Shown: in pieces, positions 1-64,000 of the stretch
Layout of the letters: every line of letters begins with the position of its first letter
How positions within the stretch are numbered: position 1 is the first letter of the stretch
Source of the DNA: Leptospiraceae bacterium
Lineage (GTDB): Bacteria > Spirochaetota > Leptospiria > Leptospirales > Leptonemataceae
Length of the DNA stretch: 64,000 nt
Reading direction: 5' to 3'
NCBI GenBank assembly: GCA_026005135.1
Contig: BPKM01000008.1
Coordinates: 20,250-84,249, forward strand
The notes under the pieces: generated by a model
Told to the model about the DNA's origin: nothing
The model's database searches: none
The model's input: only the letters and a program-made list of their open reading frames with translations
Position numbers and translations under genes: made by a program

Positions 1-910
1 AAGAAAGATTTTTAAAGAAATCTTTAAAAAATATATAACAGAAAATGAACAAATAGAAAATATAATTAAGGATGTTTTACATAAATATTTAATCGAAGGT
101 CAATTACCTGTTTCTTTTACCAATCCCAATAAAGTTGATGAAAGTATAAAAGAAATATTTTTTAAAATTAAAGAACAATTAGAACAATCAAATGAAGATA
201 CTGGTAAAAAAAAGAATAAAAAATCTAACGATGTAGATCAAAAACTTATATATATATTTAATCAATTAAAAAATTCAGTTCTCTATTTAAAAGAAACTAT
301 TTTGTTAAATCCAAATATTGAGAGTAAGTATTTCGATATAAATAAAGAAATCAATAAAAAAAATCTTATATTAGAAATACCATCTATTATTATAAATGAT
401 TATAAATTTTATGGTAGATTTTATGGAGATTTTATTATTCAAAAAGCAAATAATCAATTTAATAAATGGAAAATCTATCTTTTATCTAATAATTATAATA
501 ATATAGAACTTTATTTATTATTTTTACAGCTTAAACGGATTTTTAACATACAAAATTTAAAAATTATCTCTTTTTATTTTGAAAAAAAATGGAAACTTAA
601 AGAAAAAATTTTTCCAGAGCAACTAATTAATGAAGAAAAATTTAAAAATGAATTTATTAATTTTATTAATAAATATATTATCAATAATGAAAATAGAGAA
701 AACAATATTAAATTTTATCAATATTTCGAAATAGACTTAAAACCTGATCAGGAAAATGAAAATCAAGAAATGAAAGATTTTATGTTCATTTCATATGAAA
801 AACAAATAATAAAAGAATATGATATTGATTCTGATGACGAATTATTATCTTTATGTTATGATGAAATTGCTTATTTAGATTTTAATAATACTAAGAATAT
901 GGAGGATTAA
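1..910 (+). CDS. 3' part of a larger ORF entering from the left edge. Probable RecC-like (exonuclease V gamma) subunit, assigned by position only.
   Basis: Frame 2 is open from base 2 to the TAA at 908-910, so the TTG at 302 in the ORF track is internal. The stop lies 2 nt before the recB start. I recognise no motif; the assignment rests on recC-recB-recD order. Confidence 0.45.
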   Translation, partial: RKIFKEIFKKYITENEQIENIIKDVLHKYLIEGQLPVSFTNPNKVDESIKEIFFKIKEQLEQSNEDTGKKKNKKSNDVDQKLIYIFNQLKNSVLYLKETILLNPNIESKYFDINKEINKKNLILEIPSIIINDYKFYGRFYGDFIIQKANNQFNKWKIYLLSNNYNNIELYLLFLQLKRIFNIQNLKIISFYFEKKWKLKEKIFPEQLINEEKFKNEFINFINKYIINNENRENNIKFYQYFEIDLKPDQENENQEMKDFMFISYEKQIIKEYDIDSDDELLSLCYDEIAYLDFNNTKNMED

Positions 911-912
911 AT

Positions 913-3900
913 ATGATGGCTATGCAATCAGTTGAATCTTTAAAAGATATAAAGCAAATTAATCTTGATAATCATATTTTTATCGAAGCATCTGCTGGAA
1001 CAGGAAAAACCTATACAATTACAAGAATTTATTTAAAATATATTTTAGAAAAAAATATAGATCATAATAAAATTATATTATTAACGTTTACGAATAAGGC
1101 TACCATAGAAATGCTAAATCGTGTTAGAGAATTGATTATAGAAGGAATTGAAAAAAAACAATTAGACTTTATAAAAAATCAAAATCTAAATAATAAGCAA
1201 ATTGATACCTTGCAAAATATACTAAAACATTTTGATCAATTACGAATTTCTACTATACATAGTTTTTGTAAAAGTCTATTAAATGAATTTCCCTATGAAC
1301 TGAATTTACCTTCCAATACAGAAATTATTAATGATAACAAAGAAATTATAAAACAGATTATTATTGATAAATTTTTAAATCCAGATAAAAATCTTAATAA
1401 TATAAATTTAAATAAAATTCTTTTAGAAAAAAATATGGATAAAATAACTAATTACATAGAAAAGTTTATTCAGGAAAGTTCTCGAAGAGAAAATATTGTA
1501 ATCAATTTTATAGATGAACAAATCGAATTAAAAGATATTTTAAATCAAAATTATTCTAATATTAAAAGAGAAGAGTATCTTGAATTATTAAAATTATTTT
1601 ATGAAATTCATGAAAGAGTAAAACAATATAAAAAATTTCATGGTAAATTTACTTATGATGATTTAATTCTAAATTTATATTATGCATTAAAAAATAATAA
1701 ATCATTTAAAAAAAGAATGCAGGAACAATTTAAAATTTGTATTGTAGATGAATTTCAGGATACAGATCCTTATCAATGGGAAATATTTAAAATGATTTTT
1801 ATAGAAAACAATAATAACAATATTGTAGTTGTTGGAGATCCCAAACAGGCAATTTATGGTTTTCGTGGTGCAGATATTTATACTTATATCAATGCAAAAA
1901 AAGAATTAGAAGCATTAAATAATAAAGCTAAATTTTATAAACTTGATACCAATTATCGTTCCACAAAAACATTTATTGAACAAACAAATGAATATTTTAA
2001 AATATGTTTTAATAATAATTTAAATTATTTAGATAAAATAGAATTTTATGATATTTCTTCACCAGAAAATTATAATAACCAGAATGATGCAATTTATACA
2101 AAATATAAACCAGTAAATTTTATTCAATTAGAAAGCGAAGATGCTGATAGTGCAAGAAAAGAATTATCTGAACATATTGTAAGTATTATAAAAGATTTAA
2201 TACAAAATAAAGTAATGATTTATAATAAAGAAAAAATAGAACCAGTGAAATATTCTGATATTGCTATTCTTGTAAGAACAGGAGATGAAGCAAATTATAT
2301 AAAGAATTCTCTTAAGAAAAATAATATTCCTTTTATTGATTATTCAAAAGATAATATTTTTAATTCCTTAGAAGCTTCTGCAATAGAATTATTATTAGAA
2401 TATCTAGCAAATCCACAGGATGCAAAAATAAAAAAGCGATTTATTGTATATTATTTTATAGATATTCCCTATACAAATTTAGATAAAATCGAAGAGAATT
2501 ATTCCTATATACAATCAACAATTTCGGAATGGGTAAATTATTTAGATAAACGGAACTGGTATGAATTATTTTATAAGGTTATTGAAGATACTAAATTATA
2601 TTATAAATTTTTAGCATTACCAGATTACGAAAGAAAAATTACTAATTATGAACATTTAATCGAAATATTAGTAGAAATTGCTACAAAAAATCATTATGGA
2701 CCTTATGAACTTTACGAAGAATTTAAAAATTTAAAAGAAAGTCAAGAGGATATTGATGATTATAATATTCGCTTAGAATCCGAAGAAGATAAAGTTCATA
2801 TTCTAACTATGCATAAATCCAAAGGATTGGAATTTCCAGTAGTATTTTTATCTGGCTGGTTTAATTATAAAGCCCCTTCTGTAGGAGATAGGAATAATTA
2901 TAAATTTTATGATGATTATAATAATATCTGGAATATATGTTTTTTTTATGATAATAATAACGAATATGTTAAAAATTTTATCACAGAAGAAACTTTTTTC
3001 GAAGAATTTCGTTTATTCTATGTTGGCTTTACCAGAGCCCAGAGTTATTTATTTTTACCTAAATATGATATATCCAATATGAAAGATTTTTTATCAAATC
3101 TTGCAGATAAAGAAAAATTTAATATATTAGAAAAAGAATTTTTTGAACAGTTAAAAAAAGAAATCACTTATCCTGAAAAAATCAATTCATTAAATAATAT
3201 AGAAAATAATTCATCAAAAGAAAATGGAATTTCTATAAAAGAAAGAATCCAGAATCTAACACAATTAGAAAAAATTCCCTATCTCGAAAAACGATATATT
3301 TTAAATTCTTATTCTTCTCTAACTAAACAGGAATCTTCTACAATGGACGAAGTAGATTATGACGAAATAGAAGAAATCTCTACTTCCGAAGAATCATCAT
3401 CAAAAGAAAAAATTGAAAAAGCAAAAACCGATTTTGATAAGTATTTAAAACCTGGTGCTAAAACAGGTAATTTTATTCATAAAATATTCGAAAAAATAGA
3501 TTTTATGGATTTTAAAAAAGATATATATAATAAAGAATCTTTATTAAATAAATATAAAAATCTTTTTAATTATTATAATCAACAATATTCTATTTATTTA
3601 GAGAATAAAGAAAAATTAAATCAATTTCTTATCGAATTTCTTTTCGAAATATTAAATCATAAAATCAATAATGAATTTTCTTTATGCGAAATTAATCCAG
3701 AATTTACAAAAAAAGAAATTGGTTTTTTAATTCAGGATATATATAGTATTGATGAGTTTAGCCCTATCTTAAATAATAATTTTTTTACTGGAAATCTCGA
3801 TTTATTTTTCGAACATAATAATAAATATTATTTATTAGATTATAAAACCAGTTTATTAGAAAAATATGATTTTAATTCTTTAAAAGAACATACAGAAAAT

Positions 3901-3975
3901 TATTATAAAATCCAGTATTTATTATATAGTTATGCTTTATATTTATGGTTAAATCAAATTAAAGGCATTCTCTAA
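913..3975 (+). CDS. recB: RecB, exodeoxyribonuclease V beta subunit (UvrD-type helicase plus C-terminal PD-(D/E)xK nuclease). The frame breaks about 45 codons before the expected end.
   Basis: Motifs IFIEASAGTGKTYTI (Walker A), VDEFQDTD, VGDPKQAIYGFRGA, YRS, and nuclease-domain GNLDLFFEHNNKYYLLDYKTS. recD follows. Confidence 0.9.
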   Translation: MMAMQSVESLKDIKQINLDNHIFIEASAGTGKTYTITRIYLKYILEKNIDHNKIILLTFTNKATIEMLNRVRELIIEGIEKKQLDFIKNQNLNNKQIDTLQNILKHFDQLRISTIHSFCKSLLNEFPYELNLPSNTEIINDNKEIIKQIIIDKFLNPDKNLNNINLNKILLEKNMDKITNYIEKFIQESSRRENIVINFIDEQIELKDILNQNYSNIKREEYLELLKLFYEIHERVKQYKKFHGKFTYDDLILNLYYALKNNKSFKKRMQEQFKICIVDEFQDTDPYQWEIFKMIFIENNNNNIVVVGDPKQAIYGFRGADIYTYINAKKELEALNNKAKFYKLDTNYRSTKTFIEQTNEYFKICFNNNLNYLDKIEFYDISSPENYNNQNDAIYTKYKPVNFIQLESEDADSARKELSEHIVSIIKDLIQNKVMIYNKEKIEPVKYSDIAILVRTGDEANYIKNSLKKNNIPFIDYSKDNIFNSLEASAIELLLEYLANPQDAKIKKRFIVYYFIDIPYTNLDKIEENYSYIQSTISEWVNYLDKRNWYELFYKVIEDTKLYYKFLALPDYERKITNYEHLIEILVEIATKNHYGPYELYEEFKNLKESQEDIDDYNIRLESEEDKVHILTMHKSKGLEFPVVFLSGWFNYKAPSVGDRNNYKFYDDYNNIWNICFFYDNNNEYVKNFITEETFFEEFRLFYVGFTRAQSYLFLPKYDISNMKDFLSNLADKEKFNILEKEFFEQLKKEITYPEKINSLNNIENNSSKENGISIKERIQNLTQLEKIPYLEKRYILNSYSSLTKQESSTMDEVDYDEIEEISTSEESSSKEKIEKAKTDFDKYLKPGAKTGNFIHKIFEKIDFMDFKKDIYNKESLLNKYKNLFNYYNQQYSIYLENKEKLNQFLIEFLFEILNHKINNEFSLCEINPEFTKKEIGFLIQDIYSIDEFSPILNNNFFTGNLDLFFEHNNKYYLLDYKTSLLEKYDFNSLKEHTENYYKIQYLLYSYALYLWLNQIKGIL

Positions 3976-4103
3976 AAGAAAAACTTCCCGGTGGTATTAT
4001 TTATTATTATATAAGAGGATATAAAGAATCATCAAAGGGAATTTATTTTAAAGAATTTGATCTATTTGAAAATATACATAAAGAATTAAAATTAATATTA
4101 TAA
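3963..4103 (+). other. recB: Out-of-frame continuation that encodes the missing RecB C-terminus.
   Basis: Frame 3 reads SLKEKLPGGIIYYYIRGYKESSKGIYFKEFDLFENIHKELKLIL*. This matches the conserved GG(V/I)xYxFxRG end of RecB proteins (E. coli GGVIYLFLRG). Confidence 0.7.
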
Positions 4104-4124
4104 CGTTAAAATAGGAGAAATTTT

Positions 4125-6035
4125 ATGATAACAAAACTGGAAATATCAAACCTTATAAAAGAACCTTCTTATTACTATATTTATTTAATAAATGATATTG
4201 ATCAATATTTAAACATAGAATCTAAACTTAAAGAAGAAGAAATAAAAATCTGGAATTTGCTTATTTATTATCTATTATGGTCCATCGAAAAAGGCAACCT
4301 ATGCATTGATTTAAAAAATTCAAAACAACTGGAACAATTTACACAGGAAATATTAAAAGAAGAAAATGAAATTCAATGGGAAAAGACTTCTAAAATATTA
4401 AATAAAATAAAAAAACTATCTAATTTCGATAAAATTTTTTACCTCTATCCAGACTATCCAGAATCTGATAATACCTATGAATTTTTATATTTTAAAAAAC
4501 ATTACGAAGCTCAAAATCTATTAAAAGAAAAAATAAAAATAATTCAAACTATTCAAAACCAAATCGTAATTGATAAAAATACAAAAAATATAATTGAATC
4601 ATATCTTAAAAAAGTAAATAAATTAGACGAAACACAAAAATTAGCTATTATTTTAAGTATTTTACAAAAATTTTTAATTATTTCTGGCGGTCCGGGGACA
4701 GGTAAAACGACTATTGCATCTCATATTATTGGATTACATATAGAATTAGGAATGCCAGCATTTCGCATAGGAATTGCAGCACCAACAGGTAGAGCTGCTT
4801 CTCGATTATACGAAAGCTTAAAATCTAATTTAAATGGTATTATTGATTTAAATCACTTGAATTTAATTGAGCCAAAAACCCTACATCGATTATTGTATTT
4901 TAAACCCTATAAAAATGAATTTTATTATGGAGAAAATAATTATCTTCCTTACGATTTAATTCTTGTAGATGAATCTTCGATGATTGATATTCATTTAATA
5001 AAACAATTATTTTCTGCAATTTCTTTCGAAGAAACAAAATTAGTCTTATTAGGAGATCATAATCAATTGCCTTCTGTTCAGGAAGGAAATACCCTAGCAG
5101 ATTTAAAACCTACAAAAAAAGTCACTCTACCAGAAATAGAAAACTATTTAAAAGAATTTAAAATTAAACCTCCTGAAAATTTTAATCCTTATTTTATTGA
5201 ATTAACAAAATCTTATCGAAGCATTCAAATTATAAAAGAATTGGCTGATAAAATTAAAGAAAATGATATGGGATTAATAGATCAATTAAATCAAAATAAA
5301 GTAAGTTATTCTAAAGATATTTTTAACAAAGATAATCCTATTTTCTGGATAGAAGAAACAGATAAAGAAAAAATAAAAGCCATTATAAAAGATTATATCG
5401 AAATAAAAATCATTAAATCTTCTAATGATTTATTAAAAAAAATCACAAAACAAAGTAAAAAAGAATGGCGCTTAGATTTCCAGGAAACAAATCCTTTGCA
5501 TAAACTTTACGAAATTATTTCTAATCATAAAATTCTTACACCCTTAAAAGTTGGTCCCCTTGGTACAGAATCTATTCATCAGTATTTAATCCACTCTTTA
5601 TATAAAAACCTTAATATTGATCCTGTTAAGGAAGGAATGCCTATTATCATAACACAAAATGATTATTATAATGAGCTGTATAACGGAGATATAGGTATTA
5701 TTCTTAAAGATAATAAAAAAAATTATTATGCCTGTTTTAAAGGAAAAGATCAATATCTTCTTTATTCGTTTATGTCATTAAATTATTATGATTATTCTTA
5801 TGCTATTACAATACATAAAAGCCAGGGAAGTGAATATGAAGAAGTATTATTAATCTTACCAGAGATAGAAGAAAATCAAGCCCATTCTATAATCAATCTT
5901 TATAATAGACAGATTCTTTATACAGCAATTACAAGAGCAAAAAGAAAAATCTATCTTATTTCTTCCGAAGAAACATTGAAAAAAACAATCGAAAACAAAA
6001 TCGAACGTATCTCTGGAATTAAATTATGGGAGTAA
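4125..6035 (+). CDS. recD: RecD, exodeoxyribonuclease V alpha subunit (SF1B helicase).
   Basis: Motifs ISGGPGTGKTT (Walker A), LILVDESSMID, LLGDHNQLPSV, AITIHKSQGSEY. An RBS-like GGAG lies upstream and the gene sits directly after recB. Confidence 0.9.
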   Translation: MITKLEISNLIKEPSYYYIYLINDIDQYLNIESKLKEEEIKIWNLLIYYLLWSIEKGNLCIDLKNSKQLEQFTQEILKEENEIQWEKTSKILNKIKKLSNFDKIFYLYPDYPESDNTYEFLYFKKHYEAQNLLKEKIKIIQTIQNQIVIDKNTKNIIESYLKKVNKLDETQKLAIILSILQKFLIISGGPGTGKTTIASHIIGLHIELGMPAFRIGIAAPTGRAASRLYESLKSNLNGIIDLNHLNLIEPKTLHRLLYFKPYKNEFYYGENNYLPYDLILVDESSMIDIHLIKQLFSAISFEETKLVLLGDHNQLPSVQEGNTLADLKPTKKVTLPEIENYLKEFKIKPPENFNPYFIELTKSYRSIQIIKELADKIKENDMGLIDQLNQNKVSYSKDIFNKDNPIFWIEETDKEKIKAIIKDYIEIKIIKSSNDLLKKITKQSKKEWRLDFQETNPLHKLYEIISNHKILTPLKVGPLGTESIHQYLIHSLYKNLNIDPVKEGMPIIITQNDYYNELYNGDIGIILKDNKKNYYACFKGKDQYLLYSFMSLNYYDYSYAITIHKSQGSEYEEVLLILPEIEENQAHSIINLYNRQILYTAITRAKRKIYLISSEETLKKTIENKIERISGIKLWE

Positions 6036-6039
6036 AGAA

Positions 6040-6067
6040 TTGACAACTTTAGTAATATCGATAAAAT
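6040..6067 (+). promoter_or_regulatory. Sigma70-like promoter candidate for the methyltransferase/defence operon.
   Basis: Perfect TTGACA (6040-6045), a 16-nt spacer, then TAAAAT (6062-6067). It begins 5 nt after the recD stop and about 50 nt upstream of the ATG at 6118. Confidence 0.4.
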
Positions 6068-6117
6068 TTTCATCAAAATTTCCAAAGTATAAATATTTTA
6101 TAAAAAAGGATTATAAT

Positions 6118-8598
6118 ATGACGAAAGAACAAAAATTTTATAATGCATTACGAGATATTTTTATCGGTGCTAAAATAGAAGGTAAAGGTGGTTTTGTAAA
6201 TTTAATGATGATTAAATCAAAATATTACGAAAAAATAGAAGAATTACTTAAAAACGATATCGAAAATGCATTAAAAAAATATCCTTCGTTTCGAGAAGAA
6301 CTTTTTGATAAACTATATTCATTTTTTAGCAGGTATTTTTCGGAAAGTGGTGCAATTTATTTTAATTCTACTCCTTTCCATAATAATGTTTATGAAAAGG
6401 TTTATACCAATGAAAAAGATGTAGTTTTATTCTGGAAAACACAGATGCTCTATTATGTTAAAACAGATAGAATTTTTAGAAGCTTAGAAATAGAATTAGA
6501 TGAATATAAGTTTTATTTTGATGTATCTAATCTGGAACATAAAAAAGCTAACGAAAAAAGAAGTTTAATATATGAACTTAAAGAAATAAATCAGAATGGC
6601 ACAATTATATTTAATGTAATATACTCCGAACGTGGTAGAATTACCAGAACAGATGATATAATAAAAACATTAAAGAAAAATAATATTACAATTACAGAAG
6701 AACAGTTGGAACGTGCATTTCGTACATTCGAAAAACAAAGCGAAGTAGATTTTTTTATTAATAAAAATGCAAAAGCCTTTTTGCAGGAACAATTTAAATT
6801 ATGGAGTTTTCAATACTTCTGGGAAGGAGCAAAAGAATGGAGCCCCGATAGAGTAAATGAATTACAAATATTAAAAGATATTGCTTTTAAAATCATTGAT
6901 TTTATTTCGCAATTCGAAGATGAACTTGTAAAAATCTGGAACAAACCAAAATTCGTAAAAAATAGTAATTATGTGATTACCTTAGATAGAATCAATACTA
7001 TTGAATTAATTGAAAAAATACTTACGCATAAAAAAATACAAGCTCAAATTAACGAATGGAAAGAATTAGGAATTATAGAAGAAAATTTTACAACCGATAA
7101 TGTTTTAGAAAATGATTTAACAGGTAAACGTTTATCTGAAAAATATAAACACTTACCAATAGATACAAAATATTTTAAAGATTTAGAATTAGAAATTTTA
7201 CGATTATTTGATGATTTAGATCAATCCTTAGACGGCTGGCTTATAAAAAGCGAAAACTATCAGGCATTAAATACCATCTTACCGAAATTCAAAGAAAAAG
7301 TGCAGACAATTTATATTGATCCACCGTTTAATTTGGACAGCAGTGACCAATTTTTATACCGCACAAATTACAAAGATGCCAACTGGGCAACATTGCTTGA
7401 AAACCGCTTGCGCATTGCTAAAAATTGGCTGAATGAAAGAGGAAGCATTTTTGTCCGTTGTGATTACAATGGAAATTGGATTGTGAGATGTTTAATGGAT
7501 GAGATTTTTGGAAGGGAGAATTTTAAAAATGAATTAATAATTAGTAGAATAAGTAAACAAGATCCAAAAGTTCAAAAATTCAATACTGCAACAGACTCAT
7601 TATTTTTTTATTCTAATACTGATGCTTTTCAATTCAATCTTTTGTTCAAGCAATTAGCAAAAGCAAAAGCCGAAAGATGGCATGCGATGGATTCGCAAGG
7701 ACAAGGACAAGCACTTTACATTTTTGATTATTTATTTCACCCACCAAGAGGACGACACTGGACATATGGACAAGAGAATATAAAACAAATGGAAAATCAA
7801 AGAAGAATAAGGTTAAAATGTAGAAAATGCGGGTATATTCACATTTCGGGTTCTTGGAAGGGATGCCCAAAGTGTAAAAATAAGGAAGATGTTAAAGTTG
7901 AATATCTGTTAGCTCCAACAGAAATAAAACAGATCGATTCAAATTGGACGGATATTTCTGGTTATACTTCTAATTGGTATTTTAAAACTGAAAATTCTGA
8001 AATCTTACTTAAAAGAGCGATTGAAACATCCTCAAATAAAACCGACATAGTTCTCGATTTCTTCCTCGGCTCAGGTACAACCACAGCAGTAGCCCATAAA
8101 CTTGGCAGGAAATGGATTGGTATTGAAATGGAAGAGCATTTTTACAGCGTGGTCTTACCAAGAATGAAGAAGGTTTTATTTTACGATAAATCAGGCATAT
8201 CTAAGGAAAACGATGTAAAAGAACATTATAATGAAAAAAATGCTGGTGGTTTTTTTAAATACTATGAATTAGAACAATACGAAGAAACACTTGCAAACAC
8301 AGTTTACGAAAATCACGATTTATTTCTTATTGGCAATAAATCCCCTTACGAACAATATGTATTTCTAAAAGACGAAAAGATGCTTAAAGCACTGGAAATA
8401 GATTACGAAAACAATAAAGTAAAAGTGGATTTATCAAAACTTTATGAAAATATAGATATTGCAGAAACACTATCTAATTTAACAGGAAAATGGATAAAGA
8501 AAATAAAAGATGGCGAAGTAGAGTTTGAAGATGGCACAAAAGTTAATACAAAAGATTTGGATTATAAATTAATAAAACCGTTAATATGGTGGGAGTAG
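6118..8598 (+). CDS. Type III Mod-like beta-class N6-adenine/N4-cytosine DNA methyltransferase with a ~400-aa N-terminal extension and a zinc ribbon in the variable region.
   Basis: Motif IV context ENYQALNTILPKFKEKVQTIYIDPPFN. Downstream FGRENF. Motif I is VLDFFLGSGTTTAVAHKLGRKWIGIE. CxxC...CxxC lies at 7819-7875. I prefer ATG 6118 (AAGGA RBS, 7-nt spacer) over TTG 6040, which coincides with the -35 box. Confidence 0.85.
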   Translation: MTKEQKFYNALRDIFIGAKIEGKGGFVNLMMIKSKYYEKIEELLKNDIENALKKYPSFREELFDKLYSFFSRYFSESGAIYFNSTPFHNNVYEKVYTNEKDVVLFWKTQMLYYVKTDRIFRSLEIELDEYKFYFDVSNLEHKKANEKRSLIYELKEINQNGTIIFNVIYSERGRITRTDDIIKTLKKNNITITEEQLERAFRTFEKQSEVDFFINKNAKAFLQEQFKLWSFQYFWEGAKEWSPDRVNELQILKDIAFKIIDFISQFEDELVKIWNKPKFVKNSNYVITLDRINTIELIEKILTHKKIQAQINEWKELGIIEENFTTDNVLENDLTGKRLSEKYKHLPIDTKYFKDLELEILRLFDDLDQSLDGWLIKSENYQALNTILPKFKEKVQTIYIDPPFNLDSSDQFLYRTNYKDANWATLLENRLRIAKNWLNERGSIFVRCDYNGNWIVRCLMDEIFGRENFKNELIISRISKQDPKVQKFNTATDSLFFYSNTDAFQFNLLFKQLAKAKAERWHAMDSQGQGQALYIFDYLFHPPRGRHWTYGQENIKQMENQRRIRLKCRKCGYIHISGSWKGCPKCKNKEDVKVEYLLAPTEIKQIDSNWTDISGYTSNWYFKTENSEILLKRAIETSSNKTDIVLDFFLGSGTTTAVAHKLGRKWIGIEMEEHFYSVVLPRMKKVLFYDKSGISKENDVKEHYNEKNAGGFFKYYELEQYEETLANTVYENHDLFLIGNKSPYEQYVFLKDEKMLKALEIDYENNKVKVDLSKLYENIDIAETLSNLTGKWIKKIKDGEVEFEDGTKVNTKDLDYKLIKPLIWWE

Positions 8599-8604
8599 TT
8601 AGCT

Positions 8605-10284
8605 ATGCCAAAACCATTATTTGATACGAAAACATTAAATTTTTCTGAACTCTTAGGAAATTCAAAAATTTATAAGGTGCCAAGATTTCAAAGAAGTTAT
8701 TCCTGGGATGAATCGAACTGGGAAGAACTATGGCTTGATATTTTAGCATTAAAAAATAAAGAAGAATCTATACATTATCTTGGGACGATTGTACTACAAA
8801 CAGAGGATAATAAAACATTTACCATAATCGATGGTCAACAAAGAATGGTTACATTAAGTATTATTATACTTGGATGTTTAACATTACTTGATAATTTAGT
8901 CCAGAATGGAATTGAACCTGAAAAAAACAAAGAGAGAAAAGAGATATATATAAACCAATATATTGGTTTTAAAGATCCAAAAGCCTTAACATATCAATCG
9001 AAACTTACTTTAAATGATACAGATAAAGATTTATATAATTCTTATCTCGTTCAATTAAAAAATCCTCTTAATATTTCAAAACTTCCCGATTCAAATAAGC
9101 TATTAATTAAAGCTTATAAATACTTTATAGAAAAGCTAAAAAGTATAGGATTACAAGAAAGTGGTGAATCTATTGTAGATTTTATTGAATCAATATTATC
9201 CAATAAACTTATTTTTATACAAATTATTGTTGATGATACTTTATCAGCTTATACTGTATTTGAAACATTAAATGCAAGAGGAGTTGAATTAACAACAACT
9301 GATTTAATAAAAAATTATTTATTCTCATTATTAGATAATGAAATAGATATAAACAATTTACAGCCAATATGGAATAGAATAGTTAATATGGTTAAATATA
9401 GAAAGTTTCCTGTATTTCTTAGATATTTTATTAATTCTCAACAGCAAATTGTTAGAGCAGAAAGATTATTTAAAGAAGTTAAGAATAGAATTGCTAGTAA
9501 AGAAAATGTATTTCATCTTATAGATGAATTAGAACAATATGCAGATGTTTATATTGCTTTAGACGATCCAGATAATGAGTTATGGTATAATAACAATAAT
9601 ATTAAACAAATAATAAATGAATTAATTCTTTTTCAGGTTCAGCAACATAAGTCATTACTTCTTTCTGTTTATTTTAAGATGAATCAATATTTTGAAGATG
9701 TTTTAAGGATTATAAGGGCATTGACTTTTCGATATAATGTAATTGGTAAACGAAATCCCAATGAATTAGAAAGAGTATATAATCGTATAGCAATAAAGAT
9801 ATATAATGGAAAAATTTCAACCCCACAAGACATTCAGCAAGAATTAAAAGATATATATATTGATGACGAAATATTTAAAAATACTTTTAGCACTCAAATA
9901 TTTGATACTAGCAAAACTAAAGAAAAAAAACTGGTTCGTTATATTTTATTATCAATAGAAAATAAAAAATTTAATAAAGATTATCATCTTTTTGATACTA
10001 ATGCAACCATTGAACATATCTTTCCAGAAAATTATTTAAACATAGAAGAGAAAATAGATGAATCCATTATTTATAGATTAGGAAATTTAACACTGATTGA
10101 AGCAAGCTTAAATAGAGAATGTGCAAATAAACCATTTAAAGAGAAAAGAGAGATATATAAAAAGTCTCAATATGAAATTACAAAAGAAGTTTCGCAAAAT
10201 ACAGAATGGGGAGCAAATGAAATTAGAAGCAGACAATTACAATTAGCGACAATTGCAACCTCTATATGGAGATTACCATATTAA
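8605..10284 (+). CDS. GmrSD-like DUF262/DUF1524 protein (ParB-like NTPase N-domain plus His-Me finger-like nuclease C-domain).
   Basis: FQRSYSW and IIDGQQR (8830-8844) match DUF262. C-terminal IEHIFPE ... GNLTLIEASLNRECANKPF matches DUF1524. GGGAG RBS; 6-nt gap after the methyltransferase stop. Confidence 0.8.
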   Translation: MPKPLFDTKTLNFSELLGNSKIYKVPRFQRSYSWDESNWEELWLDILALKNKEESIHYLGTIVLQTEDNKTFTIIDGQQRMVTLSIIILGCLTLLDNLVQNGIEPEKNKERKEIYINQYIGFKDPKALTYQSKLTLNDTDKDLYNSYLVQLKNPLNISKLPDSNKLLIKAYKYFIEKLKSIGLQESGESIVDFIESILSNKLIFIQIIVDDTLSAYTVFETLNARGVELTTTDLIKNYLFSLLDNEIDINNLQPIWNRIVNMVKYRKFPVFLRYFINSQQQIVRAERLFKEVKNRIASKENVFHLIDELEQYADVYIALDDPDNELWYNNNNIKQIINELILFQVQQHKSLLLSVYFKMNQYFEDVLRIIRALTFRYNVIGKRNPNELERVYNRIAIKIYNGKISTPQDIQQELKDIYIDDEIFKNTFSTQIFDTSKTKEKKLVRYILLSIENKKFNKDYHLFDTNATIEHIFPENYLNIEEKIDESIIYRLGNLTLIEASLNRECANKPFKEKREIYKKSQYEITKEVSQNTEWGANEIRSRQLQLATIATSIWRLPY

Positions 10285-10309
10285 AACTTATATATAGGTT
10301 AGGAGTAAA

Positions 10310-10447
10310 ATGAAAATAGAAAATATAAATATTATTATATTAAAGGAATTAGACAATAAGATACCCATACCTAATGTTTGTAAAGAATTTGATTTAAAAA
10401 TATGTGATTTATATCAAATGTTAAGAGATTTAAATTTTAGATTTTAA
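10310..10447 (+). CDS. 45-codon ORF, possible mini-HTH/controller-like peptide. Not in the supplied ORF track.
   Basis: ATG at 10310 with AGGAG (10301-10305) upstream. Translation: MKIENINIIILKELDNKIPIPNVCKEFDLKICDLYQMLRDLNFRF*. The stop is 6 nt before the res ATG. Confidence 0.3.
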   Translation: MKIENINIIILKELDNKIPIPNVCKEFDLKICDLYQMLRDLNFRF

Positions 10448-10453
10448 TAGGAG

Positions 10454-13414
10454 ATGTCAGATATGAACAAGCTTTACCTACAAAATATTGTTGAAAGTGT
10501 TCAATGGAATGATTTACCCGCGGATTGGACTGATTTTAATTTATTTCGCTTTTCGAAAGAAAAAATGCTTTTTGATTATCAACAGAAAGCATTAAAAAAT
10601 GCGCTTATAGCCTTGTATAAATATTATGTGGAATTAAAGGGAAACAAAAAACAATTTCTTGATCTTTATAAAAATAATGGACTGGATGTAAATCAAAATA
10701 ATTTAGATATAAATTTAAAAAATAATCATAAAATCCAGACAATATATAAAGAATTTGATAAGGATTATACCATAGTAGAAAACGAAATAATTTCTTTTGA
10801 ACATTTTATCAATCGAATGAGTTTCTGGATGGCTACTGGAAGTGGAAAAACACTGATAATTGTTAAATTGATCGAATTACTTGCCAATCTAGTTCAAAAT
10901 AAACATATTCCGAATAAAAATATTTTGTTTTTAACTTACCGCGAAGATTTAATTGAACAATTTAAACTACATATAGAAGAATATAATGCCTCTAATCCAT
11001 CTATTACTATTAATCTAATAAATTTAAAAGAATACGAAGCACGAAAAAAGAATTCTGCATTAACCTTTTATAAAAGTATTGATGTCTTTTATTACAGAAG
11101 TGATTTAATTTCTGATGAACAAAAAGATAAAATCATTGACTTTAAAAATTATGACGATAATGGCAACTGGTATATTATACTTGATGAAGCCCATAAAGGA
11201 GATAAAGAAGAAAGTAAAAGACAACACTATTATTCTATCCTTTCACGAAATGGATTTTTATTTAATTTTTCTGCCACTTTTACAGATAAGATTGATTTTG
11301 TAACCTGTGTTTATAACTTTAATCTTGAACAATTTATCAAAAATGGCTATGGAAAACAAATTTATATTTCTCAAAGCGATATATCCGAATTAGCAAATAA
11401 GCAAGATTATAACGAAAAAGAAAAACAAATCATTATTATTAAATTACTACTTCTTTATACATATATCAATCAACAAAAATTAAATATAGATTCTATGTTT
11501 TATCATAAACCATTGCTTCTTACTCTTGTTAATTCTGTAAATACAGAAGATTCGGATTTATATTTATTTTTTAAAGAATTAGAAAGTATTGCAACAGGTA
11601 ATGGCAATATAGATGCTTTGTTACAAGCAAAAGAAGCATTAAAAAAGGATTTAACTCATAACTGCGAATTTACAGAAGAAAAAATCAACATAGATAATAA
11701 AAAAATTGATGATCTTGGCTTTGAAGATATTTTAAAAAATGTTTTTCATTCTACCACTTATGGAAAAATAGAAGTACTTAAAATTCCGGGAAATAAACAG
11801 GAAATCCTATTTAAACTAACAACAAGCGATAAACCTTTCGGACTTATTAAAATTGGAGATATATCAGAATGGATAAAAAATAAGCTATCAAATTACGAAA
11901 TTATTGAACGTTTCGAAAATGAAAGTCTTTTTAAAACGATCAATCAAGATGATTCCGATATTAACATTTTAATGGGATCTCGATCCTTTTACGAAGGATG
12001 GGATAGTAATCGTCCCAATATCTTATTATATATCAATATTGGAAAGGGAGCAGATGCTAAAAAATTTGTCTTACAATCCATAGGTCGAGGTATAAGAATA
12101 GAACCATTACCAAATAAACGAAAACGTATCCATTTTTTATTCAACAACAACGAAATATCCATAGAAAAATTCAAAGAAATAAAAGATATAGTAAAACCAC
12201 TTGAAACATTATTTGTCTATGGTACAAAAGCAGAAAATTTAAAAGAAGTAATGGAAACTCTTCAACAGGAAAAACAGGAAGAACCACTTGGCAATCTATT
12301 TGAAATCAATCCAGAAATTAATGACAAATTACTTTTAATTCCCGTTTATAAAAAATCTCCAAAAATCCTTGTAGAAGAAAAAAATATTATAAAATTTCCC
12401 ATACATCCTGAAGATTATAAATTAATAAAAAATTATTTTAATTATTTAAGCGAAAAAATATGCATAGTTAAATATGATTGTAGTGCAAAAATATTAGAAA
12501 ATACCAAAAAAGGATTTAATGGAAAAGAAAATGACTATTTTCAACTAAAAGAAGAAGAACCAGAAATAAAAAATCCGGATTTTTTATTAAAAAGAATTTT
12601 TCAACACTATAATAATAAAACAGAAGAATTTGATTCATTTAAAAAACTGGAAAAAGAAATTATACATTTTGAAAGGATAAGTATTTCGAAAGATAAATTA
12701 AATTCTTTACGAGAAAAAATCGAAAATGTAAAAAAATTAAAAGATAAAAATAAAATAAAAAGGGAACTTCAAGAAAAACTTAAAAAAAACGAAATTAATT
12801 TAGATGTTTATACACAAGAAATTGAAAATATTTCCGAAATAAAAGAAGAAGAAAAAATTTATAGTCCAAATGAAAAATTAAAAATTAAGTATTTAGCAAA
12901 TCATTATTATTTTCCTGTTATATTAGCACAATCCCAACAAATCAATTTTATCAAGCATATAATAAAGCATAAAAGCGAAATAGATTTTCTAAATAGCTTA
13001 GAAAACTATCTAATAGAAAAAGATAATTTCTTTAAACAATTTGATTGGTGGTATTTTTCTAAAATCGACGAAATACTGGATAATATTTATATACCTTATT
13101 ATAATCCCACAACAAACAGAATAGATAAATTTAAGCCCGATTTTATTTTCTGGTTAAAAAAAGATAACAATTATATAATATTATTTATTGATCCCAAAGG
13201 CACAGAGTATTCAGATGCATATAGGAAAATTGATGGATATTCGAGAATATTCGAAATAGAAGAAAATGGCAATAAAAAAGCAAAAATTCTAAATTATAAT
13301 GAATACAATATAAAAGTACTATTATTATTAAGAACTAATAACATAGCAAATGTTCCAAAAAATTATATAAACTACTGGTTTTCTAATATAAATGAAATTA
13401 AAAATTTTTTATAA
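10454..13414 (+). CDS. Type III Res-like SF2 (DEAH) helicase with C-terminal PD-(D/E)xK endonuclease motif.
   Basis: FDYQQKAL, MATGSGKTLI, ILDEAHKG, SATF, QSIGRGIRI, and a C-terminal KPDFIFW...LFIDPKGTEY. The second ATG at 10463 has better spacing from the GGAG at 10450-10453. Confidence 0.8.
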   Translation: MSDMNKLYLQNIVESVQWNDLPADWTDFNLFRFSKEKMLFDYQQKALKNALIALYKYYVELKGNKKQFLDLYKNNGLDVNQNNLDINLKNNHKIQTIYKEFDKDYTIVENEIISFEHFINRMSFWMATGSGKTLIIVKLIELLANLVQNKHIPNKNILFLTYREDLIEQFKLHIEEYNASNPSITINLINLKEYEARKKNSALTFYKSIDVFYYRSDLISDEQKDKIIDFKNYDDNGNWYIILDEAHKGDKEESKRQHYYSILSRNGFLFNFSATFTDKIDFVTCVYNFNLEQFIKNGYGKQIYISQSDISELANKQDYNEKEKQIIIIKLLLLYTYINQQKLNIDSMFYHKPLLLTLVNSVNTEDSDLYLFFKELESIATGNGNIDALLQAKEALKKDLTHNCEFTEEKINIDNKKIDDLGFEDILKNVFHSTTYGKIEVLKIPGNKQEILFKLTTSDKPFGLIKIGDISEWIKNKLSNYEIIERFENESLFKTINQDDSDINILMGSRSFYEGWDSNRPNILLYINIGKGADAKKFVLQSIGRGIRIEPLPNKRKRIHFLFNNNEISIEKFKEIKDIVKPLETLFVYGTKAENLKEVMETLQQEKQEEPLGNLFEINPEINDKLLLIPVYKKSPKILVEEKNIIKFPIHPEDYKLIKNYFNYLSEKICIVKYDCSAKILENTKKGFNGKENDYFQLKEEEPEIKNPDFLLKRIFQHYNNKTEEFDSFKKLEKEIIHFERISISKDKLNSLREKIENVKKLKDKNKIKRELQEKLKKNEINLDVYTQEIENISEIKEEEKIYSPNEKLKIKYLANHYYFPVILAQSQQINFIKHIIKHKSEIDFLNSLENYLIEKDNFFKQFDWWYFSKIDEILDNIYIPYYNPTTNRIDKFKPDFIFWLKKDNNYIILFIDPKGTEYSDAYRKIDGYSRIFEIEENGNKKAKILNYNEYNIKVLLLLRTNNIANVPKNYINYWFSNINEIKNFL

Positions 13415-13416
13415 CC

Positions 13417-13953
13417 CTACCAAATTTTATTAAAATCAAATTCTATTTTACATTCTTCTATGTTAAATATATATAAATTATTACTTATTGTCTCTTTTTT
13501 ATATTTTTTCCCTTTATGTTTATATATCTCTATGGATTTCTTTTTAGGTTCTACTATAACATAATATAATACCTTCTGCTCTTCGTATAGTTTATATTTG
13601 ATTTCTCTATCTTTCTTCTCTGTTGATTCTGATATTACTTCAAATATTATACTCGGTGCTTTTGTTATATAAGGCTTATCTTCTAAAGGATAACAGATTA
13701 CTAAATTATCTGGCTGGACTATTGTATATTCATCTATTTTCCAATCTACTGGTAGTAAGGCTATACATCTTTCGCATTGTTCTAAATATTTTTGTAATTC
13801 ATAATGAATGCTGCCAGAAATTTTTTGATGATAGGGATTAGGAGCAGGAGACATAGCATAAGGAATTCCTTCGATTAATTCCCAACGACCTTCCCATTGT
13901 AAATAATCATTATAACTATAACGAGGTATATCCTTTTTCTTTAATAAAGGCAT
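13417..13953 (-). CDS. Uma2-family (DUF820, PD-(D/E)xK-like) putative endonuclease, copy A.
   Basis: The 178-aa product has the typical Uma2 N-terminus (YLQWEGRWELIEGIPYAMSPAPNPYHQKI) and core (VQPDNLVI...PSIIFEVISEST). Convergent with res; the stops are 2 nt apart. Confidence 0.7.
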   Translation of the reverse strand: MPLLKKKDIPRYSYNDYLQWEGRWELIEGIPYAMSPAPNPYHQKISGSIHYELQKYLEQCERCIALLPVDWKIDEYTIVQPDNLVICYPLEDKPYITKAPSIIFEVISESTEKKDREIKYKLYEEQKVLYYVIVEPKKKSIEIYKHKGKKYKKETISNNLYIFNIEECKIEFDFNKIW

Positions 13954-14018
13954 ATTTTTATAATATATCTTTTTTATAATTAGTCAAACTAATTTTTTGT
14001 ATATATGAACTTATAAAT

Positions 14019-14555
14019 CTACCAAATTTTATTAAAATCAAATTCTATTTTACATTCTTCTATGTTAAATATATATAAATTATTACTTATTGTCTCTTTT
14101 TTATATTTTCTACCATTATGTTTATATATCTCTATGGATTTCTTTTTAGGATCTACTATAACATAATATAATACCTTCTGTTCTTCGTATAGTTTATATT
14201 TGATTTCTCTATCTTTCTTCTCTGTTGATTCTGATATTACTTCAAATATTATACTCGGTGCTTTTGTTATATAAGGCTTATCTTCTAAAGGATAACAGAT
14301 TACTAAATTATCTGGCTGGACTATTGTATATTCATCTATTTTCCAATCTACTGGTAATAAGGCTATACATTTTTCACATCGTTCAAGTGCTATATTTAAA
14401 ATCGTATTAATTTTACTACTAATTTTTTGATGATAGGGATTAGGAGCAGGAGACATAGCATAAGGAATTCCTTCGATTAATTCCCAACGACCTTCCCATT
14501 GTAAATAATCATTATAATTATAACGAGGTATATCTTTTTTCTTTAATAAAGGCAT
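14019..14555 (-). CDS. Uma2-family (DUF820) putative endonuclease, copy B.
   Basis: Same length as copy A. It is near-identical except for residues 47-62 and four scattered substitutions. Confidence 0.7.
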   Translation of the reverse strand: MPLLKKKDIPRYNYNDYLQWEGRWELIEGIPYAMSPAPNPYHQKISSKINTILNIALERCEKCIALLPVDWKIDEYTIVQPDNLVICYPLEDKPYITKAPSIIFEVISESTEKKDREIKYKLYEEQKVLYYVIVDPKKKSIEIYKHNGRKYKKETISNNLYIFNIEECKIEFDFNKIW

Positions 14556-14598
14556 ATTTTTATATTATATTTTTTTTATAATTAGTCAAGTTGATTTT

Positions 14599-15858
14599 TT
14601 ATATCAATATTTCTTTATAGATTAAGTCTTCGTAAGTTTCTCTTTTCCGAATTAGTTTTATTTTTTTATTTCTATCTATCAATACTTCTGCCGGGCGAGG
14701 TCTACTATTATATTGAGAAGACATTACAAATCCATATGCCCCTGTTGTTAATATTGCAAAATAATCATTTTCTTTTAATTGAGGTAATTGCCGATCTCTT
14801 GCAAAGAAATCTCCAGTCTCGCATACAGGACCTACAATATCAACATTTCGATTAAAATCTGTACTTTCAATTAAAGGTAAAATTTCATGATATGCCTGAT
14901 ACAAAGAAGGACGAATTAAATCATTCATCGCACCATCAACAATATAAAAAAGTTTATGATAATTTTCTTTTATATATAGAATTTTAGTAAGAAATATACC
15001 TGCAGGTCCTATAATACTTCTTCCTGGCTCTAATAAAATAGTAGTATCTTTTAGTTCATTCCATGGTAAAATAGAAATTATGGATCGTACAAATTCTTCT
15101 GGTTCTGGTGGGTTTTCGTTTTTATATCGAATTCCAAGTCCTCCACCGATATCTAAAAATTTTAATGTTTTATATTTTTTAAATGTTTCTATAAAAAATT
15201 TTGATTTTTCTGCTGCTTCCAGTTTTGAAGAAATATCAACAATTTGAGAACCTATATGATAACCAAATCCTAACAGTTCAACATTTTTTAAGTCTAATGC
15301 TAATTTTACCACATTTTCAAATAAATTAGAAGATATGCCAAATTTATTCTCTTTTAAACCCGTAGAAATATAAGGATGCGTTTTAGGATCTATATCTGGA
15401 TTTACACGTATGCTAACTGGTGCTATTTTTTGTAAGGAATGAGCTATTTCATTAATTTTTTTTAATTCACTTATGGATTCTACACTAAATAACATAATAT
15501 CTTCTTTTAATGCATATTCAATCTCTTCTTCTGTCTTACCCACACCAGAAAATACAATTTTATTTGCTGGCATATTGGCTTTAATACATCGAAAAAGTTC
15601 TCCACCACTTACAATATCTGCACCCAATCCTTCTTTTAACATAATTTTTATAATTGATAAATTAGAATTTGCTTTAACAGAATAACATAATTGTACTGGA
15701 TAATTTTGTATACCCCTCTTATAAGATTCAATTCTTTTTAAGATTATATCTTCGGAATAAACATATAATGGAGTTTTATAATTATTTACAACTTCATTTA
15801 AAGGTACATCAGAAAAATGTAATATTCCTTTGATATACTGAATACCCGGAAATTCCAT
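14599..15858 (-). CDS. lysA: Diaminopimelate decarboxylase.
   Basis: PLP-dependent Orn/DAP/Arg decarboxylase motifs: YSVKANSN, GGGLGI, CETGDFF, GAYGFVMSSQYNSRPRPAEV. Confidence 0.85.
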   Translation of the reverse strand: MEFPGIQYIKGILHFSDVPLNEVVNNYKTPLYVYSEDIILKRIESYKRGIQNYPVQLCYSVKANSNLSIIKIMLKEGLGADIVSGGELFRCIKANMPANKIVFSGVGKTEEEIEYALKEDIMLFSVESISELKKINEIAHSLQKIAPVSIRVNPDIDPKTHPYISTGLKENKFGISSNLFENVVKLALDLKNVELLGFGYHIGSQIVDISSKLEAAEKSKFFIETFKKYKTLKFLDIGGGLGIRYKNENPPEPEEFVRSIISILPWNELKDTTILLEPGRSIIGPAGIFLTKILYIKENYHKLFYIVDGAMNDLIRPSLYQAYHEILPLIESTDFNRNVDIVGPVCETGDFFARDRQLPQLKENDYFAILTTGAYGFVMSSQYNSRPRPAEVLIDRNKKIKLIRKRETYEDLIYKEILI

Positions 15859-15991
15859 AAATCCTAATTTTTTAAAAACTTCTTACAGGATAGTTATTTT
15901 TATTTTACTAATATATATTTTAAATTTACCGATTATCATATATAATAAAAAAAGGTTTACAACTATTTAAAAATTGATATCATTAACAACT

Positions 15992-16801
15992 ATGAATTTA
16001 AAATATATTTTAGGATTTTTATTTTCTTGTTTATTTTTCATTGAGCTTTATGGAGAAGGTCCCTATCATAATGATGATTATGTAATTCCAGATACAGAAA
16101 TAGAAAAAGAATCTGAATTAAACTGGAAAGATTATGACATTCCAGATACATTTCCAGAATTACAAATTCTTGACCAATTAGATCCCAAAAAATCAGAGAA
16201 ATATTTAAAATCTGCTAAAAAAAATTATGATATTGCTTTAAAAATCATAAAAGAATCTAAAAAAGAAGCACAAACAGTACCAGATAAATACAAGCATTTA
16301 CCAGAAACACACTACTGGCAAATACAAGAAAAAGAAGAAAAAATTAAAAAAAAACAAAACGAAATTATGACCGAAGCATATCAAAAAGCTAAGATCTATG
16401 TAATAAAAGGATTACAGGATTTAGAAAAAATTAAAGCACATAAAATATTACAGACTGAATATTATATCAATTTAAAAAGTAATTTATTAAGACACTATGT
16501 ATTATTACAACTTTCTTTAAAAGATGTTTCTGGAATTATCCATACAATAGAAGAATATTTTAGTTTAAAAGACAGCCATAAAGAAGAAGCACAACCCTAT
16601 AAAATCCTCGCTTATTGTTATCAATATTTAGAAAAAATATCGGAAAAATCTCATGCAAGTGAAGAAATTGTTTTACAATATAGAAAATTAAAATATAAAA
16701 ATTTATTACAATTTGTAATTTTAAAATATGGTAAAAATTCACCTCAATATAACTATTTAAAAAAAGAAATTGAACGTCAAATGATAAATGATATTTTATA
16801 A
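15992..16801 (+). CDS. Hypothetical secreted protein, helical and K/E-rich.
   Basis: ATG 15992 gives MNLKYILGFLFSCLFFIELYG, a signal-like N-terminus. Long ORF with no recognised domain. Confidence 0.55.
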   Translation: MNLKYILGFLFSCLFFIELYGEGPYHNDDYVIPDTEIEKESELNWKDYDIPDTFPELQILDQLDPKKSEKYLKSAKKNYDIALKIIKESKKEAQTVPDKYKHLPETHYWQIQEKEEKIKKKQNEIMTEAYQKAKIYVIKGLQDLEKIKAHKILQTEYYINLKSNLLRHYVLLQLSLKDVSGIIHTIEEYFSLKDSHKEEAQPYKILAYCYQYLEKISEKSHASEEIVLQYRKLKYKNLLQFVILKYGKNSPQYNYLKKEIERQMINDIL

Positions 16802-16804
16802 CCA

Positions 16805-19246
16805 GTGAATCAAAAAACATATTCAAAATATGGTTATATAAAAAGTTTAACTCCTTTTTTTTATCCAGAAAGTATTGGAATACTCAATGCAAAAAATGAA
16901 TTATCAAAAAGAATTATTAAAAATTTGATTGAAAATCCTTTTGGAGGTATTCTTTATCCTATCAACAAAGAAAATGATCACGTATTAGGAATTAAATGTT
17001 ATCATTCTTTAAAAGAAATTGATGATAAAATAGATCTTCTCATTATAACAGAAGATTATCCTGAAGCTTTTAATTGTATTCAGGAATGTATAGAGCAAAA
17101 GGACAAAATTAAAACAATCCTGATGCTTTCTTCTGGATTTAGAGAAAATAGTAAAATTTATGAATCATTAAAAAAGAATTTCCTTTCTATTCTTAGACAT
17201 CATAATATACGCCTTATTGGACCAAATTCAACTGGCATTATTATACCACATCTTAATTTAAATATTAGCCCATTACCCATAAAATTAAAATCCGGAAATA
17301 TTGCATTTTTAACGCAAAGTGGTAGTCTTGGTTCATCAATCATAGACTGGTCTTTATCCAGAAATATTGGTTTTAGTGCTTATGTTAATGCTGGTTCTTC
17401 TATAGATGTTAATTTAGGAGAATTAATCGATTATTTTGGTCATGATGCGTATACAAAAAGTATTATAATTTATTTAGAAACTTTAAGATATCCTTCGAAT
17501 TTTCTTTCTGCTGCAAGAGAAATTGCCTTAAGTAAACCTGTTATAGTTCTAAAGTCTGGTAAATATTTATTAACTCAAAACATTATTAAAGAACGTTCTG
17601 GTTATCCTATTAAAGATGAAATTCTAAATGCTGCTTTTCGCCGCTCTGGTATTTTACGTGTAAAAAATATCGAAGACTTATTCTATATGGCAGAAATTCT
17701 TTCAGAGCAAGAAATACCTAAAAATAATCGTTTAGCTATTATTTCAAATGGAACTGGACCTACTTTACTGGCACTGGATAAATATTTAGAATTAGGAGGT
17801 AAAATTCATCATTTTGAACCTTCTACAATCCAAACTTTAAAAAAAGAAAATTTAAAAAAAATAAAAAATCCTTTAATAGTACCTTATGATATTCCCATTG
17901 AACAATTAATAAAAATTATTTATGCAATTGATAATGATACTAATCAAGATGGTATCTTATTAATTCTTGCTCCCTACTCTTCATTTGATTATCAATTATT
18001 ATGTGAAAAGATCATCCAGATAAAACAAAAAATACAAAAACCATTTTTAGTATGTTTAATGGGAGGATTTTCTATTTCAAGATATATTCGTATATTACAA
18101 GAAAATCATATTCCTACATTTGAATATCCTGATCTTGCCATAAAAATTTTTAATTATATGTATAAATATTATTATTCTATAAGAGCACTATACGAAACTC
18201 CTTATCCTATCGATACCCAAAAATTCGACTACCTTAAAATTTTAGAATTCATTTCTAAAAAAGAAAAAATCATCGATAAAAATTCGATTATTTTAAATAA
18301 CGAAGAAAGTTTAAACTTTTTAAGTTATGCAAGATTTCATATCAATCCATATAAACAAACCAATGAACCCATACAAATTGGTTGCTTTATAAATCCTGTA
18401 CTTGGTCCTATTATATTTTATAAAATTAAAACTTATTCTTTGTCTATTTACAATTATGGTTTAGTTCCACTAAATTCTACACTTGCTAAGCGTATGATAG
18501 AATCATCACCCGGATACAACTTTATAGAAAAGAAAAAAGATTTAATTAAAATATTAGAAATGCTTCTTGTTCATTTAAATGATTTTATCTTAGAATTTCC
18601 CCAAATTAAATATATTAATTTTTATGCTAATATAGAAAATAATTCTTACAATATTTTTAAATGTAAAGTAATTTTATATCATCCTAAAATATTTATTCAA
18701 GAATATAAACCTCCTGTTATTCGTCCTTATCCCAAACAATATATAGAACCATTTACTTTAAAAAATAATAAAAAAATTATAATAAGACCAATCAAACCAG
18801 AAGATGAACCATTAATAATTAAATTCCACCATGAGTTATCAGAAAGAAGTGTATATCAAAGATATTTACAACCCTTAGATTTAAAACATCGTATTACACA
18901 TGAAAGATTAATCAAAATATGTTTTTTAGACTATGATAGAGAAATAGCTATTATAGCATTAGATCCAGAAGAGAATAAAATTCTTGGAGTTGGACGACTT
19001 TCTCATCATCCTTATACGAAAGAATCTGAATTTGCAATCATTATTGCTGATAAATATCAAGGTTTAGGCTTAGGAAAAAAATTATTATCCAAATTATTAG
19101 AAATAGGAAAAAAAGAAAATAAAGAAATCATTTATGGTATAATCTTAAAAGAAAATATTCCAATGATTAAAGTCTGTGAAAAATTGGGATTTTCTATCAA
19201 GACTCTTGACGAAGAACTTGTAAAAGCTGAAATTCATTTAAAATAA
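16805..19246 (+). CDS. Pat-like protein lysine acetyltransferase (ADP-forming acetyl-CoA synthetase-like domains plus C-terminal GNAT).
   Basis: CoA-binding/succinyl-CoA-synthetase-like N-terminal region (RLIGPNSTGII, FLTQSGSLG). C-terminal GNAT motif is QGLGLGKKLL. GTG start. Confidence 0.75.
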   Translation: MNQKTYSKYGYIKSLTPFFYPESIGILNAKNELSKRIIKNLIENPFGGILYPINKENDHVLGIKCYHSLKEIDDKIDLLIITEDYPEAFNCIQECIEQKDKIKTILMLSSGFRENSKIYESLKKNFLSILRHHNIRLIGPNSTGIIIPHLNLNISPLPIKLKSGNIAFLTQSGSLGSSIIDWSLSRNIGFSAYVNAGSSIDVNLGELIDYFGHDAYTKSIIIYLETLRYPSNFLSAAREIALSKPVIVLKSGKYLLTQNIIKERSGYPIKDEILNAAFRRSGILRVKNIEDLFYMAEILSEQEIPKNNRLAIISNGTGPTLLALDKYLELGGKIHHFEPSTIQTLKKENLKKIKNPLIVPYDIPIEQLIKIIYAIDNDTNQDGILLILAPYSSFDYQLLCEKIIQIKQKIQKPFLVCLMGGFSISRYIRILQENHIPTFEYPDLAIKIFNYMYKYYYSIRALYETPYPIDTQKFDYLKILEFISKKEKIIDKNSIILNNEESLNFLSYARFHINPYKQTNEPIQIGCFINPVLGPIIFYKIKTYSLSIYNYGLVPLNSTLAKRMIESSPGYNFIEKKKDLIKILEMLLVHLNDFILEFPQIKYINFYANIENNSYNIFKCKVILYHPKIFIQEYKPPVIRPYPKQYIEPFTLKNNKKIIIRPIKPEDEPLIIKFHHELSERSVYQRYLQPLDLKHRITHERLIKICFLDYDREIAIIALDPEENKILGVGRLSHHPYTKESEFAIIIADKYQGLGLGKKLLSKLLEIGKKENKEIIYGIILKENIPMIKVCEKLGFSIKTLDEELVKAEIHLK

Positions 19247-19282
19247 TTCTTTATTTTAAACAATTATGTCGATATTTTTTAT

Positions 19283-19666
19283 ATGAGTATTAAAAATGTT
19301 TTAAAATGGATAATGGGTTTTTTTTATATTTTTGCTGGAATTTTACATTTTAAAATACCAGAATTTTATGTAAAGATAATGCCTTCTTATTTACCTTATC
19401 ATTTTGAATTAGTTTATCTTTCTGGGTTTTTTGAAATTTTATTAGGTGCTCTATTTTTAATACCAAAATATACAAAAATAGCAGCATGGGGCATTATTTT
19501 ATTATTAATAGCTGTATTTCCAGCAAATATAAATATGGCAATTCATCATATCGTACCTTCCTCTATGGAAAATCTTTCTTATACTACACAACAGATAATT
19601 TTATGGGCGAGATTACCTTTTCAAGGAATTCTAATTTTATGGGCATATTGGTACACAAAAGAATGA
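19283..19666 (+). CDS. DoxX-like small integral membrane protein.
   Basis: 127 aa with four hydrophobic helices. The N-terminus FYIFAGILHFKIPEFY is typical of DoxX-like proteins. Confidence 0.55.
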   Translation: MSIKNVLKWIMGFFYIFAGILHFKIPEFYVKIMPSYLPYHFELVYLSGFFEILLGALFLIPKYTKIAAWGIILLLIAVFPANINMAIHHIVPSSMENLSYTTQQIILWARLPFQGILILWAYWYTKE

Positions 19667-19746
19667 TAATGGTCAAATGTTTTATTAATTCCAAAAAATA
19701 AAATTTTTGTTTACATATTATAATCAAAAAAAATTATTATTGAATT

Positions 19747-19887
19747 ATGGGAGAAAAGAAGAAAGAAAAAAAAGAAAATAAAGAAGCAAAAGAAAAACAA
19801 AACGAAGCAAAACCAACCATAGAAATTGATCTTGCAGAAGAAAAACCTAAAAAAGATTTTATAAAAATTCGAGAGACAAAAAAATAA
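19747..19887 (+). CDS. 46-codon lysine/glutamate-rich ORF. Not in the ORF track.
   Basis: MGEKKKEKKENKEAKEKQNEAKPTIEIDLAEEKPKKDFIKIRETKK*. The stop is 4 nt before the next ATG. No clear RBS, and the low complexity could be chance in AT-rich DNA. Confidence 0.2.
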   Translation: MGEKKKEKKENKEAKEKQNEAKPTIEIDLAEEKPKKDFIKIRETKK

Positions 19888-19891
19888 GTTA

Positions 19892-21190
19892 ATGAATGAT
19901 TTATACGAAGTTCATACTCACCTTTATGGTTGCTTAGACGAAGATGACTTAAACTGGCTTGGAAGTAGAAAATCCCCTCGATGGCATATTTATAAAAATT
20001 CTTATTATAATATCTATAAAAAATATCCAGATTTAGAACCTCTATTTAAAAATAGAATATTTCATTCTCAGAAATTAAATGAACAACAAAAAAAAATATT
20101 ACGTTCTTATTATATATATAATAATTCAAAACCAAAAGGTTTTGTGCATTTTCAACTATGTTTTGATTTTATTATTGCCTTATCACATACAGATCCAGAA
20201 GAATTAAAAGAAATCAGTCAAAGAGTTTCTTATAAACAAAAAGAATATTATTCTGAATATAGAATGATGTTTAATCCCCGAATTAGTCCAAATGAATTTA
20301 AAGAAAAAGTATTCGCTTTAATAGAAGGTTTTTCAATTGCAAATAAAAATAATACGAAAATATCTAAACTTATCATTTCTCTAAATAGAGAATATCCCAA
20401 TTATGAATGGCAATACGAAATTTTAAAAGATATACAAAAAAAAGATCCAGACGATATCCTTATCGGTATAGATTTTGCAGGTTATGAAGAAAATGATCCT
20501 CCTATAAATAAAAAATCATTTATTGAAAAAGTTATTAAAGACAAACAATTTGTTTTTTTGTACCATGTGGGAGAAAGTTTTCAAAATAAGACTCCTTCCA
20601 GTACTATTCGATGGATATTTCAAGTTTATCAATGGGGTATTCATCGTTTAGGACATGCTACATGTTTAGCACTAACAGAAATCCAAATAAAAAATAAGTC
20701 CTATAGAGAACATGCAAAAGAAAGAATCGATCATTTAAATTTCCTAATAGAATTATATGAGTCTGGAGAAAAATGGATTCCCATTGACTACGTCCAAAAA
20801 GAAAAGAACAAAATTACTGATAAAAATCAAATATTAAACGTAATTTACGAAAATAAAGAACTACAATTACATTTAGATTTCTGGAATTATATTATCAATA
20901 ACTTAAAACAATCTGCTATTATAGAAAGCTGTCCTACTTCTAATATTAGAATTGCAGGTTTTTCTCCTTTATTCTTTTTCGAAAAACATCAATTTACTAT
21001 ATGCTTGGGAGCAGATGATCCGGGGATATTAAATACTTCTTTAGAAAAAGAATTTCAAATAGCACAAAGTATTGTTTCTAATCCAGAATTCATAAAACAA
21101 ATAAAAATTAATAACCAGAAATATTGTAGTATGAATATTTTTACCAATATGAAAAAGCAAAATTTAATGGATTCTCTAAGTTCATCATAA
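19892..21190 (+). CDS. Adenosine/AMP deaminase-family metallo-hydrolase.
   Basis: N-terminal EVHTHLYGC (HxH), YHVGES, CPTSN, GADDPGI. These are the metal/catalytic motifs of the adenosine deaminase fold. Confidence 0.7.
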   Translation: MNDLYEVHTHLYGCLDEDDLNWLGSRKSPRWHIYKNSYYNIYKKYPDLEPLFKNRIFHSQKLNEQQKKILRSYYIYNNSKPKGFVHFQLCFDFIIALSHTDPEELKEISQRVSYKQKEYYSEYRMMFNPRISPNEFKEKVFALIEGFSIANKNNTKISKLIISLNREYPNYEWQYEILKDIQKKDPDDILIGIDFAGYEENDPPINKKSFIEKVIKDKQFVFLYHVGESFQNKTPSSTIRWIFQVYQWGIHRLGHATCLALTEIQIKNKSYREHAKERIDHLNFLIELYESGEKWIPIDYVQKEKNKITDKNQILNVIYENKELQLHLDFWNYIINNLKQSAIIESCPTSNIRIAGFSPLFFFEKHQFTICLGADDPGILNTSLEKEFQIAQSIVSNPEFIKQIKINNQKYCSMNIFTNMKKQNLMDSLSSS

Positions 21191-21201
21191 AATTTATATT
21201 T

Positions 21202-22734
21202 ATGCAATCTTCAGAATTTAATCTTACTCAATATATAATAGAAAAGAATGAAAATAATATAAATAAAATAGCACTTTTATATATAGAAAATAAAAACGAG
21301 ATTATTCAATACACTTATAAAGAAATTTTCGAAAAGATTCTAAAAATTGCTCATTATTTATCAAAATACAAAATTTCTAATAAAGAACAATTTTTATTAC
21401 TACGAATGCCTTCTAATCCAAATGTATTATTTTATTTTTTTGGCAGTATTTTAGCTGGTTTTATACCAATTCCTATTTCTCGAATGCTCACTACAGAAGA
21501 AATTGAATTTATTATTAATGATGCTAAACCAGATATCATTATTTATGAACATCTACCATTACCTAAGATACAAAATCAAAATATAAAAATTTTTGAAGCT
21601 AATCAATTTATAAATGAAATTACTACTAAAAAATATATTCAAAAAAAACTACCCGAGACTTATTATAATGATCCTGCTTTTATGATATATACTTCCGGCA
21701 CAACTGGAAAACCTAAGGGAGTGATTCATGCTCAAAGAAATATTATTGGTCGAATACCTATTCAAAAAGAATGGATAGATATTACATACTCTGATATATT
21801 ATTACATGCTGGTGAATTAAACTGGACTTATACACTTGGTGTGGGTATAATGGATGTATGGGCAAATTCTAGAACAAGTATTTTAGTTGGAGATATTAGA
21901 AAAGATTTAAGTATCTGGACATGGATAATGCAACATTTTCCTGTTACAATTTTTGCTACAGTTCCAAGTCTTTATAGGAGAATCATAAAATATCATAGAG
22001 AGGATTTATCCCAGATTAAAACATTAAGACATTGTTTAACAGCAGGAGAAGCCTTAAAACCAGAATTATGGAAACAATGGACAGAATTAACACAAAAACC
22101 TCTTTACGAAGCCTTAGGTATGACAGAAATTTCTACTTATATTAGTTCAGGTCCCAATGTACCAACAAAACCAGGTAGCCCAGGCAAACCCCAAAAAGGA
22201 CGTAATGTAAGAATTATCTCTTCAGATTCACAAAATACAGAAGAATTACCAGAAAAAGAAACTGGTTTAATTGCAGTTCATAAAAGTGATCCTGGCTTAA
22301 TGCTTCGTTACCTAAATCGTCCAGAAGAAGAACAACTTGTTTTTCGTAATGAATGGTTTATTGGAGGCGATCTTGCTTATAAAGATGAAGATGGTTATTT
22401 CTGGTTTCAGGGTAGGAATAATGATTTAATGAAATCTTTTGGATATAGAGTATCTCCAATAGAAATTGAAAGTATCTTAGAAAAACATCCTTATATACAA
22501 GAAGCCTGTGTTTGCGAAATCCAAAAAAATAAGGAAATTTCTTTAATTACTGCTTTTGTTGTAAAAGATTTAGCTCATCATCTAACAGAAAGTGATATTA
22601 TCGAATATTGTAAATCTCATCTTGCAGAATATAAATGTCCAAGAAAAGTAATTTTTTTAAAAGAATTACCTCGTAATTCTTCTGGAAAAATCTTAAAAAA
22701 TATTTTAAAGCAGGAATATAATTATAAAATTTAA
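21202..22734 (+). CDS. AMP-forming acyl-CoA synthetase/ligase.
   Basis: MIYTSGTTGKPKGV (A3 motif), GEAL, GYFWFQGRNNDLMK, C-terminal SSGKILK (A10 lysine). Confidence 0.85.
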   Translation: MQSSEFNLTQYIIEKNENNINKIALLYIENKNEIIQYTYKEIFEKILKIAHYLSKYKISNKEQFLLLRMPSNPNVLFYFFGSILAGFIPIPISRMLTTEEIEFIINDAKPDIIIYEHLPLPKIQNQNIKIFEANQFINEITTKKYIQKKLPETYYNDPAFMIYTSGTTGKPKGVIHAQRNIIGRIPIQKEWIDITYSDILLHAGELNWTYTLGVGIMDVWANSRTSILVGDIRKDLSIWTWIMQHFPVTIFATVPSLYRRIIKYHREDLSQIKTLRHCLTAGEALKPELWKQWTELTQKPLYEALGMTEISTYISSGPNVPTKPGSPGKPQKGRNVRIISSDSQNTEELPEKETGLIAVHKSDPGLMLRYLNRPEEEQLVFRNEWFIGGDLAYKDEDGYFWFQGRNNDLMKSFGYRVSPIEIESILEKHPYIQEACVCEIQKNKEISLITAFVVKDLAHHLTESDIIEYCKSHLAEYKCPRKVIFLKELPRNSSGKILKNILKQEYNYKI

Positions 22735-22766
22735 AAAAAGCGATCTCGTATTTAAGATCGCTTTTA
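22735..22766. terminator. Bidirectional rho-independent terminator between convergent genes.
   Basis: AAAAGCGATCT (22736-22746) pairs with AGATCGCTTTT (22755-22765) around an 8-nt loop. A-run on one side, T-run on the other. Confidence 0.7.
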
Positions 22767-22784
22767 AATCTATTTATTTATCTT

Positions 22785-24746
22785 TTATTTATACATTGCA
22801 TCAATTTCTTTCTTAAAATGTTCTTTTATTACTGGTCTTTTCATCTTTAATGTCCTGGTCATTTCTGTTTCTAAATCAAATTGTCTTGGTACAATGTAAA
22901 AGGTATCTTTTGGTATTAATTCAAAAGATTTAAATCCATTTTTAGTATTGATAAGACGTGTTATTTCATTTCTAAAAATTTCTCTGATTTTAGGATGTTC
23001 GTTCCATTTTGTATAATCATCAGGAGCATCCGCTACTTTTTGTTTTACCAATTCAAAATTAGGAACAATTAAAGCACCAAGTGTTTTTTTCTCATCACCA
23101 ACTACCATCACCTGATCAATATATTCACTTTGTAAAAGTTTATCTTCAATGGGTACAGGTTCAATATTTTCCCCACCTGCAAGAACAATCGTATCTTTTG
23201 CTCTTCCTGCAAAAAATAACTGTCCTCTCCAGTTAATTTTCATTAAATCCCCTGTATCAAAGAAACCATCCTTATCAAATACTACTTTATTTAAATCATC
23301 ACGTTTATAATATCCTAAGGTTACTTGTGGACCTTTAATCCATAATGTTCCCTTAGCACCAGGTATATGTTTTACATCATTGCCATTTTCATCTTTTAAT
23401 TTGATCTCATAGCTTCTTAATGGTGTTCCTATGGTTCCAGGTGTAGGCTTATCAAAATCCCTTACAGAAATTACTCCGGAAGATTCTGTCATTCCATAAC
23501 CTTCTGCAACTTTAAGTCCAATTGCTGATAAAAATTTATCTACAACTTCTGGTAAAGCACTACCACCAGATAAAGAAGCTCTAAATCTTCCACCTAAGGC
23601 AGCTTTTATAGGTTTAAAAACTTTTATAGAAAGTAATTTCAAGGGAGATATTAAAATTAAAATTATTAGAGCAATCGTTCTATCCCATATATCTTTAAAA
23701 AAATTCTTTTTTTCTATTTGAAAATCATAACCTCCCAGAATACATCTATATTTATGCCAGATTTCTCCTACTTTAAGGAAGAAATAAAATATCTTTTGTT
23801 TTGCAGGCGATTCCTTCTTGATCTTTGAAATAATTCCATTATATAAATTCTCCCATATTCTTGGAACAGAAGGCATTGTTGTTGGTTTAAAATCTATTAA
23901 ATCTTGTTTCAAATTATTTATATCAGTTATCATAAATGGAAGCGGTAAATAGACATAACTATATTCTACAATTTGTTCAAAAGCATGCCATGGTGGTAAA
24001 AGACTTATACAGCTATCTCCTGGCCTTATATCAAGTTTTTCTAAACTACATCTTGCAGAAACTATCCAACCTTTTTGTGTTAACATAACTCCTTTGGGTA
24101 CACCTGTTGTTCCACTGGTATAAATTATAATAGACATTTCTTCTGGATTTAGTTCTTGATTTAAACGAAGAACATAGTCTGGTTCTTTCTCTAATTTTCT
24201 TTGTCCTTTTATCATAATATTTTCATAAACAGATAAAGGACCTTTTAATAAATAGAACTTTTCGTCTTCAAGGATAAAAATATTCTTTTTTTCTAAAGAA
24301 GGTATGTACTCTAATAAAGAAACTAATTTATCATAGGTTTTTTTATTTTGAACAATGGCAAATTTAACCTCAGAGTGATTGGCAATATATTTAATATCTT
24401 CGTCTGTTACATCTGTTGCTCTTGGAACACAAATTGCACCAGCTGTTATTATTCCCACATTCGTTATCATCCAATGATTGGAATTATCACATAAGAATAA
24501 AACCTTATCTCCTTTTTCTAATCCAATTTCTCTTAAACCAGCAGCTATTTCTTCTACCATTCGCCTCATTTCTGGAAATGTATAACCGTCTATTGTACCA
24601 TCTCCTCTTCTTCTTAAAAAACTTTTAACATCTGGATTTAATTTTTCTGCTCTTAAATACATATCAAAGAAGGTTCTGGGTTCTTCCTCAGGTAGTTTCT
24701 CCAAGGATAATTCATTTATTTTTGTATTTTCTAATACTTGTGTCAT
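22785..24746 (-). CDS. Long-chain fatty-acid--CoA ligase (FadD-like, AMP-binding).
   Basis: IIYTSGTTGVPKGVMLT, EGYGMTE, GDLMKINWRGQLFFAGRAKD. Confidence 0.85.
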   Translation of the reverse strand: MTQVLENTKINELSLEKLPEEEPRTFFDMYLRAEKLNPDVKSFLRRRGDGTIDGYTFPEMRRMVEEIAAGLREIGLEKGDKVLFLCDNSNHWMITNVGIITAGAICVPRATDVTDEDIKYIANHSEVKFAIVQNKKTYDKLVSLLEYIPSLEKKNIFILEDEKFYLLKGPLSVYENIMIKGQRKLEKEPDYVLRLNQELNPEEMSIIIYTSGTTGVPKGVMLTQKGWIVSARCSLEKLDIRPGDSCISLLPPWHAFEQIVEYSYVYLPLPFMITDINNLKQDLIDFKPTTMPSVPRIWENLYNGIISKIKKESPAKQKIFYFFLKVGEIWHKYRCILGGYDFQIEKKNFFKDIWDRTIALIILILISPLKLLSIKVFKPIKAALGGRFRASLSGGSALPEVVDKFLSAIGLKVAEGYGMTESSGVISVRDFDKPTPGTIGTPLRSYEIKLKDENGNDVKHIPGAKGTLWIKGPQVTLGYYKRDDLNKVVFDKDGFFDTGDLMKINWRGQLFFAGRAKDTIVLAGGENIEPVPIEDKLLQSEYIDQVMVVGDEKKTLGALIVPNFELVKQKVADAPDDYTKWNEHPKIREIFRNEITRLINTKNGFKSFELIPKDTFYIVPRQFDLETEMTRTLKMKRPVIKEHFKKEIDAMYK

Positions 24747-24943
24747 ATTCTCCCCCTAATTATTAATCTATTTTATAGAAAAAAAATATCTGTAAATTTT
24801 TCAATCAAAAAAATTTAGCACAAAAAGAACTTTTGAATGATAGTAAATTCTAAAAAGTCGTTTTAAAAAATTACTAAAAAATTATCCTTGCTACAGTATT
24901 ATTAAAAAAAAATTAGGATTAAAACAATATATTAGCTTATTCC

Positions 24944-25375
24944 ATGCAAAATTTAAAGGCAAAAGTTACACGTATTTTAAAATCATATCTTGATAATAAA
25001 AAAATTTTGTATATTATTAATGGTTCCATTATCTTTGGTATTAATTTAATTTTAGCATATTTTATATTTAAAATACCTTTTTCTCAAAATCATCGTATTC
25101 AAAATAATATAGCAAATATTGTAACAACAGAATTGATGGTTTTTATTTCTTTTTTTATTCATGATAATTTTACATGGAAAGGGAATACTGGTACATTTTT
25201 CTATAAAATTATTCGATACCATACTATTATGGCTGGTTCCTTAGTTGTACGTTTTATTTCTTTTTCTATTTTTGATTATATTGGTTTTCATTTTCTTATA
25301 TCAACAATTTTTAGTATTGCAATCATTATTATTTTTAATTACTTTGGTTTTGATAAGTTTGTTTTCGACAAATAG
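24944..25375 (+). CDS. GtrA-family membrane protein.
   Basis: 143 aa with four TM helices. Sits immediately upstream of a GT2 polyprenyl-phosphate glycosyltransferase. Confidence 0.65.
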
Positions 25376-25383
25376 GAGTTTTT

Positions 25384-26145
25384 ATGAAAAATCTTAAATA
25401 TAAATATAATGTAAGTGTTCTTGTACCAGCTTATAACGAAGAGAAAACGATTGGAATTATTCTAAATAAATTAATTAAACTTAAATTCATTAAAGAAATT
25501 ATTGTAATCAATGATTGTTCAACAGATGCTACAGAAGATATTGTTCTTTCTTTTAAGAAAAAATATCCTAAAAAAATTATTTATGAAAAATTAGCAAAAA
25601 ATTCTGGAAAGACTGCAGCCATTCGGCGTGCAAAAGAATTAGCTACTGGAGATATCATAATTATTCAAGATGCAGATTTAGAATACGATCCCGATGAAAT
25701 AGAAAGTGTTATAGAACCTATCCAAAAAGATGTGGCTGATGTGGTTTATGGAAGTCGCTTTTTAGTAAAAAAAGCTGCACGAGTATTATATTATTATCAT
25801 TATATCGCAAATAAGTTTCTTACACATCTTTCGAATCTTTTTACGAACTTAAATATGACTGATATTGAAACTTGTTATAAAGCATTTCGCAGTGAATTTT
25901 TTAAAGATATGCCATTAACAAGTAAAGGTTTTGGAATGGAAGTAGAAATTACAGCTAATATTGGTAAAATGCCAGTTCGTGTTTATGAAGTTCCCATTTC
26001 GTATTATGGAAGAACCTACGAAGAAGGGAAAAAAATTGGATTAAAAGATGGAATTTATGCTATCTGGTATATTTTTTATTTTAATTTATTTGGACGACTT
26101 AATAAACAAAGAAGAGAATTTTTAAAGCGCTTTCAGAAAAAATAA
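25384..26145 (+). CDS. Family 2 glycosyltransferase (GtrB / dolichyl-phosphate sugar synthase-like).
   Basis: [30 protein letters not shown] (DxD). Confidence 0.8.
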
Positions 26146-26187
26146 AAATATTGCTATTTTATTATTCTTGATTTGATTATTTTTACA

Positions 26188-26646
26188 ATGAAGTTTGAAC
26201 GATATTATTTTTATTATGTAGATTTTGATGGTCATTTATATCATGAAAATTCCTTATTAACAGATAAAAAATTTTTAAATTTCTTTTTTAAACATATACA
26301 ATATAACAAAACAGGATATTTTGAAAATTATCCTTATATTTCTCCCTGCGGAAAAGAAATGAATTTTATAGCCTGTCCAGATACTCCTATTGTATTTCGT
26401 AATATAGAAAATCAATTCTTAATTTATGCTGGAGATCTAAAAATTTCTTTTGATCCCAACAATTTAAAATATGTTGAGGTTAGTGGACAATTGTATTATC
26501 CAGTAAATCATATTTTATATGGTAGAATAGGAAAATATGTTTTAAATGAATTAAGCAACAATATTATAGAAAAAGATGGGAAATATTTTTTTAATGATAT
26601 TGAAATTCCCACCTTTTCTTCATTTAGAGATTTAATTGGAATTTAA
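26188..26646 (+). CDS. Hypothetical protein, possibly DUF4505-like.
   Basis: The ORF is intact. I prefer ATG 26188 (MKFERYYFYYVDFDGHLY) over TTG 26173. Domain recall is uncertain. Confidence 0.5.
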   Translation: MKFERYYFYYVDFDGHLYHENSLLTDKKFLNFFFKHIQYNKTGYFENYPYISPCGKEMNFIACPDTPIVFRNIENQFLIYAGDLKISFDPNNLKYVEVSGQLYYPVNHILYGRIGKYVLNELSNNIIEKDGKYFFNDIEIPTFSSFRDLIGI

Positions 26647-26649
26647 ATT

Positions 26650-27198
26650 TTAATATAAAGGGATAGAAGGATCTATTTCTTTTGCATATCTATCTATACC
26701 ACCATCTAAGTTTTTTACATTTTTAAAACCATGGGAATAAAAATAATAGGTAGCTTCTAAAGATCTAATACCAGTATGACAATAAAAAATCATTTTCGTA
26801 TTTTTATTCCATTTTTCCAATATCTCAAAAGCTAATTCTCTTGTTAATAAAATAGAATCTGGAATTTGTGCAATTTCTCTTTCAAAAGGTTCACGAACAT
26901 CAATAATTTTCCAATCTGGTTCCTTTTTGATTAATTCTACAAATTCTTCTGGGGATAATTGTAGTTGTTTTTCTAATTCTTTTGTTTGATAAATAGAATC
27001 AATTGCTTCCTGAAGTAGATGTATTTTATTATGCTTAGCAAACACTTCTTCTAATGTTTCATCTAAGGAATAACCACAATTAGAACAACCTCCTATATGA
27101 TACTTTTGAAAAAGAATTCTTTGTGCGGAAGGATATTGTTCCATAATTTCGTACATTTTTGTTGAAGGTTTTATTTCTAAAGTTTCCATAATGTACAA
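26650..27198 (-). CDS. Rhodanese-domain protein with an N-terminal redox-disulfide-like domain.
   Basis: Active-site loop YCHTGIRS in the C-terminal half. GGCSNCG in the N-terminal ~70 aa. Confidence 0.7.
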   Translation of the reverse strand: MYIMETLEIKPSTKMYEIMEQYPSAQRILFQKYHIGGCSNCGYSLDETLEEVFAKHNKIHLLQEAIDSIYQTKELEKQLQLSPEEFVELIKKEPDWKIIDVREPFEREIAQIPDSILLTRELAFEILEKWNKNTKMIFYCHTGIRSLEATYYFYSHGFKNVKNLDGGIDRYAKEIDPSIPLY

Positions 27199-27296
27199 TT
27201 AATTATATTTCCTATAAATGAAAAGACCTTTTATAATTAAATTATGCTATTCAAAAAAATCTTTGCAATATACTTAATTTAATAAAAATGTAACTG

Positions 27297-27812
27297 ATGA
27301 AGCATATCTATTATTTTATATTATTTTTCATTTTTTTCATAGATTGTTCCAGTAATCCCATCAATCAATTTTTTAAAAAAGAATACGAGCCTATAGTAAT
27401 ATTAACATACCATGATGAAGTAAGTAGTGTTGCTATATTACTGGAAGAATTAAATTTAAAATTTCAGCCAATCTGGCCAGATGAACCATATACGCATAAC
27501 GCTTTTTCCGTAATTGTTTTAGGCGAGAAATTCCCTATAAACAAATTCAAAGAAATTTTAACATTTATACGTAATTATTACCCAGAACTTCATTATATTC
27601 AATTAGTAAAAGAAAATCCCAATATACCAGAAAAAAATCTTTATACTTTATATATTGGAGCCTCGACAGATATAGCTATAAAAAATCATTTAAAAGCATG
27701 GGATGACAAAGACTTTCAAAAACTATTAGAATTAAATTCAAAAGAAGAGATTCATCGCTATATTATGCAAAAAAATCAAGGAATTTCTATCTCTAAACCA
27801 ACGGGACAGTGA
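27297..27812 (+). CDS. Hypothetical exported protein or lipoprotein.
   Basis: N-terminal MKHIYYFILFFIFFIDCSS (signal plus Cys). No recognised domain. Confidence 0.5.
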   Translation: MKHIYYFILFFIFFIDCSSNPINQFFKKEYEPIVILTYHDEVSSVAILLEELNLKFQPIWPDEPYTHNAFSVIVLGEKFPINKFKEILTFIRNYYPELHYIQLVKENPNIPEKNLYTLYIGASTDIAIKNHLKAWDDKDFQKLLELNSKEEIHRYIMQKNQGISISKPTGQ

Positions 27813-28699
27813 TCACTTCCCATTACTTCCATTTGTATAAATGCATTTTTTACAATTGGCACAGTTTCTTCAGTAACAAAAAAATAATCAATTCTCCAGC
27901 CAACATTTCTTTCCCTTGCCCGAGTAATGGGATCCCAATAAGTATATTTACCCGGAGAAGGATCAAATTTTCTAAAAATATCTACATATCCCATAGAAAC
28001 CATTTTGTCTAAAAAGGCACGTTCTTCTGGTAAAAATCCAGAAACATTTTCATTCTCTTTGGGACGTGCTAAATCTATTTCTTTATGAGCAGTGTTAAAA
28101 TCACCTGCGATAATTAAGTATTTTTCTTTTCTTTGTTTCTCCCAGAAAGTTAAACAATATTCATAAAAATCCAGTTTATATTTTACACGCTCAGGACCTC
28201 TCTGACCATTAGGGAAATATACATTCCATAAAATAAATGTTTCAAATTCCGTAATTACAATTCTACCTTCTGCATTAAAATTATGTTTTGGTTCATCTTT
28301 TTCAAAACCAAATTGATATTTTAATGGTTTAATTTTTGTTAAAGTAGAAACTCCACAATACCCTTTTTTCTCTGAACTTACCCAATAAGAATAATAAGGA
28401 TATTTTAAAATCTTTTTGGCTGTTTTATGATGTTTTATTTGATCGAAAGTTGCTTTTGTTTCCTGAAGACAAACTATATCAGGATCCTCTTTTTCTAACC
28501 ACTCGTAAAAATTCTTAGAAGAAATAGCACGAAAACCATTTACATTCCATGTAAACAAACGTAATCTATTTTTTTTTACAGGTTCAATTTGTTCTGGTTC
28601 ATAGACTGCAAACAAAGACTCGCTTTCCGATTTCTTATTTTCTTTCGTTTTTTTTGATCTTTTAGACTTTTTCGTATTAAAAGCTTTTTTTGAAGGCAT
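27776..28699 (-). CDS. xth: Exodeoxyribonuclease III (AP endonuclease) with a lysine-rich N-terminal tail.
   Basis: LRLFTWNVNGFRA, VCLQETK, GDFNTAH, RIDYFF, SDHCPV. Confidence 0.85.
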   Translation of the reverse strand: MPSKKAFNTKKSKRSKKTKENKKSESESLFAVYEPEQIEPVKKNRLRLFTWNVNGFRAISSKNFYEWLEKEDPDIVCLQETKATFDQIKHHKTAKKILKYPYYSYWVSSEKKGYCGVSTLTKIKPLKYQFGFEKDEPKHNFNAEGRIVITEFETFILWNVYFPNGQRGPERVKYKLDFYEYCLTFWEKQRKEKYLIIAGDFNTAHKEIDLARPKENENVSGFLPEERAFLDKMVSMGYVDIFRKFDPSPGKYTYWDPITRARERNVGWRIDYFFVTEETVPIVKNAFIQMEVMGSDHCPVGLEIEIP

Positions 28700-28708
28700 A
28701 GAATAAAT

Positions 28709-28731
28709 AAAAAAAGCCCACTTTTGTGGGC
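28709..28731 (-). terminator. Rho-independent terminator downstream of flaB.
   Basis: GCCCAC (28716-21) / GTGGGC (28726-31) stem with a TTTT loop. On the minus strand a T7 run follows (A-run 28709-28715). Confidence 0.7.
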
Positions 28732-28744
28732 AAATAGAAAAAAA

Positions 28745-29590
28745 TTATCGTAATAGTTGTAAAACAGACTGAGGTCTTACATTTGCCTGTGCAAGCATTG
28801 CAGTTCCACTTTGCACAAGAATTTGATTTTTTGTAAATGCTACGGATTCTTCTGCCATATCTACATCTCTGATTCGAGATTCTGATGCCTGGGTATTTTC
28901 ATAAGCAACCATTAATCCTTTTGCAGCATGTTCTAATCTATTGTAATAAGCACCAAGATCTGCTCGTTGCTTGTTAATTCTATGAAGTGCTGCATCTAAA
29001 ATACCAATCGCATCATTCGCGAACTCCGCCGTAGATAAAGTCAATAATGATCCATCATATCGTTTTAAATTCAGTGAACGAGATGTCATAGTTTGAATAT
29101 AAACTCTTTCTCTTTGATGTTGATTTGGTCCAATATGAAACCACATAGAAGAAATTCTGGAACCTCTTGCAAAATCACCTTGAAATAAATTCATCTTATT
29201 AAACTCTGCCTGGGAAGCAATTCTATCCACTTCATCTATTAACTGAGAAACTTCTACTTGAATCATCTGACGGTCTTCTGCTGTATAAATACCGTTAGAG
29301 GATTGAACTGCTAATACTCTAATTCTTTGAAGTATGTCAGCCAATTCCTGTAAATAACCTTCTGCGGTTTGAATTAAACTCATACCGTCTTCTGTATTCC
29401 TTTCTGCCTGACGTAAGCCATTTATCTGCGCTCTCATTTTTTCAGATACCGCTAAACCAGAAGCATCATCTCCTGCACGATTAATACGTAAACCAGAAGA
29501 AAGTTTTTCCATGTTTTTGTCAACAGCCCATTGTTGGAATTTTAAAACTCTATGGGAGTTTATAGCTGATAAGTTATGGTTAATTATCAT
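28745..29590 (-). CDS. flaB: Periplasmic flagellar core flagellin, FlaB family.
   Basis: [14 protein letters not shown]..., [47 protein letters not shown]. Close to Leptospira-type FlaB. GGAGG RBS. Confidence 0.95.
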
Positions 29591-29651
29591 ATCGTTTCCT
29601 CCATGAAACTTATTTTAAGAGCATCCATGCTCTTTTTTCAATTTGTTTATA

Positions 29652-29679
29652 ACTTCGGGAAATTTGGATTTTAAAATTA
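29652..29679 (-). promoter_or_regulatory. Weak sigma28-like promoter candidate upstream of flaB.
   Basis: The minus strand reads TAATTTTA-N12-CCCGAAGT. This partly matches TAAA-N15-GCCGATAA, with the core CGA present. Confidence 0.25.
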
Positions 29680-29735
29680 GAGTTAGTTGTAATTTTTTAG
29701 TTGTTCTTCGAAATTTTTTTATTTAATCTAATAAT

Positions 29736-30269
29736 TTATATATTTTTAAAATAGGCTGGATGTAATATTTGAGTAATTTGTACCCCATAAAATTCATCTA
29801 CAAGTACCAATTTACCTCTGGCAAATAATTTATCATTAATAAGTATATCAACTTCATCACCAACATTTTTATCCAATTCAACAATAGAACCCTCTCCTAA
29901 TAATAAAATATCTTTAATATACATAAATGTTCTACCAAGTTCTACGGTAAATTTAACATTTATATCATATAATTCCTTTAAGGGTATACCAGCTTTTTGT
30001 ATTTCCGAAGAACTAGGCGAAGTTATTTCAGAAGTTCCGAAGTTTGTAATATCCTGAATAGCACTATCCTGAGAACCCTCTACACCCAGATCACTTAATA
30101 AATTTGAAATATCATCTTTGGAAGAATTCTTCTGACCTGTTTCCTGAGTTTTCGTTGATTCAGAAGATAATAAATCGTCAGTAGAAAAATCTTCACTATC
30201 AGAAGATAAAATTTCATCTAATTGCTCTTCACTTAAATTTGATTCCTGAAAGTCACTTCCTTCCGCCAT
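29736..30269 (-). CDS. fliN: Flagellar motor switch protein FliN/FliY-like (C-terminal SpoA domain, acidic disordered N-terminus).
   Basis: C-terminal VELGRTFMYIKDILLLGEGSIVELDKNVGDEVDILINDKLFARGKLVLVDEFYGVQITQI. Confidence 0.8.
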   Translation of the reverse strand: MAEGSDFQESNLSEEQLDEILSSDSEDFSTDDLLSSESTKTQETGQKNSSKDDISNLLSDLGVEGSQDSAIQDITNFGTSEITSPSSSEIQKAGIPLKELYDINVKFTVELGRTFMYIKDILLLGEGSIVELDKNVGDEVDILINDKLFARGKLVLVDEFYGVQITQILHPAYFKNI

Positions 30270-30327
30270 ATTTTTGCCTTTTGAATATTCTTTTTTTTAA
30301 AATTATTTCCGAAAATAAAATAAATTC

Positions 30328-31185
30328 ATGTCTATTAAAAATCAACAACAAATCAAAAAAAATCATTTATACAAAGTAGAAAAAATTCCATTTTCTTTAT
30401 TTATTAAATTTTTTAAAAAATGGAAAAATTATTCCTATATTAATAAACTATTAGAAAAAATTGGTATAAATATAAAAATCCATATAAATCAATTTGCTTT
30501 TCGTTTTTATTTTTATTCTTCTGAATTTTACAAATTTAATATACCTTATAAAATAAAACAATTCTTATTTTATTTATTCCAAAAGTATATTTTTTATGAA
30601 TTTACCGCCTATATTCATAAAAAAAATGTTTTTTGTTACTGTATAAGTTCCTTATTTACTTTTTTTAATACATTAATATTTTTATTTTTTTTAAGATACC
30701 TGAAATTCTTTTTCTTTGAAAATCAAACCAATAACAAAGGTATTTTATTTTTTCCCTTTAAAGATTTATCTGAAATTCTTATAATAAAAAATTTTCATAT
30801 CGATATAATTTGCTATAAAGCCAATTTATATCATCTTGATAAAATTTACAAAGGTTATTATGTTGATTTAAATTTTAATAAATTGATTCTTTTAAAAAAG
30901 AAAAATATACTAAAATTTAATGCAAAAAATTTAAAAGAAATCTCTCAATTAAGTTTTCCTTCAAATAATTATAACGAAACTGATGTCAGAAATTATTTAT
31001 TTTTTCTTATAGGTTCCAAAATTTATCTATATAAAATTCAATTAAAATTTTATGCAAATAGAATTTATCAAATTAATAATACATCTTCATTTTATATACC
31101 TTTAAAAGAAATTCAAGTTATTCATTTTAAAACTATCCCAATAGAAGATTTCTATTTAAGAAATTGTAATTATAAATCCGAATAG
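30328..31185 (+). CDS. Hypothetical protein (F/Y/K/I-rich, possibly membrane).
   Basis: Long ORF in AT-rich DNA, with no recognisable motif. The stop codon spans the MITE junction. Confidence 0.35.
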   Translation: MSIKNQQQIKKNHLYKVEKIPFSLFIKFFKKWKNYSYINKLLEKIGINIKIHINQFAFRFYFYSSEFYKFNIPYKIKQFLFYLFQKYIFYEFTAYIHKKNVFCYCISSLFTFFNTLIFLFFLRYLKFFFFENQTNNKGILFFPFKDLSEILIIKNFHIDIICYKANLYHLDKIYKGYYVDLNFNKLILLKKKNILKFNAKNLKEISQLSFPSNNYNETDVRNYLFFLIGSKIYLYKIQLKFYANRIYQINNTSSFYIPLKEIQVIHFKTIPIEDFYLRNCNYKSE

Positions 31186-31321
31186 CTTTGTTGTATAACT
31201 CCCATTTTAAAATAAAATTTTTAATAAAAGCGAGAATTTTTCAAATTATAAAAAATTTTCAAATGATATTTTTAAATAATATTATAAAATAGAAATTCAT
31301 AAACTTTTATGCAACAGAGCC
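31184..31321. mobile_element. MITE-like element, copy 1 (138 bp).
   Basis: Ends AGCTTTGTTGTATAA / TTATGCAACAGAGCC match 12/15 as inverted repeats. Flanked by the perfect 9-bp direct repeat AATCCGAAT (31175-31183 and 31322-31330). Confidence 0.75.
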
Positions 31322-31388
31322 AATCCGAATAATAAAAATTATAAAAATAAATAATGACACTAAAAATTTTTAGAATTAATTGGTACTA

Positions 31389-32651
31389 ATGATTGATATT
31401 CTACTAAAAAATGGCTATAGAATTTTCGAAACTATTAGTGTATTTGGTTCTAAAGGTCTTTCTTTACTATTAAACAATCAAAAACCAACACCAAAATTAC
31501 TTCGAGAAACATTTGAAGAATTAGGAACAACCTATATTAAATTAGGACAATTTATTGCAAGTGCTCCTTCTTTATTTCCAGAAGAATATGTAAAAGAATT
31601 TCAGAAGTGTCTTGATCAAACCAATCCCATTCCTTTTTCCGAAATAGAAAAGGTATTAAAACAAGAATTTAAAAAACCCCTACATAAAATATTTGATTCT
31701 ATAGAAGAAAAAGCATTAGCAAGTGCTTCTATTGCTCAGGTTCATGCTGCTAAATTAAAAGATGGTACAGATGTAGTTTTAAAGGTACAAAAACCTGGTG
31801 TTAGAGATATTATACTAACAGATATGAATTTTGTTTATATTGCTTCGAAAGTATTTGAACTTCTTATTCCAGAAGCAAAGAGATTATCTCTTTCTGAAAT
31901 TATAGAAGATCTTCAAAGAAGTATGCTAAATGAATGTGATTTTATTCTAGAAGCAAAATATACAAAACAATTCAGAAAATTTTTAAAAGATTTTAATATA
32001 AAGGATGTTGTTGTTCCTTATATTTATGATTCCTTAACAACTTCCAGAGTAATTACCATGGAAAGACTTTATGGAATTCCATTAAGAGACCCTCAAACAA
32101 TTAAAAAATATACAAATAATCCTTCGGAAGTTATTGCTAAAGCATTAAATGTCTGGTTTTTAAGTTTATTATATTGTGATTTTTTTCATGCAGATGTGCA
32201 TGCTGGAAATTTAATGCTTCTTAATGATGGTAAAATTGCCTTTATCGATTTTGGTATTGTAGGACAAATAAAAAAAAGCACGTGGGAAGGTTTACAAAAA
32301 ATACTTATTGCTATGGAATCAGAACCTATCAATTATCCATTGATGGCAGAAGGATTAATCCAATCTGGTATTGCTCATCAAAAGGTTGATAAAATCAAAT
32401 TTGCTTACGATTTAAAAAAGGCTTTTGATGCAATAGAATCCTTAGAAGACGAAATTTTTACTAATCCAGATTTACAGGAAGAAGAAATTAATAAAAAACT
32501 ATTAACTATTGTTAATGTTGCAAAAGAAAATGGAATTCGCTTCCCCAGAGAATTTGGTTTATTATTAAAACAATTTTTATATTTTGATAGATATATTAGA
32601 ACATTAGCTCCAGAAATCAGTATTGCAAATAATTTTAAAGCATTACGTTAA
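31389..32651 (+). CDS. ABC1/UbiB-family atypical protein kinase.
   Basis: LGTTYIKLGQFIAS, ASASIAQVHAAKL, FFHADVHAGNLM, IDFGIVG. I prefer ATG 31389 over TTG 31380. Confidence 0.8.
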   Translation: MIDILLKNGYRIFETISVFGSKGLSLLLNNQKPTPKLLRETFEELGTTYIKLGQFIASAPSLFPEEYVKEFQKCLDQTNPIPFSEIEKVLKQEFKKPLHKIFDSIEEKALASASIAQVHAAKLKDGTDVVLKVQKPGVRDIILTDMNFVYIASKVFELLIPEAKRLSLSEIIEDLQRSMLNECDFILEAKYTKQFRKFLKDFNIKDVVVPYIYDSLTTSRVITMERLYGIPLRDPQTIKKYTNNPSEVIAKALNVWFLSLLYCDFFHADVHAGNLMLLNDGKIAFIDFGIVGQIKKSTWEGLQKILIAMESEPINYPLMAEGLIQSGIAHQKVDKIKFAYDLKKAFDAIESLEDEIFTNPDLQEEEINKKLLTIVNVAKENGIRFPREFGLLLKQFLYFDRYIRTLAPEISIANNFKALR

Positions 32652-32654
32652 ATC

Positions 32655-34364
32655 TTAAGATATTAATTTTCTTTTTTCTTCTATAAAATCTGCCAATACA
32701 AATTTTCCTAATTCGGAAGGATGTGGATAAAAGATTCTTCCTTTTGTAACCTTGGCAAAGTCATGTATAAAAGAACGTCCCTCAAAAAAATTAAAATTCC
32801 ATTCATTTGTTAATAGAAACGTGTTTAAAATAATATCTTCTTCTTTACACATAATAGCTTCTTTAAGTGCAAAATCAAAATCTGCTGGTGATGGTGGATA
32901 ATTAATATGTAATACGCTTCCTTCGATATGGGCAGTAGGTACCCCATCTGTTATTAATATGATTTGTTTATTTTTTGTTTGTTTTGAACCTAATAATTTT
33001 CTGGATAAAGCAAGGCCTCGTTGCAAATTTGTAAAATATTCTGGTATGCCTCTATAGTCTAATGGTTTTCTTTTTGATAAATCAAATCTAAGACGAATAA
33101 ATGGATCAAAAAGTGTTACAGGATATGGTTGTAACTTAGGAATTTCGGCAATAGAAAAGATTTTTGCAAAAGTACCAAATCCAACAATATGCAATGTATC
33201 TTCTTTATATTCTTCTCTTATTAGTGCTTCTAAAGCTAAGATCATTTTTTTTGCATAATAAAAACGATCTACTCTAAACATAGATCCAGACATATCCAAT
33301 AATATTACAATACTACTTTTTGCCATTCCTCTACTTTTAAAAACCTCTAAATCTCGAAAGCCTGGTTTGGGTTTTCCAGTCCTGATAAAGGCATTAATAA
33401 GACTATTGGTTATATCAAGATTACTTAAATTATCGCCTGGTTGATACTCTCTTGTTATAGGTGTTACCTGTTCACCATCACCTTCTTCTTTTGTATATAA
33501 TGCACCTCCAGTATCATCTGATCTTAAATGCTTAAATATTTCTTCTAAGGATTTTCGTCCTATTTTTTTTATTGTTTCTGGAGAAAGTTCTATATCTCCC
33601 TCTTCATTTCTAATAATTTTACCTTGTTTTTCTAAAAGTTCAGTTAATTGTTTAAAAATTTCTTCCCTTCTTTTTATAAATTCCTGATAAGATTCCGGAC
33701 CAAGATATTTACTTAATGCTTCTAAATCAAAATTATATACATCACCATTTTCGAGAGAGTTTTTTAAATTTTCTATCAATTGTTCTAAATCCTGTAATGC
33801 TAAAACTAATTCTACAGATTCTTTTCTATTTAATTGTTCTTTACCTTTAAAATGATATTTTTTTAAACCTTCTAATAATAAATTTAAATCTTCTATATCT
33901 TTAATTAATTGATTTAATTCCCTATGAGATAATTTTTTTTCTAAGGAGGGATTTTTAAAAATTTCCCATTTAAACTGATTTAATTTATCAAAAGAACGAT
34001 TTTCAATTGCTTCTTTTAGTTTATTTAGCATATTTGGAAAATTTATCAATTTTTTTTCAATTTCTTTATAATGCTTTGTTATATCTTTTTCTGTTTCCTG
34101 AATTCCCGATCTTATATCATATTGGTTTTGCAAATCCTGTATCTGTTGTTGTAATTTATTTATAAAATCTTTTAATAAATCATCCATTCCACCCTGTTTT
34201 AAAAAAAGATTTACAGGAATGCCACGTTGAATAAGTTCTCTTAATGCTTCTTCAAGCTGAATATCATAACGCATAACTAATTCGGAAAGGAGGGACATTA
34301 ATTTGTCAGTATTCCATTTATTATTATCTTCTGGTTCATATGGTATATAACGGTATATAATCAT
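32655..34364 (-). CDS. von Willebrand factor A (VWA) domain protein with a long helical N-terminal region.
   Basis: MIDAS-type SIVILLDMSGSM, followed by ILITDGVPT. Confidence 0.7.
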   Translation of the reverse strand: MIIYRYIPYEPEDNNKWNTDKLMSLLSELVMRYDIQLEEALRELIQRGIPVNLFLKQGGMDDLLKDFINKLQQQIQDLQNQYDIRSGIQETEKDITKHYKEIEKKLINFPNMLNKLKEAIENRSFDKLNQFKWEIFKNPSLEKKLSHRELNQLIKDIEDLNLLLEGLKKYHFKGKEQLNRKESVELVLALQDLEQLIENLKNSLENGDVYNFDLEALSKYLGPESYQEFIKRREEIFKQLTELLEKQGKIIRNEEGDIELSPETIKKIGRKSLEEIFKHLRSDDTGGALYTKEEGDGEQVTPITREYQPGDNLSNLDITNSLINAFIRTGKPKPGFRDLEVFKSRGMAKSSIVILLDMSGSMFRVDRFYYAKKMILALEALIREEYKEDTLHIVGFGTFAKIFSIAEIPKLQPYPVTLFDPFIRLRFDLSKRKPLDYRGIPEYFTNLQRGLALSRKLLGSKQTKNKQIILITDGVPTAHIEGSVLHINYPPSPADFDFALKEAIMCKEEDIILNTFLLTNEWNFNFFEGRSFIHDFAKVTKGRIFYPHPSELGKFVLADFIEEKRKLIS

Positions 34365-35184
34365 GATACGAATCCTTACTTATAATATACATAAAGCAAT
34401 TGGTAATGACCGCAAATTTTCCTTAGATAGAATTATAGAATTTTTAAAAAAATGTCAAGCAGATATTATATGTTTACAGGAAGTGGATTATCTTGTTCCT
34501 CGTTCCAAAAATGAAGATTTAGCTTTAATCATTGCAGAAAGTCTTGGTTATCATTATGAATTAGGACTTAATGTATATTTAAAAAAAGGTGCTTATGGAA
34601 ATGCTATTTTTAGTCGTTTTCCCATTGTACATTCCGAAAATTTAAATATTACCTGGGGTATAAAAAAACGTCGAGGATGTCTAATGGCAAAAATTATCAC
34701 CCCATTAGAATTATTAAAAAATGATTTATTCTATTCAGAGTTTAAAGAAAAAATTCAAAAATCTAAAAAACATATAGAAGATTTCTCCATTAAAGAAATA
34801 GGAATTTTAAATATGCATCTTGGTTTAGCAAATTTTGAACGATTATGGCAGGTAGAACAAATATTAAATTCAGCTTTTATCGAAATTATGAAAAACTATC
34901 CATTAGTTATTGTAGGTGATACAAATGATCGTTTAGAACGTGTCGATAAATTATTCGAAAAAAAAGGATTCTTTGATACAACTAAACTTATTTCATTAAA
35001 TAAAAAAATAAAAAAAAGCCAATTTTATACTTTTCCTTCTTATTCTCCTCAACCTATCATTCGAATTGATAAAATTTTTATAAATTCTTACTGGGAAGTA
35101 ATAGATCATAAAGTTATAAAAGATAAATTAACTAAAATTGCTTCTGATCACTATCCTATTTATGTAGATTTAAAATTAAAATGA
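34363..35184 (+). CDS. Endonuclease/exonuclease/phosphatase (EEP) family protein.
   Basis: MIRILTYNIH, ICLQEV, VGDTND, SDHYPI. Confidence 0.8.
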   Translation: MIRILTYNIHKAIGNDRKFSLDRIIEFLKKCQADIICLQEVDYLVPRSKNEDLALIIAESLGYHYELGLNVYLKKGAYGNAIFSRFPIVHSENLNITWGIKKRRGCLMAKIITPLELLKNDLFYSEFKEKIQKSKKHIEDFSIKEIGILNMHLGLANFERLWQVEQILNSAFIEIMKNYPLVIVGDTNDRLERVDKLFEKKGFFDTTKLISLNKKIKKSQFYTFPSYSPQPIIRIDKIFINSYWEVIDHKVIKDKLTKIASDHYPIYVDLKLK

Positions 35185-35253
35185 TTAGATTTTTAGTTGC
35201 CGTTTTTATCGTCCTTATTTTTATTATACATCTAAAAAAACGGAGGATAAAAT

Positions 35254-36141
35254 ATGGCTTGGTTTAAAAGAATCTTTTTATTTGTTTTAACCAATATTTT
35301 AATAATTGTCACAATAAGTATCGTAACATCTCTATTAGGAATTCAACCCTATTTAAGAGGATATGGTATTGATTTAACATCTCTTGCTATTTTCTGTCTT
35401 ATCTGGGGTATGGGTGGTTCTTTTATATCTTTACTATTATCTAAATTTATGGCAAAAATGATGATGGGGGTTCATGTAATTCAACCAGGTGATCCCCAAT
35501 TTGGCTGGCTTGTTCATAAAGTACATAATATTGCAAGAAAAGCAGGTATTACAAAAATGCCAGAAGTAGGAATTTACGAAAGCCCAGAATTAAATGCTTT
35601 TGCAACTGGACCTTCAAAGAATAATGCTCTTGTAGCTGTTTCTACTGGTCTATTACAACATATGGAGGAAGATGCATTAGAAGGCGTTTTAGGACACGAA
35701 GTTGCACATATAGCCAATGGAGATATGGTTACAATGACTTTATTACAGGGTATAATTAATGCCTTTGTAATGTTTTTTGCTAGAATTATTGCTTTTGCTG
35801 TAAGTTCAGCAGTAAGAGATGATGATTTACGTCATTTTGTTCAATTTGCATTAATTATTGTTTTAGAAATTGCATTAAGTTTTCTTGGTATGATGGTTGT
35901 TGCATGGTTTTCTCGTTATAGAGAATTTCGTGCAGATGAAGGTGGTGCAAAATTTACTTCCAGAACAAGTATGATTAATGCACTAAAAACATTACGCGAC
36001 TATTACGAAATAGAAGATCCTCGTGGTCAGGAATTAGCTGCATTTAAAATTTCTAATAAATCCCATGGTTTAATGGCATTATTTTCAACCCATCCACCTT
36101 TAGAAGAAAGAATTGCTCGTTTACAAAAATTAGCAATTTAA
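35254..36141 (+). CDS. htpX: Zinc metalloprotease HtpX.
   Basis: HEVAHIANGD (HExxH), four TM helices, C-terminal STHPPLEERI. Confidence 0.9.
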   Translation: MAWFKRIFLFVLTNILIIVTISIVTSLLGIQPYLRGYGIDLTSLAIFCLIWGMGGSFISLLLSKFMAKMMMGVHVIQPGDPQFGWLVHKVHNIARKAGITKMPEVGIYESPELNAFATGPSKNNALVAVSTGLLQHMEEDALEGVLGHEVAHIANGDMVTMTLLQGIINAFVMFFARIIAFAVSSAVRDDDLRHFVQFALIIVLEIALSFLGMMVVAWFSRYREFRADEGGAKFTSRTSMINALKTLRDYYEIEDPRGQELAAFKISNKSHGLMALFSTHPPLEERIARLQKLAI

Positions 36142-36150
36142 TTATCAATT

Positions 36151-36190
36151 GCGGTCGAGTTCTCTATTTACATTCGACCGCATTTTCTTA
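36151..36190 (+). terminator. Terminator-like hairpin after htpX.
   Basis: GCGGTCGA (36151-58) / TCGACCGC (36174-81) with a 15-nt loop, followed by ATTTTCTTA. Confidence 0.5.
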
Positions 36191-36235
36191 TTTATCTTTA
36201 TTTACAAATTTTTAATTAAAATTTAATTAGCTCTT

Positions 36236-37141
36236 ATGGAAGGTCATAATTCTTTAAGAGCTATTTTATATGCTTTTTTAGCAAATTTAGGAATAGGGAT
36301 TACAAAATTAGCAGCTGCCATTTATACTGGTTCTGGTAGTATGTTAGCAGAAGCAATTCATTCTTTTGCAGATACTTCTAATCAGATATTATTATTTATT
36401 GGACTTAAACGTTCCCAGAGACCTCCTGATGAGAAACATCCTCTTGGCTATGGTAAAACAATTTATTTCTGGAGTTTTCTTGTTGCTATCCTACTTTTTA
36501 GTATGGGAGGTTTATTCTCTATTTACGAGGGAATACATAAACTGGAATCTAAAGAATCAATTCAATCACCATGGATTGCATTAGTTGTTCTTGGTATCTC
36601 TATTATTCTTGAATTTCTAAGTTTATTAGGTGCTTTAAAAGAAATTTATATAATTAAAAAAGAAACTCCTTTATTCCAGTGGTTAAAAGAATCTACGAAA
36701 GCAGAACTTGTTGTTGTTTTTGGAGAAGATGTTGCAGCTTTACTTGGTTTAATTATTGCTTTTCTATTTGTATTTTTAGCATATTATTTAAAAAATCCAG
36801 TTTTCGATGCAATTGGTTCTATTTGTATAGGTATATTGTTAATTATTATTTCCCTGATGATTTGTATTCGTATTAAATCTATGATAATTGGAGAATCAGC
36901 AAATCAAACCATTAAAGAAGAAATTAATCAAATCATTTCTCAAATACAAGAAATAGAAAAAGTATTTCGAGTAATTACAGTTCAATTAGGACCAGATGTA
37001 ATGCTTTCTGCGAAAATCAAATTAAAATCTCATTTAAATATTGAACAGGCTGTAAAAATTATTAATCAATTAGAAAAAAAAATCAAACAAAAGATTCCAG
37101 ATATTAAATGGAGTTTTATTGAACCTGATATTAAAGATTAA
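36236..37141 (+). CDS. Cation diffusion facilitator (CDF) family metal efflux transporter.
   Basis: Six TM helices. HSFADTSNQ in TM2. C-terminal cytoplasmic domain. Confidence 0.8.
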   Translation: MEGHNSLRAILYAFLANLGIGITKLAAAIYTGSGSMLAEAIHSFADTSNQILLFIGLKRSQRPPDEKHPLGYGKTIYFWSFLVAILLFSMGGLFSIYEGIHKLESKESIQSPWIALVVLGISIILEFLSLLGALKEIYIIKKETPLFQWLKESTKAELVVVFGEDVAALLGLIIAFLFVFLAYYLKNPVFDAIGSICIGILLIIISLMICIRIKSMIIGESANQTIKEEINQIISQIQEIEKVFRVITVQLGPDVMLSAKIKLKSHLNIEQAVKIINQLEKKIKQKIPDIKWSFIEPDIKD

Positions 37142-37227
37142 ATTTTCTTTAAAGTTACTTTATACCGAAACAACTTGGAATTTCTGATAAAGAAAGAAAA
37201 AGTAGTTGATTAATAATAGAGAAAATA

Positions 37228-37406
37228 GGCTTTGTTGCATAACTCCCATTTTAAAGCAAAATTTTTTATAAAAGCGAAATTTTTTTCAAATAATACTAAC
37301 ATATGTTTAAAAATTTAATACTTTTTTCATATCATGAAAAATTGTCTAAGAATGTTGATAAATATTTTTATAAATAGCAAATCATTAACTTTTATGCAAC
37401 AGAGCC
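37228..37406. mobile_element. MITE-like element, copy 2 (179 bp).
   Basis: Ends GGCTTTGTTGCATAA / TTATGCAACAGAGCC match 14/15 as inverted repeats. Flanked by the perfect 9-bp direct repeat GAGAAAATA (37219-37227 and 37407-37415). It shares about 70 bp on the left and about 35 bp on the right with copy 1. Confidence 0.8.
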
Positions 37407-37447
37407 GAGAAAATATAATTTTATAATCGTAATAAAGTGAGCTATTA

Positions 37448-37693
37448 ATGAAGGCAAATTTTCTAACAGAAGAACAAAAAGATATTATAAAAAAACAGCA
37501 TAGAGCAATTAAAAATAAAAAGATAGCAGATAGATTAAAAGCAATATTATTACTCAATGATGGATATACTTACGAGCAAGTTGCTCATATATTATTGTTA
37601 GATGAAACTACAATAAGAAATTATATAAAGCGTTATAGAGAAAAAGGGATAGAAGGTCTCATAGAAGATAACTATCATCAGACGAGCATTTAA
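37448..37693 (+). CDS. IS630-family transposase, N-terminal HTH fragment.
   Basis: ADRLKAILLLNDGYTYEQVAHILLLDETTIRNYIKRYREKGIEGL is typical of the IS630/Tc1 N-terminal HTH. Confidence 0.75.
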   Translation: MKANFLTEEQKDIIKKQHRAIKNKKIADRLKAILLLNDGYTYEQVAHILLLDETTIRNYIKRYREKGIEGLIEDNYHQTSI

Positions 37694-38436
37694 GTCAGAA
37701 GGTATATACAACAATCAAAGAAATAAGAGAATATATTAAAAAGCGATTTGGAATATATTATAGTTTAGAGGGTGTAAGGAAACTTTTACATAAAATGGGT
37801 TATGTTTATAAAAAGACAAAACAGATACCAGCTAAAGCAGATAAAGAAAAACAAGAGAGATTTAGGGAAAAATATAAGTTTTTAAAAGCTTCTAAATCAG
37901 AAGAGGACCAGATATATTTTGTAGATGCAGTTCACGTAATTCATAATTCGATGCCATCTTATGGTTGGATAAAGAAAGGAAAAGAGAAAAACATTTTATC
38001 TAATACAGGAAGGAAGGGAATTAATATAAAGGGGGCATATAATGTAGAAACAAAGGAAGTAGTCATCATGGAAGCCCAGAAAGTTAATTCAGAGGTTTTA
38101 ATAAGTTTGATAGATGAATTACAATATAAACAGAAGAAAGGAAATATTATTTTAATATTAGATAATGCGAGATATAATAGAAGCAAATTAATACAAGAAT
38201 ATTTAAAACAAAATTCACGAGTAAAAATATCTTACTTACCACCATATTCACCAAACTTGAATCTTATTGAAAGATTATGGAAATTTTTTAAAAAGAAAAT
38301 TCTTTATAATAAATATTATGAGAGTTTTGATGCATTTAGAGATAGTTGTATACAATTTTTTAAAAATATTGAAATGTATCGAAGTGAGCTCAATAGCCTT
38401 ATGACAGAAAATTTTTGTATTATAAATAGTAGTTGA
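37672..38436 (+). pseudogene. IS630-family transposase, DDE catalytic fragment in a different frame from the N-terminal part.
   Basis: Frame 1 is open from 37672 (..HLSQKVYTTIKEIREYIKKRFGIYYSLEGVRKLLHKMGYVYKK). DDE residues lie in IYFVDAVH, LILDNARYN and YLPPYSPNLNLIERLW. The 22-nt frame overlap has no A/T-heptamer slippery site. Confidence 0.7.
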
Positions 38437-38587
38437 CATTAGAAAATTATAATGGTATAGGTATAATTCTAATAAAATAAACCATTTATTCATTTCTAAA
38501 ACTATTATGATTGCCATTTCGAATATTGTAATTTTTTTGAATTAACAATAGTAATATTGAATATTTACTAAATCCTTAATTTATCTT

Positions 38588-39244
38588 ATGGATAGAAAAG
38601 ATTTTTTTACAAAAGGTATTAAAGAACTTGCAAAAGAACTTTATAAAACCCCTGTAGGAAATTTTATTGATTTACGTCTGCAAACAATTGTAAATGCATT
38701 AGAACCTTTTGCAAATTATAGCGAAGATGTAGATACAAATCAAAAATCAAACTCTAATGACAAAAACAATAAAACAATTCATAAAGTAATTTTTGTTAGA
38801 CCACCTGGTTCAAATCCAAATCCAGAAAAGTTTTTACGATTATGCAATACCTGTGGTGATTGCATTATTGCCTGTCCTTATAATGCTATATTTAAAATTG
38901 AGGGTATAGAAGGACCAGTAATGAATCCAAATCTTAAAGCATGTTATTTATGCGAAGATTATCCCTGCATTGAAGCATGCGAAACAAATGCTCTTATGCC
39001 CTTAGAAGAAAACACTTTTCCTTATTTTGGCTATGCAGAAATAAATATAGAAAAATGTCAGAACTATGAATTATTAAATTCCAGAAAAAAGAAATTAAAT
39101 TGTTCTTTATGCTATGATGAATGCCCTATAGAAGATGCTATAAGTATTTATAATAAAGTTCCCGAAATACTTGAAAATTGTATTGGTTGCGGAATTTGTA
39201 AACATCAATGTCCAGAAAATGCTATTGAAATTAAGCTCGAATAA
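38588..39244 (+). CDS. 4Fe-4S ferredoxin-type multi-cluster protein.
   Basis: CNTCGDCIIACP, CYLCEDYPCIEAC, CSLCYDECP, CIGCGICKHQCP. Confidence 0.8.
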   Translation: MDRKDFFTKGIKELAKELYKTPVGNFIDLRLQTIVNALEPFANYSEDVDTNQKSNSNDKNNKTIHKVIFVRPPGSNPNPEKFLRLCNTCGDCIIACPYNAIFKIEGIEGPVMNPNLKACYLCEDYPCIEACETNALMPLEENTFPYFGYAEINIEKCQNYELLNSRKKKLNCSLCYDECPIEDAISIYNKVPEILENCIGCGICKHQCPENAIEIKLE

Positions 39245-39247
39245 TAT

Positions 39248-39541
39248 TTATCCTTCGTATTTTTTTCTTATTAAGTGAAATTGATTAATTTTTATTTGAG
39301 CAATACGTTTTAATTCTTTAATATCATTTAAATATTTTTTCAATTCTTTATCAAAAAGACTTCTTTCTTCCATTTTTCTTAATGAATCTCTTAAAAAAAT
39401 CAAATCTTCTTCTTTAGCAATTCTCTTTTGTAATAATAATTTTTTTAAAATATCAAATTCAAATTTTCTTAAATGCACTCGAATTAAAAATTGAACACCA
39501 AATTTTTCTACTGCTTTTCCCCAGTTTCCAGATAAATTCAT
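39248..39541 (-). CDS. Hypothetical protein.
   Basis: 97-aa ORF in a same-strand gene string. No recognised motif. Confidence 0.4.
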   Translation of the reverse strand: MNLSGNWGKAVEKFGVQFLIRVHLRKFEFDILKKLLLQKRIAKEEDLIFLRDSLRKMEERSLFDKELKKYLNDIKELKRIAQIKINQFHLIRKKYEG

Positions 39542-39602
39542 TCGAGCTAATTCTTGATACTCCGCTGTATCGACTGCTCTTCGATGTTCCTGAACAGAAA
39601 CC

Positions 39603-40196
39603 TCATCTGAAGACTCCTGTTATTTCTATATCCTGAAAAGTTTCTTCCTCTTCTTCTGGAATAAGTTGCTTTAATTTACCTATACGATAATCATCTTTAA
39701 AATGATCCGGTTTTTCTCTTATAATACGAGTAAATTGATCTAACATCAAGCAAATATTTAGAACTTTTCCTAAATTTGTATTATTAAGTTCTTTTACCTT
39801 TGGCATCAATTCTCTAATAATAGTTTCTGCTCCTGCTAATTTTCGTTTTTCTATTTCATAAACCTTTTCTAATTTTTTATTATACACAGATAAAAGTTTT
39901 TCTATAATTTCTAATTCTGCTACAACATATCCATAGATACCCGGTATTTTCAGTATTGTATCTGGCTCAACAATATGAATAATAAATAAAAAATTAGACT
40001 CATTTAATAATTTTATATAATAAAGTGCCATATCTTCAGAATAGACTAAATCATTTAGATGTTTTCGAAAAATTATATCAGAAGTAGGAATAGGGTCTTC
40101 GTATATTTTTAAATTTATGTCTTTGATTCTATCCCTTATTTTTAATAAAGTATCTAATAAACTTTCTTTTTCTTCTTTAAGTTCCCTTCTTGCCAT
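39603..40196 (-). CDS. Hypothetical protein.
   Basis: 197-aa ORF that follows kdsB after a 16-nt gap. No recognised motif. Confidence 0.5.
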   Translation of the reverse strand: MARRELKEEKESLLDTLLKIRDRIKDINLKIYEDPIPTSDIIFRKHLNDLVYSEDMALYYIKLLNESNFLFIIHIVEPDTILKIPGIYGYVVAELEIIEKLLSVYNKKLEKVYEIEKRKLAGAETIIRELMPKVKELNNTNLGKVLNICLMLDQFTRIIREKPDHFKDDYRIGKLKQLIPEEEEETFQDIEITGVFR

Positions 40197-40212
40197 ACAA
40201 TTAAGTAAAAAT

Positions 40213-40966
40213 TTATTTTAACATATTTTTTTGTTTAAATAATTCTGTGATGGTTTTTAAATCTTCAGGTGTATCTACACCTGGTAAAGAATCATCAGTT
40301 AAATAAACACCTATATTAAAATCATTTTCTAATACTCGTAGTTGTTCTAAAGACTCTACATCTTCTAAAATAGATCTTGGTAAAGTAGCGAAACGTAATA
40401 AAAAATCTCTTTCGTAAGCATAAATTCCTAAATGAAGATAAATAGGATGATTAATTGGATTTCTGGGAAATGGTATTAAAGAACGAGAAAAATATAGAGC
40501 TCGTCCTTTTTTAGAAACAACAACCTTTACACGATTAGGTTGTAATGGATCTTCATTATGTTTAAATGGCCTTGCTGCGGTTGATACTTCCCATTCTGGA
40601 TATTCTATTTTATTTTTAATAACACCATCAATTAATTCTGGCTCTATTCCCTGGTTCATCTCCCTGAATATTTATTATTATAGAATAATCTGCATATATA
40701 TTTGCTACTTCTGCTACCCTATCTGTTCCACTTTTATGTTCTTCACTTGTTATTAAACATTCTCCTCCAAAAGATTCTACAACTTCTCTTACCCTTTCAT
40801 CTTCAGTTGCAATAATAATTTTATCTATATATTGACTTTTCATAGCTGCTTCGTATACATAACGAATCATTGGCCAGCTACCAATTTTTGCTATTACTTT
40901 TCCTGGAAATCTCGTAGAAGAATATCTTGCTGGAATAACTGCTAATATTTTTTTATTTTGATTCAT
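40213..40966 (-). pseudogene. kdsB: 3-deoxy-manno-octulosonate cytidylyltransferase (CMP-KDO synthetase), split by a single-base frameshift.
   Basis: The N-terminal fragment has AVIPARYSSTRFPGK, GTDRVAEVA and INIQGDEP. The C-terminal fragment resumes with IEPELIDGV ... LEQLRVLEN. The frames overlap at 40628-40659. Removing one A from GGGAATAGAG (around 40647) restores QGDEPGIEPELIDGV. Confidence 0.8.
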
Positions 40967-40982
40967 ATCTATATCTCCTTTT

Positions 40983-41789
40983 TTATAACTGTATATAATT
41001 TAATAATTTTAAAGAATCCTTAATTGCTTTAGGATTATGTGTGCGAATCCAATCTACTCCTTTTAATATTAATGCAATCTCGCATGCTAAGGTTACATAG
41101 TTTCTCTCTTTTGGATTTTCTATATTTGCAACTTTACCAAGAAAAGATTTTCTGGATACAGAGACATAAACTGGTAATCCATAACGTTTTTTTAATTCTG
41201 GTATCATATTAATTACACAAAAGGAATTAAGATAGTTATTTCCAAGAAAAAATCCCATCCCAGGATCAATTAAAATTCTTTCTTTAGATATTCCTGCTTG
41301 TATTAGAGCATTTAATCTATCGTCAAAAAAATTAATAATTGAATAAAAGATTTGATTATGATCCACTTCTTGATCCATCTGTGCTCTTCCTGACGATATC
41401 TGATGCATTACAATTAATTTTACTTCATGATCTCTTAAAAGAGGATATAAATCGGAATTAGGAAAACCATTTATATCATTTAAATATTTTATTTGATAAT
41501 TTAAACAAAATTTTTGTGTTTCGTATCTCCATGTATCAATAGAAATGGGTATATTATTTTCTATTGCAAATTCTATAATTGGTTTTAATCGTTTTATTTC
41601 TTCTTCAATAGATACGTCTTTCCCCATTGGATTACTGGAAATAGCTCCTATATCAATAACATCAGAATATTGACTTAAATTTATTAATTGATTTTTTGCT
41701 TTTTCAATAGATAAATATTCACCACCATCAGAAAAAGAATCTTCTGTAATATTTAGTATTCCAGCTAAATAAATATTATTGTTTAACAT
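40983..41789 (-). CDS. folP: Dihydropteroate synthase.
   Basis: GILNITEDSFSDGG, DIGAISSNP, DPGMGFF, RKSFLG. Confidence 0.85.
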   Translation of the reverse strand: MLNNNIYLAGILNITEDSFSDGGEYLSIEKAKNQLINLSQYSDVIDIGAISSNPMGKDVSIEEEIKRLKPIIEFAIENNIPISIDTWRYETQKFCLNYQIKYLNDINGFPNSDLYPLLRDHEVKLIVMHQISSGRAQMDQEVDHNQIFYSIINFFDDRLNALIQAGISKERILIDPGMGFFLGNNYLNSFCVINMIPELKKRYGLPVYVSVSRKSFLGKVANIENPKERNYVTLACEIALILKGVDWIRTHNPKAIKDSLKLLNYIQL

Positions 41790-41795
41790 AATGTC

Positions 41796-43445
41796 TTAAT
41801 TTGTTAAAAAATCTAAAAATGTCTTGTTTTCAATTAAATTTTTCCATTCTTCATTTTCCTGTATAAGAGATTGTATTAAAGGTTCTTCTTTTGCAATTGT
41901 TCGATAATTTGTATTTAAGTCAATGGCATTCTTTAAATAATCAAATGCAGATTCATATTGATTTTTGGAAAGTAATTCTATTGCATTCATATAATTTAAA
42001 AAAGCTTTTAAATTTTCATTTGTTAGAGAATGATAATTTTGATAAAACTTTTCAAAAAGAATTTTAAGAAAACTATAATCTTTAACTTTATAAGTATTAT
42101 AAATTAATAATAATGACAAATAATCTTTATAAGGAACTTCCTTCAAAATATTATGAAATTCATATTCCAATAAATCAGAAGTATTAAGAAATTTCTCATT
42201 AGATAAATATTGTTTTAATAAAAAATCACCATAAGAATTAGATATAATTTCCCAGAATTGCGATTCTTGTCTATATGCTAAAAGTTTCTCTATTTTAGAT
42301 AATTCTTTATCATATATTAGTAATAATATAATATAAAATTGATTAAAAAAATTTGAATAGGGGATAATCTTTGTATTCTGATAATTTATATTTTCTATAA
42401 AATATTCATATAATTCGTCATATTTCTTTTGATAAAAAAAATCAAGCATACTATATAAATATTTTTCTGGATATTCATTTTCTAAGTAAATTAAATATCT
42501 TTTATATTCTTCGTTAATCTGGTTTTGTAATGCTTTACTTAATAAAAAAACAATATAATAATTTTTTTCTTTTTGGAAATTGTTTACATTTTCCTTAGAA
42601 AATAACTCATCTATCTTAAATAATATTTTATCTACTACATCAAATTTTTCTAAATTCAAATAAATATATGCTCTCAGGATCTCTAAATAATATAAATTTC
42701 TTTTATCTGTTTTTTCTATATTATTATATGATTTTTCAATATGTTCTTGAGCTTCTAATAATTTACCCTTATTATAATACATTAATGCCATTTGAAAATT
42801 AGCATACCAGTTCTCTGGTTCTAACTCTAAAACTTTTAAAAATATTTCTGAAGCTTTTTCTTTATTTCCAGCTTCCTTATATAAATTGCCTGCTTTGATT
42901 AAAAACAATACATTCTTTTTAATAGAAAACATTTCTAAATATTTTTCTGCTGCCTGTTGATAATTTTGTTCTTCTTCTAATTGTTTTGCTTCGTAAAGTA
43001 AATCCTGTAATCGTAATTTTTCTGGATCATAATGTTTCTCTGCTAATAATACATATTTTTCCACTTCTTTTGATGGCTTAAATTTTAAAAAAGCTTTTGA
43101 ATATATATATAATTTTTCCCAATCTTCTATAAATTTATAATAATTTACAATTTTCCAGAAAGATTGTTCTTTTAAATCCTTTTGACAATAGACCTTAATT
43201 GCATTTTGAAATTGTTCTATTGATTTTTCTTTTTCTTTTAATTTTTCGTAAGTTAACCCTAAATAATAATAACCATAACATTCTTTGGGATATAATCGTA
43301 TTTCTTTTACAAAATAATCTATCGCAGATTTATAATCTCTTTTTGCTAATGCTTTTTTTCCATAGAGAAGATTTTCTGATTCACCACCTAAAGCGAAAGG
43401 AAATAAAAATATAATAATTAAGAACTTTAATTTAATCGAATTCAT
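41796..43445 (-). CDS. TPR-repeat protein with signal peptide.
   Basis: N-terminal MNSIKLKFLIIIFLFPFALG. Repeated A..Y/..G..Y....A TPR-like units run throughout. Confidence 0.65.
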   Translation of the reverse strand: MNSIKLKFLIIIFLFPFALGGESENLLYGKKALAKRDYKSAIDYFVKEIRLYPKECYGYYYLGLTYEKLKEKEKSIEQFQNAIKVYCQKDLKEQSFWKIVNYYKFIEDWEKLYIYSKAFLKFKPSKEVEKYVLLAEKHYDPEKLRLQDLLYEAKQLEEEQNYQQAAEKYLEMFSIKKNVLFLIKAGNLYKEAGNKEKASEIFLKVLELEPENWYANFQMALMYYNKGKLLEAQEHIEKSYNNIEKTDKRNLYYLEILRAYIYLNLEKFDVVDKILFKIDELFSKENVNNFQKEKNYYIVFLLSKALQNQINEEYKRYLIYLENEYPEKYLYSMLDFFYQKKYDELYEYFIENINYQNTKIIPYSNFFNQFYIILLLIYDKELSKIEKLLAYRQESQFWEIISNSYGDFLLKQYLSNEKFLNTSDLLEYEFHNILKEVPYKDYLSLLLIYNTYKVKDYSFLKILFEKFYQNYHSLTNENLKAFLNYMNAIELLSKNQYESAFDYLKNAIDLNTNYRTIAKEEPLIQSLIQENEEWKNLIENKTFLDFLTN

Positions 43446-43508
43446 TTTTTTATTTACTATTTTTAAAAAGGATTGACAATAAAAGACTAATTTTGAGATT
43501 TTTTCTCT

Positions 43509-44246
43509 GTGTCAACACTATTAATAGAAATAAAAAATTTAAGTAAACATTACGGGGCTAAAATAGCATTAAACAACATTTATTTAAAGTTAAATCAGAA
43601 CGAAGTGGTTGGTATCTTAGGATTAAATGGAGCGGGGAAATCAACCTGTTTAAAAATACTCGCTGGTATCTTACCACCCACAAAAGGAGAAATCTACTTA
43701 AAAAATACTCTAATCTATAATTCAGAAACTCATCAAACAGATGATTATTTACTTCAATATAAATCTAAACTACGAATTGGTTACTTACCAGAATTTGTAA
43801 CATTATATCCAGAATTAACTGTAAAAGATTTTTTAAATTTTATGATGGTTATAAAAGATGTTCCAAAGTACAAAAGAGAAGAAGAATTAAAAAATGCTAT
43901 ACAAAAGACTCATTTAGAAGAATACGAAAATACATTAATCAAATATTTATCTCTTGGTTATCAAAAAAGAACAGGAATTGCACAAACAATCTTAGGCAAT
44001 CCAGATTTTATTATTTTAGATGAACCAATTTCTGGATTGGATCCAAGACAAATTATAGAAATAAGAAATTTAATACGAGAATTAGCGAAAGAACATACAA
44101 TTATAATTTCCAGTCATATTTTATCAGAAGTAGCACAAACTTGCGATAGAGTTTATATTTTACATAAAGGAGAAATAGTTAAAGAAGTATCAAAACAAGA
44201 ATTACCACAAATAGAAACAATCTTTATGGAGGCTACCAATGCTTGA
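43509..44246 (+). CDS. ABC transporter ATP-binding protein (GldA-like).
   Basis: GLNGAGKST (Walker A), LSLGYQKR (signature), FIILDEP (Walker B). GTG start. Confidence 0.85.
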   Translation: MSTLLIEIKNLSKHYGAKIALNNIYLKLNQNEVVGILGLNGAGKSTCLKILAGILPPTKGEIYLKNTLIYNSETHQTDDYLLQYKSKLRIGYLPEFVTLYPELTVKDFLNFMMVIKDVPKYKREEELKNAIQKTHLEEYENTLIKYLSLGYQKRTGIAQTILGNPDFIILDEPISGLDPRQIIEIRNLIRELAKEHTIIISSHILSEVAQTCDRVYILHKGEIVKEVSKQELPQIETIFMEATNA

Positions 44247-44970
44247 ACGTTTTCTTGCTATTATTAAAAAAGAATTACAAACCTTACCAGCAAGTACAAT
44301 TCCACAATTTACTATTGGAATATTAAGTTTTTCGATAGGATTAATATCTATATTGCTTATGTTATCTCGCGGTCTAACTTACGAAAATGCATCTGCTATA
44401 TTGATTCATTATTTTTATATATTAACATTATTTTCTGGTATGTTTTTATCCATTCCATCAATTATTTATGAAAAACGATATAAAATGTTAGATTTTTTGT
44501 TTATTCATTCTATTAATGAATTTGAATTTATAAGTGCAAAAATAGTTATTTATACTTTTATCAACTGGTTTGTTCTCTCTCTTTTATTTATTATATATAC
44601 ATTATTAATTGTAAAAACACCATTTTACATTGTTTTAACATGTATTATTGGATTTTTGTTTTTATCTTACTATTCTACCAGTATAGGTATTTTTGCTTCT
44701 ACCATTACAAATAGTATCACTACTTCTTTTTTTCTTGCTGGATTTATTCTTTTATTAATTGATATTGGTGGTTTTTTATCGGGACTATTTCCTTCCCCTG
44801 CAAAAGAAATATTTAGTTATTTTCATGCAATTAATCAATTTATGCCTTTATCCAAAGGGATATTAACGATTAAAGGTATCTTTTTCTTTTTAAGTATTGG
44901 ATTATTTTTTCATTATTTAAGTATTATAATCTTACAATTGCAAAGATTTAAAGGAATTAAAGATTTATAA
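44239..44970 (+). CDS. ABC-2 type permease (GldF-like).
   Basis: Six TM helices. Overlaps the ATPase gene by 8 nt. Confidence 0.7.
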   Translation: MLERFLAIIKKELQTLPASTIPQFTIGILSFSIGLISILLMLSRGLTYENASAILIHYFYILTLFSGMFLSIPSIIYEKRYKMLDFLFIHSINEFEFISAKIVIYTFINWFVLSLLFIIYTLLIVKTPFYIVLTCIIGFLFLSYYSTSIGIFASTITNSITTSFFLAGFILLLIDIGGFLSGLFPSPAKEIFSYFHAINQFMPLSKGILTIKGIFFFLSIGLFFHYLSIIILQLQRFKGIKDL

Positions 44971-44981
44971 AGGGGGCTCTT

Positions 44982-46823
44982 ATGCAAAGATACATCGTTG
45001 GTATTATAGGTAGCATTTTACATCTTACAGGTTTAATTTTTATTTGTACATCTTTTTATTTATTACCAGAAAACTATTGGGGTTATTTTTTAATATTTGC
45101 AGGTTTATTTTTTATAATTATTGATGGTTATTTTTTATATCAAACTTCAAAATCCTTACAGGAAACAATGCATTTTATAAATTTATTTCTAATTGATGGA
45201 CTTGTAATCTTATTTTTTATTATATTATGGTTTATTGAAGTTCCTGCACTTAAAGACAATAAAACATTCTGGAATAATCTACGAACCTTTTTTATTTTTC
45301 TGTTTTTATTAAGTTTATTTATTCATTTTATTTATAGAAATATTGTAGGTTATCATTATTATAATCAGCTTTATCAAAAAACAGCTATCAAAATTAGTAG
45401 TTTAAAAATTATATCTCAATCTATTTTTTTAGTTTTAGTACTTTTTTTAATAAATCTATTACTTATTAAATGGGATTTAACCATTGATTTAACACCTGGA
45501 TATTATTCTTTTAGCAAAAAAACAAAAGATATTATTGCTTCTATAAAGAGCCAAAATATTAAAATATTTGTTTTTTTACCAGATCAACAATTAGTTCAAA
45601 CCAAAAAAGATACAACAGTACCAGAAATTTATAATTTTTCCGAAGAATTAAAAATCATGTTTAGCAGTATTTCTAAAATTAATCCAGAAATAGAAGTACA
45701 ATTTTATAATGCTGATCTTTTAGAAAATAATAATCAAAGTTTTGGAAATGTAACAAATGGTACTATCATACTTCGTAATTATAGTAATACTCAAACCAAT
45801 TTACCTTATACCGAAAGAAGAATTTATGTATTTTCTTCTTACGATTTAGAAAAATTAGAACAAAATTTTATTCGATCTTTGCTACAAATTGCAAGTGAGC
45901 CTATTAAAGTTTATTTTTCTACAGGTTTTGGTGAACGATATATCAATGTTCAAAAAAAACCATATAATATAGATTATTTTATAGATGTTCTTCGTATCTA
46001 TAATTTTGAAATTTTTGAATGGAATGAAGCAAAAGGCTTCCCTTATAGCATTCCAGAAGATACACAAATTTTAGTTTTTGCAGGATCTCAATATCCAATT
46101 CCTAAGGATACACAAAAAGTAATTTTAGATTATCTAACTAATAAAAATGGTAAATTACTGATAATGATAGATCCCAATGGAAAAGAAAATTTTAACTGGT
46201 TATTAGAATCCTTAAATTTAAATTATAGATTTCATATAGCAAATTTATTACAAATAGAAAGAAAGCCAAATTTTATTTATACAGATCAAATTGGTATAAT
46301 GGATTTAACACAAAATATAAGAAATATTGAAAGACCACGAATTTTATTTACTGCTAGAGGATATTTTGATAAAATCAATCAATTACAAAAAATATCTGAT
46401 TACATAGTAAAAGAATTTTTATTTACTACTTATACTACGTGGAATGATGTAAATCAAAACTTAAAAAAAGATAAAATACCAGAAGAAAACAATAAAAGAT
46501 TTACCTTAGGTATTGCAATTGAAAAAGAAAACTCCAAAATTGTTCTCTATTCTGATGTAGATTGGATTACAAATAAATATTTAATCCAGAATATTTATAA
46601 TTTAAATCTACAATTAGCAACAGATACATTATTTTATCTTGGAAATAGAATGAATATACCTGGTATTTTAGAAGAGAAAAGAGAAAATCAAAATATTCTT
46701 ATAGATGAAAGTGGAAAAGTACGACTTTTTATAATTGGTATTATTATAATTCCTTTATCAATGATTATTTTAGTTGGATTATTAGTATATTTTTATAATA
46801 AAAAACATAAAATAACCTTATAG
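44982..46823 (+). CDS. GldG-like ABC-transporter auxiliary protein (N-terminal TM bundle, large periplasmic domain, C-terminal anchor).
   Basis: Assigned from its position after the ATPase and ABC-2 permease, its size, and its TM-periplasmic-TM topology. Family recall is moderate. Confidence 0.5.
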   Translation: MQRYIVGIIGSILHLTGLIFICTSFYLLPENYWGYFLIFAGLFFIIIDGYFLYQTSKSLQETMHFINLFLIDGLVILFFIILWFIEVPALKDNKTFWNNLRTFFIFLFLLSLFIHFIYRNIVGYHYYNQLYQKTAIKISSLKIISQSIFLVLVLFLINLLLIKWDLTIDLTPGYYSFSKKTKDIIASIKSQNIKIFVFLPDQQLVQTKKDTTVPEIYNFSEELKIMFSSISKINPEIEVQFYNADLLENNNQSFGNVTNGTIILRNYSNTQTNLPYTERRIYVFSSYDLEKLEQNFIRSLLQIASEPIKVYFSTGFGERYINVQKKPYNIDYFIDVLRIYNFEIFEWNEAKGFPYSIPEDTQILVFAGSQYPIPKDTQKVILDYLTNKNGKLLIMIDPNGKENFNWLLESLNLNYRFHIANLLQIERKPNFIYTDQIGIMDLTQNIRNIERPRILFTARGYFDKINQLQKISDYIVKEFLFTTYTTWNDVNQNLKKDKIPEENNKRFTLGIAIEKENSKIVLYSDVDWITNKYLIQNIYNLNLQLATDTLFYLGNRMNIPGILEEKRENQNILIDESGKVRLFIIGIIIIPLSMIILVGLLVYFYNKKHKITL

Positions 46824-46831
46824 CCCGCACT

Positions 46832-47800
46832 ATGAAGACACAAAATATTAAGACAAAATATTATTTTATAGGAATCAGTATATTAATTATAATTATTCTT
46901 TTTATAATCTTAAATGATACTTCAAATAACAAAATATGTGATGCCCATAAAACAAATTCTCTTACTTTAATGAAGGAACCTTATTTAATAAAAATATTTA
47001 AAGAAAACGATAATCTATTATTAAAAATTCAATTTTTAAATTCTGATAAAAAAGAAATCATTTATAAAGCATCTTCGGTATTACATAATTTTTTTAACGA
47101 AATCAATCCTTTATGTTCCGAAATTGTTTATAAATTAAATCCAGAAAATTTTAAAGAATCTTTTTGTTTTTTAGCAGAAAATTACTCTATTTGTAGAGGA
47201 AAAGTATTACAAAAAGGATATCCTGTTTCCATAAAAGAAAAAGAAACTTTATCCAAAAATATGTATATCTTAAATACTTATCCATGGCAAAATATTGAAG
47301 AAACAATCATTCAAATACAAAATGAACCTCAAAATTTAAATCGTATTTTGAATTTTATTGATTCTCGTATCTGGAATTTACCAGAAAAATCTTTTATAGC
47401 AAAAGTAAAATTTTCCTATAATAATAAAAAATTTCTTTTAAACAAGAAAAAAGAACAATGGTTCCTAAATCAAAATCCTATATCCCCTGGTATAGCAATG
47501 AAATTTGTTAATCAAATTGTAATGATGGAAGAAGATATAAATTTTAAAAATATTTATAATAAAAACGAACTTATACCTTTAATAACAATAAATTTTATGC
47601 TGGATTTTCAAGAATGGAAGTTTTCTCTATTTCAAAAAAAAGATTATAAATTTACTATTTACAAAACCTCTCATCAACCAGAAGAATTTTTAATAGAAGT
47701 AAATCAGAACATAAAATTCTTAAAAAAATATAGTTATGATCAATTAATGCAAAATCTAAATACCCTCATAAAACAATTGCCTGAGAATAAAGAATCATAA
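46832..47800 (+). CDS. Hypothetical anchored protein, possibly the DUF4340-like partner of GldG-type systems.
   Basis: N-terminal TM helix. Assigned by gene order only. Confidence 0.4.
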   Translation: MKTQNIKTKYYFIGISILIIIILFIILNDTSNNKICDAHKTNSLTLMKEPYLIKIFKENDNLLLKIQFLNSDKKEIIYKASSVLHNFFNEINPLCSEIVYKLNPENFKESFCFLAENYSICRGKVLQKGYPVSIKEKETLSKNMYILNTYPWQNIEETIIQIQNEPQNLNRILNFIDSRIWNLPEKSFIAKVKFSYNNKKFLLNKKKEQWFLNQNPISPGIAMKFVNQIVMMEEDINFKNIYNKNELIPLITINFMLDFQEWKFSLFQKKDYKFTIYKTSHQPEEFLIEVNQNIKFLKKYSYDQLMQNLNTLIKQLPENKES

Positions 47801-47835
47801 TTTTTGTTTTTATAATTATTAAATGGATTCATTTA

Positions 47836-48417
47836 ATGAAAGTTATTTTCTATAAGAATTCTCGTTATATGGCTAAATTTAGAAGTTTAAGTATTATATT
47901 ATTAATTTTCCTATTAGAATGCAAAACCTATTATAAAGAATTAAAAGTATTTCCAGAAAATTTAAAACAGGTTTTTATTGAAAATTTTTCTAATCAAACT
48001 TTTGAACCATATATTCATTTAGAATTAACAGATGTCTTAAAACAGAAATTTCATACAAGAAATACACTTATTTTAACTAAGGAACCTGATAATACAAAAT
48101 ATATATTAAAAGGTAAAGTTATTCTTTTTAGAAGAGAAGTATTATTATATACTAATGAATTAGAACCCACACATTATAAAATTGATATGGTTGTAGAAAT
48201 TTATATCAATAAAAAAAATCAAACTCTATTAAAAGAAGAAGTTTATGATTCCATTCGTTATTCTCTTAAAGAAGGTGCTATAGAAAATGATTTTCAGGCT
48301 AGAAGAAGGCTTTACGAAAGAATCAGTCAAAAAATACTTTACCATTTAGAAAAAACCATTCTGGAAGATTTAAAAGGTACTATCGATGAAAATAGCAGAG
48401 ATAATACAACCAGATGA
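47836..48417 (+). CDS. Hypothetical lipoprotein, possibly LptE-like.
   Basis: Signal-like SLSIILLIFLLEC. The size and pattern (FIENFSNQTFEPYIHLELTDVLKQKF) resemble LptE. Low certainty. Confidence 0.35.
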   Translation: MKVIFYKNSRYMAKFRSLSIILLIFLLECKTYYKELKVFPENLKQVFIENFSNQTFEPYIHLELTDVLKQKFHTRNTLILTKEPDNTKYILKGKVILFRREVLLYTNELEPTHYKIDMVVEIYINKKNQTLLKEEVYDSIRYSLKEGAIENDFQARRRLYERISQKILYHLEKTILEDLKGTIDENSRDNTTR

Positions 48418-49465
48418 TTTTCATTTGCATTTACGAGATGGAATTTATCTTAAACATACTGTGACTTATAGTTCAAAATATGCCAGAGCTATTATAATGC
48501 CTAATTTAAAACCACCAATAACTTCAATTGAACAAGCAAAATCTTATCGAAATGAAATTTTAAATATTAATCCAGATTTTAATCCTTTAATGACATTATA
48601 TCTTAATCAAAATATTAAAAAAGAAGAATTAAAAAAATTTCCCGATATTCCCTGGCTCTTAGGTATTAAATTATATCCATCTGGTGCTACAACACATTCT
48701 GATTATGGAGTTAAAGTATCAGAATTAGAATATTTTTATTCCTATTTTGAATTAATGGAAAAATATAATATACCTTTATTGGTACATGGAGAAGTAGCAG
48801 ATTATGAAGTTGATTTTTTTGAACGAGAAAAAGTTTTTATTGAAAATCATTTAATTCCAATTAGAGAAAAATTTCCTTATTTAAAAATTGTTTTAGAACA
48901 TGTCTCCAGTAAAGAAGGAGTAGAATTTGTGAATCAATATGATTTAACAGCAGCAACAGTAACACCTCAACACTTACTTTTAACACGAAATGATCTTTTT
49001 TTTGGTGGAATTAATCCACATAATTTTTGTCTTCCTATTGTAAAAACTCAACATGATAAAGAAGCAATTGCTAAGGAAGTTTTACAGGGAAATCCAAAAT
49101 TTTTTGCTGGTACTGATAGTGCACCACATCCAAAACATAAAAAAGAAAGTTGTTGTGGACCAGCAGGTATTTTTTCTGCTCCTATTTCGATTGAATTATA
49201 TCTCCAGTTTTTTGATGATTATGGAAAATCCTTTTATAATAATTATACAGATAAAGATCTTTTAGAAAACAAAGAAGTTATAAACCGAATAGAAAACTTT
49301 TTATCAAAATTTGGCGCTGACTTTTATGGACTTGAATATAATAAAAAAACCATTTCTATCTATAAGCAAGAATTTTCTATACCTGAAGAATACCCCTTAG
49401 GAAATGAAACAGTTGTTCCAATGTGGGCAGGAAAAACATTAAAATATACTTGTTATATATCATAA
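48386..49465 (+). CDS. pyrC: Dihydroorotase (class II, E. coli type).
   Basis: PDDFHLHLRDG, KLYPSGATT, LLVHGE, LEHVSS, FAGTDSAPH. Confidence 0.85.
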   Translation: MKIAEIIQPDDFHLHLRDGIYLKHTVTYSSKYARAIIMPNLKPPITSIEQAKSYRNEILNINPDFNPLMTLYLNQNIKKEELKKFPDIPWLLGIKLYPSGATTHSDYGVKVSELEYFYSYFELMEKYNIPLLVHGEVADYEVDFFEREKVFIENHLIPIREKFPYLKIVLEHVSSKEGVEFVNQYDLTAATVTPQHLLLTRNDLFFGGINPHNFCLPIVKTQHDKEAIAKEVLQGNPKFFAGTDSAPHPKHKKESCCGPAGIFSAPISIELYLQFFDDYGKSFYNNYTDKDLLENKEVINRIENFLSKFGADFYGLEYNKKTISIYKQEFSIPEEYPLGNETVVPMWAGKTLKYTCYIS

Positions 49466-49486
49466 TTGTATAATTAAAATTGTATT

Positions 49487-49966
49487 ATGGAAACTTTTAT
49501 TCAATACGAAATTGATTTAAATTATCAAGATTTTCTTTCTATGGCTCAAAAAGGTGTAGAAATTATTAAAAAAATATTAAATAACAATCCAGACTATTAT
49601 AAAGGTATAGTATGTCCTTTACGTGGTGGTTTTTATTTTACAGATTATATTTCCAGAAGAATAGATTTACCTGTACACTATCTTTATATATCTTCTTATG
49701 ATAATGGAAAAATTCAAAAAGAATTTAAAATTCATTTCTTACCAGAATTACAACCCCATAAACGATATTTAATATGTGATGATATTTTAGCTACAGGTAA
49801 TACTATTAAGAAGATAAAAGAATTATTTCCCAATGTAGATTTCGAAGCCATTGCCCTATATAAGCATAAAGATAAAGACTATCCTATAAAAAACTATGCT
49901 ATTAGAGAAGTTCATTCTTCTGTATGGATAAATTTTTTTTGGGAAAAAACAGATAATCACCTTTAA
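49487..49966 (+). CDS. Type I phosphoribosyltransferase family protein.
   Basis: PRPP-binding loop YLICDDILATGNTIKK. Confidence 0.7.
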   Translation: METFIQYEIDLNYQDFLSMAQKGVEIIKKILNNNPDYYKGIVCPLRGGFYFTDYISRRIDLPVHYLYISSYDNGKIQKEFKIHFLPELQPHKRYLICDDILATGNTIKKIKELFPNVDFEAIALYKHKDKDYPIKNYAIREVHSSVWINFFWEKTDNHL

Positions 49967-50139
49967 AATAACCAATTATACAAACATTTGATTAGCAATT
50001 TTTAAATATATGATTATTATTTCTATATTTTTAAAAAAATTTTCTAATTTTTCTTTAAAGAAATCCATTTTTAACGTCTCAAATAAATAAGAGAATTCAT
50101 TATGTATTTAAAAATATAACAATATATGGGAGAAAAACT

Positions 50140-51735
50140 ATGAAAAATCAAATATATAAAATCATTATAGGAATATTAATATTATTCCTTATGGCATCAT
50201 GTGGAAAGAAAAAAAATCCACTATTATTTTTATTAGGTGGTATATCTAATACTTCTCAGACAACACCAGCAAAAGGGGACATTCCTTTAAGTTATGTAAA
50301 TGGACAAGAAGAACAACAGAATAATAATTCTGAACAAACTGATCCAGGAACATCTGATAATTCTCAAAATAATACTTCTAATACTGAAAATGAAGAGTTA
50401 ATAGGAACTGTAATTGTTGAAGATCAAACAAGTGAACAAGAGTTTAATTTTAATACTACAATTACCGTAGGATTTAGTATAAGCGTTGTTGATCTTTCTG
50501 GTCCTGTTAGTGGTGCAATAGTAAATATAACTGATCCTTCTATGGGTAATATTATTATTTTTCAGGGAATAACTAACGAAAATGGAATTGTTACTGGAAA
50601 TATCACTATTCCAACTGCTTTAGAAAATGTAGATATAAATGTAAAAATTGGTGAACATACCGCTGTTCAAACAGTACCAATTCAGAAAGAAGATGAATTT
50701 GTAATATTTATCAATAGACAAATTGTATTTAATCAAGAAGTAGAAGATTATATAAATCAAATACAGGATACAGATGGAGATGGAATTTCTGATGAATTAG
50801 ATTCTTATCCAGATGATCCAACAAGAGCAACAAGAACCATATTACCTAATTCTGGAATTTCTATTATTGCCTATGAAGATTTATTTCCTGATAAAGGCGA
50901 TGCTGACTTTAATGATATTGTAATGCAAGTTATAAACGAAGAAGATTTAAATGCACAGGGACAGGTAGTTCGCATCAGAGGAAAATATAAATTACTTGCA
51001 AAAGGTGCTGGTTATGCCCATGTAGTATTTTTAAATTTACCGGGCAAAGGTACTTTTAATGCTAAGGTTTATGATGAAAATAATCAACTTCAATCAGATG
51101 TTTCTATTCATTTAGATACATTAAATCAATTACCTATATTTATTAAAAATGATGGTTTCTTTAAAGATAGAAAGATTAATAACTCCAGTATATATTTTAC
51201 CAATCAATTATGCAGTGGAATGTGCAATGTCTATGCAAATAGACCTATTTCTAATAGTTATTCTGCAGAAATAGAAATCATCTTTGATGAACCAATTGAA
51301 AAAGCTCAATTATTAGCCGCTCCTTATGATCTCTATGTATATGTAAATAACACTAAAAAAGAAATTCATTTTCCTGGATTATATAAAGATTCTAATGGTA
51401 AAGATTTGTATATAGATTCGCAAGGATTTCCATGGGCAATTCAAATACCAATAGAATGGAATTGGCCATTAGAAAGAAATGACATACGAAATGCTTATCC
51501 TTATTTTGAAGAATGGTACAAATCTAATGGAAAAGAATATAAAGATTGGTATAAAAGATTTGATGAAAAAGCAAAAAGTCATCAATTTCAATATTTTAAT
51601 ATAAGCCCCCTATCAGCCTATTTCCTCCAATTTGGAAATGTTCATCAATCTCTCTTATGGACATTTTTAGCGATATTTACCTCCGGGATTTTAGTATTTC
51701 TCTTTATTAAGGGAAGAACGAAGTACGAAGTATAG
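50140..51735 (+). CDS. LruC-domain lipoprotein with a thrombospondin type-3-like Ca-binding repeat and a C-terminal hydrophobic helix.
   Basis: Lipobox LFLMASCGKK. DTDGDGISDELDSYPDDP. GDADFNDIVM is the LruC-domain hallmark. C-terminal LLWTFLAIFTSGILVFLFIKGRTKYEV. Confidence 0.75.
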   Translation: MKNQIYKIIIGILILFLMASCGKKKNPLLFLLGGISNTSQTTPAKGDIPLSYVNGQEEQQNNNSEQTDPGTSDNSQNNTSNTENEELIGTVIVEDQTSEQEFNFNTTITVGFSISVVDLSGPVSGAIVNITDPSMGNIIIFQGITNENGIVTGNITIPTALENVDINVKIGEHTAVQTVPIQKEDEFVIFINRQIVFNQEVEDYINQIQDTDGDGISDELDSYPDDPTRATRTILPNSGISIIAYEDLFPDKGDADFNDIVMQVINEEDLNAQGQVVRIRGKYKLLAKGAGYAHVVFLNLPGKGTFNAKVYDENNQLQSDVSIHLDTLNQLPIFIKNDGFFKDRKINNSSIYFTNQLCSGMCNVYANRPISNSYSAEIEIIFDEPIEKAQLLAAPYDLYVYVNNTKKEIHFPGLYKDSNGKDLYIDSQGFPWAIQIPIEWNWPLERNDIRNAYPYFEEWYKSNGKEYKDWYKRFDEKAKSHQFQYFNISPLSAYFLQFGNVHQSLLWTFLAIFTSGILVFLFIKGRTKYEV

Positions 51736-51762
51736 CCTTAATTAACTATAAGGGTTGCGTTT

Positions 51763-51790
51763 GCCAGGGCAATAGTCCTGGCTTTTTTTT
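51763..51790. terminator. Bidirectional rho-independent terminator between the LruC gene and argF.
   Basis: GCCAGG (51763-68) / CCTGGC (51777-82) with an 8-nt loop, then T8 (51783-90). Confidence 0.7.
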
Positions 51791-52694
51791 ATATCAAACC
51801 AAATATCCATTCTAAAATTGCTTTTTGTATATGGAGTCGATTTTCCGCTTGTTGAAAAATAATATGAGAAAATTGATCCATTACTTCGTCAGTAATTTCT
51901 TCGCCACGATGAGCAGGTAAACAATGCATTACAATCACATCATCTGGAGCATATTGTAATAAATCTTTATTTACAGAATAGGGCTGAAAAACTTTTTTTC
52001 TAATTTCTGCTTCTTTTTCCTGTCCCATAGATACCCATACATCTGTATAAATAACATTTGCATTTTTAACAGCCTCCTTAGGATTTTTATATATTTCTAT
52101 TTCTTTTTGATACTGTTTTATTATATTTTTTACAATGGGGTGAATATCAAATCCATCTGGACATGCAATGGCAATTTTAGTTTTTGTATAAATGCTTCCT
52201 AAAACAAGAGAATTGAATACATTATTAGGTTCTCCAATAAAAGCGATTTTAATTTTGTCTAAGGGCATTCCTAGATCATAAATAGTCATATAATCTGCTA
52301 AAGCCTGACAGGGATGATATAAATCGGATAATCCATTAATTACTGGTAGGACATTTAAATTTGCCATTGTTTCTAATTTTTTTTGACTATTTGTACGAAT
52401 CATTATACCATCTAAATAACGACTTAAAACATAAGTAGTATCTTCAATTGTTTCTCCTCTTCCTAATTGTAATTCATTTGCATGTAAAACAAGATAATGT
52501 CCTCCCAATTCCTGAATGGCAATACTAAATGAAATACGTGTTCGCGTAGATGCTTTTTCAAATAATAAAGCAATCGATTTATTTTTTAATGCTGTGGGAT
52601 TTAATAATCGATTATTTTTAAATTCAATACCTCTTTTTAAAAGAGTAAAAAATTCATCTTGTTTTAAATTCATTAAATGAAGTAAATGTCTCAT
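51789..52694 (-). CDS. argF: Ornithine carbamoyltransferase.
   Basis: STRTRISF, HPCQALAD, DVWVSMGQE, HCLPAHRGEE. Confidence 0.9.
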   Translation of the reverse strand: MRHLLHLMNLKQDEFFTLLKRGIEFKNNRLLNPTALKNKSIALLFEKASTRTRISFSIAIQELGGHYLVLHANELQLGRGETIEDTTYVLSRYLDGIMIRTNSQKKLETMANLNVLPVINGLSDLYHPCQALADYMTIYDLGMPLDKIKIAFIGEPNNVFNSLVLGSIYTKTKIAIACPDGFDIHPIVKNIIKQYQKEIEIYKNPKEAVKNANVIYTDVWVSMGQEKEAEIRKKVFQPYSVNKDLLQYAPDDVIVMHCLPAHRGEEITDEVMDQFSHIIFQQAENRLHIQKAILEWIFGLI

Positions 52695-52706
52695 AATATT
52701 ATCCCT

Positions 52707-53888
52707 TTATTTTATTAATTTATAAAGATCATCTGCTACAATTTTAGCTGGATTTTTATTTTCTGGAACTAAAGGAATTTCTTTTAATAGTTTTACAATT
52801 TTATTTCTATATGTGGAATCCTGCAAAATTTTTATTGCTTCATTATAAATATTATCTGGATGAACTTCATTTTGTAATAGTTCAATAGCAACTTGTTCTT
52901 TTGCTAATAAATTAGGTAAACCAATATAACGTGTTTTTATTAGTAATGATATAATAAAATAATTTAACCAACCAACTTTATAACAGATAATCATTGGTTT
53001 TTTAAAGAAAGCAGCTTCTAAAGTGGCTGTTCCTGAAGCGATAATTAATAAATCAGAACTTTGCATCACTCTTAAAGACATCGCAGGTAAAACTTTAAGA
53101 TTTAAGTCCTTATATAAGGATATTGTTTGATTGATATAATCAAATACTTTTCCTGAATCAGAAGGAGAAGGAATTAAAAAAATTGCATCTGGATATTGAC
53201 TCTGAATTTTTTTTGCTGCTTCTAACATAGGAATTAACAATTGACTAACTTCGGAATATCGACTACCGGGTAATATACCAATAACAGGCTTATGTTTTAA
53301 CTGTAATATTGGTTGTTTTCGTAATTCTTTTGGTATTCGAAATTTTATAGGATGACCAACCCATTTTACAGGTACATTTTCTTTTTCGTATATTTCTTTT
53401 TCGAATTCAAATAATACATACATTTTATCTACTACTTTTTTAATCAGTTTGATTCTTTTATAATTCCATGCCCATATCTGAGGGCTTACAAAATAAAAAA
53501 TTTTGATTTGAGAATTTATTTTTTTTAATTCTTTTGCTAATCGTAAATTAAAACCGGGATAATCAACCAATAAAACATATTGAATATTTTCTTCTTTAAT
53601 AATAGAAAGAATTTTTTTTAGTAATTTCTTTAAAAATGAATATGCTTTTAACGCTTCTATAATACCAATAACTTCCATATTTTGTATATGTTCAATTATC
53701 CTCATTCCTTCTTTTTCTAATAATTCTCCTCCTGTACCTATAAATTCATAAGAATCTAATTTTTTTAACTCTCTTACAACATCAACTGCTAACAATTCCC
53801 CTGATTTTTCCCCTGTTATGATTAATAGTTTTTTAATTTTCTTTTTTGCTTTCTTGCTTTTTTTTATTGTTTTTTTTGATTTCTTCAT
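52707..53888 (-). CDS. lpxB: Lipid-A-disaccharide synthase.
   Basis: GEKSGELLA, DYPGFNLRLAK, YFVSPQIWAW, ILPGSR, SGTATLE. Confidence 0.85.
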   Translation of the reverse strand: MKKSKKTIKKSKKAKKKIKKLLIITGEKSGELLAVDVVRELKKLDSYEFIGTGGELLEKEGMRIIEHIQNMEVIGIIEALKAYSFLKKLLKKILSIIKEENIQYVLLVDYPGFNLRLAKELKKINSQIKIFYFVSPQIWAWNYKRIKLIKKVVDKMYVLFEFEKEIYEKENVPVKWVGHPIKFRIPKELRKQPILQLKHKPVIGILPGSRYSEVSQLLIPMLEAAKKIQSQYPDAIFLIPSPSDSGKVFDYINQTISLYKDLNLKVLPAMSLRVMQSSDLLIIASGTATLEAAFFKKPMIICYKVGWLNYFIISLLIKTRYIGLPNLLAKEQVAIELLQNEVHPDNIYNEAIKILQDSTYRNKIVKLLKEIPLVPENKNPAKIVADDLYKLIK

Positions 53889-54766
53889 AAAATAGATAGC
53901 CAGCTTCCATTAATTTTTTTTATTTTATTTTTATCTGTTAGATTATCTTTAATACTTATTATAGTAATACCATAATCCTTAGCTTTTTTTAAGAATTTTT
54001 CTTTATTAACAACAATTGTTCCTTTTGTTTCTATTGCTAAAACTTTACAATTGGATTCTTTCATACTTTCTAAGGTAGTAATACCTATAACTGGAATGTC
54101 AAATCTTGGATCGTGATCTCTTTTAGCTACTTTACAAACAATAGCACCACCTTTTTTAAATAATTTTCCCCCTCGTCGAATACATTCATCTGTACCTTCT
54201 GCACATTCAACAGCCCATACAATTTTGTCCCCCACAATAACACATTGACCTATATCTAATCGATTAACTTCCATTGCATAATACATTCCAAAAGCAATAT
54301 CTTCTATCTGACTGCTGGATAATCTTTTACCATATCGTCCTTCTTCTAAAAAACAGTTTTTTAAATATTGTGTTTGTGGTAAAACTTCAATACCATACTT
54401 TTGCAAAACATCATTTAAATAAAGAAAAACGGTATAATCATTCTTATTATGCATTCTGGCAAGTAATAATAATGTTCGTAAATCGAATTTAGGATTTTCA
54501 TAAATAATATTTTTTGGTATTTTACCAAGTGAAACAATACGCTTAATCTGAAACTTCTTTAAACTTTTGATAACAGAACTATAAAATTTTGTTAAAACTA
54601 CTTTATGACAACGACTTTTAAATTCTTCTGGTGGATCATCATCTGTTAATAAAAATACAACAGGATCTTCGCCCATTTCTATTGCATTTTTAACAGCAAT
54701 CCAGGGTAATTCGCCTTTACCAGCCAGAATACCTAATTTTTCACCATCCATATTTGATAGGTTCAA
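53885..54766 (-). CDS. lpxI: LpxI-like UDP-2,3-diacylglucosamine hydrolase (DUF1009).
   Basis: LGILAGKGELP, DIGQCVIV, VECAEGTDECIRRGG, DPRFDIPVIG. Overlaps lpxB by 4 nt. Confidence 0.75.
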   Translation of the reverse strand: MNLSNMDGEKLGILAGKGELPWIAVKNAIEMGEDPVVFLLTDDDPPEEFKSRCHKVVLTKFYSSVIKSLKKFQIKRIVSLGKIPKNIIYENPKFDLRTLLLLARMHNKNDYTVFLYLNDVLQKYGIEVLPQTQYLKNCFLEEGRYGKRLSSSQIEDIAFGMYYAMEVNRLDIGQCVIVGDKIVWAVECAEGTDECIRRGGKLFKKGGAIVCKVAKRDHDPRFDIPVIGITTLESMKESNCKVLAIETKGTIVVNKEKFLKKAKDYGITIISIKDNLTDKNKIKKINGSWLSIL

Positions 54767-55046
54767 AATCTTATATAAAAAAAATAAATCAAACGAAATT
54801 TATATTTTACTTTCTTTTTTATACATTATTGCTAAATAATAAACTATTTATAATCTATAATAAAACAATTTATTTAATATAAAAACAGTTTCAAAATAAC
54901 AAACATGTGTTTATATTTTTATTTGCAAGATATTTTTTAAAATTAAGAAAAAGATTTATTTTGAAAATAGAAAATGCTTCTTTTTAATATAAAGTTCTAT
55001 AAAAGAAATTGCATAAATATTATAGTTTATATTTTTTTATTTAGTA

Positions 55047-56147
55047 ATGAGATTATTTTATTTTATTATTATATTATTAATGTTTTATACAAACTCTATA
55101 TTTAGTTTTATAAATTATAGTTATACTTCTAATCTATTAACGATTAGAACACCATTATTACCTATCTTAGAAAATGAACACAATTTTGAACGTATCTCTT
55201 TTTCTGTTAAAAATATTTGGTCTTTACAATACGAAAAATTTATTATTGATGGAGAAGAATGGGAAATTTCTTATACAAAGCAATTAAAATTTAGCAATCA
55301 TTTCTATGCTGGGGGTAATATCGCTTATAAATTACAAACAGGTGGTATTTTAGATCCCCTTATTGAATCTTTTCATCGTTTTACAGGTGTAACCCAGCAA
55401 TATAGAGAAGATTATTCTAAAAATAAAATTTTTATTAGTTATGAACCTTATGGAGAATTATATCAATTTTTTGACTATACACCTTACACAAAAGAGCTCA
55501 GAAGAAAATTGCGATCTTATCCAAGAAATGGAGAACAACCACCATTATTTATACCATTACCAATTATAACTACGAAAAAAACGAATTATTTTATATGGAA
55601 TCAAATGATTTTACCACTAGAAGTTATTCCTGTACAAAATGATAATTATGATAGTTTTGATAATCCTAAAATCTACTTTCTATATGAAATATTCGAAAAT
55701 TATTTCCAAAAATTATATATGGGTATTTATACAAAAATTCCTGTTATAAATAAAACGAATTATTTTTATTCTTCTGGATTTGATACAAGTTGGTTTTTCT
55801 CTGGAAGTTTTTATTTTAAAAAAAATATCGAGTTTCTTTATGGTATTTCTTATACTTATTATGAATTAAAAAAATGGCAATGGATTCAAATGCCTGATCA
55901 TCAATGGAGTGTTCGTCTTCAAAGTAATTATTATTATAGAAAACAAATATTCTTTTTAGAATATCTATTTATAAGTAAACCAATTCTTAATTTAGGAAGA
56001 CTATCAGAAGATAGTCACTTTATTTCTTTTGGTTTAATAACATTTTATAATAATAAAAAATTCACTTTTTCTCTTATAGAAAATGTTTATTTCTATGCAA
56101 GTAGTCCGGACATAGGTTTTTATTTTTCTGTTCAATGGTATAAATAA
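55047..56147 (+). CDS. Hypothetical exported protein, possibly an outer-membrane beta-barrel.
   Basis: Signal-like N-terminus. The sequence is aromatic-rich with an alternating pattern and ends in SVQWYK. Confidence 0.5.
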   Translation: MRLFYFIIILLMFYTNSIFSFINYSYTSNLLTIRTPLLPILENEHNFERISFSVKNIWSLQYEKFIIDGEEWEISYTKQLKFSNHFYAGGNIAYKLQTGGILDPLIESFHRFTGVTQQYREDYSKNKIFISYEPYGELYQFFDYTPYTKELRRKLRSYPRNGEQPPLFIPLPIITTKKTNYFIWNQMILPLEVIPVQNDNYDSFDNPKIYFLYEIFENYFQKLYMGIYTKIPVINKTNYFYSSGFDTSWFFSGSFYFKKNIEFLYGISYTYYELKKWQWIQMPDHQWSVRLQSNYYYRKQIFFLEYLFISKPILNLGRLSEDSHFISFGLITFYNNKKFTFSLIENVYFYASSPDIGFYFSVQWYK

Positions 56148-56165
56148 AAATTTTTTGTTTTTTCA

Positions 56166-56705
56166 ATGGGAAAAATTATTTTAATTTCTGGTGGTATAAG
56201 AAGTGGAAAAACAAAATTTGCTTTAAATTATTATAAAAATTTAAACAATCAATTACCAAGTTATTATATTGCAACAAGTCCTATTTTAGATAATGAATTA
56301 AAAGAACGAATTCAAAGACACAAAATAGAAAGAAAGTTATTTTATCCATATCTACAAACAATCGAAGAAGAAATACAATTAGAAAAAATTATAAACCAAT
56401 ATTTAAATAGTAATTTCATTATAGATTCTATTACTATATGGATTAATAATTTATTATATTATAATCCAGAAATAGAATATCAAGAAATAAAACATCAACT
56501 AAAAAATATAATGGACGTATGTAAAAAAAATAGTGGTTATACCATATTTATTATTGATGAAGTGGGCTTTTGTCTTGTTTCTGAAAATCCTATTGCAAGA
56601 AAATTCCAGGATTGGATGGGATGGACATCTCAATTCATTGCAGAACATTCTAATGAAGTTTATTTATGTTATGCAGGGATTCCACTTAATTTAAAAAAAT
56701 CTTAA
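56166..56705 (+). CDS. cobU: Adenosylcobinamide kinase / adenosylcobinamide-phosphate guanylyltransferase.
   Basis: ILISGGIRSGKTKFA (P-loop), ATSPILDNELKERIQRHK, IIDEVG. Confidence 0.8.
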   Translation: MGKIILISGGIRSGKTKFALNYYKNLNNQLPSYYIATSPILDNELKERIQRHKIERKLFYPYLQTIEEEIQLEKIINQYLNSNFIIDSITIWINNLLYYNPEIEYQEIKHQLKNIMDVCKKNSGYTIFIIDEVGFCLVSENPIARKFQDWMGWTSQFIAEHSNEVYLCYAGIPLNLKKS

Positions 56706-56706
56706 T

Positions 56707-57639
56707 ATGTTAGAACTCTATCTGGCATTTCTTCTTGATCTTTTTTTAGGACAACCATCAAATAAATTTCATCTTGTAGCTTGGCTGGGTAAAGGATTAT
56801 CTATTTTAGAAAAAACATTAAGAAATTTCTTTAATAACGATATCCTAAGTAGTATTATATTATTTATATTTTTACATATTTTATATATTTTAATTTTTAT
56901 GCTTTGTATATATTTTAATGATATTATTATCAATATTATATTGATTTACTTTTCGTTTTCTTTTCGTGGTATGATAGAACATACCTATCCTATTTATATT
57001 TCCTTAAAAAATCATAATTTTGATAAAGCGAAATATTTTACTCAATTTATTGTTAGTAGAATAATTAAAGATAATGATGATAAAACTATTATACGTTCAT
57101 CGATTGAAAGTATTGCAGAAAATTATGTTGATACTTTTATTTCTCCTTTATTTTATTTTTTAATTGGTTATCTGATTCATCCTTCTTATGGAGGATTTTT
57201 TGCCTTTTATTATCGTATTTTCAATACCTGTGATGCCATGTTTGGATATAAAAATCAAAAGTATCTTAAATTTGGATTTATATTTGCCAGATTTGATGAT
57301 TTATTAAATTTTATTCCAGCTCGAATTTCTATATCGTTTATTTTTATTGCTTCATTTCTGCTAAAATATAACTATAAAAATTGTTTTTATATTTGGCTTA
57401 GAGATCATAAAAAACATCCAAGTCCTAATGGAGGTAATCCAGAATCAGCATTTGCAGGTTCCTTAGAAATTCAATTAGGTGGAATAAATTATTATTTTAA
57501 TAAAAAGGAATTTCGTCCTTTTTTAGGTGATAAAATAAAACAATTACATTATATTCATATACTTAAAGCTATTCAGTTATTTATAGTTAGTTCTTTTTTA
57601 TTTTTTTATTTTATAACAGGTATTATTTACATTGTCTAA
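56707..57639 (+). CDS. cbiB: Adenosylcobinamide-phosphate synthase CbiB/CobD.
   Basis: Membrane protein with HPSPNGGNPESAFAGSLEIQLGG. Confidence 0.8.
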   Translation: MLELYLAFLLDLFLGQPSNKFHLVAWLGKGLSILEKTLRNFFNNDILSSIILFIFLHILYILIFMLCIYFNDIIINIILIYFSFSFRGMIEHTYPIYISLKNHNFDKAKYFTQFIVSRIIKDNDDKTIIRSSIESIAENYVDTFISPLFYFLIGYLIHPSYGGFFAFYYRIFNTCDAMFGYKNQKYLKFGFIFARFDDLLNFIPARISISFIFIASFLLKYNYKNCFYIWLRDHKKHPSPNGGNPESAFAGSLEIQLGGINYYFNKKEFRPFLGDKIKQLHYIHILKAIQLFIVSSFLFFYFITGIIYIV

Positions 57640-57907
57640 AAACATAAGAATGTTCTTTTTTTGATATATATTCTTTTTCCATTTCAAAGCATTCTTTCTT
57701 TATTTGCTCCTGCTTATTTTTTTCTATATAATAATACTTTTTAATTTTTTCTTTATCTCTTTCTCGATTTATATATTCATTATAATCATTTTTATTACTT
57801 GTATTGGGATTAAGAAAAGTTAAATCAGATAGACATCTAACACCTAACATTACAATAATCAAAAAAAATAATATTCTAAATTTTTTTGTTATATTACTAA
57901 CTAACAT
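57623..57907 (-). CDS. Small hypothetical exported protein.
   Basis: 94 aa. Signal-like FRILFFLIIVMLGVRC. Confidence 0.35.
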   Translation of the reverse strand: MLVSNITKKFRILFFLIIVMLGVRCLSDLTFLNPNTSNKNDYNEYINRERDKEKIKKYYYIEKNKQEQIKKECFEMEKEYISKKEHSYVFRQCK

Positions 57908-58065
57908 AATTAATGTTATTTAATAATTAACAATAAAATCAATTTTTTTAATATGGCAATTTATATTTTTGTTATAAATATAACTGAATATCATTTATTT
58001 ATTATATGTATTTTATAAATTATTTTTATTGTAAAATCTGGAAGCAAATTTAAATTGTATTCTAT

Positions 58066-60795
58066 ATGAAATATTTAAAATTTCCATTTCAAGTTATTAA
58101 AAATACTTTTTTAAATAGCTCAATTCAAAGCCGAATTATTTTGTTTTTTTTAACTTTTATATTTCTTTTTTCTATAGCAGTAATTGAATATATACATTTT
58201 TATTTTAAAAAAAAACTTATAGAAAAATTAGAAAATGATCTTCAAAATTTGGTAGAAATTTCGTATAATTCAGTTATTGAAACTTTTTCACAAATGGATC
58301 AAGGAATTATAAGTTATGAAAAAGCAATAGAAATTTTAAAAAAGCGATTTAATGGTCCAATTGAGTCCCTTCAAATTATTCTAAATAAGGATATTAATAA
58401 TTCTTTAATACAATTTTTTAATATCTTAGATATCAAAATTAATACTACGGATATTTCGATTATTAAAGAAGATAATAAAATAAAGGCTATTCTTATTGAA
58501 TCCTTAGGCAATCAAAATATCTTTATTTTCAATTATAATAGAGATCAAATATTATTACAATTTCCTACTAATTTAGCAGAAATTATTTACTACAAATTTA
58601 TTAACTCTACTTCAAAAACCCAAGAGGAAATCATAAATAAATACAAAATACGTTTTATTAGAAATATAAATAAAGCATCAATAAAAATTGGTAAAGATGG
58701 ATATGTATATATTATACAATCTTATAATCCAGAATGGCTATTACCTAATACAAAATTCCCAGATGATTATACCTTAGAGAAAATAAGAGAAAGATTTTCC
58801 AATCATTTTAAAGGACATTTTAATTCTAATGAAGATTATAAAAATTATTTAAATACTTTTGGTAAAACACCAGAAGAGCAATATCAGTACATTAATAATT
58901 ATATGCATAGTAAAAAGAAAAATCCAGATCCAGCTATTGCAATTGTTCATCCATATTTCGAATTTGTTAATCTTGATAATGTTAATTATAAAAACATTTA
59001 TCCAGTAAGACATATTGTTATTCAAAAAAATGGATTTTATCGATATCCCTGGAAAAATCCTGTTGATAATAAAATTCGAACAAAGGTAGCTTATCTTAAA
59101 CACTTTGAATATCATAATTATAATCAAAATTTGCATATCAACTGGGTTATAGGTATAGGAGCTTACGAAGATGAAAGTTATTTTATCGTAAATCAAATCA
59201 GAAAAAACTTATACATAATATTTTTTATATTTATATTTTTTGTTATTTTTCTTTATTATTATTTTATTCGATTAAACCTTATTAAACCACTTAATGAAGT
59301 TATAGAAGGAATGAAAAAAGTCAATGAAGGAAATTATAAAATAAGATTAAAAGTTTATTGGAAAGATGAAATAGCATACATTGCATCAACTTTTAATTTT
59401 ATGGTTCGTTCTATACGCAAAAAGAATAAAGAATTAGAAAATTATGCAAATAACTTAAAAGAAATGGTAGAAAATCAAACAAAACAATTAAAAGAAACAA
59501 TTTTGGAGATCAATCAACTAAAAGAAATTCAAGATGGTGATTATTATCTTACTTCGCTACTTCTAAAACAATTAGGACAAAATTTAGTTCATAGTGAAAA
59601 TGTAAAAATTGAATTTTTTGTAAAACAAATAAAAGAATTCGAATTTAGAAATAAAAGAGGAGAAATTGGTGGAGATATTTGTATTGCTAGAACAATTTTT
59701 TTAAGAGAACATCCCTATATATTCTTTCTGAATGCTGATGCAATGGGAAAGTCAATGCAGGGAGCAGCAGGAAGTTTAATATTAGGTTCTGTTATGGAAT
59801 CTATTTTGGAAAGAACCATTCAGGCATTTATTTTTAAAAATTATTCCCCAGAACGATGGTTAAAAAATTCCTTTATGGAATTAAAGCATATATTTGAATC
59901 TTTTCATGGTTCTATGGGAGCTACCATGGTAATGGGTTTAATAGATGAAAATACTGGAACAATGTATTATATAAATGCAGAACATCCACCTGGCATATTA
60001 TACAGGAATCAAAATGCATTATTTTTTCATCCAGATTTTCATTTTCAAAGACTTGGTATTACAGAGGAATCAGAAAATAAAGAAATAATATATATTCAAA
60101 CATTTTCTCTATTAAATGACGATATTATTATTTTTGGATCTGATGGTAAAGATGATATTAAACTTAAAAATGGTAATATAAATCATGATGAATATTTAAT
60201 ATTAAATATTATAGAAGAATGTGAAGCAGACTTAGAAAAAATATATCGAAAAATGATAGAAATAGGTGAACTTACAGATGATTTATCTTTACTTAAAATT
60301 CACTTTAATTCTAAAAAAGTTCATAAAATTAACAAACATGATAAACTTTATTTTCTAAAATTAAAAAAAGAATTTAAATTAAATCCAGAAAAACATATAA
60401 ATGATTTAATAAATTTTTATAAAAATAATCCAAATTTTACACCATGTTTAAAATTAATTATACAATATTATGCATCAAGAAAAGAATTTACTTTATTATA
60501 TAATTATGCTATTAACTATTTTGAATTAAAACCTGCAGATAATACGGTTTTATATTTAATTTTTTATTCATTATATCAAAATAAACATTTTGATAAAGCA
60601 ATTGAATTTGGAGAAAGATATTATCTAAGAAATCCTACTAATGTAAATTTATTAGTTCAATTGGCAGAATGCTATTTTAAAATAAATCAATTCGCTCGTT
60701 CTGAATATCTTATTGAAAAAGCACTAAATCTTGAACCAGAAAACGAAAAAATTAAAAGATTTATTAAAAAATTAAAACAAAGCGATCGAAATTAA
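58066..60795 (+). CDS. Membrane sensor phosphatase: periplasmic sensor domain, HAMP, PP2C/SpoIIE, C-terminal TPR (RsbU-like).
   Basis: Two TM helices flank a ~330-aa loop. HAMP region is LIKPLNEVIEGMKKVNEGNY...DEIAYIASTFNFM. PP2C motifs are GGDICIA, LNADAMGKSMQGA, FGSDG. Confidence 0.8.
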   Translation: MKYLKFPFQVIKNTFLNSSIQSRIILFFLTFIFLFSIAVIEYIHFYFKKKLIEKLENDLQNLVEISYNSVIETFSQMDQGIISYEKAIEILKKRFNGPIESLQIILNKDINNSLIQFFNILDIKINTTDISIIKEDNKIKAILIESLGNQNIFIFNYNRDQILLQFPTNLAEIIYYKFINSTSKTQEEIINKYKIRFIRNINKASIKIGKDGYVYIIQSYNPEWLLPNTKFPDDYTLEKIRERFSNHFKGHFNSNEDYKNYLNTFGKTPEEQYQYINNYMHSKKKNPDPAIAIVHPYFEFVNLDNVNYKNIYPVRHIVIQKNGFYRYPWKNPVDNKIRTKVAYLKHFEYHNYNQNLHINWVIGIGAYEDESYFIVNQIRKNLYIIFFIFIFFVIFLYYYFIRLNLIKPLNEVIEGMKKVNEGNYKIRLKVYWKDEIAYIASTFNFMVRSIRKKNKELENYANNLKEMVENQTKQLKETILEINQLKEIQDGDYYLTSLLLKQLGQNLVHSENVKIEFFVKQIKEFEFRNKRGEIGGDICIARTIFLREHPYIFFLNADAMGKSMQGAAGSLILGSVMESILERTIQAFIFKNYSPERWLKNSFMELKHIFESFHGSMGATMVMGLIDENTGTMYYINAEHPPGILYRNQNALFFHPDFHFQRLGITEESENKEIIYIQTFSLLNDDIIIFGSDGKDDIKLKNGNINHDEYLILNIIEECEADLEKIYRKMIEIGELTDDLSLLKIHFNSKKVHKINKHDKLYFLKLKKEFKLNPEKHINDLINFYKNNPNFTPCLKLIIQYYASRKEFTLLYNYAINYFELKPADNTVLYLIFYSLYQNKHFDKAIEFGERYYLRNPTNVNLLVQLAECYFKINQFARSEYLIEKALNLEPENEKIKRFIKKLKQSDRN

Positions 60796-60810
60796 AAAAT
60801 ATTCGATCGC
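60782..60810. terminator. 9-bp perfect hairpin between convergent genes.
   Basis: GCGATCGAA (60782-90) / TTCGATCGC (60802-10). The stop of the + gene lies in the loop. The tail is T-rich only in the minus orientation. Confidence 0.45.
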
Positions 60811-60824
60811 CTGCTCATCTTCGT

Positions 60825-61874
60825 TTAATTTACACCATAAACTCTTTGTTCTTTAAATCGAAAAAATCCACTTTCTTCTTCTTGTTTTAATATTTCTGCC
60901 ATTTCTGGATTAAAATATTTTAAACGTAACTTATCTAATTCTTCTTCTGATGCTCCTCGTTTTATTAATGCTTCTCTTTCTATCATATATTGTTGACCAA
61001 TTTCCCATCTTATATCTCTTTCTTTATCTAAATCCTCTAATCGTTTAACAGTATCTGGATCCATACCAAGTGAAGAACGAATCTGTCTTAAAGTTTTATA
61101 TCGTGTTTCTGAATCCATATTTTGCAATTCTTTTTGAACTGATGGTAATTGTAAAAATGTTTGTGAAACTTCAAAATTTCTTTTAGATAAAAAGTCCTGT
61201 GCATTTTCACCATAAATTTGTTGAATAGAAGATTTAAATTGCTGAACTTTATCATTTATATCGCCTGTTGATTGATCAATTTCTTTTAGTGTTTGTTTTA
61301 ATTCCTGAGACTTTAATTCACCAGCCCAGATTTCTTTCGCAACATCTTCTCCAAAAATTTCATATCGTTTATTCCATAGAACTTCCTGTCTTTCTTCTGG
61401 ACTTAGACTATATAAATCGTTTCTTTCATCTTCTAACCATTTTTGATATTCCTGATATTGTTCGAATCTCTTAAAAATTTCATCAGCAAGATCGGGGAAT
61501 GCTGCTTTTAACATTATGTATAATTCTGTTACCCAGGAATCCGGATATTTTTCTTTTAATGTTCTTATTAAATCTTCTATAAGTCTGATCTGTACCCATT
61601 TATTTGTTATATTTTTACCATAATTTTTTCTGTATAATGCTACCATTTGTTCAAATGTTAAATCATCAGAATAACGTGGTGTTCCCTCTGGATTATCTTC
61701 AATTAGTAAATTATTTAAAACATCTTCTTTTATTTCTGGTATTTTTGGTGGATTTTTTTTAACCTGCTCTATTTGTCTTTTTACAGGATCTTCCTTTGTT
61801 AAATAAAAAATTGTAACTATACCCAGAATAGCAAGTGTAATAATACCGATTAATAATAATTTATTTTTATTCAT
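60825..61874 (-). CDS. Putative lipase-specific foldase (Lif-like): membrane-anchored helical protein downstream of the lipase.
   Basis: N-terminal anchor LLLIGIITLAILGIVTIFYL. The rest is an E/K/Q-rich helical region. It lies directly downstream of a family I.1/I.2-type lipase, as in lipA-lif operons. I see no canonical RxxFDY(F/C)L(S/T)A motif. Confidence 0.45.
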   Translation of the reverse strand: MNKNKLLLIGIITLAILGIVTIFYLTKEDPVKRQIEQVKKNPPKIPEIKEDVLNNLLIEDNPEGTPRYSDDLTFEQMVALYRKNYGKNITNKWVQIRLIEDLIRTLKEKYPDSWVTELYIMLKAAFPDLADEIFKRFEQYQEYQKWLEDERNDLYSLSPEERQEVLWNKRYEIFGEDVAKEIWAGELKSQELKQTLKEIDQSTGDINDKVQQFKSSIQQIYGENAQDFLSKRNFEVSQTFLQLPSVQKELQNMDSETRYKTLRQIRSSLGMDPDTVKRLEDLDKERDIRWEIGQQYMIEREALIKRGASEEELDKLRLKYFNPEMAEILKQEEESGFFRFKEQRVYGVN

Positions 61875-61969
61875 AATTATTATACCTTATTGATTTATTA
61901 ATTTTTTATAAAATTAAATTAGGGATTTTAATTACTATTAATTTATTAATAAATATTTTCTAATCAAAA

Positions 61970-61987
61970 TTCCCCCAAAAAGGGGAA
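61970..61987 (-). terminator. Short hairpin between the lipase and the foldase-like gene (attenuator/terminator-like).
   Basis: The minus strand reads TTCCCC-TTTTTG-GGGGAA followed by TTTTGATT. The stem is only 6 bp. Confidence 0.35.
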
Positions 61988-61990
61988 GAA

Positions 61991-63091
61991 TTAATCATAA
62001 TATGCAATATAATCTATTAACGCTGCATAAAATTCCATCTCGTCAAATGTATCAGGTGGAACCCCTATTACATCTAAATGATCTTGCTCTACTATCGCTG
62101 CTGTTGAAGTCATTTGCGTAGAATTGGGATAATTTATATTCCCTACATAACCTGTATTGGAATATGTATTGATTACATCCATTATTCCACAACATTTTAC
62201 TGTATATTTTAATCGATATCCCATTTGTTGAGAATTAATCCCTACCAATCCATCATCATCTAAATCAGTTCTTGTACCATCTCCTTTTCCTGCTGCTCCA
62301 TCATTATCACAATCATCGACACAATATCCATCTCCATCTATATTATAAAATCCATTTCGTAAAATAAACAATGCTGGATTAACCGATGTTCCTGTTTGTG
62401 CTGTAATAACAGATGCATATCGATAAGCATAAGAAGAACTAACTGGATTATTCTGATTAAATACTTTCATTCCTGTCACCTGCCCATCAGAGGAAGAATA
62501 ATCATTATATACTAATTGTTTTGCCGCTGCATATCCATCATTACCAGAACGATAAACTACATTTCCATAAATGGTTGCTAAAGCATTAATCACTGATGTA
62601 ACACCTGGACCTAAATCTAAAATATACTTAGCGATTGGAGATCCCCTATGAGGAGAGGATACACTAATTAACACTCTTACTACTGTATATCCTTTTCTTG
62701 CTCTTAATTCTTTTGCTGCTTTTCTAGCATCTATACCACCCTGAGAGTGTCCTATGATATTGATATATGAAGAACCAGTCGATGCCATATAACTTTCTAT
62801 TTGATTTGCCAATTGCCATCCTCGATATTCTGAATTATGAAATGGTTGAACTGATGTTGCTTTTGCTTTTTGCTTAGAGTCTATATAAGAATTACAACCA
62901 ACTTCTAAGAATTTATCGCATGGATCACCCACAAAGGTTCCATAATCATCCCCCCAATAATCATAACCTAAAATATCATCAAACCCAGCTAAACCATGTG
63001 CAAAAACTACTGGATAAGTAGTCTTTGCCGCCCTTCCCCAAATGGTAGTACTAATCAATAGTACTACTAAACATAATAGTTGTTTTCGCAT
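61991..63091 (-). CDS. Secreted triacylglycerol lipase, Pseudomonas/Burkholderia family I.1/I.2 type.
   Basis: YPVVFAHGLAGFD (oxyanion region), IGHSQGG (nucleophile elbow), DGLVG (catalytic Asp), DHLDVIG (catalytic His). Signal peptide present. Confidence 0.8.
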   Translation of the reverse strand: MRKQLLCLVVLLISTTIWGRAAKTTYPVVFAHGLAGFDDILGYDYWGDDYGTFVGDPCDKFLEVGCNSYIDSKQKAKATSVQPFHNSEYRGWQLANQIESYMASTGSSYINIIGHSQGGIDARKAAKELRARKGYTVVRVLISVSSPHRGSPIAKYILDLGPGVTSVINALATIYGNVVYRSGNDGYAAAKQLVYNDYSSSDGQVTGMKVFNQNNPVSSSYAYRYASVITAQTGTSVNPALFILRNGFYNIDGDGYCVDDCDNDGAAGKGDGTRTDLDDDGLVGINSQQMGYRLKYTVKCCGIMDVINTYSNTGYVGNINYPNSTQMTSTAAIVEQDHLDVIGVPPDTFDEMEFYAALIDYIAYYD

Positions 63092-63178
63092 AAAACACTC
63101 CTCTTTTTATTACATTTATTGTAATATTAATTCAATGTGCAACTTTTTTTTGATGAAAAAGTCAAAAAAATTTCTCAA

Positions 63179-63227
63179 TTGTCCATATTTGGACAAAATT
63201 CGTCTATTTTTGTCCTATCTGGGACAA
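63179..63227. promoter_or_regulatory. Two 18-bp palindromes, a candidate dimeric-regulator operator pair.
   Basis: TTGTCCA-tatt-TGGACAA (63179-63196) and TTGTCC-tatctg-GGACAA (63210-63227). Their centres are 31 bp apart. Confidence 0.45.
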
Positions 63228-63347
63228 CTTTAACAAAATATCAATAATTTTTTTATTTATGATTTACTATTCAAAATAAATTATTTAAAATAATAATCCA
63301 TGATTTATTAGTTGGCAATATAAGAAAGGAAAGGTTTTTGGTTTATT

Positions 63348-64000
63348 ATGTTTTTAGCTAAAAGAATGAATCATATTAGCCCTTCCATGACCTTAGCTAT
63401 TACAGCAAAAGCAAAAGAATTAAAAGCCCAAGGTAAAGATGTTGTTGGTTTTGGGGCAGGAGAACCAGATTTCGATACACCAGACAATATCAAAAATGCT
63501 GCAATCGAAGCAATTAAAAAAGGTTTTACAAAATATACACCCGTTGGTGGTATTCCAGAATTAAAAAAAGCTATTATTGAAAAATACGAAAAAGAATATC
63601 AATTATCTTATAATATGAAAGAAGTCACAGTAAGTTGTGGGGGTAAGCAGGTCTTATTTAATCTATTTTTCGCCATTTTAAATCCTGGTGATGAAGTAAT
63701 TATTTTTTCTCCCTATTGGGTTTCTTATATTGATATTGTTCAATTTGCAGAAGGAAAACCTGTAATTGTTTCTACTAAAAGTCAAAACCAATTTTTACCT
63801 GATATAGAAAACCTAAAAAATGCTATTACACCTAAAACAAAAGCCATCATTATTAATTCTCCTTCTAATCCAACAGGGACATATTATCCAGAAGAATTAT
63901 TAAAAAAAATTGCAGATATTTTACAATCTTATCCCAATATTTTGATTATTACAGATGATATTTATGAAAAATTATTATATGATGGATTAACATTTAAAAA
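63348..64000 (+). CDS. Aspartate/aromatic aminotransferase (class I PLP enzyme); 5' part, running off the right edge.
   Basis: MFLAKRMNHISPSMTLAITAKAKELKAQGKDVVGFGAGEPDFDTPDNIK...YTPVGGIPELK...IINSPSNPTG. The frame is open to the window end, so it is absent from the ORF track. Confidence 0.85.
   Translation, partial: MFLAKRMNHISPSMTLAITAKAKELKAQGKDVVGFGAGEPDFDTPDNIKNAAIEAIKKGFTKYTPVGGIPELKKAIIEKYEKEYQLSYNMKEVTVSCGGKQVLFNLFFAILNPGDEVIIFSPYWVSYIDIVQFAEGKPVIVSTKSQNQFLPDIENLKNAITPKTKAIIINSPSNPTGTYYPEELLKKIADILQSYPNILIITDDIYEKLLYDGLTFK

What the first reader, a model, noticed from the sequence alone, without database searches (positions are those of the whole stretch)
6040..13414. Type III-like Mod/Res pair interrupted by a GmrSD-like DUF262/DUF1524 gene and a 45-codon ORF: candidate hybrid or new restriction cassette
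Seen: four co-directional ORFs lie behind one TTGACA-N16-TAAAAT site, separated by gaps of 6, 25 and 6-15 nt. (i) A beta-class methyltransferase (IYIDPPFN ... FFLGSGTT). (ii) A 559-aa protein with DUF262 hallmarks (FQRSYSW, IIDGQQR) and a DUF1524/His-Me-like end (IEHIFPE, GNLTLIE, LNR). (iii) A 45-aa ORF with an AGGAG RBS. (iv) A 986-aa SF2 helicase (ATGSGKT, LDEAH, QSIGRGIR) ending in KPDFIF...IDPKG. Established: Type III R-M needs only Mod and Res, and these are normally adjacent. DUF262/DUF1524 proteins (GmrSD, BrxU, SspE) are modification-dependent or NTP-driven nucleases, usually stand-alone or island-associated. Accessory genes nested inside Type I loci are known (PrrC, the Campylobacter rlo ORFs). 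Inference: the nested, tightly spaced layout implies co-transcription. One operon could then target both unmodified DNA (Mod/Res) and hypermodified phage DNA (GmrSD-like). Alternatively, the DUF262 protein could be a true third subunit of a methylase-helicase-nuclease system. I cannot establish from sequence alone whether this layout is already catalogued.
Basis: partly seen in the sequence, partly recalled or inferred. Interest (0 to 1): 0.75.

Follow-up and report, generated by a model that had tools for sequence, protein, structure and literature searches.

The report
Anti-phage nuclease nested inside restriction operon
A stand-alone anti-phage nuclease gene (GmrSD-like, HEC-06 family) sits between the methylase and helicase-nuclease genes of a Type III-like restriction system; this is one more case of the already described habit of defence genes nesting inside other defence systems, and the 45-codon ORF is a deletion scar.

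Summary
The pair Mod (6118-8598) and Res (10463-13414) belongs to a very widespread, horizontally mobile Type III-like family. In 38 of 69 informative species-representative loci the two genes abut. In 31 of 69 they are separated by 0.7-5.6 kb of co-directional cargo, such as RhuM-Fic, M78+DUF4411, Schlafen-like, MNT/HEPN, Hachiman-like and pAgo+SIR2 genes. None of the 80 loci carries a DUF262 gene. The window's DUF262/DUF1524 protein matches the PADLOC HEC-06 model over its full length (E 1.5e-201). Payne et al. 2024 showed a HEC-06 representative defends E. coli on its own. Homologues 62-78% identical occur intact without Mod or Res and remain under purifying selection (dN/dS 0.05-0.17). The gene is therefore autonomous cargo, not a third subunit. 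The closest locus (87% identical) reads Mod-DUF262-M78-DUF4411-Res. The window's 45-codon ORF is the M78 start fused in frame to the last 31 codons of DUF4411, a 1.47-kb deletion scar. Verdict: a new member of a known kind (an embedded defence gene). Embedding in Type III-like systems had not been surveyed. Interest is modest.

The parts
6040..6067 (+). Promoter-like site TTGACA-N16-TAAAAT. It lies 5 nt after the stop of the upstream RecD-like gene and 50 nt before the Mod ATG.
   Evidence: best match in the region (11/12), but the number of such sites is not above shuffles. Function is inferred, not shown.
6118..8598 (+). mod: an 826-aa beta-class N6A/N4C DNA methyltransferase. It has a conserved N-terminal region (aa 1-400), motif IV DPPF (nt 7318-7329), a variable target-recognition region (aa ~441-640, nt 7438-8037, with a CxxC...CxxC zinc ribbon) and motif I FLGSGTT (nt 8062-8082).
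   Evidence: Pfam N6_N4_Mtase. PADLOC MTase_III PDLC03638 matches full length with E=0. The best PDB sequence hits are Type III Mods 6k0w, 7dsu and 4zcf_A. Conservation profile over 37 homologues.
8588..8595 (+). Shine-Dalgarno GGTGGGAG formed by the last Mod codons (W-W-E). It serves whichever gene follows mod. In loci without cargo that gene is res, 3-10 nt downstream.
   Evidence: junction sequences of 12 adjacent loci.
8605..10284 (+). Embedded cargo gene: a 559-aa GmrSD-like nuclease of the PADLOC HEC-06 family. The N-terminal DUF262/ParB-like NTPase carries DGQQR (nt 8830-8844). The C-terminal DUF1524 His-Me/HNH domain carries EHIFP (nt 10012-10026).
   Evidence: Pfam GmrSD_N + GmrSD_C. 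PADLOC HEC-06 PDLC04154 E 1.5e-201 over the full length. The closest solved structure is DndI 9jfl, E 2e-24. Motif positions.
10310..10447 (+). 45-codon ORF, a deletion scar. The first ~17 codons (with RBS AGGAG) come from a Peptidase_M78/ImmA-like gene. They are fused in frame to the last 31 codons of a DUF4411 (PIN-like) gene.
   Evidence: Pfam DUF4411 positions 121-159/159. Window 8053-10365 matches L089 2131-4443 and window 10355-13284 matches L089 5911-8825, so 1.47 kb is missing. Peptide comparison.
10463..13414 (+). res: an SF2 helicase-like ATPase (ATGSGKT nt 10832-10852, DEAH nt 11183-11194, QSIGRGIR nt 12074-12097) with a C-terminal PD-(D/E)xK-like motif (KPDFIF nt 13133-13150, IDPKG nt 13187-13201). 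The ORF also opens at ATG 10454.
   Evidence: Pfam ResIII/SWI2_SNF2/DEAD. Partial PADLOC REase_III hit, 1.1e-25. Motif residues are invariant in 16 homologues. Foldseek top hit is EcoP15I Res 4zcf_C, E 2.3e-6, on a moderate model.

Best explanation
The locus is a Type III-like restriction-modification operon (mod, then res) carrying an independent single-gene defence as embedded cargo. The cargo is a GmrSD-like NTP-dependent nuclease of the HEC-06 family, and it sits exactly where res normally follows mod. Mod methylates host DNA. Res (SF2 ATPase plus PD-(D/E)xK) attacks unmethylated invader DNA. The DUF262/DUF1524 protein acts on its own through its DGQQR NTPase and His-Me nuclease, probably against DNA that escapes or is unsuitable for Mod/Res, such as modified phage DNA. 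All three genes are probably read from one transcript starting upstream of mod. The cargo uses the ribosome-binding site embedded in the last mod codons. The arrangement arose by cassette gain and loss between the conserved mod 3' end and res 5' end. The immediate ancestor was Mod-DUF262-M78-DUF4411-Res, and a 1.47-kb microhomology deletion removed the M78/DUF4411 pair and left the 45-codon fusion ORF. Shown: gene content, homologies, synteny statistics, the deletion and purifying selection. Inferred: co-transcription, enzymatic activities, target preference and the benefit of the combination.
For: 1. The DUF262 protein matches the HEC-06 model full length at E 1.5e-201, and the Mod matches MTase_III full length at E=0.
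2. A HEC-06 representative protects E. coli dRM by itself, and DGQQR and EH mutants lose protection (paper 10.1101/2024.01.29.577857). Both motifs are intact here.
3. In the survey of 80 species-representative Res loci, Mod is always directly upstream on the same strand. Of 69 informative loci, 38 are adjacent and 31 carry 0.7-5.6 kb of cargo. None has a DUF262 homologue.
4. The cargo is diverse known or candidate defence genes, all co-directional: PDC-S23/S05 RhuM-Fic, PDC-S13 Bro-N, DUF6119, Ppl-like ATPase, SLFN_AlbA_2, M78+DUF4411, MNT+HEPN, PDC-M23 Hachiman-like and pAgo_II+Aga_SIR2.
5. Close DUF262 homologues are found embedded (L003, L089, L103, L099, L100) and intact alone among housekeeping genes (L001, L006, L092, L093, L105).
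6. dN/dS is 0.05-0.17 for every computable pair, including the solo-solo pair L092/L093 with unsaturated dS of 0.67.
7. The deletion scar is documented.
8. The SD lies in the mod 3' end and the junction is conserved.
9. The gaps are 6, 25 and 15 nt and contain no terminator-like hairpin.
Against: There are no expression or activity data for this MAG locus. The promoter match is not statistically distinguishable from background in this AT-rich DNA. The HEC-06 target, modified or unmodified DNA, is not stated in the text I read. This DUF262 clade is historically tied to this Mod family: even 'solo' copies in L001 and L092 keep a 170-200-nt scar of the mod 3' end. Some functional link in the embedded state therefore cannot be excluded. 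Res is assigned to Type III mainly from motifs, Pfam ResIII and a weak fold match. PDB sequence searches found nothing.
Confidence: 0.75

Rival explanations
1. The DUF262/DUF1524 protein is a functional partner of Mod, a second restriction arm that reads the Mod methyl mark as 'self'. This is how DndI uses the phosphorothioate mark written by DndBCDE. Mod would then protect the host from two nucleases, Res and DUF262.
For: The closest solved structure is DndI (9jfl, E 2e-24 over the full length). DndI nicks unmodified DNA and is released from self DNA by the mark. The protein also hits the PADLOC 'Orf5' model at 4.9e-182. Most close homologues are, or once were, next to this Mod's 3' end.
Against: Intact homologues without any adjacent Mod are under purifying selection. 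HEC-06 works alone in an R-M-free E. coli. In the Mod-Res survey, 38 of 69 informative loci have no cargo and none of the 80 has a DUF262 gene. The match to HEC-06 is far stronger than the match to DndI.
Confidence: 0.08
2. The DUF262 protein is a PrrC-like guard. It would be held inactive by the Mod/Res complex and unleashed only when a phage anti-restriction protein disables Mod/Res.
For: There is precedent for embedded backup effectors: PrrC in EcoprrI, discussed. The tight operon layout fits, with the cargo taking the translationally coupled slot after mod.
Against: Solo homologues are maintained by selection, and HEC-06 is constitutively protective alone. The same slot holds many unrelated cargos, which argues against a specific protein-protein interface.
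Confidence: 0.07
3. The locus is a decaying leftover. The insertion and later deletion have uncoupled res from mod, and one or more genes are no longer expressed or functional.
For: The locus carries a deletion scar. Related loci show decay: L097 has fragmented Mod, L099/L100 have Res fragments, L101/L102 have a frameshifted DUF262, and L104 lacks an intact Mod.
Against: All three window genes are full length with every catalytic motif intact. Res has its own AGGAG at proper spacing to ATG 10463. A 99%-identical Res exists in another sample (P0121).
Confidence: 0.1

Closest known systems
Embedded defence systems ('guilt-by-embedding'; Payne, Hughes, Fineran, Jackson, bioRxiv 10.1101/2024.01.29.577857), in particular HEC-06
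   Same: A defence gene is nested, co-oriented, between the genes of a multi-gene methylase/helicase defence system. The nested gene is a DUF262+DUF1524 GmrSD-like protein that matches the HEC-06 model full length. It is also found outside the host system, and the host system is found without it.
   Different: The host here is a two-gene Type III-like Mod/Res pair, not Hma, BREX, DISARM or Type I R-M, which are the only hosts surveyed in that paper. No Hma-type ATPase is present.
BREX + BrxU (pEFER island; Picton et al. 2021, PMC8565348)
   Same: A GmrSD-like nuclease is embedded in a methylation-based defence operon. The proposed logic is complementary targeting of unmodified and modified DNA.
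   Different: By the paper's own comparison, HEC-06 shares only ~24% identity over 11% alignment coverage with BrxU. The host system differs, and specificity for modified DNA is untested here.
Type I R-M loci with nested accessory genes (PrrC; Campylobacter RloF = DUF262; V. cholerae TgvAB)
   Same: A DUF262-family or other effector gene lies between the modification and restriction genes of an ATP-dependent R-M system.
   Different: This is Type III-like (no HsdS; the beta-class Mod carries its own TRD). There is no evidence of PrrC-like regulatory dependence.
Classical Type III R-M (EcoP15I/EcoP1I)
   Same: The gene order is mod then res. Mod is beta-class with a variable central TRD. Res has an N-terminal SF2 ATPase and a C-terminal PD-(D/E)xK motif. 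EcoP15I Mod and Res are among the best solved-structure matches.
   Different: Mod has an extra conserved ~370-aa N-terminal region. Res has no detectable sequence similarity to any PDB chain and only a partial PADLOC REase_III match. In the window, mod and res are not adjacent.
DndI (IscS-DndBCDE-DndI; PMC11662687)
   Same: It has the same DUF262 + HNH architecture and the DGQQR motif, and it is the closest solved structure.
   Different: DndI depends on the neighbouring modification system for self-protection. Homologues of the window protein live without a neighbouring Mod.

Membership tests
Type III restriction-modification (EcoP15I type) | Mod is a beta-class N6A/N4C methyltransferase: motif IV (DPPY/F) precedes motif I (FxGxG), with a variable TRD between them. 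| tested here: met
   DPPF is at aa401 and FLGSGTT at aa649. Pfam N6_N4_Mtase. PADLOC MTase_III matches full length at E=0. Across 37 homologues, aa 441-640 is variable (0.21-0.55) and the flanks are conserved.
Type III restriction-modification (EcoP15I type) | Res has an N-terminal SF2 helicase-like ATPase. | tested here: met
   Pfam ResIII 9.3e-17. Motifs I, II and VI are invariant in 16 homologues. Foldseek top hit is EcoP15I Res 4zcf_C, E 2.3e-6, though TM-scores are low and generic SF2 helicases score nearly as well.
Type III restriction-modification (EcoP15I type) | Res carries a C-terminal PD-(D/E)xK endonuclease domain. | tested here: inconclusive
   The motif P895-D896...D913-P-K915 is invariant, and the model shows a beta-rich C-terminus. 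No profile or structure match specific to this domain was obtained.
Type III restriction-modification (EcoP15I type) | mod lies immediately upstream of res in one operon. | tested here: not met
   The family meets it: 38 of 69 loci are adjacent, with res ATG 3-10 nt after the mod stop. In the window the genes are 1.86 kb apart, although order and strand are kept.
Type III restriction-modification (EcoP15I type) | ATP-dependent cleavage needs two inversely oriented unmethylated sites, and methylation is on one strand only. | not testable with these tools
   This needs biochemistry and a methylome.
GmrSD-like nucleases, PADLOC HEC-06 family | N-terminal DUF262 (ParB-like NTPase) with a DGQQR motif. 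| tested here: met
   Pfam GmrSD_N 1.2e-36. DGQQR is at aa76-80.
GmrSD-like nucleases, PADLOC HEC-06 family | C-terminal DUF1524 His-Me/HNH nuclease with an E/D-H motif. | tested here: met
   Pfam GmrSD_C 4.2e-26. EHIFP is at aa470, against EHICP with E471/H472 in the tested HEC-06.
GmrSD-like nucleases, PADLOC HEC-06 family | Full-length match to the family model. | tested here: met
   PDLC04154 E 1.5e-201, residues 5-557 against profile positions 6-566 of 569.
GmrSD-like nucleases, PADLOC HEC-06 family | Anti-phage activity as a single gene. | not testable with these tools
   It was shown for one representative in the paper. Here it is supported only indirectly, by solo homologues under purifying selection.
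Embedded defence system (sensu Payne et al. 2024) | The gene lies between genes of a known multi-gene defence system, in the same orientation. | tested here: met
Embedded defence system (sensu Payne et al. 2024) | The embedded gene also occurs outside the host system, and the host system occurs without it. | tested here: met
   Solo homologues: L001, L006, L092, L093 and L105. None of 80 Mod-Res loci has a DUF262 gene, and 38 of 69 have no cargo.
Three-subunit or DndI-like modification-coupled DUF262 system | Obligate genomic linkage of the DUF262 gene with the modification gene. | tested here: not met
   Intact solo copies at 62-78% identity have dN/dS 0.05-0.16.
Hma (helicase-methylase-ATPase) | HmaA, HmaB and HmaC proteins are present. 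| tested here: not met
   The only PADLOC hit of Res is REase_III. All 25 listed hits of Mod (of 50 families matched) are R-M-type or orphan methyltransferases, none Hma. No ATPase gene is in the cassette.
DUF4411 (PIN-like) / Peptidase_M78 pair | A complete PIN-like domain and a partner M78 gene. | tested here: not met
   Only profile positions 121-159 of 159 are present. The ORF is M78 aa1-17 fused to DUF4411 aa136-166.

The most novel reading that the evidence does not exclude
In the embedded state the DUF262/DUF1524 nuclease could use the methyl mark written by the neighbouring Mod as its self signal, as DndI uses phosphorothioate. One methyltransferase would then license two mechanistically different nucleases. 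A second, less radical reading is that the conserved mod 3' end (an SD plus about 30-115 nt of homology, repeated at cassette junctions in L003, L013, L015 and L029) works as a dedicated capture and expression site. That would make this Mod/Res family an integrase-free cassette platform.
Probability: 0.08. Interest if true: 0.7.

Novelty: new member of a known kind. Interest (0 to 1): 0.3.

Why it matters
For this locus alone it matters little: it adds one more example of a validated single-gene defence (HEC-06 type) riding inside a methylation-based system. The survey made to test it has some wider use. One very widespread Type III-like Mod/Res family, found across bacteria, CPR and archaea, carries embedded cargo in about 45% of species-representative loci. 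That cargo includes pAgo+SIR2, a Hachiman-like pair and several PADLOC candidate families. Copies of the mod 3' end mark the cassette junctions. Type III-like systems could therefore be mined by 'guilt-by-embedding' just like Hma, BREX, DISARM and Type I. Annotation pipelines that require adjacent mod and res will miss such systems.

Tried and rejected
- PDB sequence searches with Res, as a single sequence and as a 16-sequence profile, gave nothing or only coiled-coil noise.
- The AlphaFold model of Res was only moderate (pLDDT 69.6, pTM 0.46). Its Foldseek matches separate EcoP15I Res only marginally from generic SF2 helicases, so I treat this as weak support.
- NCBIfam gave no family for Res, DUF262 or the small ORF.
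- The metagenome scan with the DUF262 protein returned only 9 loci, several of them duplicates of contigs already fetched, so the embedded/solo ratio for the clade is a small-sample estimate.
- I looked for copies of the mod 3' end inside the window's own cargo and found none.
- There are no tRNA genes in the window and no flanking repeats suggesting an integrative element around the cassette.
- I rejected the small ORF as a regulator, antitoxin or C-protein because it is a chimera of two gene ends.
- I rejected Hma membership.
- I could not establish what system the PADLOC model name 'Orf5' belongs to.
Full report
**Observation.** The window (100% match to a Leptospiraceae MAG, KatS3mg129) carries four co-directional ORFs on the + strand.
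- Mod: the ORF opens at TTG 6040, and homologues align from ATG 6118, giving 826 aa.
- A DUF262/DUF1524 gene at 8605-10284 (559 aa).
- A 45-codon ORF at 10310-10447.
- Res at 10454-13414 (986 aa). AGGAG at 10449-10453 abuts ATG 10454, and homologues begin MKLYLQ, so ATG 10463 is the likely start.

Gaps are 6, 25 and 6 or 15 nt. TTGACA-N16-TAAAAT at 6040-6067 is the best promoter-like match locally. Such matches are not enriched over shuffles in this AT-rich DNA, and no terminator-like hairpin lies in the gaps. Co-transcription is therefore plausible but inferred.

**What the genes are.**
- Mod hits Pfam N6_N4_Mtase and the PADLOC MTase_III model PDLC03638 over its full length at E=0. Its best solved relatives are Type III Mods 6k0w, 7dsu and EcoP15I 4zcf_A.
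- In an alignment of 37 Mods from related loci, aa 1-400 and 641-826 are conserved. The stretch aa 441-640, between DPPF (401) and FLGSGTT (649), is variable. This is the Type III pattern of a central target-recognition region.
- Res has Pfam ResIII/SWI2_SNF2/DEAD, invariant motifs I, II and VI, and an invariant PD...DPK motif near the C-terminus.
- Res has only a partial PADLOC REase_III hit and no sequence match in the PDB. A moderate AlphaFold model (pLDDT 69.6) has EcoP15I Res as its top Foldseek hit, but generic SF2 helicases follow closely. 'Type III-like' is the fair description.
- The DUF262/DUF1524 protein hits Pfam GmrSD_N + GmrSD_C and the PADLOC HEC-06 model PDLC04154 at E 1.5e-201 over the full length. 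Its closest solved structure is DndI (9jfl, E 2e-24).

**Comparative test of the 'subunit' idea from the Mod/Res side.** The Res family is very large and about 45-65% identical across bacteria, CPR and archaea.
- In 80 species-representative loci, a Mod homologue lies directly upstream on the same strand wherever the contig allows it to be seen.
- Of 69 informative loci, 38 have mod and res abutting. The res ATG lies 3-10 nt after ...LIKPLIWW(E)*, whose codons form the SD GGTGG(GAG).
- The other 31 (45%) have 0.7-5.6 kb between the two genes.
- All assigned inserted genes are co-directional and diverse:
  - RhuM-Fic (PADLOC PDC-S23/S05), 9 loci;
  - Peptidase_M78 + DUF4411, 6 loci;
  - SLFN_AlbA_2/HATPase_c_4, 5 loci;
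  - Bro-N (PDC-S13), 5 loci;
  - MNT + HEPN, 3 loci;
  - DUF6119, 3 loci;
  - a Ppl-like PHP/ABC ATPase;
  - a Hachiman-like pair (PDC-M23A/B);
  - pAgo class II + Aga_SIR2;
  - a radical-SAM protein (PDC-M30/M41-like), a Fic protein and a protease-like protein.
- None of the 80 loci contains a DUF262 homologue.

Mod/Res therefore does not need the DUF262 protein, and the mod-res junction is a general cargo slot.

**The same test from the DUF262 side.**
- Close homologues (61-87% identity) are embedded in this Mod/Res family in several contigs:
  - L089/L090 (87%): Mod-DUF262-M78-DUF4411-Res;
  - L003/L005 (79%): Mod-DUF262-ATPase-SLFN-M78-DUF4411-Res;
  - L103 (61%): Mod-DUF262-Res with no other gene between;
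  - L099 and L100.
- Equally close homologues are intact and alone among housekeeping genes: L001/L002 (Thermodesulfobium, 78%), L092 and L093/L094 (74%), L006-L008 (Ignavibacteria, 62%) and L105 (Gracilinema, 51%).
- L091 has the gene behind an ATPase-SLFN pair with no Res.
- dN/dS is 0.05-0.17 for every computable pair. This includes the solo-solo pair L092/L093, where dS is unsaturated (0.67) and the ratio is 0.064. The gene therefore stays under selection without Mod or Res.
- Some solo copies keep a 170-200-nt scar of the mod 3' end upstream (L001, L092) and fragments of RhuM-Fic downstream (L092, L093). This shows that they left a Mod-linked array.

**The 45-codon ORF.** Window 8053-10365 aligns with L089 2131-4443. 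That stretch runs through the DUF262 stop into the first ~55 nt of the M78 gene. Window 10355-13284 aligns with L089 5911-8825, which is the last ~90 nt of DUF4411 plus Res.
- At the peptide level the ORF is MKIENINIIILKELDNK (compare M78 MKVEYINVNILQELSNK) joined to IPIPNVCKEF...FRF* (compare DUF4411 ...NKIPIPNVCKDF...FKF*).
- The join falls at a short AATAA(A/G)AT microhomology.
- The Pfam hit to DUF4411 positions 121-159 of 159 is explained by this.

The ORF is a scar of a 1.47-kb deletion. It lacks the PIN domain and is not a component of the system.

**Literature.** Payne, Hughes, Fineran and Jackson (bioRxiv 10.1101/2024.01.29.577857) describe 'embedded' defence genes in Hma, BREX, DISARM and Type I R-M.
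- They report that 96.7% of embedded genes are co-oriented with the host system.
- They note that GmrSD-like genes are frequent cargo.
- They show that a HEC-06 representative alone protects E. coli dRM, with the DGQQR and EH residues required.
- They did not survey Type III hosts.

Machnicka et al. 2015 (PMC4619093) had already found GmrSD neighbourhoods enriched in Type I R-M and ResIII domains, and recalled RloF, a DUF262 protein found within Campylobacter Type I R-M loci. I found no paper describing embedding in Type III-like systems in the searchable library.

**Mechanism.** The best reading (confidence 0.75) is two autonomous defences sharing one operon. The first is Mod/Res, which restricts unmethylated DNA. 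The second is a HEC-06-type NTP-dependent His-Me nuclease occupying the translationally coupled slot after mod. Complementary targeting, as in BREX plus BrxU, is the plausible benefit but is untested. Rivals are a DndI-like reading of the Mod mark (0.08), a PrrC-like guard (0.07) and a decaying locus (0.10). The evidence for and against each is listed in the rival section.

**Cassette turnover.** In multi-cassette loci, copies of the last 24-114 nt of mod sit precisely at cassette junctions:
- L003 at 5873-5905, 9738-9851 and 11458-11507;
- L013 at 7086-7135 and 8338-8361;
- L015 at 6734-6764;
- L029 at 1448-1471.

Single-cassette loci lack such copies, and so does the window's own cargo. This fits stacking of cassettes by recombination through the mod 3' end, which also supplies the SD. 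This mechanism is an inference.

**Verdict.** The 'hybrid, new restriction cassette' reading is not supported. The 'two systems in one operon' reading is supported, and it is an instance of a described phenomenon with a described cargo family, in a host class not yet surveyed. Novelty: new member of a known kind. Interest: 0.3.

Noticed in passing
window 13409-14604 (minus-strand genes 13417-13953 and 14019-14555): Two tandem Uma2-family (PF05685) genes lie directly downstream of res, convergent with it. They form a 602-bp tandem duplication that is 92-98% identical at the DNA level and 165/179 at the protein level. Both match PADLOC candidate PDC-S03, so the cassette sits in a small defence cluster.
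   Followed up: partly
L003 5873-5905, 9738-9851, 11458-11507; L013 7086-7135, 8338-8361; L015 6734-6764; L029 1448-1471: Copies of the last 24-114 nt of mod (...DYKLIKPLIWWE*, including its SD) recur exactly at the junctions between successive embedded cassettes. Single-cassette loci show none. This suggests cassette stacking by recombination through the mod 3' end.
   Followed up: partly
L001 8831-9000; L092 8806-9000 and 10728-10967; L093 10817-11143: 'Stand-alone' DUF262 genes keep a 170-200-nt scar of the mod 3' end upstream, fragments of a RhuM-Fic gene downstream, or both. In L001 an intact RhuM-Fic gene follows. These copies descend from Mod-linked arrays from which only the DUF262 gene was retained.
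   Followed up: partly
L043 6955-9916; L011 715-4699: A class II pAgo (Piwi) plus Aga_SIR2 pair lies between mod and res of the same family in an Aminicenantes MAG. A Hachiman-like PDC-M23A/B pair (a 269-aa protein plus a 1062-aa helicase) does the same in a Bacteroidetes/Chlorobi MAG.
   Followed up: partly
window 7332-8053 compared with L089: The central part of mod (the TRD) does not align at the DNA level with the otherwise closest locus L089, while the flanks align at 76-86%. The same region aligns throughout with L003. This points to TRD (specificity) exchange within the family.
   Followed up: partly
L099 2269-2550 and 2867-5203; L100 3676-3840; L097 3-2364; L101/L102; L104 4288-13999: Several related loci are decayed or rearranged. 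L099 has a Res 5' fragment followed by a second full Mod. L097 has a fragmented Mod. L101/L102 have a frameshifted DUF262 gene. A Leptonema contig (L104) has DUF262-M78-DUF4411-Res but no intact Mod, plus a second ResIII/RE_endonuc gene.
   Followed up: no
window 913-6035: A UvrD/AddA-like helicase-nuclease ORF (1020 aa) and a RecD-like ORF (636 aa) lie immediately upstream. This identification is from my reading of the translations only; no domain search was run. The RecD-like stop is 5 nt before the -35 box of the mod promoter-like site, so read-through into mod is possible.
   Followed up: no
window 6500-9000: G+C rises to 0.28-0.32 over mod, against 0.19-0.25 in the flanks. This is consistent with horizontal acquisition of the cassette.
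   Followed up: no
window 8605-10284: The DUF262 protein also hits PADLOC models named 'Orf5' nearly as strongly as HEC-06 (PDLC02687, 4.9e-182). I could not establish which system 'Orf5' belongs to.
   Followed up: partly
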